A stretch of DNA of 64,000 nt from Piromyces finnis finn (taxonomy: Eukaryota; Fungi; Neocallimastigomycota). Both the position numbers and the translations under genes were made by a program. The notes beneath the pieces were generated by a model. It was not told the DNA's origin. It saw only the letters and a list, made by a program, of their open reading frames with translations, and searched no databases. Location: contig MCFH01000002.1 in NCBI GenBank assembly GCA_002104945.1, positions 1,550,001-1,614,000 of the forward strand, read 5' to 3'. Below are positions 1-64,000 of the stretch, piece by piece; positions within the stretch are counted from its first letter, which is position 1; every line of letters begins with the position of its first letter.

Positions 1-414
1 TAATTACAATTCATTTAATCTACTTATTTTATATTCAAGAATTCTGTAAATTTAAAAATATTAAAATTTAAAATCTCATCATTATAGCGTTTAAGCCCAA
101 AATTTAAAATAATAAACAATAATAATAAATTTTATCCTATCATAAATAAAATAAAATAGAAACATCAATATTTAATGTGATAAATATATATAATATGGTA
201 TATTTACTTTAATAGCACAAATATTAAATGTATATAATTTATAAATAAATAAAATATATAATTAAAAAAAATTAAAAACAAATTTAATATTACTTCCTAT
301 GTGTTGGATTAACTGTTATGAATATTACTAAAAATTAAATATATTTTATATTGATAATTCTACTAAAAAGATCAATTAACTTTTTTTTTTAATAAAAAAC
401 TTTTACAATATAAA

Positions 415-1570
415 GAACAGGTTTAATGTTTTCATGTATGTAAAACTCAAATTGCATTAATTTGTAAATTATATTCTTAAATATGAGAAATATATATGGT
501 ACAAATTCAGTAGTACTCTTGATATAGAAATTAAAGAAATATAAGGATGTTTAAATTTTTATTAAAATAATAGTAGTTAAAATATTTGCTGCTACTAAAA
601 AATAATGAAGATGTTGGAAAAAATTTCAAAGGAAAATCAATTATATCACAATATTGTCATGAATACAAATTTGAAGAAATTAAAGATTTTATTAAATTAT
701 ATTATGAGCTCCAAGAGTTTTCATATAACTTTTACTGATTATTGAAAGCAATTAACAAAGAGAATTTAAATACAATAGTTACTAAAGATGCTAAATTAGG
801 TTATTCAGTTTGCTCATATTACAATTCATGTTACAAAAGTAAAGTATTCAACATAAGTTAATCGAAATTTAATGATATTCGTATTATAAATTATCAAGCT
901 CAAATATTCAATTATCTATAAATAATAATAACAACAATAATAAAAATAATTGTTTTGATAATAGATAATAGCAACAATAGAGATAACTGTGATCCTATTA
1001 ATAATAGTAAAATGCTATTAATCAGCATAGTGAAGATGATAATTATAATTCTTTAAATTTGAATAATTATTTTAATTTAGATATTAACATAATTAATGGT
1101 AATTTTAATTGTATAGTAAATAGTAAATATTAATATGTATAATAATTTTAATGTGTACAACAAAAAAAAAATAAAATTCTTTTTTGGAATAAGTCTTAAC
1201 AATAATAGTTTAATAAAAGAATGAAAAGAACTATATATATGTGTCAGATGAAATTAGGCACATTTGAAATATCTTCATTTTTGACAGTCAATGAGTAACT
1301 TTTAATTAAAAGCATGTTTATGTTATTAACCAACAATAATAATAGCCAATATTTTGAAGTAAAAATTATGAGTCAATGTTGAAGAAACAGTAAAGCAGGA
1401 TAGTCAGTATAACCAATGATGATCAATATATTAAATCTTGTCTCCTGGCAAATTTGATCTTTGAATATTAATTTTATTTAATGTTTAATCCAATTATTAC
1501 TCTCAATATAGTCTTTCTTTAATTAAAATTACTAGAATGCATTATACCCGTTTGTGTTTAATTAAAGTTT
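415..1570 (+). mobile_element. Heavily decayed 3' part (post-RT region, Zn-knuckle region, 3'UTR) of the same LINE family as 25809-31376
   Basis: Collinear patchy matches to the reverse complement of ~25930-27150: gaacaggtttaatgtttt..aaaactcaaattg vs gctcaggttagatgttttaacaaatggaaaaactcaaattg; tatgagctccaagagttttcatataacttttactgattattgaaagca vs tatgagtacccagagtttgcctatggcttctactggctattgaaagca; gtcaatgttgaagaaacagta vs gtcaatgctgaagaaacagta; tttaattaaaattactagaatgcattataccc vs the 3'UTR. No ORF remains; boundaries approximate. Confidence 0.85.
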
Positions 1571-3501
1571 CTTCTAATTACTTAATATTTTAAAAAGATT
1601 AATTATTATAATTAATATTATTAATTGTAATCTATTTTTTTTATTAATATATATGAAAATTATAAAAATTACTATTCTTATTCTCTTTCTATTTACTATA
1701 TAGTTGAATGTTAGAATGATAATTAATCAGTTTATTATTATTTGATCGATCCTACAAGCTCTTATTTTTTAATTAATATAATAAAAATTTTAAAATATAC
1801 TTATCTGTTAAAAAATATTAAAATTCATTAAAACAAATATTAATCATTTCTCTTAAATATTAAACTCTTTTTTAATGTAACTTAATGCATGTTTAATAAT
1901 AAACGCTCGATTATTCTTCTATTTATAATTATTAATTATTAATTATTTATTATAAAATTTAACTATATTTTTATTGATATCTTGACTTTAAAGTAAATCT
2001 TTACGAATTAATATTTTAGGTTATTTTATTTGTAATATTATATTAAATTTCCATATTTAGTAAGTTAATTTACATATATTTTAATATTAATATGTCAATG
2101 TCACCTATTTATTTTAATATTTTTAATATTAATAATACATGAAACTAATATATTGAAATATATATATGTAGATTTTAAATTTTTATTATTAATAAAAAGA
2201 TTTTAAACAAATAATTTATCAAAATAAATAATTACACCATATATTAATAAATAATTTATATTCTTATTTAATATCATTATTAAATATATACAATAAATAC
2301 AATAATTGCTTCTAAAATATTATTTCTTTTTGATATATAATATTTATTTATTTTTTCATTTTTATATTTAAAAAAAAAACTAAACGAAAGTTTAAAGAAT
2401 AATTATATTGATTTATAAAAATTTCTATTTTTTTTATCAAAATATTAAACAATAAAAAAACACTTTTAAACATAATTTTTTAAACTGTATTTCTGTATAA
2501 TATTAGTGGTTTTATACCAACAACAATGAATGTAAATGGTAGAGCCACCACTATCTTAAAATATCATAATCTAGTCACTTGACTAGTTTTTAAAATTTTC
2601 TTAAACCAAATATAATTATTTATTCTTATTGTTTGTTTTATTTAAATATTTATAAAAATATAATGATATTTATAGTTAAAAAAAAAAGTATTTACTTGTT
2701 TCAGATAATGGCATTATTAATAAAAGTATATAATAAATAACTCATTATTTAGTACTGTTTAGCATTAATTTATAGGTAATTTACAATTTAAAAGCCTTAT
2801 TTAAATTTTAGTCCTTTTTTTTTTTAGTTAATATTGGTATTTAACATTAAAAGTATTAATGCTATATATAAACTGGCTTATTTTTACAAATATTTATATA
2901 TAACACATAAATAAAATTTAATATAATGATGATAATTAAATCTTTAATTAATAATTTTTAAGAAGGATATTACATATTAATTATCCATTTTTCTATTACA
3001 TTATTAATAAAAATTTTAGAAAATACTAAAATAAAATTAAATATATCATAAAAATATAAATCAATATATCTTTTCATATATTATCAACAAATTAGCTATT
3101 ATTATTAATATATCTAAAAATGTTAAGAATTTAATATATAATTAAATAATGTGTTTTATAATATAATTATATTAAATAATATGTAGTAGCATTATATTGT
3201 CTATGGTTAAATAATATGTAAGAGATATTTTTGATACTGTAATATTTTCTTATTAATAGATAAATGTAATAAAGTATATTGCAATAAATGAAAGGATTTA
3301 ATTAATAACTTTATTTCTGTTTTATATTAATCCTGTACTAATTAGGAAATAAGGAATGCCATTCTACAATTAATCTAATTTAATAATATTAAATAAGTTT
3401 AGTCAAAAATAAATAATTTTCAAAAAAGTATAAAAGGTAGAAAATATACTTTTTTTTTATTTATATTATTTTAATAAAATAATTATATAATATTAACTAA
3501 A

Positions 3502-4131
3502 ATGTACAACAATAATCAACAAGGTGGTTTTGGAGGTCCACACGGTGGTCCACACGGTGGTTTCGGAGGCCCACAAGGCGGTTTCGGAGGTCCACAAGGC
3601 GGTTTCGGAGGCCCACAAGGTGGTTTCGGTGGTCCACAAGGTGGTTTCGGTGGTCCACAAGGTGGTTTCGGTGGTCCACAAGGCGGTTTCGGAGGCCCAC
3701 AAGGTGGTTTCGGAGGTCCACAAGGTGGTTTCGGAGGCCCACAAGGTGGTTTCGGAGGTCCACAAGGTGGTTTTGGAGGTCCACAAGGTGGTTACAACAA
3801 TAATAACAACTTCAACGACGATGATGAATACGTTTATATTACAGATGATGAAGGTGATTACTTTGAAGATGAAGATGGTAATATTTTCACTCCTCAAGAA
3901 GCTCAATCTAGAGGTTTCCTTACTGAAGTTGATTCAACCGACCGTGGTCTTAACTTCCAAAATATTACTAAAAAGCAACTTTTAATTGCTGGTGCTGCCG
4001 TTGCTGGTCTTGCTGCCCTTGGTGGTGGTGCTTTCTTAGTTAATAAGCAACTCAAGAAGAAGAAGAAGGTTAAGAAGAGTGAACTTAATGGTCAACAAGC
4101 TGCTAACCAACAAGCTAAGCGTAATTGGTAG
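3502..4131 (+). CDS. Intronless 209-aa Gly-rich protein: (QGGFGGP)n repeats, acidic segment, one hydrophobic helix, Lys-rich tail
   Basis: ORF with GC well above background and biased codons (ggt, cca, caa, aag). Hydrophobic LLIAGAAVAGLAALGGGAFLV is followed by KQLKKKKKVKK. The overlapping ORFs on other frames are shadows of the repeat. Confidence 0.85.
   Translation: MYNNNQQGGFGGPHGGPHGGFGGPQGGFGGPQGGFGGPQGGFGGPQGGFGGPQGGFGGPQGGFGGPQGGFGGPQGGFGGPQGGFGGPQGGFGGPQGGYNNNNNFNDDDEYVYITDDEGDYFEDEDGNIFTPQEAQSRGFLTEVDSTDRGLNFQNITKKQLLIAGAAVAGLAALGGGAFLVNKQLKKKKKVKKSELNGQQAANQQAKRNW
3520..3792 (+). repeat. Coding 21-bp tandem repeat, ~12 units of caaggtggtttcggaggtcca (QGGFGGP)
   Basis: Directly visible; units differ mainly at third codon positions. 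Confidence 0.97.
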
Positions 4132-4675
4132 ATACAAATTGTAATTCCATTTAATAAATATAATATGAAGGATATATTTTATTTTCTATTACTATAAATA
4201 GTACAGGCCAGGCCATTCAAACTAAAAATTAACAAATATCTCTTAATCAATTTTTATTTAATAAGAACTAAAAAAGAAATGTTAATAATGTAAATAAAAG
4301 AAGTAAATAATTATTTATTTATCTACACTTTTTTATCTATAAAAAAATTGTAACATTTAAAATGTAAATGATTCAAATTATAATAATGTCTATATTATTT
4401 TAAAATTTGTAATAAAGATAAACATAAATATAGAAAAAAAACTTAAACATTAAAAATAATAATAATAAAAAAAAAAATAAAATAAAAAATAATTTATAGA
4501 AAATGATTGAGTGTATAAAATTACAAAATTACAAAATTACATTTGAATTGGAGAAATATTATATTTGTTACTTACTTAAATGTTGAATTACTATATAATA
4601 TCAATACAGTAAAATTAGTAAATATTAATATATAATAATTTTAGTATGTATAAAAAAGCATTAAAATTTATTTAT

Positions 4676-5679
4676 CCCCTTGGGAATGTGCCTCCATTTA
4701 TTTAATAAATGAAGTTTTTAAAGGGCCTTTACTCATGATACTACCCTCTTGGGTAAAACAATAGTAATAATAACAATAGTAGTAATAGAAATAGTAATAA
4801 TAACAATAGTAGTTATAGAAATAATAATACTAGTAATGATAGCAATAGTGAAGATAATAATTCTAATTTAGATAGTAATTTAGTTAATGATAGTAATAGT
4901 TCTAATAATCCGGTGAATATTAATGTGTATGATTATTCTAGTGTGTGCAGTAAAATATTTAAATTCCTTCTTGGGGGAAGAAGTTTTAACAATATCAATT
5001 ACAATTCAAGGGAATGGAAAGAACTTTGTAAGCGTCAGATTCAATCTGGTACTAACGAAGGAACACCATTCTTGACGGTAACCGCGGAACTTCTAACCAA
5101 AATCATGCCTTTTGCTATTGGCCAGCAATGGTCAATGTTCAAAAGGTTTGAAGCAACATCCAAGAGCGTCAATGCTGAAGAAACAGTAAGACAGGCCAGG
5201 AGGGCCAGCGCAACCAATGGAGATCATAATTTTGTTCCATGACAAAATTTTGATCTTTGGCTCGGTGTCCCATTGGAAGTCAAATACAATTATTATACTT
5301 TAGTATGATAGTGGCTTTCTTACTTTAATTAAAATTACTAGAATACATTATACCCAATTTTTATTCATTTGTGTTTATTTAAACATATTTTTTTTATTTT
5401 TATTTTTATTTTTTAATTTTTTATTACATGTATTATAATTTTAATTAAATTAATAATAAAGTTTAAAATATTTGATGCCGTTAAAAAAAAAAAAAAAAAA
5501 ATTACTCATGATACTGAGCGATAGGAAACAAGAATATTAATGAGTATGGTTATTAATATTCACCCAATTATTAGAACATATTTTTTTTTTTTAATTTTTT
5601 TTTACAACATGTATTATAATTTTAATTAAATTAATAATAAAGCTTAAAAATATTTAATGCCGTTAAAAAAAAAAAAAAA
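4676..5679 (+). mobile_element. Short internally deleted LINE derivative (~230 bp: 5'-terminal ~110 nt joined to 3'-terminal ~120 nt plus A15), interrupted by a nested insertion at 4743-5501
   Basis: 4676-4742 plus 5516-5550 resembles the 5' terminus of the full element (ccccttgggaatgtgcctccatttatttaataaatgaag.. vs gccctcttggaaacgtgccttcatttatttaataaatgtag..). 5560-5679 matches its 3'UTR ending gccgtt(A)n. No TSD recognised for this piece. Confidence 0.7.
4743..5501 (+). mobile_element. Young 759-bp LINE 3' fragment with A19 tail and 14-bp TSD
   Basis: ORF 4913-5242 equals the C-terminal 109 aa of the 26065-30603 ORF except one residue (L/F). 3'UTR nearly identical to 25824-26064. TSD ttactcatgatact at 4729-4742 and 5502-5515. 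Confidence 0.95.
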
Positions 5680-5680
5680 G

Positions 5681-6356
5681 CAGGTTGTGAGTATATATGA
5701 AGAGTTATAATCTTAAGAATGCCTGGAAATGAATCAAGAAAACTGTGAAAATTGGAAAAGATACTTTCTTTACTGCTTAACCAAATGAAGTTAATAAAGC
5801 TATATCATTTATATCTCTATATTCAAAAGTTTTTAATATTCCTCCATTGTCAGCTAAATGGGCATTAGCTTAGGTTAGATGTTTTAACAAGTGAAAAAAT
5901 CCAAATTGTATTATTTTATACCTTGTCAATTACATTCCTAAATCAATCGAGCACAAAGGAACACTATTCTTGACAGGTAACAGCGGAACTTCTAACCAAA
6001 ATTATGCATTTTGTTATTTGCCAGCAATGGTCAATGTTCAAAAGGTTTGACGCAACATCCAAGAGTGTTAATTCTGAAGAAATAGTAAGACAGACCAAGA
6101 TGGCTAGAGCAACCAATAGAGATAATAATTTTGTTCTATAACAAAATTTTGATCTTTGGCTCGGTATCCCATTGGAAGTCAATTATTATACTTTAGTATA
6201 ATAGTGGCTTTCTTTAATTAAAATTACTAGAATATATTATACCCAATTTTTATTTATTTGTGTTTATTTAAACATATTTTATTTTTTATAACATGTATTA
6301 TAATTTTAATTAAATTAATAATAAAGTTAAAAAATATTTGATGTCATTAAAAAAAA
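5681..6356 (+). mobile_element. Older LINE copy with two large internal deletions and an A8 tail
   Basis: Three blocks match the reverse complement of ~28690-28790 (TGCEYMKSHNPKKAWKW region), ~27075-27235 (KAVSFISLYS..YIPK) and ~25824-26265 (C-terminus plus 3'UTR). Contains stops and indels. Confidence 0.9.
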
Positions 6357-6762
6357 TTAACTATTTAATAAATAATTATCTGTTATTTGTACTATTTAAA
6401 GATTGATTATGTATTGAATTTTTTAAATTTAAAATATATGTATTTAGATTGACAATAAAAGAAATTGTAAAAATATAGAAATAAGTGAAAGGTTTTCTAG
6501 ATTCTTGGTTAAAAAATAAATAATCCACATTTTATTGTTTATATTTCTATTGCCTATGTATTTATTTTTTTACTTATATATTATAATTTATTTTATTTTT
6601 ATTTTTATGTATAATTATTATAAATCTATTATTAATAAATTAATCAAAACATAAATTTTATTATAACTGCGAATAGAATTAAAGGAATGTATATTAAACA
6701 ATTACATATATAAAAGTTTTTTTTATATATATATTTTTTTGTTAGATATTTTTAAGTCAAAA

Positions 6763-9700
6763 ATGGCAGATGATATTAATACTAAAGTTCAGAAGTTATT
6801 TACTGAACTTGAACGCTTATGTCAACAAGAAGAATATAAGAAGATTTTATTAACTTGTGATAAAAGTATATATTATTAATTATATAATTTGAACAGCAGT
6901 AATATATTATTATTTTATTAATATAAAATAATTTTCAAATAATTCAAATTCAAAATAAAGTATTAATTAAAATTCAAAATGAATGTTAGAATATTTATTT
7001 AAAAATAGTATTTTAAAAGTAAAGAGTTTTTGAATAATAAAACTATTTTAATATTATTGAATAAAATTACATTAAATGAATATTGAAAATAAAGAAATTA
7101 TGTAATATATTATATAATACAATAAATAAGTAAATAAATAAATACTCATCAATCAATAAATATTTTTTATAATATAATGAATAATTATAACAAAAAAAAA
7201 AAAAAAAAAAAAAAAAGTAAAATAAAATAAATATTTATATTTATTTTTGTTAATTTAAACGTATAATATATTTTAAATTATAAAATTATAATTATTACAA
7301 ACATATTTATTAAATACATTATTTATATATGAATTTATAAATAGTATTAAAGCTTATTCCAAATGATATTGATGCATTAAAGGCCAAGGTTATAACTCAC
7401 ATACACCTTGGTGAATATCAAAAAGCAATCGATATTATTGAAAAGGCTGAAAATCCATCATCTCTTTTATTTGAATTATCCTACTCTTGCTACCGTAGTG
7501 ATAAGCTTGAAAAGGCTTTAGAACAAGTTTCTAATCTTTTAGATGATGATTCCATTGATGAAAACCTAAAAAATCAATGCTTACAATTAAAAGCTCAAAT
7601 TGTAAGAACAATATTAACAATAAAAATTTTAGCAATCTCTATTTAATTTAAAAATATAATAAATTAAATGTTTATTTAAAACACTAATTATTTATAAAAT
7701 TTGTTTATAATCAATAAATTTTTAAGCTTTACAGAATGGAAAAGCATTATGATGCTCTTCAAATTTACCAAGATATTTTAAAAAATACTGATGAAGTATT
7801 ATAATATATTTCATAAAATATAATTATAATAGAAAGAATAACTATTAATAGTAATCCTATTTTTAAAATTTTTATAAATAATATGTTTAATAGGAAGATC
7901 CATACTATGAAGAGATTTTATCCAATTATTATGCAGTTAAATCAGCATTTAAGTATTATGATAACGTTACAATTATTGATGTAAATTCTTGAGATTATTT
8001 AATTTATCCATGAATATTAATTAATTTAATATATTAAATAGAGATAAAAGTACTAATTTTAATTTTTTATTCTAAATTTAGGATGGCATTAAAGAAAATA
8101 GTACATCAACTTATGAATTAGCTTACAATTCTGCATGTATATTAATTGCTGAAGAACAATATGATGAAGCTGAAAAATTATTAGAAACTGCTAAGAGTAT
8201 TTGTCGTGAAGCATTACTTGAAGAAGATTATGCTGAAGTTGAAATTGAAGAAGAATTGTCAATTATTATTGTTCAATTAGCTTATGTTAAACAATTAAAG
8301 GGTAACACTAAGCAAGCTAATGATCTTTTCCAAAGTGTTTTAAAGTTAAAGTAAGTATTTAATTCTTTTTTTTTAAAAAAAGAATAATTTAAACTAAATA
8401 ATTTTAATTATCCTAACAATATAGGTCTGCTGATGAAGTTGTTTCTGCAATAGCTTTAAATAATATTATTGCTATAAGAAAAGAAAATGATATTATGGAT
8501 TCTAGTAAGAAATATCGTTCTGTTTCAAGTCCAGCTCTTAACAATAAGTTAACAACTGCTCAAAAGAAAAGTATTGAAATTAATGGTGTTTTACTTTCTT
8601 TATATATGAACAAGGTAAAGTAAAATAAAAAAAAAATTAAATAAAGAATCAAAAATATTAATGTTTTTAGAAATAAAACCATTAATACTATTTTTTTTAT
8701 TTAATATATTATTTTATTAGTATTCTGCAGCTCTAGAACAAGCCGATGTTCTTATGAAAAAGTATCCAGAAGAAGAAGTATTAAAATTAATAAAGCCAGC
8801 TATTTTATACAGACAAAAGAATACTTATGGAGCCCTTAAAGAATTAGAAGTAATTTTTTTAATACTTTGTTGCTATCATTATATATTACATATTTAACAT
8901 TTTATTATTTTATTATAATTTAAATTAATAGAATCACTTCAATGACAATAAAACATCTTTAAAATTATGTTTAAATATTGCACAATTTAAAATTATGGAA
9001 GAAAAATATGAAGATGCACTTAAGACTGTTGATACTTATATTAAATGCTCTAACATTGAAGTTGATGACTATCCAGGTCTCTTATCTCTTGTTTTATGGC
9101 TTAATGAAAAGTGTGGTAATATTGAAAAGTCATTAGAATTATTACAAACCTACATTGATAAGAACGATGTAAGATTTATTTATATATAATTAACTATTAT
9201 TTAAGCGAAATTTATAATTATATATAATTATTTATGAGGTTTATTTATTTGTTTTAAGGTATTTCCTTCTAATAATTATAAAATATCAATTTAAAAAATT
9301 TTATTTCCTCTTATTTATTTTATCCACAATAGGACAATGAAGATCAAGCTTTAGTTAAAAAACTTATTGACTTCAAATTACATTGCAATAATCCAGAAGA
9401 TGCTGCAAAAGATTATGAAAAACTTGTTAAGGCTGATCCAACTAATGTACAAGCTATTTCTGGTTTAGTTATTGCACTCTCTAAATTCAACATAGAAAAG
9501 GCTGAAGAATATGAACAATTCTTACAAACTGATCAATTAAGCGAATTAGTTAAAAGTCTTAATATTGATGATCTTGAAACCTCCTACGCTTCTACTAAAA
9601 CCTATAAGAAAATGGTTAATCAATCAATTGCTAATAATGAAAAACCTCGTGTTAAGAAACCACGTAAGAGAAAACCTTTCGTTCCAAAGAATTTCATTCC

Positions 9701-9983
9701 AAACTTTAAGCCAGATCCAGAACGTTGGTTACCAAAGTATGAAAGATCCACTTATAAGAACAAAAGAAAGAATTTAAACAAGGGTCCACAAGGTGCTTCT
9801 ATTGCAGGCGGTGGTATAGGTGGTACTCGTAGTGCTAATATTGGCGGAGGTAAATTTATTCCATTAGTTGAAAAGGTTGAAAAGCCTGAATCCCCAGTTG
9901 AAGAAGTTAAGAAAACTCCACCAAAGCCAGCACCAAAGAAGAAAAATCAACAAAAAAAGAAAAAAGGAAAAGGAAGAAAATGA
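6763..9983 (+). CDS. SRP72: Signal recognition particle subunit SRP72 (multi-exon)
   Basis: Exons give MADDINTKVQKLFTELERL.., TPR-like helices (TYELAYNSACILIAEEQYDEAEKLLETAKSICRE..IIVQLAYVKQLKG) and the SRP72 RNA-binding motif KPRKRKP..PDPERWLPKYERS, ending in a Lys-rich tail. GT-AG introns. Confidence 0.93.
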
Positions 9984-10097
9984 ATTTACAAAGTGAGATT
10001 TTAATAGAAAAATAAAGAATAAATATAAAGAAATAAATTTAAAAAAATAAAATAAAATAATAATAATAAAAGTAAAAATATAAATATAAATATAATA

Positions 10098-10139
<42 letters not shown>

Positions 10140-10665
10140 GAAAATTAAAAGTAAAGATAATAACATTTTTTAAATTAAATATAAAAAAAAAAGAAAAAAT
10201 TAAAAAATGTAAAAAAAATATATACATATAAATAAAATGTAAAAATTTGTATTTTAATTTTATGATTTTCCTTTATTAATTATTAGAATATTAAGATTTG
10301 TTTATTCTATTTGAAATATAATTTTCATAAATATTTTTTTTTAAAATTTTTAATTTATATTTTTTTGTTAAAAATAGTTTTAATTTTTAGTAATGTTTAA
10401 AATATGAAATATTAAATATTTATAGAGTAGTTTAAGATTTTATAAATGTTTTTTTATTATTTTTTTAATGATAAAAAAAATTATAAAACTAATAGTAAAT
10501 TTTGGTAATAAAATTTATATAATATATAATTATAAATTATAAAAGAAATCAACAATTACATATTTGTAAATAAAATAAATATTTAAATTAAATTTTAAAA
10601 ATCATCAGAATTTAATATTCCATTATTCCTTGTAAAGCCAAATAATTATATATAAAATATTTGAC

Positions 10666-13600
10666 ATGAGTGAGAATAAAAATAAAATAATAAATGATTT
10701 CGATAATTATATACAAGCAAAACGTAAAGATTCATTTAATCAATTTAAAATCCGTTGGGAAAGTATTATGAATCGATATTCGAAACCAATTTTAAATGAT
10801 GATGTTGTTGATTTATTTACTGGAGAAATTATAGAAGATCATGGTTTTATAAAATCTGTAAAACCATTACCTTTCGGTTCAATAGTAAATTCAATAGAAG
10901 ATGAAAGCGAAGTAAATTCATCTCATTTACAAACTGATACAGAAAATAATTTTACCTATGATGAAGATGATTTTGATAATTTATTAACACCTAAAAAACA
11001 AACTTTACTTCAAGTGATATCCCAAAGAACTACAAAAAAAAAAAAAAAAAACAGATAAATGTACTAATAAAAATATAAAAGATGTTTTTCATACTCAAGA
11101 GGTTACTAATAAAAATACTACTGATATTGATTACATAATAAAAGAAACAAATGACAATAAATTAATTAGTAATTCTACTAATGATTTCATATCTAATTCA
11201 AACATACTACTATCAAAGTTTGATGGTAATTATAATAAGCAAGAAGTTTTTGATTCTATTATGGAAATGGGTTTTAATTCAAATAATGAATTAAGTGATA
11301 ATGAAGAAATTGCAGATGAATTAGATTTGTTTTCTGATATTGGCATTCCATCAGTCGATTTTGATAAACATAACATTAAAGATATGTCTGTGGAAATTTT
11401 AGAAAGTGAGGAAGAAGAAGAAGATAACAACAATATAGAAGTAATAGAAGATGATGTAAATAGTATAATTGACATTTCAGATGATTCAAAAGCATTATCA
11501 TCAAATATAGTAATAATTAGTGATGATGAAGAATCAGATATTAATGATATCTTTGAACCAATTAAAAATAAAAAAAGAAAAATAGAATATGACGATTGTA
11601 ATATTTTAATTAATAGTAATAATAGTTCCAAAAAACTAAAAGTAAAAGGAATTGATAAGTATAGTAATATTGAAATTGAGGAAATTGATAGCAAATTACT
11701 TAATATACCAATTAATATTAAAAAAGATTTAGATAATGATATTAAAATAGAAGTTGTGAATGAAAAGAGTTATGAAAAAATAGCAGAAGTAAAAATTAAA
11801 AATGAAATATCAACAATAAAAGTAAATAAAAAATCAGGGAGTTTTATACAAAACAAAAAAAAGTTAAATAAAAATAATGATAATGATAATAGAGAAAATA
11901 ATAATAATAAATTTGAGATGATTAAGCAAGAATCAAACAAAAAAAAACATGAATTAAATGATATTAATTTAAATAAACCTGAATTTATTCAATACTCAAA
12001 AAAATATATTAATAATAAAATTAAATTAAATTTAAAAGATGATAATTATTATGATACAATAAAAGTAAATAATTTAAAAAAAAAAGCATTAGAAATAAAG
12101 CTCAAAGAAATGAGAAAAAATGAAGATAATCTAAAAAATGAAAATAAATATGAAGAGTTAAAACAAATTTTTGAAAGTTCGAATGATAATTGTAATTCAG
12201 TAATTATTAATATGAATAATGATAAAAAGAAAAAAAAAAAAATAAAAAATAATGGCATTGTAGAGGAAAAACAAGAATTAGTTATGAATGATATAATAAA
12301 CAAAGAAAAGGAAGAAATATATAAGAAAATGAATAAAAATTATAATAGCTGTAATAAGACTGATGAGTTGATAAAAGAATTAGAAGATTCAAAAAAAAAA
12401 AAAAAAGTTCAAAATAATCAAAAATTAAATGAAAAATATCGAAATCAGCAAAATATTATTTTAAATCACATCGAATTTAATTATATAATATTTAATGATA
12501 CCTCCTTTTATTTAATATATACCTTATTATTAAGTAATAATAACAATAAATATAAAGCTTATTTTCATTTTTTAATTTTTGATAAATTAAGGGAGCTTTT
12601 AAAGAATTTGTGGTATTTCCAGAAACCAAATATAAAAATGATCTCTTTTGGTAATAATGTAAAGAATTTTAACAACAATAAAGAAAATTTATCCAATAAT
12701 GAAAAAAATAGTAAACATTCTTCTTCTAATAATAATAATAATAATAGCAATGGTAATAATAATGATAACCATAATAATAATAATAATAATTGCAATGGTA
12801 ATAATAACGATAATAATAATAATAATAATAACGATAATAATAATAATAATAATAATAACGATAATAATAATAATGATAATAATAATAATAATAATAATAA
12901 AGATAAAGAAAATAAAGATAACAAAAATTATAATAAAAAAAAAAGGAAAAAAAGAAATATTATAAAAGAAAATAAAAAAATATTAAAAATCAATAATAAT
13001 GATAATGAAAATACCGAAAAAATAATAAAAAATGATTATCAAAAGAATAATAAATATGAAATAGAAAAAGATATAAAAGAGATAGAAGGAAATAATCAAG
13101 ACGATGTTTTAATAATAGATGTAAAAAGAAATATTAATATAAACTTAAATAAAAGTGATAAGCAAGTAAAAAATAACGAAAAAAATAAAAATGATGATAA
13201 TAAAATGATTCCAAAAAATATTTCAAGATCAAATAATAAATTAATAAAGAACTCAGATAATAAGCAAGAAGAAGAATATGATATTATTAGTAAAAGCTGT
13301 GATAAAAAACTGAATGGATTATTTTATAATGATAATTTCAATAATATTAAGAATATTAAAAATATTCATTATCAAACTAATAATTCTTTTATTGTTGAAA
13401 TTAAAAATGACGATAATAAAAATAGTATTAATAATATTCCTGATAAATCCTATAATATAAATAATTTAGAAATAATAAAAAGCAATAATGAAGACTGTAA
13501 TGATAAAGATGTTGTAGAAATTAACGATGATGATGATAATATGAGTAGTAATATTGATTTAAAGGAAATTAATAATAATAATAACATTGAAAAAGATAAT

Positions 13601-16600
13601 TGCGTTGATGAAATAATAATTATTGAGACAAAAAGTAATAAAACCAATAAGAATAAAGATAGACTATCACAAAATTATTGTAATATAAAAGAGAATATAA
13701 TAAAGCCTAAAAATACTTCGTTGATTCTTGAAGTTAATAAAGTTAATGATGGTAAAGATAATGATAATAATAATGATGATGATGATGATAATAATAATAA
13801 TAATAATAATAATTTGAAACTTGGATTTCAGAGTTCGAATTATCTAACTCAAATAAATAATAAATACAAAAACTCAATTATACAAAAAGAGTTAGAAAAA
13901 GAAATTTGTGTTATTGAAGATAGTTCATCAGATAATAATTCAGATGAATATATGTCTAATGATTTTGAATCACATAAATATAAAAATTCGATAATAACAA
14001 TTAATAATAATAAATTTATTGAACCTTCAAATTACAACAATAAGATCATTACTTCTGTAAATGAAAATATCGAAAATAAAACCATCAAAGTAATAAATAG
14101 TGAGAATGAATTTATTATATTATCTGAAAAAGATATTGTAAATCAAATTATTCATTTTATAAAAAATAGAAATAAAGATTTTCCTGATGTAAATAATACT
14201 GATAGTAAAAATAACAATGATACGGATAATGATAATAATAACGATAAAAATTATGATAAGAGTAATAATATTGAAATAAATCAAAAAAGTAATAATTATG
14301 ATGTTGAAAATATAAACCTCCAGAACAATAAAAATGTAAATGCTTTTATTTCAAAAAAATACATGAATAATAAAGAAAGTAATATAATTAATTCCTTAGC
14401 AATATCTGTAAATTCAATTAATGGTACTAATAACATTAATCTGTATAATAAAAAAAATTATAATATTAAAAATGAAAATACAATTAACAAAAACAATATT
14501 ATTAATATTAATAATGAAAATAATAGCAACAGCGGTCCAATTATAATTTGTGTTAATGATAATAATAAAGATGATCAGGTATTAAATAATCAATTAAAAC
14601 TAAATGAAAACATAAATAATAATAATTATAGTATTAATAAAATAAATACTTTTGGTATTATAGATGATAATATCAATAATGATAATAATAGTAATAGTAA
14701 TAATAATAGTAATAGTCAAAGTAATAGTAATAGTAATAGTCAAAGTAATAGTAATAGTAATAGTAATAGTAATAGTAATAGTAATAGTAATAGTAATAGT
14801 AATAGTAATAGTAATAGTAATAGTAATAGTAATAGTAATAGTAATAGTAATAGTAATAGTAATAGTAATAGTAATAGTAATAGTAATAGTAATAGTAATA
14901 GTAATAGTAATAGTAATAGTAATAGTAATAGTAATAGTAATAGTTGCAAAGTGGAAACAAAGTATATTAATGAAAATGATAATAATAATAAATTAAATAT
15001 TATAAGTAGCATAAAAAAAAACAGCTTACATGATTTCAATGACAGAAGTGATGTTTTTTTACATAAGAATGAAAATATATTAATAAATAAGCATAAAGAT
15101 ATTAATCAAATATCTAAAAATAACCACAGTTTTGATAGATTGCAAAAAGATATTATTAAAGATGAAATTTTTAAAAACGAAAAATTAGAAATTAATTCAA
15201 AAAAACAAAAAACTATTTGTGAAGATGTTTATTTCAATAACGATGATAATGTTAATAATGTAAATTCAAATTATGATAAAGTAAATAAAATTAACAGTAA
15301 AACAAAAGAAATCAAGAATTATAATGATAAAAATGGATTTTATCTCCAAAATGTTAATGACAAAGATAATGAAGAGTTTGATGAATATAGTAACCAAAAA
15401 AGAAATAATAATCAAATAATTTATCCAAATAAAGAAATTGAAACAAACTTAATATCTAAACTAAATAATAAAAAGAATGATACAGAAATAATAAAAATTG
15501 GTGCTTTTGAAAATAGATTAAATAGAAAACCTAATTCATCTAATTTAGCAAATACTGTTGCTCTATATCAGAATAAAATTTATCTAGAAAGTAATATAAA
15601 AAAATATAAAAACGTTGAAAATGAAATAAATAAAAGAAATTATAATATAAAAAAGGAAGACAATTTAAATGAATCGAAAGTTGAAAATTATACTATTAAT
15701 AAATCAAAAATTACCAATGATTTTCTACATAATAATAGAAATGATAGTAGTAAATCACTTAAGAATATAATAATCTATAAACAAGATCGTAATAATAACG
15801 TAAATATACAAAAATATGATGCTAAAAATCAAATGAATAATCAAAAAGAAAATAATGGTATTGATAATAAAATAAAGTTCCAAAAGAATAATAATGAGAC
15901 CTATAAAATAATGAGTGTAAATGATATTATACCTTCAACAAAACAGATAATTAGCAATGATTATAGGGACAATAAATATATTTTAAATAATATTAGTGAT
16001 ATAGAGAGTAAGAATATTAATAAATTTAAATATAAAAAAAATTCTAAACTTTTAAAAATTAATAATAAAAAAATCATTAATAATGAGAATATAAATGATA
16101 ATAATTATGAAACTTGTACAAACGATAATAAAATGATAAATGTCGAAAATGGAAAAAAAATATTTGATAAAGATTATATTAAAATAGAGAATATAGGAAA
16201 ATGTACTAATAATATCAAAGAAAATTTGGAAATTAATAATACAGACAGTAAAAGCAGTAATTCAAAAATAAGTGATAAAAAATCAATGGATATTGGTTTT
16301 GATTCTAATGCAATAAAATTAAATTTTTCAATAACTGATATGAAAAATGAAAATAAATATAATGAATTAATACCTAAAAAATATATAAAAAACAATAGTA
16401 CTGAATTAAAAAAAGAACGAAAAGATATGGAGATGCAAAAAAATTCTTTTGCTATTTTGAACGAAAATAATAATAAAAGAATGAAAAACAATGTAATTAA
16501 AAAAGAAGGAAATATGAATGCCACTGAAAAGAATGAAAGTAATAACTTTTTAAATGATAATAATAGTATATACGATAAAATAGTCAGTAATAATAAAATT

Positions 16601-18686
16601 AAAAATTATGAGAAAAATAATATGTATACTATTACAAAGAAACAAAATAAGAATGAGCATAATGAAAGTAGTAATCAAAATAATCAAAATGAAAATAATA
16701 ATAATAATGTTAATGACAAAGAAATTAAATATATAGATAAAATAACATCAGAAGTTGATGAAGAAAAAAAGAAAAAAGATACAAGATTATTAATTAGAAT
16801 GGATAAAAATACTTTAGATGATATATATACCTATTCACATGACATGGTAAAAAGGAAACGTAAAAATAATAAGTTATTGAAATCATTATTGAACCTAAAA
16901 AAGAAAGATAATTTAAAAATTAAAAATAATTCATCAGACACTTTTGAATATTGTAATTCTTCTGGTAGTGATATTGAAAATATAGATGATACAATACGAA
17001 TGATATATAAAGAAAAGTATAAAGCAGCAAAAATTTATTCTGATAACTATAGTAATTTTGATAGAGATTTTGCTGATTTAGTGGATTTAGCACTTTCAAG
17101 AAAGTTAAATCAATGTATTAATTGGTTTGATGATATAGATAAGAAAAGAATAGAAGAGGGAAACTCATTCGACACGGATATTAGTTCATCCATTGATTTA
17201 AGTGAATCAATTGAATCATTTACAATTTCTTCTATATCTTCAGATGAAATATATACAGGAAAAGAAAATAATAAATATAAAAATTCAAATTCTAAATTTA
17301 TTGATGTTGAAAAATTATCACAAAAAATATCATTTGAAGAATTAAATGAGTCTTCAAATGAAACTTCATCAATGTGTATTTCAAATATTCCAGAAGAAGA
17401 TTCTTCTTTAAATAAAAGTGGTTATTACTTACGAAAGCCTAAATTAAATTTATTGAATTCAGAAAAAAAAATTATAGATCCAATTGTAATAGATAAAATT
17501 GAAATTATTGATAGTGATGACTACTTAAATAACAAATCTAGTTCTTCATCAAAATCAAGAATTAGTGAAGATGATATAGAAATTATAAGTGAAACAATTA
17601 ATATTTCTAATTTAAAAAAAAAAGAAAAGAAAAATAATTTTACTGATTTTATGATAAATAATAAAGTAATACCTAAAAGAAAAGAAAGTAAAAGATTTTT
17701 AATGAATAACTTCATTGATTTAGATAGTGAAGATAGTGACTCACCAAATAATTCAATACATAATAATAATTCAACTAGTCATGATGAAAGTTCAATAAGT
17801 TCTATTCATCTAGACCAAAAAAACGATCAACGTAATATATTTTCAAGAAATGAATTAAAGTCAATTATTGATGAAGCAATAAATAATTATGAATATAAAA
17901 GATTATTTGGTAATGATAATAATAATTATATACATCATATACATCATGATGATGATTTAAATTCAGTCTCCAAGTATTCTAAAAATGAATATTATATGAA
18001 AAAGGTAAAAAGAAATAGCTCTAAAAATAATAGTTATTCAAAAAATAATAAAATAATAAATGATCATAAAATGGTGACAAAAAAAAATAATAAATTAAAT
18101 TCAATGATACTTTATAATAAAAGTAATATCGATGAAAATGCTGATAACGTTAATAAAGTATGTAAAAACAAAGATAAGAATAAAAATAAGTTAAATAATG
18201 ATGATGATGATGATGATAATGATGATGATGATGAATTGGAAAATATATTAAGGAAATCAAATGTTAATTTGGAAAAAGTAAAAATTAATAATAAAAATAT
18301 TTCAAAAGATTCAAATGATAATATTTCAAATAAAAAAAATGAAATGAAAAATAGCAATAGTAGCAATAGTAATAATAATAAAAAATTAAATTCTACTTTA
18401 TCAAGTTCACTTAATAATGAATTTATTTCACCATCATACCAATTTTCACCTATTTCATCTCTTCATAATCATTATATATCACTTTCCAAAAAAAAGTATA
18501 TAAATAATACTGATAATTTAATTTTCGAAAAAATAAATTATATTCGAAATTATTTAATAACAGGAAAAAATGTTAATAGTTACAACAATGGAGATAATGA
18601 TGATAATAACAATAACAATAACAACAACAAAAACAACAACAACAACAACAGCAATAATAATAATAATGATAATAATAATAATGATG

Positions 18687-18762
<76 letters not shown>

Positions 18763-20431
18763 AAGCAAATATAATTGTAACAATTTTCATAGTAACAGTA
18801 ATAATAACAACTTAAAATACAATGATAATAATTATAATAATGACGATTTCAATAAGGATAATAATAAGGATATGGATATGGATAATTATAAATTTAATGA
18901 AGATAAAGATAATAATAAAGATATATCATCAAAGATTAATGAAAAGATAAAAGATATCGAAAAACAAAAAAAAATAAGCAATATAAATAATAATGTAAAG
19001 GAAATAGAAAGTAAAAAAGATTTAATTTTGACAAATATAACATTAATTAATAATTCTGATATTCAAAATCATCATTCTGTTATGAAGCAATCATCAAATT
19101 TTGATAGTAGAATAACTTCTAAAAAACTGAACAGAGAAAATAATTTTGAAATAAGCATTCTGAAATCTTCTTCAAGATCACTACAAAATACTAAGAATGA
19201 TAATATAGATAAAGAATTAAAATTAAATAAATTTGTTTTACACCAAAATAATAAAAATAAAATCAATGATAAATATAACAAAGATAATGCTGATAATATA
19301 AATAATAACAATATAGATATTAATAATAAGACTAGTAATAATAAATTAAATAATAGCAAAAATGACTATAATATTATTAATAATAAAAATAATAATGATA
19401 ATAATAATACTACAATAGAAATTATAGATAAGATTAATACCACAAAAAACAAAAATAACACAAATATTCATTTTAATGTGAAGAATGTCAGAAATAATGA
19501 AAATAATAATACTGAGAGTATGGAAAGCAATGAAAAAAACAATGAAGAGATTATTAAAGAGAGCTATAATAAAAAGAAAAATCCTGTAATTATTGAAACA
19601 GAATCAAGAAGAATTACAAGAAGTTTGACAAGACAAAGGAAATTAAATAAAAATAAAGACCTAATTACATCAGATGATAATGATGTTACAATTATTGAAA
19701 CAAAAATTTATAATCATCAAAATATAAGAAAAAGAAGTTGGTCTAATAGAAAAATTTATAAAACTAATAGCAATAATAATGATGATGATAGTCCATTGAA
19801 TATGAAATCATCAAAACGGAATAAAGTTAATAGTATCAATAAGGATAAAAAAAATATTGTTTCAGACAATAATAATAAGATAAATGATAAAATAAAAACA
19901 ATAGTTAAAAATAAAGGAGTTAAGATTAATGATAATAATAATGATAGTAATGCTGGTAATAATAATAATAAAAATGATAATAATAACAATGAAAAAAAAA
20001 TTAAAAATATTAAAAAAAATGAAAAAAATATAATTAATAAAAATAACAGAACCAATAATCTTAAAATTAAAAATTTAAGGAAAAATGATAATAGATTAAA
20101 AACTAAAGCAAGTACCAAAAGAAATAGTGTAATAAAAGACAATAAAGAATTTAAAAATAATAATGACGATGAAATAAAAATTAGTCATAAACGTTCTTCT
20201 TTAGCAGAATTACAAAAAAGTTTAGCACTCAATAAAAAAAGGAAAATCTCAAATTCACTAGAGTTTAATGGAGACATTATTATTCAGGATGTAAAGAAAT
20301 CAAAATTGACTACTAAAAGAGATAAATATAATTATATGAAGATAAATGGGTTAAAAAAAAATTCCTTAATAGTAATTCAAGATGATAGCAAACCAAAAAA
20401 TAAAAGAAAAAAAAGCAAAAATAAAAATTAA
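10666..20431 (+). CDS. Giant Asn/Lys-rich protein (~3,250 aa) with N-terminal Scm3/HJURP-like CENP-A chaperone domain; apparent frameshift at the A18 run 11034-11051
   Basis: FKIRWESIMNRYSKPILNDDVVDLFTGEIIEDHGFIKS resembles the Scm3 motif (WESI..KY..D.IDL.TGEI..D.GH). The frame of ORF 11261-20431 is open back to 11042; removing one A fuses it to ORF 10666. Confidence 0.75.
14690..14944 (+). repeat. (AGTAAT)n coding microsatellite, ~40 units, encoding (SN)n
   Basis: Directly visible; source of the poly-Y/L/IV shadow ORFs. Confidence 0.97.
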
Positions 20432-20674
20432 CTATGTATATTAATATTAATAATATTTAAATATATTTATAACTTTAATTCAACATAAATCAAAAAAAAA
20501 AAAAAAAAAAAAATTCTATCTTAAATTTTAGATCTATATTAACAATTTTAATAAAAATAATATCATTATAATTAATGATACCAATTAATAGTTATTTATA
20601 ATTATTAATAATATAATTATTTTGATATTAATATTATATATTATATTAAATATATATGAATTGTTTTTAAATTC

Positions 20675-20677
20675 TAT

Positions 20678-20747
<70 letters not shown>
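20675..20747. repeat. (TTTA)n microsatellite
   Basis: Directly visible. Confidence 0.95.
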
Positions 20748-20749
<2 letters not shown>

Positions 20750-21117
20750 ACTATAAGTGTGTTTTTTAATAGTTAGAATATAATAAAAAAAAATAATAAT
20801 AATAATAATAAAAAATAGAGTAATATAAAAGTTTAATCAAGTATATATATAAAAATGGAACGAAGTATTTAAATAAATTATTAATAAATTTTTATAAAAA
20901 TTTTTGAAATAGAAATATTAGTAAATATTCAAAAAGAAAAGAAAATTGGTTACATGTTACATTAATTTTTTTAATATGATTTTAAAATAATATAGTATTT
21001 ATAATGTACATATAAAAACACTTTTAATAATAAACTTATATTTAGATAATGTTTAAATTGAGACAAGCAATTAAACAACAATAATTAAAATCTAAAATAG
21101 TTCGTATTTAAAAGAAA

Positions 21118-24100
21118 ATGAAAAACGAAAAAAAGAATAATGAAATAAATATTCCTAGCAATTACAGTAGTAATAAGTTTTTATTATTAATATAAAAATA
21201 AAAAAACTAAAAGTACAATAATAAATTAATCTTACTTTCTTTTTTAATTATTTTAATAAATATAATTAAAACTCTAAACAAAAAGATATTTTTTTTAATT
21301 CTTCAATTAGTAGCTATTATAAAGGTAACATAAAATATTTAAATTATTTTCAATAGAATTATATGAAATATTTACTATTTTTATTTTATAAAATGGATAA
21401 TTTCATTTTAAATTTTTTATAATTTATAACTCAGAAAGAAAATTACCCAAAATTAATAAAAATTCAAATAGTAATAGTAAAAACATTTTTGGTTATAATT
21501 ATGAAAATCCATTTTTAATAAGAAAATTCAATAACCAACAAAATATTAAAAGAAAATCTAATATAAATGAATCAACATCAAACTCACGAAACACACCAAA
21601 AAAATTTTTAAATAAAAATAAAAATAATATTAATAAATTAAAATTAAAATCCCTTGCTGGAGATCCTACAGATAAAACTTTATTAGAAAATCATGGAATG
21701 CGTGTTCGTTATGAAGATTATACAACTATTGGTAATTTCTTTTAATATAGGAAAATAATAATATAATATTATCTTCTAATATATTTGAATATAAAATTAA
21801 AAGATTGGATACATGATTATGTAAGAGACAAAGCAAGATTGAGAAAAATCGTAAATAGAGTTGGTTTTAAAGGCAAAATTTTTCAGCTTTGGGATAAGTC
21901 TGTGGGATGGATGTTAGTGGTAGTTATAGGTAAATATTAAATAAAATTTTAAAATTATTTTAGTTTTAATGTTTTATCATACAATAATAATAATAATAAT
22001 AATTATAATAATAATAGGTATTATTTGTGGTGTTGTAGCAGCAGGTATTGAGATTAGTGCTAAATGGTTATTTGATAGAAAACTTGGATATTGTAAAAGA
22101 TCATTTAGTTTAAACAGAGAATTGTGTTGTAGTAACAGTAATGGTATATATTTAATTCACATATATATTTACTGTTTATATATTATATTTTATTTATTAA
22201 TATTAATTTATATTATGATAATTTATAATGACTAGAGTATATTTGTAATGAATGGGTTACTTGGGCAGCATTTCTAAATATTAAAAATGAAGAGAAAGGA
22301 TATGTTATTAACTGGATATTTTATGGTTTAATTGCTGTAAAAAAATATCACTAATAAAAATAATTAATCAATTAATTACATTATTTACATAAATAATCAA
22401 TTTTAATACATCATTTCAAATTTTAAATTTAGTCAGTTTTAGGTTTAATAAGTGTCTTAATAACCTCATTGTCTATTAAATCATCAAAAAAAAAACAGTC
22501 AGAAAAAATTAAAAAACATGATATAGAACCAATGGTGGATTTTAGTAATATAAATAAAGGAATATATTATCATTTACAAAAAATAAAAGAAGAAAAAATA
22601 TATTGTTATGCTGCTGGAAGTGGTCTTCCTGAAATTAAAACAATATTAAGTGGATTTGTAATACGAGGTTTTTTGGGTTTAAAAACTTTAATAACAAAGA
22701 TTATTGGCTTGGTATAAACATAATAGTTTAATATAAGTTTATATTAATATTCATAAAAATAGTAATATGATAATTTCATATTAATTATGTATAGATATTT
22801 TCTACTTCAGCTGGTCTAATTATTGGTACACAAGGTCCATTAGTTCACATTTGCTGTTGCATTGGTAATATAGTTTCAAGATGTTTTAAAAAATATAAGT
22901 ATAATGAGGGTAATTATATTATTTTTAAATATTATTTATTATCTATCATCAAATTAAATAAAAACGCACATATTAAAAACAACTTTAGCAAAAAGAAGAG
23001 AAATTTTATCAGCTGCTTGTTCTTCCGGTGTGGCAGTCGCATTTGGCGCACCAATTGGTGGTGTTCTTTTTAGTTTTGAGGAAGTTAGTTATTATTTTCC
23101 TCAAAAAACAATGTGGCGATCCTTTATTGCTGCAATGGTTGCAGCTGTAACTTTAAAAGTAATTATTAATTAGAAATATTAAAATTATACATATTCTTTA
23201 ATATATTTATTTTATTTATTATTTAGTATACTAATCCATATCGAACTGGAAAAGCTGTTCTCTTCGAAGTTGTATACAATAAACAGTGGCATTATTTTGA
23301 AATAATATATTTTGTTGTCATTGGTATTTTTGGTGTAAGTAAAATAATTAAAGGTTTAAAAATTTAAAAGGAATATCATCATAGAATATTTTACTTTTAC
23401 TAAATTAAATAAATGTAGGGCTTATTTGGTACATTTTTTAATAAAATTAACTTAAAATGGAGAAAAATTAGGAAAAACATAAAAATAAATAGATTCCCAA
23501 TTTTTGAAGTAATTATTGTTTCTTTAGTTTCTGGTTTATTAGGTTATATTAATTCTTACACCAGGTAAATTTTAATAATTGATTATTTCAATATTTTAAT
23601 ATAATATATGATTATTGTCAAATCTTATAAATAAAATTTGTACATAATAGAATTGGTAATGCTGAATTAATTGGTGATTTATTTAAAGAATGTGATATTA
23701 AGAATAAATTAAAACATGATATTTGCAAGTAAGTATAAAATGAAAAATGTATATATATATAAACTATTTAAAACCAAATTCATAACTAAAAAATATATAT
23801 CATTATTTTTATTTATATAAAAAATCATTAAGTAATGACGTGTTGTTTGGTCCTATTATTAAAAATCTTTTAATAACTTTATTTATAAAGATTATTTTAG
23901 CAACAATTACTTTATGTATCAGGGTAAATATGGATCTTTATTATATTATAAATAAAAGATAGTTAAAAAAAAATAATCAAAGAATATTTAAAATATTTAG
24001 GTTCCATGTGGTTATTTTATACCAACAATGGTTTCTGGTGCATTATCTGGAAGAATTTTTGGGATTTGTCTTTTAAAGTTAACCAAGTAAATTTTTAATT

Positions 24101-24603
24101 AATTGTACTATAATTCAAAAAAAAGTATTTAATACACTAATTTTTTGATAATCTAGATTATATCCAAACTTTTTTTTATTTTCATTTTGCTCTACAGATG
24201 GTGAATGTATAACTCCAGGTGTTTATGCAATGTTGGGTGCTGCTGCTACACTTTGTGGTGTAACCCGTATAATAATATCATTAGTAGTAATTATGTTTGA
24301 ATTAACAGGTGGTGTTTCATATGTTATACCAATTATGATTACTATCTTGACTTCAAAATGGACTGCTGATGCTTTTAATAAAAATTCCATTTTTGATTGC
24401 TTAATTGAAGAAAATGATTATCCATATCTTAATAATAAGAAAATTCCAATTCATCAAAAATCAATTGTAGATATTATGGACACTGATGTTATAACTTTAG
24501 AAGCTAATCATAAGTATTCTATTGATGAGTTAATTGATATTCTCAATTGTAAACTTTGTATGTAATAATATATATTAATTCAATAATAAATAAAGGAATA
24601 GAA

Positions 24604-24652
<49 letters not shown>

Positions 24653-25680
24653 TTAATATTAATAATATATATTTAAAAAAAAACTGAATAAAAGTAACAT
24701 CCCAATATTCAGATGATAGTGGTTTTCCTATTCTTGATAATGGCATCTTAGTAGGCTATATAGCATTTAATGAATTAGAAAATGCTATCTGCTTAGTAAA
24801 GAAATTATCCTGGAATAACAAGCCATGTTATTTTAAACGTATCATTCAAAACTATAATACTGAAATTGACTTAACCAAAAATTCATTCCCATTGAGACAA
24901 AAAAACATTAAAGATATATTTTCACCAGTTTCCACTTCTATTCTCAATTCTTTTCAACGAAAAAGTTTTCTTCAAAAATCACTAAATGATGAAGAAAGGA
25001 TTTCACTTTTAAGTAGACAAGAAGATAAAACTAATAATTTTTCACCATTTAGACAACAATATGACTCCATAAACTCTGATATTCATAACCCAATTGATAT
25101 ACCATTATCATATTATCAACAACAACTTCGACATTCCTATATAACTAAGTTTGAACATCCCAATTATAATAGTACTACAAGTTCTCAATTAAACCACTCA
25201 TTTAATTATACTTCTCAATTGAAAATTCAACATTCAAAATCACAAACACCAAATGAAATAACATATACTCCATTATTCAATATCTCATCAAATCCTAATA
25301 ATGACAGAAAAACTAAAATATCTTCTACTTTATTCTCTTTACCTCATGAAGACATTATTGAACAAGATTATAATGAATTTAGAAAACCATTAGTATATCC
25401 ATTCCCGAATTCTTATTATGCATTACTATTAGCTGCCTCTAAACCTAATAATGAAGAAAATATCTTAAAAGATAATAAATTAATTGAACCTGAAATTATT
25501 GATTTCACACCATGGATTGATCAAGCCCCTATAATGATTTCAGCCAATTCAAGTATGGAATTAGCTACTGAAATGTTTGTACGATTAGGTACTCGTTTTT
25601 TGTGTGTTGTATTAGATGGTCATTTTGTTGGGGTTATCCATAAAAAAGCATTAATTAAATATATTAAGTCAATAAAATGA
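21118..25680 (+). CDS. CLC-family chloride channel/transporter (ClC-3/Gef1-like) with C-terminal CBS region; multi-exon
   Basis: Exons encode [107 protein letters not shown] and [18 protein letters not shown]. The start exon (ATG 21118, phase-1 intron ending at 21434) is tentative. Confidence 0.93.
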
Positions 25681-25795
25681 AATTTTGATTAAATGATATA
25701 TAAATATATTATTATTTTAATATTCTGTATAGATAAATAAATAAACTTTAAATCATAATATATCTTTATATATATATATATCATCAATTTATATA

Positions 25796-25808
25796 ATTAT
25801 AATAAGCA
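25796..25808 (+). repeat. Target-site duplication, left copy (attataataagca; right copy 31377-31389)
   Basis: Exact 13-bp direct repeat abutting both element ends. Confidence 0.92.
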
Positions 25809-28800
25809 TTTTTTTTTTTTTTTAACGGCATCAAATATTTTAAACTTTATTATTAATTTAATTAAAATTACAATACATGTAATAAAAAAAATTAAAAATA
25901 AAAATAAAAATAAAAAAAATATGTTTAAATAAACACAAATGAATAAAAATTGGGTATAATGTATTCTAGTAATTTTAATTAAAGTAAGAAAGCCACTATC
26001 ATACTAAAGTATAATAATTGTATTTGACTTCCAATGGGACACCGAGCCAAAGATCAAAATTTTGTCATGGAACAAAATTATGATCTCCATTGGTTGCGCT
26101 GGCCCTCCTGGCCTGTCTTACTGTTTCTTCAGCATTGACGCTCTTGGATGTTGCTTCAAACCTTTTGAACATTGACCATTGCTGGCCAATAGCAAAAGGC
26201 ATGATTTTGGTTAGAAGTTCCGCGGTTACCGTCAAGAATGGTGTTCCTTCATTAGTACCAGATTGAATCTGACGCTTACAAAATTCTTTCCATTCCCTTG
26301 AATTGTAATTAATATTGTTAAAACTTCTTCCCCCAAGAAGGAATTTAAATATTTTACTGCACACACTAGAATAATCATACACATTAATATTCACCGGATT
26401 ATTAGAACTATTACTATCATTAACTAAATTACTATCTAAATTAGAATTATTATCATCACTATTGCTATCATTACTAATATTATTATTTCTATTACTACTA
26501 TTGTTATTATTACTATTTCTATTATTACTATTACTACTATTGTTATTATTACTATTGTTATTATTATTATTGTTACTATTACTATTACTGTTATTGCTAT
26601 CTCTGCTGACATTATCAATTTCATTATTATTGATAGGACTGTTGGAATTACGTTGACTGAAAAAATTTAGTAGCTGGACTATGGAATCATAATGTTTAAT
26701 ACGGATATCTCTAAATGTTGGACAATCTAATAACCAATATTTAATACTTTGATCTCCACACTTGCAACATGGACAGTAGTTAGGACAAACTGGATCAACA
26801 AATTTAGCAGCTTTGGCAACTCTAGCATCCAACTTGTATCCGCTTCTTGCTTTCAATAGCCAGTAGAAGCCATAGGCAAACTCTGGGTACTCATAACATA
26901 ATTTAATAAAATATTTAGTTTCAATAAATTTATTATCATCATAATATTGCGCTTTGATTGAATTCCCTTTGAGATCTTTCCAATAAAAGTTTTTAACTGC
27001 TTTAACATCTCCATGTTTCTTTAGTTTTTTATCAAGTGTCCTACTTGATTTGCACCACGTGTATTTTCTAAATTTAGGAATGTAATTGACAAGGTGTGAG
27101 ATAATACAATTTGAGTTTTTCCATTTGTTAAAACATCTAACCTGAGCTAACGCACATTTGGCTGACAATGGAGGAATATTCAAATCTTTTGAGATAGAGT
27201 ATAAAGATATAAACGATACAGCTTTATGAACTCCGGCAATCCATCGTATTCCTTTGTTAACATGCTTCTGAGCAATCCTAGACCTAGCTTTGTTGGATCC
27301 AAGTAATGGTGCAAAGTATGAAACTCTGCTAATCACTTGTGAGTTAAGTACTAGTTTTTTGAAAGGAATAGGAATATTAGGATTTCTTAAGAATCTACTG
27401 ACTGAAAAAAGTCCTTTCAAAACCTTGTTATTAAGAGTTTTAATTACTGGTTTAAGGGACAAATTCTTATCAAATGGAACACCAAGATAAGTATAGCAAT
27501 CAGTAGTTGGAATGGGTTGTCCTGCTAAGTAAAATGTTGGATCTCTCTTGTTCTGATTTTCTATTGATTCAGGACGAATCACCATCGTTGAACATTTCTG
27601 AATACCAAATTCCATTTCATTATACAAGGCCCATTCATTAACTCTTCTAAGCATCTTTTTTAAGCATCCTCCTGTTGGAGCACAAATAACTATATCATCT
27701 GCAAAAAGTCCACCACAGCATCGAGTGTCACCTAAACTGACTCCAAGATCTTCGCACTCTTTAAATATATCATTAATAAAGAGATTAAAGAGAATAGTAG
27801 AAAGAGGGAAACCTTGACGGACTCCTTTCTTCATATCAAAAGATTTCGAGAATTGTCCATCTAATTTGACATTAGCCTTAGATGTAAAATATAAATTTTT
27901 GATGAATTGTAAACTCTTACCTCGGATTCCTAAACAATCTAATTTATGGAGAATATTACCGATTGGGACTGAATCGTATGCTTTCCTGAGATCTAAAAAG
28001 GCCAAATATGTCTCTTTATTATCTAATTGACGTCTACGGCATATTTCTTGGATTGAAATGAAAAGACTGATACTTTCTTCCTTTTTTCGAAAACCAAATT
28101 GTTCAGGTCTAATGAAATTATTCTTTAGACCATATTCTGAGATTCTAGTGGTGACAATTTTGGAAATCAACTTAATGCCATTATTGATAAGTGATATACC
28201 TCGATAGTTATCACAATCTGTCAAATCTCCCTTCTTAGGAATAGAAACAATACTGGATTCATTCCATGAGTTGGGGAAGTCTCCATCCCAAATACGGTTG
28301 AATAATTTAAGAATAAAATTTAAACCATGAGCATCATTATCTGAAGTGGTATTACCAGAAGAAATATTATCTGTAACATTATTAGAATCATTACTTGATG
28401 GAATTAATGCTTTGTAAAATTCAATTGGAATACCATCCGGACCTGATGCTTTATAATTTGGAGTAGAGAGGATAGCTGACTTGACTTCATCAATACTAAT
28501 ATCTTGGTTGATATCCCACTCATCAAGCATAGGAAGTGAAAAACGTTTATTCATTGGTTCTTCATACCAATGCTCTAAATCAAGACTTACACCACTTGGA
28601 TCTGATGCAAGCTTTTCGAAATGATCATGCCACACTTCTAGTTGTTCTTCCGTAGCAACAACTAATTCTCCATTTTTATTTTTAATTGGTTGAGCAATAA
28701 AGAAAGAATCTTTTCCAATTTTTGCAGTTTTCTTGATCCATTTCCAGGCCTTCTTAGGATTATGACTCTTCATATACTCACATCCTGTTTTAATCCAATG

Positions 28801-31376
28801 AAGATATTCTTGCTTCCTAAATTCATTACATCTTTTGTGGATGTAATCAATGAGCTTATGGTAGATTTTAATTCGTTTAATAAATTCATCTATATCATAA
28901 ATTCTTTCTTTTTTAAATCTCTTATACAACTTCATTTTGATTTTTTGAAGATTAAAAATTTGTTGTGAAATATGAAATGAAGACTTTATAACATTATTTG
29001 CTGAGGTAATACTGAGCTCGTCTGCAATTGAAAAAGCAGTTGAAGTAAACTCTTTGGAAAGTTCATCTGTAGAAACATTAGGATCGTTGAATTTGGCTGA
29101 AAGTATTTGGAATTTATTATGACTGAGAATAGATTCCTTTTCCTCAATACATTTTAATCTATTCCATTTCAGAATTTTCTTAGGAACATTAAAGTCATTA
29201 GAAAAATCTTCCATAGGAATAATTTTACCATTAATAAGAAGTGGCTTATGGTCTGATACAGGATAAAAATTATTTATAAATGATCCTGAGTGAATAAGAT
29301 CTTTCATCTTCGAATTGATAAGAGCATGGTCAATGTCGGAAGATTGATCACCTCGAGTCCAAGAGATAGTCGACCCTCTAAGCGGAAGAATTTCCCAATC
29401 TCCTAATCCATTAGTTGATAACCAGTTGGATAATTTTACTTTAGACATATTAAAATCACCAACAAGAATCGATGGATGGGATGAATGAGTTTGTAACCAC
29501 AAGCGAACTTCTAACTTTGCATGATCAACATAGATGTTGTGATGACTATGAGGCATATAAACATTTCCAATCGAGCATTTGAATCTATTCCAGAGACTAA
29601 AAGTATAAATAGAAATAATATACTTTCCAGAGAAGTTTTCAAGTGAGGCTTGACATGAATTGTGAAAACCTAAATATAAACCTCTCATTCCAGGAACTGA
29701 TTCGTCAGCTTTCTTGAAAAAGTGTCTATAGTTTCGCAAAGTAACACGACAAGGATAATCTGTATTCGATCCAGAACCATTACCAGTTTCTTGGAAACAT
29801 AAAAATAATGGTTTGAAAATAGCTGTGAAATAGCTAATACTATCTCTCTTTTCGTGATTCCACCCATTGGTGTTCCAACTAAGACAAAAAGAAAAGTTAT
29901 CAGGCTTGTTGGATGAGGAAGAATCGTTGCTATTATTATTATTATTAAAGTCATCGTTATTAATGGATGATGCATCAGAGGAATAAGTAGAACTATTACT
30001 AGATGGCTGTGAAACTGAAGAACTATCAACTATTGAACTGTTATCAGAGTTGATAGAGCTATTAGAATTAATTGTTGAATGTTGAGATTGAAATTGTGTT
30101 TGCTGTAGATCTGGAATATTTTCATGATGGGAAACTTGTTGAAGATCCTGTTGAAGATCTTGTTGAAGATCGGATTGTTGATGAGATTGTTGAACTGATT
30201 GTTGAAGTGATTGTTGAATTGAAAGTTGATGTTTATTAGAAACTAAAATTTTACGTTTGAGTGTGGAAAAAGTGTATTTGTGATTCCTTCTACTACGAGC
30301 TGAAAAGGAAATTGAGGTAACTGAAAGTTTCTTCTTTAACATGTGTAAGATTTTAATACAATCTTTCGATGAACCATGAACCTTGACTAAGAAAAAGTGA
30401 TCATTGAAAGTCTGAAAATATTTAACACTAATAACTGAATTAAATTTATCTTCCAGAATAACCTCGAGTTTATCCCATAGCATATTTACTGACCATGATC
30501 GAATACCACGAATAAAGAAGGAGCGAATATCATCTAAGGGGATACCATAAGACCGGGTACCACGTCTGATATAATTCTTATCTTTAATATAAAGGACTGA
30601 CATGATAATTAATTCTAATTAAAAAATATTGAATATAAAATAAATACTAATAAAAATTATAAATATAACGTATATGGAAAAAAATCTGTCTCTCTCTCTC
30701 TTCTTAAAAGTACTGGATAGTACAAAAATTGTTACGATGCTTTGTTTAAAGTTTAAAGTTTCTTTTTTTGAATTCTAGTTGTAAATTTTCTTTAAAAATT
30801 CTAGTTTTGGTTTGTTGTTAGTAAATTCGATTCGCTTTTTGACACTAAACTTGTTTGACTTTACTTTTCATTAAATATTTAAATTGGTAAAAAATTTGAA
30901 TCAAGAATGCCGACACCAGAAAGCTTGTGAATAGTATTTTTACATGATGTAGAGTGAATCAATCTCTTACAAGAAACAATACAACAATAGCTACATGAAT
31001 ATAAAAATACAATGCAAATGCTAAAGTTACCTACATTGGATTCTTACAAGAGAAGAGTAGTACTACATGAATACATGAATAAAAGAAAAAATACAGCAAC
31101 AAAATGTATTACTCTTCTAATTAAATACTATACAAACTTACCTGAATATCAAACATTCAACTTATTCATCAAATACTTAAATTCGATGGATAAATGTTTT
31201 TTAATCGCTCAGTACCATGAGCTTAGTCCTAATAATTTTCCCTTAAAGACTAACCAAGCATCCATTGCGCAATACTTGGATTTAATTCTTCCTACTCTCT
31301 CAGTACCATGAGCATGAGTAGACCCCCTTGAGAAACTACATTTATTAAATAAATGAAGGCACGTTTCCAAGAGGGC
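25809..31376 (-). mobile_element. Full-length non-LTR retrotransposon (LINE, APE-RT type), 5,568 bp, A15 tail, 13-bp TSD
   Basis: T15 at 25809-25823 (poly-A on the minus strand). Identical attataataagca at 25796-25808 and 31377-31389. ~770-nt 5' leader, one long ORF, ~240-nt 3'UTR. Confidence 0.97.
26065..30603 (-). CDS. LINE polyprotein, 1,512 aa: putative N-terminal RRM-like region, Q/S linker, AP endonuclease, reverse transcriptase, C-terminal Cys knuckle
   Basis: APE motifs SWNTNG, FQET, GNVYMP, VGDFN, SDIDH, SDHKP. RT motifs ASGPDGIP, IPKKGD..NYRGISL, QFGFR, AFLDLRKAYDSV, RQG.PLS, FADD. CPCCKC..SIKYWLLDCP near the C-terminus. Confidence 0.96.
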   Translation of the reverse strand: MSVLYIKDKNYIRRGTRSYGIPLDDIRSFFIRGIRSWSVNMLWDKLEVILEDKFNSVISVKYFQTFNDHFFLVKVHGSSKDCIKILHMLKKKLSVTSISFSARSRRNHKYTFSTLKRKILVSNKHQLSIQQSLQQSVQQSHQQSDLQQDLQQDLQQVSHHENIPDLQQTQFQSQHSTINSNSSINSDNSSIVDSSSVSQPSSNSSTYSSDASSINNDDFNNNNNSNDSSSSNKPDNFSFCLSWNTNGWNHEKRDSISYFTAIFKPLFLCFQETGNGSGSNTDYPCRVTLRNYRHFFKKADESVPGMRGLYLGFHNSCQASLENFSGKYIISIYTFSLWNRFKCSIGNVYMPHSHHNIYVDHAKLEVRLWLQTHSSHPSILVGDFNMSKVKLSNWLSTNGLGDWEILPLRGSTISWTRGDQSSDIDHALINSKMKDLIHSGSFINNFYPVSDHKPLLINGKIIPMEDFSNDFNVPKKILKWNRLKCIEEKESILSHNKFQILSAKFNDPNVSTDELSKEFTSTAFSIADELSITSANNVIKSSFHISQQIFNLQKIKMKLYKRFKKERIYDIDEFIKRIKIYHKLIDYIHKRCNEFRKQEYLHWIKTGCEYMKSHNPKKAWKWIKKTAKIGKDSFFIAQPIKNKNGELVVATEEQLEVWHDHFEKLASDPSGVSLDLEHWYEEPMNKRFSLPMLDEWDINQDISIDEVKSAILSTPNYKASGPDGIPIEFYKALIPSSNDSNNVTDNISSGNTTSDNDAHGLNFILKLFNRIWDGDFPNSWNESSIVSIPKKGDLTDCDNYRGISLINNGIKLISKIVTTRISEYGLKNNFIRPEQFGFRKKEESISLFISIQEICRRRQLDNKETYLAFLDLRKAYDSVPIGNILHKLDCLGIRGKSLQFIKNLYFTSKANVKLDGQFSKSFDMKKGVRQGFPLSTILFNLFINDIFKECEDLGVSLGDTRCCGGLFADDIVICAPTGGCLKKMLRRVNEWALYNEMEFGIQKCSTMVIRPESIENQNKRDPTFYLAGQPIPTTDCYTYLGVPFDKNLSLKPVIKTLNNKVLKGLFSVSRFLRNPNIPIPFKKLVLNSQVISRVSYFAPLLGSNKARSRIAQKHVNKGIRWIAGVHKAVSFISLYSISKDLNIPPLSAKCALAQVRCFNKWKNSNCIISHLVNYIPKFRKYTWCKSSRTLDKKLKKHGDVKAVKNFYWKDLKGNSIKAQYYDDNKFIETKYFIKLCYEYPEFAYGFYWLLKARSGYKLDARVAKAAKFVDPVCPNYCPCCKCGDQSIKYWLLDCPTFRDIRIKHYDSIVQLLNFFSQRNSNSPINNNEIDNVSRDSNNSNSNSNNNNNNNSNNNNSSNSNNRNSNNNNSSNRNNNISNDSNSDDNNSNLDSNLVNDSNSSNNPVNINVYDYSSVCSKIFKFLLGGRSFNNINYNSREWKEFCKRQIQSGTNEGTPFLTVTAELLTKIMPFAIGQQWSMFKRFEATSKSVNAEETVRQARRASATNGDHNFVP

Positions 31377-31964
31377 ATTATAATAAGCAAACAATAATAG
31401 AAACCATTATAAATTTTATATTATATATATTATTTATTAATTTCATTAAAAAATATTTTATTTTGAATAACTCTTTATCTTTTTTTTTTTTATTAAACTA
31501 ATGTGTTTTATGATAAAAATAATTAATTCTTTCACTTTTATTTATTGGTCTTTATTGATAAATTAATTTGTTATTATAATATTATAATAAATGATAAATG
31601 TATTAGAAAAAAAAATTAAAAATAATTGCTTTTTTTTTTTTTTTTTTTTTTTAAGCAATAATATAATTAAATAAGAAAATACTTCTTAAACTATATATAT
31701 ATATATAAATTAATAAATATTGAATAGTATATTTATAGCAGGTTGGTGATTTTTAATTAATTTTAATAAATATTTCTTGTTCCTAATTATCAATTACTTA
31801 TTTATTATCAAATTTAACTCTTATTATTATTCATTTACTGGTTTAATTGTTTTGATGATTAGCATTACTGCTATTATCGTTTGTAATGATTTTTGTTTTT
31901 ATAAATAATAGATCATTTTATATTAGCGCGGTATTATTATTATTATTATTCAGTTTAACAAAAT

Positions 31965-33433
31965 TTAAAACATTTCTTCCTCTGGATTTTCTTCTTCTCC
32001 CTGGTCAGGTATCTCAAAACCATCCTAATATTATATTATTTAAAGAAATATATTAATTATATATTTTTTTTTCTTTGTATTATACAATCACAAAATTATA
32101 TTTCTATTTATCCTACTTCAGTGCTATATAATATTGTTTGAACATCCTTCATAAACTCTTGACATTCTATTGGAGCCTAATATAATTTTCCCATATTAAT
32201 TTAATGCTTTTATTTATTTATTCTATTTATGTTAATATTTATATTAACTTACAACTTCAATTTGATTTTGAATTAAAACTTCAATATCTCTAAGCTTTCC
32301 AAAATAAAAGTCTCTTTCCTTTTCTAAAGCCTCGACAGTAGCTTTCAATCCAGTAATTTCACTTGATAATTCATTCATTGTGTTTTGATATTCAGCCTCA
32401 AGTTCAGCCTTTTTGATAGCCCTTAAAATATAATGATTATTATATACATATTTATTCAATATATTGAAAGTATTAAAAAAATTTTTGAATATAATATTAC
32501 CATTGTTCAGCAGCATGATTATCTGCTACTGTTTTAGTCTTTAAAGTTGATGTGGTTTTAGTACCGGTAGGTTTTATTCCTGTAGTTCTTGTTGGAGTTG
32601 AACGAGATGAAGCTGTACTTGGTCTTGATGTAACAACACGTGGTTTAACTTTAATTTAAATAATATGTTATTATTAATTATGTTATTGAATATAACTTAT
32701 AAATTTATGAAGTATTATCCGATAAAAAAAAAAATACCTGAATTTAATGGCTTTTTAGTTACTTTTTTTGAAGCATTTCTTCTAGCAACTGCATCATAAG
32801 CATTTCCAGAATAATAAGTATCCCAAAATTTTTTCATCCATTGTAAAAATTCCAAATTGTCTTGAAATCTACATTTCATTAATCGTTGAACCGGGATAGC
32901 CTTCATACAAAATATAATACTATTAATATCTATCTTAATATAAATAATATATTATAATAATACTAATTTAATACTTTACTTTATCAATACCATGCTTATC
33001 AAAAACTTGTTGTAAAATTTTGTAATTTTGAACATATTCATATTCTAAATTAGTTGTGAAATTAACTCTTCTTAAAGGAACATCACCAGCTAAAAACATT
33101 GATATTATTGTTAATATATTATTTATTTATTTATTTTAATGTATAATTTTATTATTAATATTATAAATCATTAATTTATCTATTATTTTTTCTATTTAAG
33201 AAAAAAAAAATAAATACAAAATGTATTCACATACGATAAATTGAATCCATAATTTGACAAAGAGCAGCACCTTATAATAATATTAAAATGTTATTATTAA
33301 TATTAGTAATAAAATTAGTTGTTATAGTATAACTTTAATTTATAATACCTGTTCCACATTGTTCTATTTTTGTATAATTTAATTGTAATAAATCATTTAA
33401 CCAAGTTAAAAGTTCTGTTCTTGATTCACCCAT
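31965..33433 (-). CDS. BIM1: Microtubule plus-end binding protein EB1/Bim1/Mal3 (multi-exon)
   Basis: MGESRTELLTWLNDLL..EQCGTGAALCQIMDSI..; CH-domain motif KCRFQDNLEFLQWMKKFWD; EBH motif LEKERDFYFGKLRDIE; acidic tail DGFEIP..EEEMF. Confidence 0.96.
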
Positions 33434-34515
33434 ATTGCTATATATATATATTAAAAAGTTATATAATTATTAATTATATATTAATAATATAAAATGTAAA
33501 AATAAATAATTATTTGTTTGCAAATGAAAATGAAAATTTTATTTATTATAAAAATTAATTACTAGAAAAATAAATATATTATATATAAAAATAAAAATAT
33601 AATAATTATTATGTTTTAAAATAAATATTAGTTGAATTTCTATTAAAATTTTAAAATTATTAATAATCTTTTTTCTTTTTAATTTATTAACTAATATTTT
33701 ACATCGTTTTTTTATGTTTTTCCTCGAGATTTATTCCTTTATTATTTTTTTTATCAAATAATTGCCCTCTATATCTATACTCTATTTAAATGAATAATTT
33801 TTTATTCAAAATTTAATATTTTTTAAATAATAAGAATAATAATTATTTCAATTTTAATACACCATTTACATTACATTTACATTAAATTTAAGTCTTTTTT
33901 TTTTCATAATTTAATATTTTATCTATATTATACCTTTTAAAATTAAATAATTCTTTATGATTAATAATTTTTTTAAGAAAAGAAAAAAATTAAATAATAT
34001 TTATTAATTTATATAAATAATATTAAAATAGTTAATATTAAATTCTAATCCTTCATTTTTTTAAAATAAATTACAACAATAAGAATTAATACATTATAAT
34101 CCTAACCTTGCAATAATTATCTTATAGTATTATTCAAATTCATTATCAAAATAAGAGAAATATAATTTTATTATATCAATAATTATTTTAAATGTTTATA
34201 TTTAAAATATACGCCACATATTTTAAATATTGTGAAACATCATATGATTTATTTAATAGCTAAAAAGCCACAACTATAATTTATTAATATTAATTTCTAA
34301 ATAAAATTCTGCTAATCTGTAAATTATATTATAATATTATATCTATATTAGTCTTTAATAAAAATTAATAGTAATACAACATTTTGTTATGTTATAATAA
34401 AGTAAATCTAAAGTTTTTTAGCTAAAGTTTTGGTTACATATTGATTGGATCATATTAATCATCTAGAAATTTCTAATTATAATATATATTTTTTTACATA
34501 AATTTATGTTATACT

Positions 34516-34606
<91 letters not shown>
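34516..34606. repeat. (TTTA)n microsatellite between divergent EB1 and CHORD genes
   Basis: Directly visible. Confidence 0.95.
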
Positions 34607-34611
<5 letters not shown>

Positions 34612-34783
34612 TTTTGTTTTATTTTATTTTTATTTTCATATTTTAAATAAATTAATTATTTAAATTAATAGTAAAATTTAGAATCAAAAAGAAAATAATA
34701 AAGATATTTTTTTTCCATTCTTTTTTATTTTTTAAATTTCCAAATTTAATAGATAAATTAAAATAATATAAATACATATAAAA

Positions 34784-36641
34784 ATGGTTACTTATATTTG
34801 TACTAATAACGGTTGTGGAAAAAGTTATGATCCAGCTGAAGTAATATTTATAATAAAAATAAATAATAATAAATAACAAAAATAAATATCATTAATAAAT
34901 CATTAATAAATCATAAAAAAAAATATTAAAAAAATTAAAAAAGAATAAAATATATAAAAAAAAATAAAAAAATTTTAATTTATTTTAATATATTAATTTT
35001 TACTTTCATTTTTATTATTATTATTATTTTATGACAAAGAATAATGATACTGCTTGTCATTATCACCCAAAAGGTATAGAATAAATTGAAATAAATAATA
35101 TAAGATATTTCATCAATTTTAAACAAATATGTAATAAAATTAAATATATAAATAAAAGGACCAATTTTCCATGAAGGCTTAAAGGGTTGGGGATGCTGTG
35201 ATAAAAAAGTTATTGATTTTGATGATTTTATGAAAATGTAATTAATAAAAAAAATTTTTTTTTATAAAATATATTATTTATTAATAAAATTATATATATA
35301 TATATACATATATATTAAATAATTAACAAAATAAAAACAAAAAATAGACCAGGTTGTACTGTTGGACCACATTCTAATGTTCCACAAGAAAAACCTGCAC
35401 CAGAAACAGTTAAGGAAGACATTAAAGTTGAAAGTTCTACTAATAACCCAAATGTTGAAGTATTTAATACAGTACCAACACCAGCTCCAGCATCAACAAA
35501 AAAGCCAGCTGAAGAAAAGCCAAAAGTAAGAGAAGAAGATTTGAATGATCCAGCTGATGCTGTTATTGCACCAGGTACTATTTGTAGACGCAAAGGTTGT
35601 GGTAAAAAATATGTTGATGCTTCATCAAGAGAAGAAGAATGTATATTCCATTCTGGTGAACCTTTATTCCATGAAGGAAGTAAAGGTAAATATATATAAT
35701 ATATATTATATAATATTTAATATAAATATATATTTAAAAATAAATAATAAATATTTAATTTTTTAAATTCACCATTTTATTTAAAAACTATAAAAAAGGT
35801 TGGACATGTTGTTCAAGAAAAGTTTTAGAGTTTGAAGAATTCTTAAAAATTCAAGGTTGCAAGAAAGGAAAACATAGATTTACTGACGTTAAGATTGTAA
35901 TATTAATAATAATCTCAAATATAAATTGAATATTGCAAAGTATAATTTATTAAATTTATTAATAATATCAAATTTAAACTAAAAATCGATAAAATAAAGG
36001 AAGGTGATAAGCAAAATGAAGTTGTTAAGTGTAGACATGATTGGTATCAAACTCAAACCTCTGTTATTATTTCAATCTTTGCTAAAAAGGTTGATAAGGA
36101 AAAGACTACAGTTAAATTTGAAACTGAAAAAGTAATTTATATTTAATATAAAGTTTTATTTAAATAATTTTTACTTGTTTAATAATATATATAGAATAAA
36201 TGTAATTTCTTGAAATAATATTTTAAATTTAATTATTTTTTTATATTTGATTTTTATATATATAAATATAGTTATTAGTCGATGTTGTATTCCAAGATGG
36301 TAAAGTGTTCCAATTCCATACTGATTTATCTCAACCAATTATCCCAGAACAATCTAAATATGAAATATTATCCACTAAAATAGAAATCAATTTAAAAAAA
36401 GCTAATGGAATTAGTTGGCCAACAATCGAACCAAACTCCAATGTTGTTTCATGGACTACTTTTGGTGTTGAAGTATATATTTAAAAAATTTTAGTGTTGC
36501 TTATTATATATTAGAAATCTTAATCTTATTTTATTAATTTTTATTAAAAAATTTTATTATTGAAAGGGTTCTGTTGGTACAGTAGGTTCAAAGAAGATGT
36601 ATGTTGCCAATGATGTAGCAATTAACCAAATTAGAGGATAA
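34784..36641 (+). CDS. CHORDC1: Cys/His-rich CHORD protein (2 CHORD plus CS/p23 domain), Hsp90 co-chaperone type
   Basis: [55 protein letters not shown]; CS domain CRHDWYQTQTSVIISIFAK..STKIEINLKKA..SWP. Confidence 0.94.
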
Positions 36642-37035
36642 ATTAATTCAATCAATTAATTAATTATTAGTATCAAATAGTAAATATAGATATTTTATTT
36701 CATTTACCGAAATATTACTTAAAGCTGTAAAATAAATGTAACAATTAATATAAGATAATAGTATTATTATAAAAGAAATAATGATGATAAAGTTAAAATT
36801 TATAAATAGCTTTTTTTTTGCACTATAAATAAATATATTAACGCATATAATAAAAACTAAAAATATTTAATAATAATGGACATTAAAAACTATTAAAAAT
36901 TTTATTTATTTAGTATACTTATTTTATTATTAATTTATATGTTTCTTTATCAATAAATAAATAAGGAAAAGATGTTACTGGATTATTTAAGGAAAAGAAT
37001 GTTATTAAGAAGAATATAAATAATTGAAATTTATT

Positions 37036-43830
<6,795 letters not shown>

Positions 43831-44201
43831 TTTCTATCCTTGTTTTTACATTAATAATAAATATTATTAAGTATATGAAATAATTTTCATATTATTTACT
43901 TAAATACACTTCTTTAATATTTGTTATTTTAAATTTAAAAAATATTGCAATAAAAATTTAATTTATTTTTTATTTTAAAAAACTTTATTTTTTTTTAATA
44001 TTAAAATAAAAGTTTAAATTAAAATAGAATGATAAAATGTCATAGGCTCGAAACTTTACTATATTTTCAAAAATAAAATTAGGAAAAACCAGCATTACAA
44101 AAAAAATTTTTTTTAATAATATTATTTCATTTTAATTAACTATTTTTGATAGAATTAATTTATAATTTTTATTTATTAAAAAAAGGATAAATAAAAAACT
44201 A

Positions 44202-47200
44202 TTATTTATATAGATTATTTAATGAGAATAATACTTTTGTTAATTCTTTTTCTGTAAGTTTTAAATAGTCTATGAGATTATCAGTATTAAAATTATCTTT
44301 TAAAGATCGAAGCGATTTATATATATTGTTAAGAGGATATTTAATATCTTTTAAGTATAAAAAAAATTAAATTAATTTACATTTTATATTTCATTTATTT
44401 TTTGATTTATATTCTTTTAAGATATTTATGTAAAATATGTAAGATATATAATGCATAATATGATTTTATACTTATTATAACATTCCCAATAGCTTTATAT
44501 TTTTCTTCATAATTGATGATTTCATTTTTTACTGATTGACACTAAAAATATTAAAATATATATCAATGTTAATAAGATTCTTTATATAAAATATTTTATA
44601 TATATATTACAATATTTTTGAAATTTGTCTTATATTCTGAAAAAATATTTATATAAGAATCTTTTTCTTTTGTAATAATATCTTGATATATTTTAAATCC
44701 TTTTATAATATTATCCAATTTATTCTTTATTTCTTTTTTGCTAAATAAGAAAAACAAAAAACTTAAGTATATATTTCTATAAAAATATTTTCAATATTAA
44801 TATACATACTCAATATTATTTGGTAATGATAACGCTTTTACAATATCATCTGATGCAGGTATTAATGGCATTCCTGGCTTTAATACTTTGTTGTTTTTAA
44901 ATTTTAATATTAATTAATAAATATATATATTAATACGAAATTTTATAAAATAAGGGATGTAACAATATACCTTTATTTAAATCTGGATATGGTGCTAATT
45001 ATTTAAATATAAATTTGTTATAAGTTATTATTTTTAATAATGCTAAAATATTCAGTATTTATTATACCTGATGGTATTAGGACTGATAGTGGAAGTAAAT
45101 AATTGATTGTATCATTCAAAGAAGAAATAGCTATTTCATATTTTTTTTTTGCTTCATTCTATAAAAAAATATTTATTAATTATTAAATATGCTTGATATG
45201 TTTAAAATAAATAAATTAAAAATGATAAAAACTTTTAACACTATATCTAGTTTTGGACTAAAAAAGGAATCAAAGAATATATTAATGGATGTTAGATCTA
45301 TAATATATTAATTTATGAATTAAATAACGAAATAATATAAGTATTTTGTCTTCTATGTAAATTGATATAATATTATATAATACCAATATATAATTGATGT
45401 AATTTTGTTTCTAAACGACCAATATGTTTAATGTTTAAATGATCTGTATTTCCTAATGTTATATAATTTATAATTAATGCATTATATTTTTTAAAGACTA
45501 AATAAAGAACAACAATAAAACAAACCTGAACATATATCTAAAATTGAAATTTTGCTTCTAGGTCTGGTTGTTGAAGATATAAAGTCAGAATAAAATATGA
45601 ATTCATTTTTATTGTTATTATCATCAATGTTACTAAATATTGAACTAGTATTTTTTTCTAAATAATTTAGTGATTTGAAATTATTTAATTTTTCATTTAA
45701 TCTAGTTAATAAAATTTTCAAATGCTTTAGCTCATATTTGGTATTTTCATTAAGGGTGTTACACTATCAAAAACAAAATATTTTATACTTTCTTATTAAT
45801 TGAATTTTATCCATTAATTTAAAAATTAACATGTAATCTTACTTTTTCAATATTATTTATATTCATTGACAGGTTGTTTGTAATGTTTTCAATATCATCA
45901 ATATATGATGCTTTTTCATTAATTATTTTTTCCTGAGATACTACCTTTTTTAATATGATATTTAAAATTTATTAATTTATAAATATATTTAAAATATTAA
46001 AAGCATTAATCATTCATCATTCATACTTGTCTTTTTAATTGGATGATTTGTGATTTTAAAATCGCTAATCTTTTAATATTCGTTTCTTGTTTTCCATTTT
46101 CAGATGTTATATCCTTTAATAACAATTTTATCTTTTTATTTTCGTTTATTAGCTTTATATTTTCACTTTTTAGTATTTTCATCTTTATTATATATTTATA
46201 TATTTATTGAATATATATAAAATTATTAAAAATCTAATAAATACTATTAATGTTAGTTATATATTCCATAAATTATTGATAGTTTTTTATTTACTTCGTT
46301 TTTTAGTTTCTTTATTATTTCATTATCATTTATATTAGCTAAATCTTCATTATTATAATTTTTATATTTTTCCATTCGCTTTGTAGGAATAGATGTTAAA
46401 GGCAAAATATCAATAAAATTATTATCTTTTTTTATTTTTGGCGAATCTTTTTCGTTTGTTATTTTATAAAAATTGTTAATCTCATCATATATGATATTTT
46501 CTTCCCCATAATTATTGAAATTATTAACTGATATTTTCTTTTTCTCTTCAATCTGTTTATTTTTCAAAGGACCCTATATTTAAATTTTAAATGTATATTA
46601 ATAAAACAAATAGTTTTATATTAAAAAAATTCATATGTTAAAACAAATAATTTACAATCGATGCTTTTTTATCAATTATATTCTTATTTTGAGTATCAAA
46701 TATATTGTCTATAACTGATTTTGGAGATGGATTTAAAAGTGAAACGAGAAAATCTAAAGCGTCAAGACAATCATTTTTATTAAATATGTCAAAGTCTTTT
46801 TTACATAAATATCCCTGATTCTATTATATATATTTATATATTTTATGAAAAGAATATATATATTGGGTTTTTTTTTTTATAAATAATTAATATGTTTTTA
46901 TATATGTTATTCCTGAGAAAAACCTTCAATTCTTTTTTAACAAGTGATTTAAAAACCATTTGAAAGGCCATTTCATGATCTCTTTTTTCGGAAACTAAAA
47001 CATTATGCTGTAGATCTATCTTCTTCATTTTGTTATAAAAATGATTTTATATAATGTTAGAAATTTCTATTATATATATTCATATATTTAAAATATTTAA
47101 ATATGATAAAAAAAACTACTTTTTCATTTTTTCTATCTTCTTTTAAATTTTGAAAAGATTTTACATTTAATTTCCAAAATAGTGTTGAAAATAGATTTAA

Positions 47201-47752
47201 AATAAATTCCATTAATTTTGACGATATAATTTTTTCTCCATTCTCTATATCAGAAGCCATCTTCAAATTACTGACGTTACTTTCATTTATTTTTACTTTA
47301 TCATTATTATTAACATTATTATAATTTATATTTTTTTTATTATTTTTTATATTGGTTGGCATTGTTTTTCTACTTTTTATGTCTTTTGTTTTCATTAGTG
47401 TATTATTAGTCATCTTTTTACTTTGTGATTTTACTTCATTACATATATTAATTGTATCTAAAAAGGATTTTTCATCCAAATTTTCTAAGCCTTTGATATG
47501 TCGTAGTTTAGTAAAAATTTCAAAAGCTCGTACTTCTATAGACTCATTACTTTTTACCATTCGTAATGGTAAATTTTTTTTTATATAACTAATAGATTTT
47601 AAATTTGAAGTTGGATGCTTTAAAATAGGAATTTCCTCAATTTTTGTTTTTCTTACAATTAAAGGAATCTGTTCTTTTGGATTATGTTTATTAATTAAAC
47701 ATAATTGCTCATTAGAAGAACATATATTATTAATTTTATTTAACGAGTTCAT
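44202..47752 (-). CDS. Uncharacterised multi-exon protein with coiled-coil-like segments
   Basis: Open exons separated by short GT-AG AT-rich introns (e.g. KRLAILKSQIIQLKRQ, HLNIKHIGRLETKLHQLY, YEIAISSLNDTINYLLPLSVLIP, LKPGMPLIPASDDIVKALSLP). Family not recognised; ends approximate. Confidence 0.6.
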
Positions 47753-48430
47753 ATTACAGTTAAAAGTAAAAATATTTATTATGTAACTTAGTAGTAATGA
47801 CTATACATATCCATATTTACAAAATTTAATTATTCCATATATAGTAAATTAAATTTTAAAATTTAATTAATATTTTAATTTATTATAAAGTTAAATATAT
47901 TTCTCTTTATATGTAATATATTATAATATATTATATATTTATATATATTTATATAAAAAATATAAAATATATAAAATAGTTACTTTTTTATAATTATTAA
48001 TTTTTGTTTCGTTATACTATTAAATATAAAGTTTACTTTTTTATAAAGCAAGTATATATTATCACAATATTTTATTATAAACTTTTATTTGTCTTGTTTA
48101 TTTTATTCTTTACTTTTATAATAAATGTATTCTATATTCTTATATTTTTTATTTTAATTTTTATTTTATTTTATTTTATTTTATTTTTTTTTTTATTTTA
48201 ATTTAATTTATTTATTATATTTTATTTTGGATATTCCTTATTTATTTTTTTTAAAAAAAAAAAACATTTTTTATATAAAAGTTTTTTAATATTTAATAAT
48301 CTACTTCTATTATTTATGAAATAAAATATAAAAAGTAGATTATTGATTTAAAGATATTTCTTTATTATTCATCTTTCATTTTAATTTTTTTTTTTTTTTT
48401 TTTTTTTTGAGGTCTTGTGATTTATCCATT

Positions 48431-49971
48431 TTAGTTAACAGTAGTGCCCTTTGGCCATATACCGAGTTCTACAAAATCATCAATTACTTCTCTTACTTTT
48501 TCTAAAGTAACATTTGGAACATCATAAGAAAATCCTAATTCATTTTCAATCTATTTATTTAAATATATTAATAAAATTTTAGCATTTCTTATTTTAGAAT
48601 TTACTTTTCTTTTTTAAAAAAAAAAAAAATAAAGATTTTATTATACCTTTGAACCATCAACACTTAATGCATTATCTTTTAATAATTCTTTATCTAAATA
48701 TGGTGTAAGTGGAGTGTTTGTTACGCCACTATTCTTACAAAGTTCTGACCATGGTTGGAGATGCTTATCATTAATATCTTCAGTAACAGATTCCATATTT
48801 AACTAGATATTTTTATTTTTTATGTTATTTAATATATATTGTTATTTAATTATTATATATTTCTAATATATTAATAATATTTAACATTATATATTTACTC
48901 TAGCAAAATTACTAATAAGAGTTCCTTGGAAACCAGTCTTAATGCCAAAGATTTCTCTAATAAATACATTAATTGTTTCTTGATCTTTAAATATTATATT
49001 ATTTTAATTATTAATGATTATTTTTTTTTAATAAATATCTCTAATAAATATATTTAAAATACTAGTAATATTTTACTTGTATCTTCTTTATCAGCTAAGT
49101 TATAAATTTCTGGAGTGGTAACTGGATTAACACGTCCACCCTTTTCTTCTTTAGTTGCAGCAACCCACCAGATTGCTTTTACCTAATAATAATAAATATT
49201 TATTTAAAATTGTCTATTTATAAAATTCAAAACAAATTTAAAGAATTAATAATAATACTTACAACATCTGAAACATGAACGGTATTTAATTTTAAGTCTT
49301 TAGTCCATAAGAAAGACATTTCTTCATTTAATTGACGGTAAACTGCACCAATAATTAAACGTGGAGCTTATATAAAATTAATTTAATTTAATTAATAATA
49401 AAAATATTACAAGAATATTTAAATAAATAATTTATATAATATTAATAATATATAGAAGATATTATACTTACTAATACCCAAAACATCACCTGGGCCATAA
49501 ACAACAGCTGGTCTTAAAATAACAAGGTTTAATCTATATATTTTTTTAAATAATTTGAAAAATAAAATTAATGACGACATTATTAATTAAGTAATTTTTG
49601 AAATATGAGCAAACTTTTACCCTTTTATCTTTTTTAATTCTTCTTCAGCCTTTAATTTGTATTTTGCAATTAAAGTCCATGGCTTAGTCTTACCATCTTC
49701 TTTACTTGGTTTCTTTATATATATGAAAATACCTCTTAATATTTGTGTTAAATAGTAGTTATTAAATTTAATATATAATGAATATTACCTTATCTCCATC
49801 ATATATTTGTGCAGTACTTAATTCAACAAAAACTTTAATATTTCTTTTTGCTGCTTCATTTGCACAAGTAACAGAAAGACCAAAAACTTTTTCGTTGTAA
49901 ACCTTTTTTTATTTATTTATAAATAATGAAAAATTATATAAGCAAAAAAAATTTGTGTCATATATTAACAA

Positions 49972-50002
<31 letters not shown>

Positions 50003-50395
50003 TTTTATTTTTTTTAGACTACATACACCTTCTGATTGTCCATATTTAGTTTCAGCTGCTAAATTAAATACATAATCATATTCTGAACCATCATCACAAG
50101 TGAAAATTTTTTCAACGGCAGCTACAAAAAAATAAATAAATAAATAAATTTATAACACTATTTAGGTTAATATACTAATAATAGATTTAATTATACCAGC
50201 ATTGGTTAAATTAGCTTGCTTAAAAGTAAGCTTTGGACTATCAAAAGCTGCTTTATGTTTTGAATTTAAGTAAGCAGTTGCTGGTAAAACTTTATCAGCG
50301 ACTGTGATATGGTCAACTAAATTATTTTCAATTAAGTATGAACATAAGTTTCTGCCAATAAAACCAACACCACCAAGAATAAGAACCTTTACCAT
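48431..50395 (-). CDS. NAD(P)-dependent epimerase/dehydratase (extended SDR), multi-exon
   Basis: Rossmann motif VLILGGVGFIGRNL, VFNLAAET, ELSTAQIY, KYKLKAEE (YxxxK-like), ILRPAVVYGPGD, VHVSDVV; stop at 48431. Confidence 0.9.
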
Positions 50396-51879
50396 CTTTA
50401 TATATTTATATAAATTAATAATTGCTCCTTATTGATAATATATTATTTTAATTTTAAAAAAATTTATTATTTATTTTAATATATAATATCAACAATGTTT
50501 ATTTTTTTACTATTATTTATTTGTTTTTATTAATAATATTCTTAAATTGAATACTTTTTTTATTTTGTTTTACTTATTAAATTTATTGAATTATCAAAAT
50601 TTTACTTTAATATAAATTATTGTTATTATTATTTTTATTATTATTATTTTTTTTTTTTAATTTAAGATATTACAAATTATATCTTTTTATTTATTTATTA
50701 TTATTTTTATTATTTTTATAACAATACTTCAATATATAAATTATATTCAATATATACTAAAATTTATAACTTATATTTTATATTATTTTTTATTTTATAA
50801 TTAATAAACTATTCGGGTTTTATATGTTTACTGTATTTATTTTTATATTTTTTATTAACCTCCTTAATATTATTATAGATTTTGATTTGATTTTATTTTA
50901 TCTTTTTCATTTTACATAATTTTTTGATACTTTTTGATATTTTATTATTATTTTTTAATATATATATTTTGTAAAAACTATTCGTTTTAACTGATGGTTG
51001 TTTATACTATTTATACTAAATTATTTTATTCTCGATCCCAAAATGCAATTATTGCTTTGTTTACATTACTTATATAATCTTTCTTTTATGATTGTTATTT
51101 ATTTATTTTTTTTTATATTCATTATTAATATATTACAATTTTATAATAATTAAAAATTAATATTTCTATTACTTTTATTATTTAAATATTTCTAGAAAGA
51201 TATTCTATATTATTTTAAAATTTATTGTTTAATAATTTATAAGTATGAATTAATAATATTATTAACAATTATTAATTTCAAAATTAAAAATAAATAATAT
51301 TATAAAAAAAAGTAGGAAAATAAAATAAAAAAAAAAAAAAAAAAGGTATATATATAAATAAATATAAGGTAATATATTAAAAACTATTTAATAAGTTTTA
51401 AAGTTAATAAAAATTTATATGTATTAATAAAACTTCTGTATTGAGTATTACATATAATTATAAAACTATATTAGATAATTAATTTAAATAATTGAAAACT
51501 CAAAGTGAAAATAAATATAGTTTTTTAAAGTTAAAATTACATTTTCTCTTTTATAAATTATTATTTAATACCTTAACATATAATTTATAACTATTAATGA
51601 TAAAAACTATATAATATGGTTATATAGTACGAATTTAAAATTTATTTTTAAAATTTATATATATATTTAAAATTTTTAACTATAATTGAATATATATATT
51701 TATGATTTGAGTTTGAACTACTGGAATTTTTATTTATAATTTCGTTTATTCTTCTATTAATAAAATAAATCTTGAAAAAAATAAAAATAGTTTTGCTAAT
51801 CAATATTAAATAACCAAAAATCTTATTTTAAATTTTTTAAAATTAATTCTTTAATTTTATTTTTATAATATTTATCTTA

Positions 51880-51880
<1 letters not shown>

Positions 51881-51961
<81 letters not shown>
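51881..51961. repeat. (ATT)n intergenic microsatellite
   Basis: Directly visible. Confidence 0.95.
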
Positions 51962-51963
<2 letters not shown>

Positions 51964-52815
51964 AATAAATACATAAAGTATAATGGTATTTTATATATTT
52001 TATATAGATTATATATTAATGTACATCTTATTTTATCAAATAAAAGTTTTAATTAGAAAAACTTTATTTATGTATAATACATCAAACTGTGAATATTATT
52101 TTTAAAAATAATATGTATACAATAGGATAATACATTAAATAGTTTAGATGTACATGATATTTTATTTTAACATTTATATAAATATTAATTATACATTGTT
52201 ATATTTTATTATAAATTTAAACTTAATAACTATTGAAATTAATAATTATTGATGTATTAATAAGTAAAAAATATATATATAAATATTAATATAATTATAC
52301 ATTTCTGTAAAATTATAAATAAATAATTTTTTCATATTAAATCTCATTATTAGTAAAAATTTTTCTTTTTATTTTTTAATTTATTAATTGTCAACTTAAA
52401 TTTTCTGCTTTTAATTATTAATTAAATAATTATTTAATAACTTAAAACATTATGTTACACAACGTTTTATTTATTTAAGTTAATCATAAACACATTGTCT
52501 TTGCTTTTATACTCTTTAACGAAATTAGAATTGTAAATATTAATTATAATAATAATAAATTAAATTTAATTATTAATTATTATCAATATATCAATATACC
52601 CTCTCTTCTTAATTTAATATTTCAAATTTTAATAAAAATAAAAATATAATATCAATTTTTATTTATTGAATTTAATTTACATAGCAATTTAAATTTTTTG
52701 AAAAACAGATTTGGTTTAAATATTATGTAAATCTGTTACCATTATAAATTTATAGTAAATTATTCTTTAATAAAATTAAATTAATAATTTCTTTCTTTGT
52801 TTTTCCTTTTCCCTT

Positions 52816-52831
52816 TTCTCTCTCTCTCTCT

Positions 52832-52877
<46 letters not shown>
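52816..52877 (+). repeat. (CT)n followed by a ~40-nt T run, ~70 bp upstream of the ATG at 52945
   Basis: Directly visible; any promoter or UTR role is untested. Confidence 0.85.
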
Positions 52878-52944
52878 TATATATATATTCATTTTAGTAA
52901 TTAGTAATTAAATTCTTTTTTTATATAAATCTATTTTACCAATA

Positions 52945-55900
52945 ATGAATAATTTTCAAGAAGAAAAGAACGATTTTTTTAATAATAATGATAATAAGTA
53001 TATTCTTAATAATAATGATGAAAAAAATAAAAATAAGAAAATTAAAATTTCATCAAATGATGATTATTTAAATGAAAATTCTTTAAATATAAATCTATTA
53101 CATAGTCAGAATATTGATGAATGTGATGATTTAATATTGAAATTAAATGTTTTTTTCAAGATGTTAGATCGAACAATCTCAAATTGTTATGATGAATTTT
53201 TAGAATTATCCAAAATTAGTGAAGAATTATCAAATAAAATTAAATTAGATTTTTATGTAGAAACTCATTCCAAAAAAAAAACTCATGAACATAATAGAAA
53301 TGCTTCATTGTCGAAATATCCTTCTCTTTTCGTACCATATAAAGAAAGAAATTTTAATCATATATATTCCTTATGTAAAAGTAGAATTTTAAATCAGCAA
53401 TTTAATCCAATATCATTATCATCTTTTTTGGAAATTTTTAAAAAATATGAACCAGGGGTTATTAAATTACCAGTCCAATTAGAAACCATAAAACTATGTT
53501 TGAAATATGCTTTATATCAATATTTAGAATATAAAATAATGTTCAGTAGTATATATAAGCTCTTAATATTATATATAAAAACAGAAAATCTTGAAATGGT
53601 AGAGTTTAATAAATTATTAAAACATAAGCATAGTATTAAAATACTGCCATTATCTGAAAGAAATCAAATTAATATTTTAATTAAACAATATTACATTGAT
53701 ATTCTTGAACTTGAAAATAATAATATAAGTAGAAATTTAAAACAAAATATCATGGATATATCATTTGAAGAAAAAACTAAAGAAATTGAAGAAACTAATA
53801 ATAAAAATGTACTATCTAATAATAATGCAGTTAATGAAAATATACAATTTTCTTTAGATAATTCAATTAAAGAATTAGATAATAATGTTGAAAAGTTAAA
53901 TAAAAATAATAAACAAGAAAATAATCAGGCAAACAATAGTAAATATAATATCTTAATTAAAGATTTCAATCCAGTATCAACAATTTTCAAAAAAAAATTA
54001 AATATCCAACTAGACACAACAGAATTACCTAACCAAGCTCATTCTCCTTTATTATATAATAAATCTAAACAAGTAATAAAATCATAGTATATTTTTTCTA
54101 TTTTTATTATATATATTTTAAAAATCATATTAATATTTTGTATATATTATATATTATATATATGTATTTCTACTTTTAAAATATAATACAAATTTTTAAA
54201 TTTATAAAGATAGTAAACAAAATTTCAAATCAAAATAATATAGTATTAGATGAACAAATAAAAAATAAAAATAATAATATTGAGAATTTAGAGCAATTAA
54301 TATTGTTCAATGATGAAAAAAAAGATAAAATACGACAGAACAAAAATGCAATTAATTCTATATCAGAATCTCAAAATAAATTAAAAAATTCAAGACAAAT
54401 TGAAAATAACAATATAAATAATTCAATCATTAATTTCCAGCAAAAAAAAGAAAACACTGATAAAAACATAGATCCTGAGATAAAGCATAAAAGAAAGATT
54501 AAGTTAAAACGTTTTAATAGAAAAGTTTATACTGGAAGCGAAGAAGAATTCATTGATAGTAGTGAAAGTGATACTAATAATAATGATATGCTTAAAAAAA
54601 AGCCTAAGAATTCAAGTATTAAAAAAAGAAAGAAAGAAAAGCATATTGAAAATAGCAAAAATTACGAAAATAATATTCATGAATATATAATAACAAGTGA
54701 TGCTGTAATTGAAGTTGAAAATGATAATAGTAATAAGTTAAATATTAAAGATAAATATACTAATAATATTTGCAATAACAATAGTGATAATAGTAAAGTA
54801 GTAGAAAACGTCATTATTAATAATGATAATAACGGTAGTTATGAAAATAGTAATAATGGTAATAATGATAATAATGATAACAATCCCATTTCTAAGATCG
54901 AGTTTAATAAGATTAAAATTAATACTAAAAATGACATCAATGAAAATAATAATGGCAACAATAATAAAATTAATGATAACAAAAATGACGGTTCTGAAAA
55001 GCTAAATAATTTATTATCATTAAAAAATATAAACAATGAAAGATTGTTTAAATTAATGAAAAGTAAATTAGATGATTTAGACTTAATTGATAAATATTCG
55101 AAAAATCGATATAATGATAATAAAATTAATTTAGTCAATTCAAAAAATGAAATTCATAAAATAAAAAAAATGAATCTACTTAAGTCAAATTCTATAATAG
55201 AAAGTCATTTTTCGCTTATAGAAGAATTATTAAATATGAATTTTTTAAAAAAGAAAATAAATAATAATATAACAAAAGAAATAGATAAAACAAAGGATAA
55301 TTCAGCAATAGTGGCCATTCAGACTAAATCAAATAATATTCAGAATATTAATCAATCTATTTTGAAACCTGAAGCATCACTCAAGAGTTCAAATAGCATA
55401 TTATCATCAAAAAAGTATAATATATCACAAATTTCAAATAATATAACTTCACCATTAAAAATAGATTTAACAAAAAAAACAACTACAGAAATATCCACAA
55501 CTCAAGCTATATTACCACAACTTCAGAATTCTAATATTAAAGGAAATGAAAATTTAAATGTCACCATCTTACCATTAAAAAACCCATCGCAAAATTTAAA
55601 TAATGCACTATCATCAACAGTACCTCAGCATTTAAACAATGATTTAAAGGCTAAAACTATAATATCTAAGGTTCCAAATATTGAAATATCTTTGCAGAAT
55701 GAAAAAATATCGACAAAAAACATTAAAACATCACTTTCAAAATCAAAATCATTATCTCAAAATTCAAATGGAATTTTTAAGCTTTCAATTAATAATTCTA
55801 ATGATCAAATAATTCACTTAAATAAGAGAGAAACAAATATAATAAATTCGGATGAACAATCATTAAATCCTAATATTAATATAAATTTAGAATTAGATCA

Positions 55901-57286
55901 TTCTTTAGATATAGTTAAAAATAAAAGTGATAATAATAATAATAATAATAATAAAATATCTGATATAAAAAACTTGAATGAGATACCTTTCAATCAAAAT
56001 AAAATAGAAAAATCAAATATTGGAAAAGAACTAAATACAACAAATATAAATGATAAAATAACATGTAAAAAAGACCTTCAAAATATCAATAATCGAAATA
56101 AATTAGATTTAAGTAATTTAAATGATAAATTAAAAACTAACAAATATGATATTAAATCATTAGAAAACATTATTGAAAGTAAAAAAATTGAAAATAAAAA
56201 TAAGGAAAAAGAACATGATCTTGTAAGTAGAGTTTATATTGAAAATAGAAAAGAACAGGAAAATAAAACTAAAATAAGTAATAAAGAAAAACTGGTGTTA
56301 TTAATAAAAAATGAAAAAGAAAGCAATTTAGAACACGAAATTATTACAAGAAATAGAAGTAATAATGAAAAAGATATTGATAAAGATAATAAGATTTTTG
56401 ATAATGATATTCAAATAATAAATATAAAAACACCTGAAACCAAAATCAACAAAAAATGTGAAAAAACTGAAGTTCTTATTGACAGTATTATTGAAAAGGA
56501 AATTTATAAACAAAATAATAATAAATTTATTAATGAAGATTATACTGAAGTCAAAACTAATAAAGAAGAAAAAAATCATGAAAATAAGATTCATATAGAA
56601 AAAGAAAATTATTTTCCAGTTTCTAAAATTCCAATTAATAATTTAATAAATTCAAACAATAACAAAATTCTTGAGATCAAAAAGAATACATTCAAAGAAA
56701 ACGAAGTAAATAATAATGTATATGTGAATAAAAAAATAAATATAAATAAAGCAAGTAATCGAAAGAATAAAAATGCTAATAGTGATAAAGTAAAGAATCA
56801 TGAAACTGAAATTCCTAAAAAAAATGAAGAAATTACTGAAAACGAACTATTAAACGACAATGAGATCAATGATTCTATTAAGTTATATTTTGAAAATGAT
56901 ATTCAAAATGATAATAATAATAAAAATGATAGTTTTAATAAGTTACTTTTTAAAAATAAAAATAATACTAATACTAGAAATGAATCTTATTCTGATAAAT
57001 TACATTTTGAAAATAATATTTTTGATAGTAAAATTAATGATCTTATTTTAAATAATAAAGACTTATCTCCTGAAACCAAAAATACAATAAAAACCCATAA
57101 CATAAATAATAAATATCCAGAAAGAATGGAGTTTGATGTAATTGATACTGATATTAATACTAATACTAATACTGATACTGATACTGATACTGATATTGAG
57201 AATCTTTCATCAAGAAGTAGAAGAATGCTACAAAATTTCTATAATAATAAATATTCAAAAATAACTGAGATTAAAGAGGTTGATAC

Positions 57287-57323
<37 letters not shown>

Positions 57324-60300
57324 AATACTGATAGTGATACTGATACTAACACTAATACTAATACTAATACTGATACTGATACTGATACTGATATTAATAC
57401 TAATACTGATACTAATATTAATGTTGATGCTGATATTGATACTAATACCAATACTAATGTTGATGCTAATACTGATACTAACACTAATACTGATACTAAT
57501 ACTGATACTGATACTAATACTAATAATAATAATAATATTAATGTTGATACTAATACTAATACTAATACTAATGTTGATGCTGATATTGATACTAATACCA
57601 ATACTAATGTTGATGTTGATGCTGATACTAACACTAATACTGATACTAATACTAATACTAATACTAATACTAATGTTGATGCTGATATTGATACTAATAC
57701 CAATACTAATGTTGATGCTGATGCTGATACTAACACTAATACTGATACTAATACTAATACTGATACTAATACTAATACTGATACTAATACTAATACTAAT
57801 ACTAATACTAATACTGATACTAATACTAATACTGATACTAATACTAATACTGATACTAATACTAATACTGATACTGATACTAATACTAATACTAATACTG
57901 ATACTAATACTAATACTGATACTGATACTAATACTAATACTGATACTGATACTGATATTGAAGATCTTTCATCAAGGAGTAAAAGAATGCATCATAATAA
58001 AATTCTTAGAAAAATAGAACATGAAATAATTAATCCTGATATTAGTTGCTTATTATCAAAAAATAAAAGAGTTTTAGAAAATGAAAGTGAAAATAATGAA
58101 TTAAATAAAAAAATTAAATTTCGAATGACTGAATCCGACTTTGAAAATATATCTGTAAAAAACGAAATACTACAGAGATTAGATATAGAAGATTCATCAA
58201 AAGAGAAAAAAATAAAGAGTAAAGCACTAAATATTGGTAATGAAAATTTATTCTTAAAAAATAAAAAAGTAATTCAAAATCCAAATAGAAATATTAATTC
58301 TTGTATAAATAAATCTGATGATGAGGCTTTAAATGAAAATTTAAAAAATGTAAATAGTACAATTTATCAAAATTCACTATCGAAAACTAACATTTCAGTA
58401 TCTCAAAAGAATATCGGATCCAAAATGGAAAATTTCAACAATGAAAAATTAATAATTGAAGCCGAGTCAGATACTGATTTGAAAAATCAAAATATATTCT
58501 TAAAAAGTAGAAAAAGATTATGGAGCGCTGCTAATAAGCAAGAAAAAATAGGAATTGAATCAAGAAGAAAAACCTCTGACAATAAAAATATATTATTAAG
58601 AAATGAAAAAGAAATGCAAAGTTTTGATAAAAATAAAAATTCACAAAGTGAAACTGAATCAGAAATGACTAATTCAAATAATGAAAATATATCATTAAGA
58701 AGTAGAAGAAAATTACGAAGTTTTGATAAAAATAGAAAACCACAAAATGAAACTGATTCAGAAATGACTAATTCAGATAATGAAAATCTATCACAAAGAA
58801 ATAGAAAAATATTACGAAATTCAAATAACAAAAAACAGCAAAATGAAATTGAATCAGAAATAACAGATTCAGAAGATGAAAAGCTATCATTAAGAAGTAA
58901 AAGAAGATTACGAAGCTTTAATAAAAATAGAAAACCACAAAATGAAACTGAATCAGAAATGACTAATTCAGAAAATGAAAATTTATTATTAAGAAGTGGA
59001 AGAAGATTACAAAGTTTTGATAAATATAGAAAATCACAAAATGAAACTGAATTAGAAATGACTAATTCAGATAGTGAAAATATATCATTAAGAAGTGGAA
59101 GAAGATTACGAGGTTTTGATAAATATAGAAAACCACAAAATGAAACTGAATCAGAAATGATTAATTCAGAAAATGAAAATTTATTATTAAGAAGTGGAAG
59201 AAGATTACAAAGTTTTGATAAATATAGAAAATCACAAAATGAAACTGAATCAGAAATGACTAATTCAGAAAATGAAAATTTATTATTAAGAAGTGGAAGA
59301 ATATTGCGAAATTCAAATAAAAATAGAAAACCACAAAATGAAACTGATTCAGAAATGACTAATTCAGATAATGAAAATCTATCACAAAGAAGTAGAAAAA
59401 TATTGCGAAATTCAGATAACAAAAAACAACAAAATGAAATTGAATCAGAAATAACAGGTTCAGAAAACGAAGAGTTATCATTAAAAAATAGAAAAAAATT
59501 GCGAAGTATCAATAAATACAGAAATTTTCAAGATGACCTTAAATCAGAAACAATTGATTCGGAAGACGAGGGTTTATCATTAAAAAGTGAGAAAAAACTA
59601 CAAAACTCAGATAAAAATAGAAAACCACAAAATGAAGCTGAATCAGAAGCAACTAATTCAGATAGTGAGAATTTATTATTAAGAAGTGGGAAAAAATTAC
59701 GAGAATTTGATAATATAAATAGAAAATCACAAAATGAAATTGAGTCTGATTCTGATAACCAAGGTTTATTTGTACGAGGAAAAAGTGTACCTGATAATAC
59801 TGATAAAACTATTAAAAATAATATACCCATTTCTCAAAAAAAAACAAATATAGAAATATCTGATTCAGAAGATGAAAGTTCATTAATAAATAAAGGAAGC
59901 GTATTAAGAAGTTCCAATAAAAAAACTAGAATTACTTATTATAATAACGGTTCTAATCCAATTAAGTATATTCCAAGAGATTTAGAAAATTATAATGATA
60001 TAAATTATTTTATCCATAATAAGCATAATGATTTTAAAAACAAACAAATCCATAAAAACACTAATTCAGATAATGAAAGTAATTCATCAGAAGAAAGCAA
60101 AGAAGATGATGACACTGATAATGAAACTAAAGAAGAAGCTTTAAAAAATAAAGTAATTATTGATAAAATGAAAAGACAGTATGAAACAGCAAAATATTTA
60201 TTATCTGAAAGAAGTAAAAAAATTGAAGAAATATTGTTACTTGAAGAAAACTGCGAACAAACTTTTTTATATATTAAACCATTAATTGGTGAGTACTATT

Positions 60301-60350
60301 CTGAAATTATATATAATATATATTTAGATTATTTGATATATTACTAATCT

Positions 60351-60401
<51 letters not shown>

Positions 60402-60506
60402 ATAGCTGAAATAGAAAATTATAAAAAAATGGTAAATAAAAATGATCATATAATAAATTATATGATCTTAGACATAGAAAATAATAGAAATATTAGAAAA
60501 ATTTAA
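52945..60506 (+). CDS. ~2,400-aa Asn-rich protein with helical N- and C-terminal regions, a T/N/D tract and ~12 tandem 32-33-aa repeats
   Basis: ORFs 52945-54087 and 54303-60347 join via a phase-0 intron 54073-54209. A phase-1 intron 60289-60405 would add a last exon ending 60506; otherwise the stop is 60347. Confidence 0.7.
57143..57960 (+). repeat. Coding (ACTAAT/ACTGAT)n compound microsatellite encoding T-N/T-D runs
   Basis: Directly visible; bracketed by two copies of TDTDTDIE(N/D)LSSRS(R/K)RM. Confidence 0.95.
58584..59757 (+). repeat. Coding 96-99-bp tandem repeat, ~12 units (EN.LLRSGRRL.SFDK.RK.QNETESEMTNS)
   Basis: Period visible in both DNA and protein. Confidence 0.93.
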
Positions 60507-60889
60507 ATAAAACATAGATATCTATTATAATAATTTAAAATACTATCAATAAAATTATATTTTATTGATAGTAATACTTGGTTTTTTAAAATAAACATTA
60601 AATAATCACATATAATAAAATTTAATTAAAATTCAGTATATTTTATTTTTATTATTTTGAATATTAATAATTTTGCTTTAATATTATTAATATATATATA
60701 TTGTGATTAATTATAAATAACTGTTTAAATATATATTAAACAAGAGAACAAAGAAAAAGAATACATGTTTATAAAATAAATTTACATGATATACTAATAT
60801 TAAAAATAATTATGTAATTATTTAAACAATTATTACAATTAAAATATATATTTGAATATCAAGTTAAATATTAATTTTAGTTTTTAATG

Positions 60890-63878
60890 TTAACATGAAT
60901 TCTTAATACTACACCTATAATTAGATAAACATTAACATTAATATAAAATTAGTTTATTTATAATAAAATTCTTTAGTATTAGCAATTACCATTCATTATT
61001 TTCAATTCCCCAATTTCCTGTTTCGTCACTATACGCAATGTTGCATGAAGAACAACAAGGATAACTATAATTATTATTGTTATTAGTAGTAGTAGTAGTA
61101 GTAATCAATAATGTTACAATATAAATTTAAATATTATACAATTTATAATTTAATTATTATTTATCCTTACCCTAAATTTAATCCAACACATGATTCAGCT
61201 GAACCTGATAAATTACATTTATCAGCTATTCCACACCAATTGTCGTTTTCTAATCCCCACTGTCCATCATTATCAATATATATAACATCAGTACAAGATG
61301 AACAACATTTATATCCTAATTTAGTAGAAAAGCATTCATTATTTCCTTTTATAATACCACACCTAATATAAAATGTTATTATATTTATAAAATATACTTA
61401 ATAAATTCTATCAAGAAATTTCATAAATCATTAATATTAAAACTAAAAAACTTTATCTACCATTCGCCATTTTCATATCCCCAATCACCATCATCATCAG
61501 TATAAACTATTTTGTTGCCTTCACAACATGAAAAACCCAATGCCATAGAAAAACTAATTATAAAAAAATAAAATAATTACAATTAAAATAAGTATTACTT
61601 TTATAAAATATTAATTAATAATTAATTGATTAATATTCTCTTTTAAATATTTACCAAGAGTTATTTGATGTGGCGAAACTTTCTGATGTAGTAGTCTTCT
61701 TTGGATTAGATGAACCTCCTGGAAGGCTTTCAATAACAACAGTGTCTGGAATAGTCGAATTTCTATAATCTATAATATTAATATTAATAAATTTATTGAT
61801 AGTTTTTATATATACAATTTTTTTATTAATTTTATTTATTTACTGGATTATAATACTTAATTATTATAACTACCTGGTGCTCTTGGTTTACATTGAGCAT
61901 AAAGATCATCATGAGATACACATTGACAACCATGACAACAGCATTTATTGCCTTGTTGAGTGGGAATACTATTATTTAAATATGGAAAAAAAAAGTTAAT
62001 TATAATATATAAATAAAAGAAAAAGCTTTTTTTAAAATAATTTACTTTGAACAAGTACTCCATAAATCACCACAACCATCAACTTTCCAGTAAATTGATG
62101 GTAAGTCAGTTCTTCCAATAGACTTCGTCTTTAATTTATATTCGCTTTTTTCCATCATTGCATCTAAAAATATTAACAAGTAATAATTATAAAAAAAAAT
62201 AAAATTAAATATTTCCTATCGCTTTTTATCATTAATGTATAATATATAATAAGATTTAATATTACTAGTAAATGGATCAATGGCAGCTACTAATTCATCT
62301 TCTTTAATAATATATTTATCTATATAATAATAAAAATAATAAACATATTAAATGATATATACTTTTATTTATATGCAATTAACTTTTCATAATTACCGGT
62401 TCCATAATAATCTTCACCGACAGTATACCAAAACATATTCATTGGAACATCAGCATCGAGGATTTGCTTTGTCCATGTTTTGTAATATTGAATACGTTCT
62501 TCTTTTGAACAGTCAGTTGGAATTTCAAGACCCCATTCTTCAAATACTACTGGTTTATTTAATTTTTTTCCTACAGCTTGATGTGATTCAATCCAATCTT
62601 TAGTATGAGAAACTAAATCTTTCATTCCCCATGGAATAGGATAATAATGATAAGTATTATAATCAATATTTGGAAGTGCTGTTAAAGCCTCAAAATCAGT
62701 ACCTTCATCATATTTGTATGCATATAATCCTTTAGATCCCTCTGGAGCTTCAAGACCAAAACCTATATTATTACAAAATATTCATTAATAATTTAATGTA
62801 TTATTTAAAAAAACTTTATATAATTATTTTTTTAAATAAATAAATATATATATATGTATTAATTACCTTCACACCCGACTGATACTAAGTGGTTGGGGTC
62901 TAGTTCTTTAATATATGAACTAATATCATTAGCCCATTCAGTTATAACCTCAGGAGTGCATTTACCTGATTGAGGAAGTCCAGAAGGACCATTTCCGCAT
63001 CTTGGCTCATTAGCTAATTGCCAAGAAAATATTGTAGGATCATCACTATAACGAATATTGGTATGACGATTAATACGAGTAATTAACAATTTAATATAGC
63101 TTTTGAATGCCTTACGGATATCTGTATTAGTATAGAAATCATCATGATATTTACCACCATAACCTTTAACCCATTCATCCATACCACCATAATCAGTCCA
63201 ATTATTCTTTATTGAAATAATACATTAATTAACTTATATTTAATATTCATATATTAATATATTAATAAATTTGTATATTAAAATTCATACAGTAAAACCT
63301 AAAACTAATCTGATATTTCTTTGTGATGCTGCTGCTATAAAGTAATCGATAGCTTCCATATTATCTTCAAGAAATACAGCCTTATAATATATTATATATC
63401 ATTATATATTATTTTAAATATCTTAAAATAAAATTATATATAATATTTTATATTAAGATTAAATACTTTTATTATGTTTTTATTACCTTTCCATTTTCAA
63501 ATTTCACAAATTGTTTGTCACCACACACCTTAAGATCACAAAATGCCCATGCACGAACTACTTGAATATTATGTTTTGCTGATACTTCTAATGCAAGATC
63601 CACCCTTTCATTTTGAGAACTATGTAAATAGTCTTTACATATATTATAATATATATTACATCATACACATTTTATTTCAATGGTTAGATTCTATTAATTA
63701 ATAAATGTTTTTTCTTTTATTTTTAAATAAATATACATGTATTTGTTCCAGAAAAATATATTTTGTAGCCATCAATATAAAAGTTTGTCCCTTCAGTGTA
63801 TACATAACCACCGAGGATTGCATATGTAGGAACCAGCAATAAAAAGAATAAATTTAATAATATCGTTAAATTTATCAT
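60890..63878 (-). CDS. Secreted GH5 glycoside hydrolase (beta-mannanase-like, probably subfamily 7) with CBM1-like module, linker and three fungal dockerins; cellulosome subunit
   Basis: Signal peptide [20 protein letters not shown]; [25 protein letters not shown] (acid/base Glu), [15 protein letters not shown] (nucleophile Glu). Three C..LG(F/Y).CC...Y.D.DG.WG.EN..WC repeats. Last micro-exon (W)CSIKNSC* at 60890-60914. Confidence 0.93.
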
Positions 63879-64000
63879 ATTAAGATGAAGTTAAAATATA
63901 TATATTATAAATATAAAGAAATTAAAGAAATAAGAAAAGAATAAAAAAAATAAAAAATATATATTTTTTTATTAAAAACACTTTTAATATAAAAATAGTT

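Follow-up and report, generated by a model that had tools for sequence, protein, structure and literature searches.

Neutralization of the gating glutamate is the textbook route by which a CLC exchanger becomes a passive conductor. In ClC-ec1, the E148Q change abolishes H+ coupling, and the equivalent changes in ClC-4, -5, -6 and -7 leave a passive, non-rectifying Cl- conductance (PMC5362633). AtCLCa carrying E203A likewise conducts nitrate passively when studied in its native vacuoles (bioRxiv 10.1101/2022.09.21.508937). In mammals this neutralization is harmful, as shown by 'unc' knock-in mice and by a Dent patient (PMC5362633, PMC11431675), and both ClC-5 E211A mice and the patient carrying ClC-5 E211Q are diseased despite normal acidification (PMC5362633). 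A few natural CLCs devoid of the gating Glu are already known. ClC-K has a Val at this position and is largely open (PMC5362633), plant CLCg, in which 'only the proton glutamate' is present (PMC9867446, PMC8839641), is presumed to be a channel, and TbVCL2 of T. brucei constitutes another case (PMC5731698). Variation of the helix-F signature is tolerated inside the CLC family, ClC-K and plant CLCg being examples. No report of a fungal CLC lacking the gating Glu or of a Gln-type clade, and no relevant work on chytrid CLCs, was found in the literature searched, outside of which much of the subscription literature lies.

The window considered here, that is, the whole stretch of DNA that was analysed, comprises 64,000 nucleotides of contig MCFH01000002.1 of Piromyces finnis (GCA_002104945.1), with a G+C content of about 20%. 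It carries on the forward strand a CLC gene (21698..25680) already annotated as BCR36DRAFT_316643. The 948-aa product, P0165, is recorded both as 'hypothetical protein BCR36DRAFT_316643 [Piromyces finnis]' and as 'Chloride channel protein'; in the databases, such fungal genes go under the name of chloride channel or hypothetical protein, and the gating-site change described below is not mentioned. P0165 was recovered by a HMMER search using exon 13, followed by a word search with the top match, and exons 6 and 13, once translated, agree with parts of it letter for letter. The deposited protein was used for the analyses and was checked exon by exon against the translations of the window. Walking P0165 onto the window yielded 14 exons with a total of 2847 nt, located at 21698-21731, 21804-21929, 22018-22143, 22236-22336 and 22433-22711 (exons 1-5), 22795-22909, 22989-23158, 23227-23334, 23419-23564 and 23651-23728 (exons 6-10), and 23833-23923, 24001-24086, 24157-24557 and 24695-25680 (exons 11-14). 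All 13 introns are bounded by GT..AG, and neither a stop nor a frameshift was encountered. Upstream of the annotated start, an open frame (21401..21697, forward strand) runs into exon 1. It is probably unannotated coding sequence, given its homology with ortholog N-termini, four of which align to 21452-21589 with E-values of 8e-10 to 5e-07 and share the motif NYENPFL.

The assignment of this protein to the CLC family relies on several profiles and alignments. Six exons match the Voltage_CLC profile of Pfam (PF00654) colinearly over profile positions 48-346, the best two with E-values of 1.2e-15 and 6.4e-14, and the precomputed Pfam annotation of P0165 lists PF00654 together with PF00571. A C-terminal CBS domain (PF00571, E 1e-05) lies at 25528..25668 on the forward strand, corresponding to residues 281-327 of the exon-14 translation, after a long low-complexity linker; the alignment to ClC-3 places the start of CBS1 in exon 13. 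Among PDB chains, exon 13 matches ClC-3 with an E-value of 4.5e-30, as against about 1e-15 for ClC-7 and ClC-6 and 1e-10 to 1e-07 for ClC-1, ClC-2 and ClC-K. In a tree of 69 proteins, described below, P0165 groups with fungal and animal ClC-3-like proteins. Its relatives bear the JGI label 'chloride channel 3/4/5'. On these sequence comparisons, the protein is classified as a CLC of the ClC-3/4/5 type.

The feature that sets this gene apart resides in exon 6 (115 nt, translated into 38 residues). At 22825..22839 on the forward strand, the assembly reads in frame GGT ACA CAA GGT CCA, that is, G-T-Q-G-P, where helix F of CLC proteins normally displays the signature GKEGP. A phmmer search against all PDB chains aligned exon 6 with residues 272-307 of human ClC-3 without any gap (E 2.9e-08), and within the GKEGP of ClC-3, Thr takes the column of the Lys and Gln that of the gating Glu. 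The codons concerned are ACA (22828-22830) for Thr and CAA (22831-22833) for Gln, which is residue Q235. The signature G(K/R)EGP has therefore lost its Lys-Glu pair, the only part altered, while both glycines and the proline are kept. Coupled 2Cl-/H+ exchangers are characterized by a titratable gating glutamate and by an inner proton glutamate; the first is replaced in P0165 by Q235 and the second is present as E292.

The other motifs expected of a CLC pore, GSGxPE, GxFxP and the central Tyr, are all found, and their coordinates are given on the forward strand. GSGLPE, with its central-site Ser, is encoded at 22616..22633. The Glu-Glu pair of FSFEEVS (E291 and E292) is located at 23078..23083, and the codon of E292, which occupies the column of the inner proton glutamate of exchangers, at 23081-23083. 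The GxFxP pore motif, in the form GYFIP, lies within a stretch of ten residues at 24001..24030, and the central-site Tyr, Y542, is encoded at 24320..24322 within a stretch of 11 residues aligned to GGLEY of ClC-3. The preliminary description of this DNA had proposed GTQGP in place of GKEGP, a change in the adjacent Lys, the persistence of GSGLPE and FEE, a gene otherwise intact and membership of the ClC-3 type; all of these are borne out by the codons, the exon structure and the alignments presented above.

The same picture emerges from the 26 proteins with Gln at the gating position that were collected for the tree. The GxFxP motif is kept, the central Tyr is present in 24 of them and the central Ser in 23. 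The E291 column contains Glu throughout, and the E292 column 25 Glu and one Asp. The whole helix-F signature, including the position of the Lys, was inspected for a compensating acidic residue, and none was found in any of the 26 proteins. Since the pore residues are conserved, uncoupled anion conduction is ranked above three alternative readings, two of which can be weighed directly with these motifs. The first one supposes that the protein is still coupled to H+, or regulated by it, in an unconventional manner, through the inner Glu or some other titratable group. The inner Glu is indeed retained in 25/26 Gln-type proteins, and plant CLCg-type proteins, too, keep only the proton Glu (PMC9867446). 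However, the helix-F signature of these fungal proteins is devoid of acidic residues and every tested neutralization of the gating Glu abolished coupling (PMC5362633), which makes this reading quite unlikely. The second one supposes a conductor whose anion selectivity is altered or whose substrate is different, such as nitrate or organic anions, rather than a plain Cl- shunt. Such a shift would agree with the GYFIP of Neocallimastigomycota, as compared with G[ILV]FIP in the others, and with the loss of the central Ser in some chytrid members, namely Dinochytrium (GGGIPE) and Obelidium (GGGISE). This Ser, which is linked to the preference for Cl- over nitrate (PMC5362633), is nevertheless kept in the P. 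finnis protein as in most of its Gln-type relatives, and altered selectivity is considered very unlikely.

A single unusual codon in an assembly might also reflect a sequencing or assembly error, or a private substitution in a paralog on its way to becoming a pseudogene. The P. finnis codon does rest on assembly sequence, but Gln is found in all five other Neocallimastigomycota relatives that were detected: the signature is GTQGP in Piromyces sp. E2 and in two JGI proteins, GSQGP in Anaeromyces robustus and GIQGP in a protein designated P0001. The latter is encoded by an unbroken ORF of 3513 nt, present on 13 Logan contigs that are 3.6-3.9 kb long. Six of these contigs, each originating from another SRR run, were fetched; all six read GGT ATT CAA GGG CCA, and they provide six independent occurrences of CAA. 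These contigs correspond to transcripts, since they are intron-free whereas the P. finnis gene has 13 introns. The selective regime was estimated codon by codon and exon by exon with the Nei-Gojobori method (NG86), comparing the window with one P0001 transcript (L002). Over 596 codons of the membrane domain, dN/dS is 0.146 with a dS of 0.86, and it amounts to 0.35 over the C-terminal exon. In addition, one DNA run contains the words sampled from the gene in a proportion of 0.94. Three probable RNA runs from the same organism contain 0.58, 0.31 and 0.30 of the sampled words, the first value being close to the exonic share; these runs give indirect evidence for the expression of the P. finnis gene itself.

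Taken with the 14 intact exons, these data effectively refute the explanation by artefact or decay. The gene is real, of an expressed type and under purifying selection, and the Gln state is, as judged from the ortholog sequences, ancestral to the Neocallimastigomycota orthologs. The preliminary description had envisaged that the change could be private to one decaying paralog and had suggested aligning orthologs across Neocallimastigomycota and chytrids. This alignment shows the Gln to be shared, not only by all the Neocallimastigomycota relatives found but by a wide fungal subclade, with orthologs that are transcribed and a dN/dS of 0.15; the private or decaying paralog is thereby ruled out.

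The extent of this subclade was delineated with a quick IQ-TREE reconstruction (LG+C20) of the 69 proteins, of which 43 are of the Glu type and 26 of the Gln type. Fungal ClC-3-like proteins are split into two paralog clades, A and B. Clade A (20 rows) contains Glu exclusively, in the form of GKEGP in all members except Polychytrium (GVEGP). It includes a protein of Piromyces sp. E2 (P0209), the second copies of Batrachochytrium and Entophlyctis, Spizellomycetales and Glomeromycota. The yeast Dipodascopsis also sits in clade A. Clade B (39 rows, SH-aLRT 100%) includes the P. finnis protein and all 26 Gln-type proteins, that is, Gln occurs in 26/39 of its sampled members. Six of these belong to Neocallimastigomycota. 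The chytrid carriers represent at least 14 genera and are Batrachochytrium, Boothiomyces, Gorgonomyces, Entophlyctis, Cladochytrium, Nowakowskiella, Chytriomyces, Obelidium, Zopfochytrium, Dinochytrium, JEL0842, Quaeritorhiza, a Lobulomycetales MAG and an ENA protein. Three genera of Mortierellomycota (Mortierella, Actinomortierella and Gryganskiella) and one Logan protein complete the set. Clade B has GKEGP members too, which come from Dikarya, Entomophthorales, Basidiobolus and Calcarisporiella; GKEGP proteins of Pneumocystis and of basidiomycetes are among its rows.

The distribution of the two states inside clade B does not follow a single split. Synchytrium microbalum, for instance, displays GKEGP inside the chytrid group of this clade. 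By parsimony, three Glu/Gln changes are required on the tree, two of which are forced by well-supported branches. A topology uniting the 26 Gln rows in a single clade was rejected by the AU test (delta lnL 47.3, p 0.0019), which argues that the site switched more than once; on these sequences, the Glu/Gln state changed at least twice. GAA and CAA differ by one base, and gain and reversal are for this reason indistinguishable.

Genomes that encode a Gln protein can also encode a canonical one. In P. finnis, the clade-A paralog P0293 (BCR36DRAFT_588309), which belongs to the 90% cluster of the Piromyces sp. E2 protein P0209, shares both genome and family with the Gln protein, with an identity of about 50% between clades A and B. 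It keeps GKEGP and GSGIPE, whereas the Gln protein has GTQGP and GSGLPE. GKEGP paralogs were similarly identified in the genomes of Piromyces sp. E2 (P0209), B. dendrobatidis (P0198) and Entophlyctis (P0214), together with a Gln protein. CLC proteins form dimers in which each subunit has its own pore. The coexistence of both types in these genomes would therefore suit a third alternative, in which the Gln protein would chiefly be a modulatory subunit, or one that does not transport, and would heterodimerize with the GKEGP paralog to tune its trafficking or gating, as is the case in the ClC-3/ClC-4 heterodimers of mammals. This is unlikely: the anion-binding residues and pore motifs of the Gln proteins are strongly constrained, which is unexpected in a silent subunit, and an identity of only about 50% between the paralog clades also speaks against it.

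Rather than being a silent partner, the Gln protein, a natural CLC of the ClC-3/4/5 type with Gln at the gating position, probably operates as a passive, H+-uncoupled anion conductor beside a coupled paralog. Gln is isosteric with protonated Glu and is not deprotonatable, so that it would neither shuttle H+ nor vie with Cl-, as an anion does, for the external and central sites. Anion passage would then be passive, uncoupled from H+ and only slightly rectified by voltage, as in ClC-ec1 E148Q and in the gating-Glu mutants of ClC-4/5/6/7. The likely role of such a protein would be to provide an endomembrane compartment with a shunt or leak for anions, alongside the coupled clade-A paralog. The interpretation given in the preliminary description, that of a natural uncoupled or channel-like member, is accordingly supported at the level of the sequence, the function itself being inferred from mutagenesis of other CLCs. 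A natural Gln protein need not share the rates or the gating of engineered mutants.

One observation runs counter to uncoupling. The inner 'proton' Glu, almost invariant in the Gln-type proteins as reported above (25 E and 1 D of 26), would be expected to be dispensable in a purely uncoupled conductor. This position is a Val in classical CLC channels. The retained residue may have a structural role, a pH-sensing or regulatory role, or may take part in some remaining H+ chemistry.

Three columns, Lys234, Asn364 and Leu572, were compared between Glu-type and Gln-type proteins. The Lys that precedes the gate is present in 37/38 Glu-type rows from fungi, animals and other holozoans, the five outgroup rows of the dinoflagellate group being set aside from the 43 Glu-type rows for this count, as compared with 5/26 Gln-type proteins. 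The other Gln-type proteins have T, S, I, V, A, L, M, Q or R at this position. This fits a dependence of the Lys constraint on the gating carboxylate. Asn364, in helix J, is retained in P0165, where it is encoded at 23449..23451 on the forward strand; its counterpart in human ClC-3 (818 aa) is N411. The column contains Asn in all 42 Glu-type rows that have a residue there, Synchytrium included, versus 5/24 Gln-type rows, all five of them from Neocallimastigomycota. From a constant numbering offset with respect to the two glutamates, and not from an alignment with ClC-5, we infer that Asn364 is the equivalent of ClC-5 N340. In ClC-5, N340K is a Dent mutation (PMC11431675). With only two phylogenetically independent contrasts, the covariation of Gln with the loss of Lys234, Asn364 or Leu572 is significant in no case. 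For Asn364, both contrasts go in the same direction. Leu572, for which they are mixed, was dropped as a covarying residue. The covariation of the Lys and of the helix-J Asn with Gln is suggestive in these alignments.

A broader scenario, to which we give somewhat less than even credence, would combine these elements: clade B would have undergone a Glu/Gln switch with at least two changes, the Gln lineages would be uncoupled from H+ beside a coupled paralog, and the constraint on the Lys, and perhaps on the helix-J Asn, would have been lost. If this is true, the Lys and the helix-J Asn are marked as parts of the coupling machinery, and these fungi offer a natural setting in which to ask why the CLCs of endomembranes are exchangers and not channels. 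What appears to be new is an ancient ClC-3-type lineage, spread over several fungal phyla, that carries Gln (the residue with which protonated Glu is mimicked), has changed state repeatedly and shows a relaxed adjacent Lys. The Glu-to-Gln change that converts exchangers in the laboratory is carried there under purifying selection. This lineage provides natural material for testing what exchange gives to cells beyond conductance and for identifying residues whose evolution is tied to that of the coupling Glu, as well as an aid to the correct annotation of the fungal genes of clade B.

The closest relatives of known structure are human ClC-3 and, with it, ClC-4 and ClC-5. ClC-3 is the best solved-structure match for every exon tested, the architecture of a membrane domain with two CBS domains is shared, and conservation extends to GSGxPE, GxFxP, the inner Glu-Glu pair and the central Tyr. 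In contrast with these endosomal 2Cl-/H+ exchangers, the fungal protein has Gln for the gating Glu and Thr for the preceding Lys, in addition, its GSGLPE is preceded by a Lys/Asn-rich insert, and its CBS domains are separated by a long low-complexity linker.

Among natural CLCs without the gating glutamate, ClC-Ka and ClC-Kb resemble the fungal proteins in this respect but are channel-branch proteins with Val at this position, whereas the fungal proteins belong to the exchanger branch, have Gln and keep the inner Glu. ClC-Ka and ClC-Kb have no inner proton Glu and require barttin. SaCLCg, AtCLCg and TbVCL2 come nearer, being eukaryotic members of the exchanger branch that naturally lack the gating Glu. 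They are nevertheless located elsewhere in the family (plant vacuolar or ClC-6/7-like), and the plant signature GKxGP keeps the Lys. Toggling between Glu and Gln, as seen in fungal clade B, has not been described for CLCg or TbVCL2. Finally, the gating-Glu mutants ClC-ec1 E148Q, ClC-5 E211A/E211Q, ClC-7 E245A and AtCLCa E203A have the same residue neutralized as the P. finnis protein, E148Q and E211Q even by the same amino acid, Gln. Such alleles, engineered or pathogenic, are detrimental to physiology, whereas the fungal state is natural, old, under purifying selection and found together with a coupled paralog.

In the multiple alignment of ClC-3-like proteins, a second position, Asn364 in helix J (window 23449-23451, + strand), is conserved in all 42 of the sampled proteins that carry Glu at the gating position (Glu-type), and these come from animals, fungi and dinoflagellates. 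This Asn is substituted in 19 of the 24 proteins carrying Gln instead (Gln-type), and the CLC tree of this sample provides only two independent contrasts for the comparison of the two types. On the basis of the numbering offset, Asn364 would correspond to N340 of ClC-5, the site of the Dent mutation N340K.

The Synchytrium microbalum protein (P0030), which displays the usual GKEGP, is placed by the tree within a chytrid group otherwise composed entirely of Gln-type members, and it is one of the 42 proteins retaining the helix-J Asn. Its Glu represents either a reversal or a pointer to multiple independent losses. Among the chytrid relatives, P0053, P0125 and P0185 carry variants of the GSGxPE motif, which holds the central-site Ser. 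This Ser is also lost in the Gln-type proteins of Dinochytrium (GGGIPE) and Obelidium (GGGISE). The Gln-type protein of Lobulomycetales retains it, with a His replacing the first Gly (HSGIPE), and Pfam detects in this same protein EF-hand domains (PF13405, PF13499 and PF00036) fused to the CLC. The dinoflagellate-type relatives P0002 and P0167 are 1300-1500 aa long and appear to combine two CLC signatures within a single protein; in Symbiodinium natans, the gating motif of one of the CLC repeats is DAQGA.

The deposited P. finnis model (P0165) starts with a Met at window 21698 (+ strand) and comprises 948 aa, versus 997-1278 aa for its orthologs. In the region examined (21401-21742), an open reading frame runs from 21401 in frame with this Met, and the N-termini of four orthologs match window 21452-21589 (E 8e-10 to 5e-07), with the common motif NYENPFL in the alignment. 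The deposited model therefore probably lacks its N-terminus, the real start lying in an exon further upstream. MKNEKKNN, at window 21118, is a weak start candidate with a non-significant E of 0.5.

Upstream of the CLC gene lies an intronless Asn-rich ORF of 3056 aa (11261-20431, plus strand); in the deposited record, the neighbouring called gene bears the Pfam domain Scm3. About 400 nt downstream, an intact LINE-type retrotransposon ORF of 1512 aa (26065-30603, minus strand) contains endonuclease and reverse-transcriptase-like sequence, and G+C climbs to 32% in this region.

Within the CLC gene itself, intron 13, between exons 13 and 14, contains a long (AAT)n microsatellite (24598-24650). Exon 5 encodes an insert, some 40 aa long and rich in Lys and Asn, directly N-terminal of GSGLPE (22480-22600, + strand). 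This insert is absent from ClC-3. The Neocallimastigomycota ortholog P0001 possesses, at the matching site before GSGLPE, one that is far longer than that of P. finnis.
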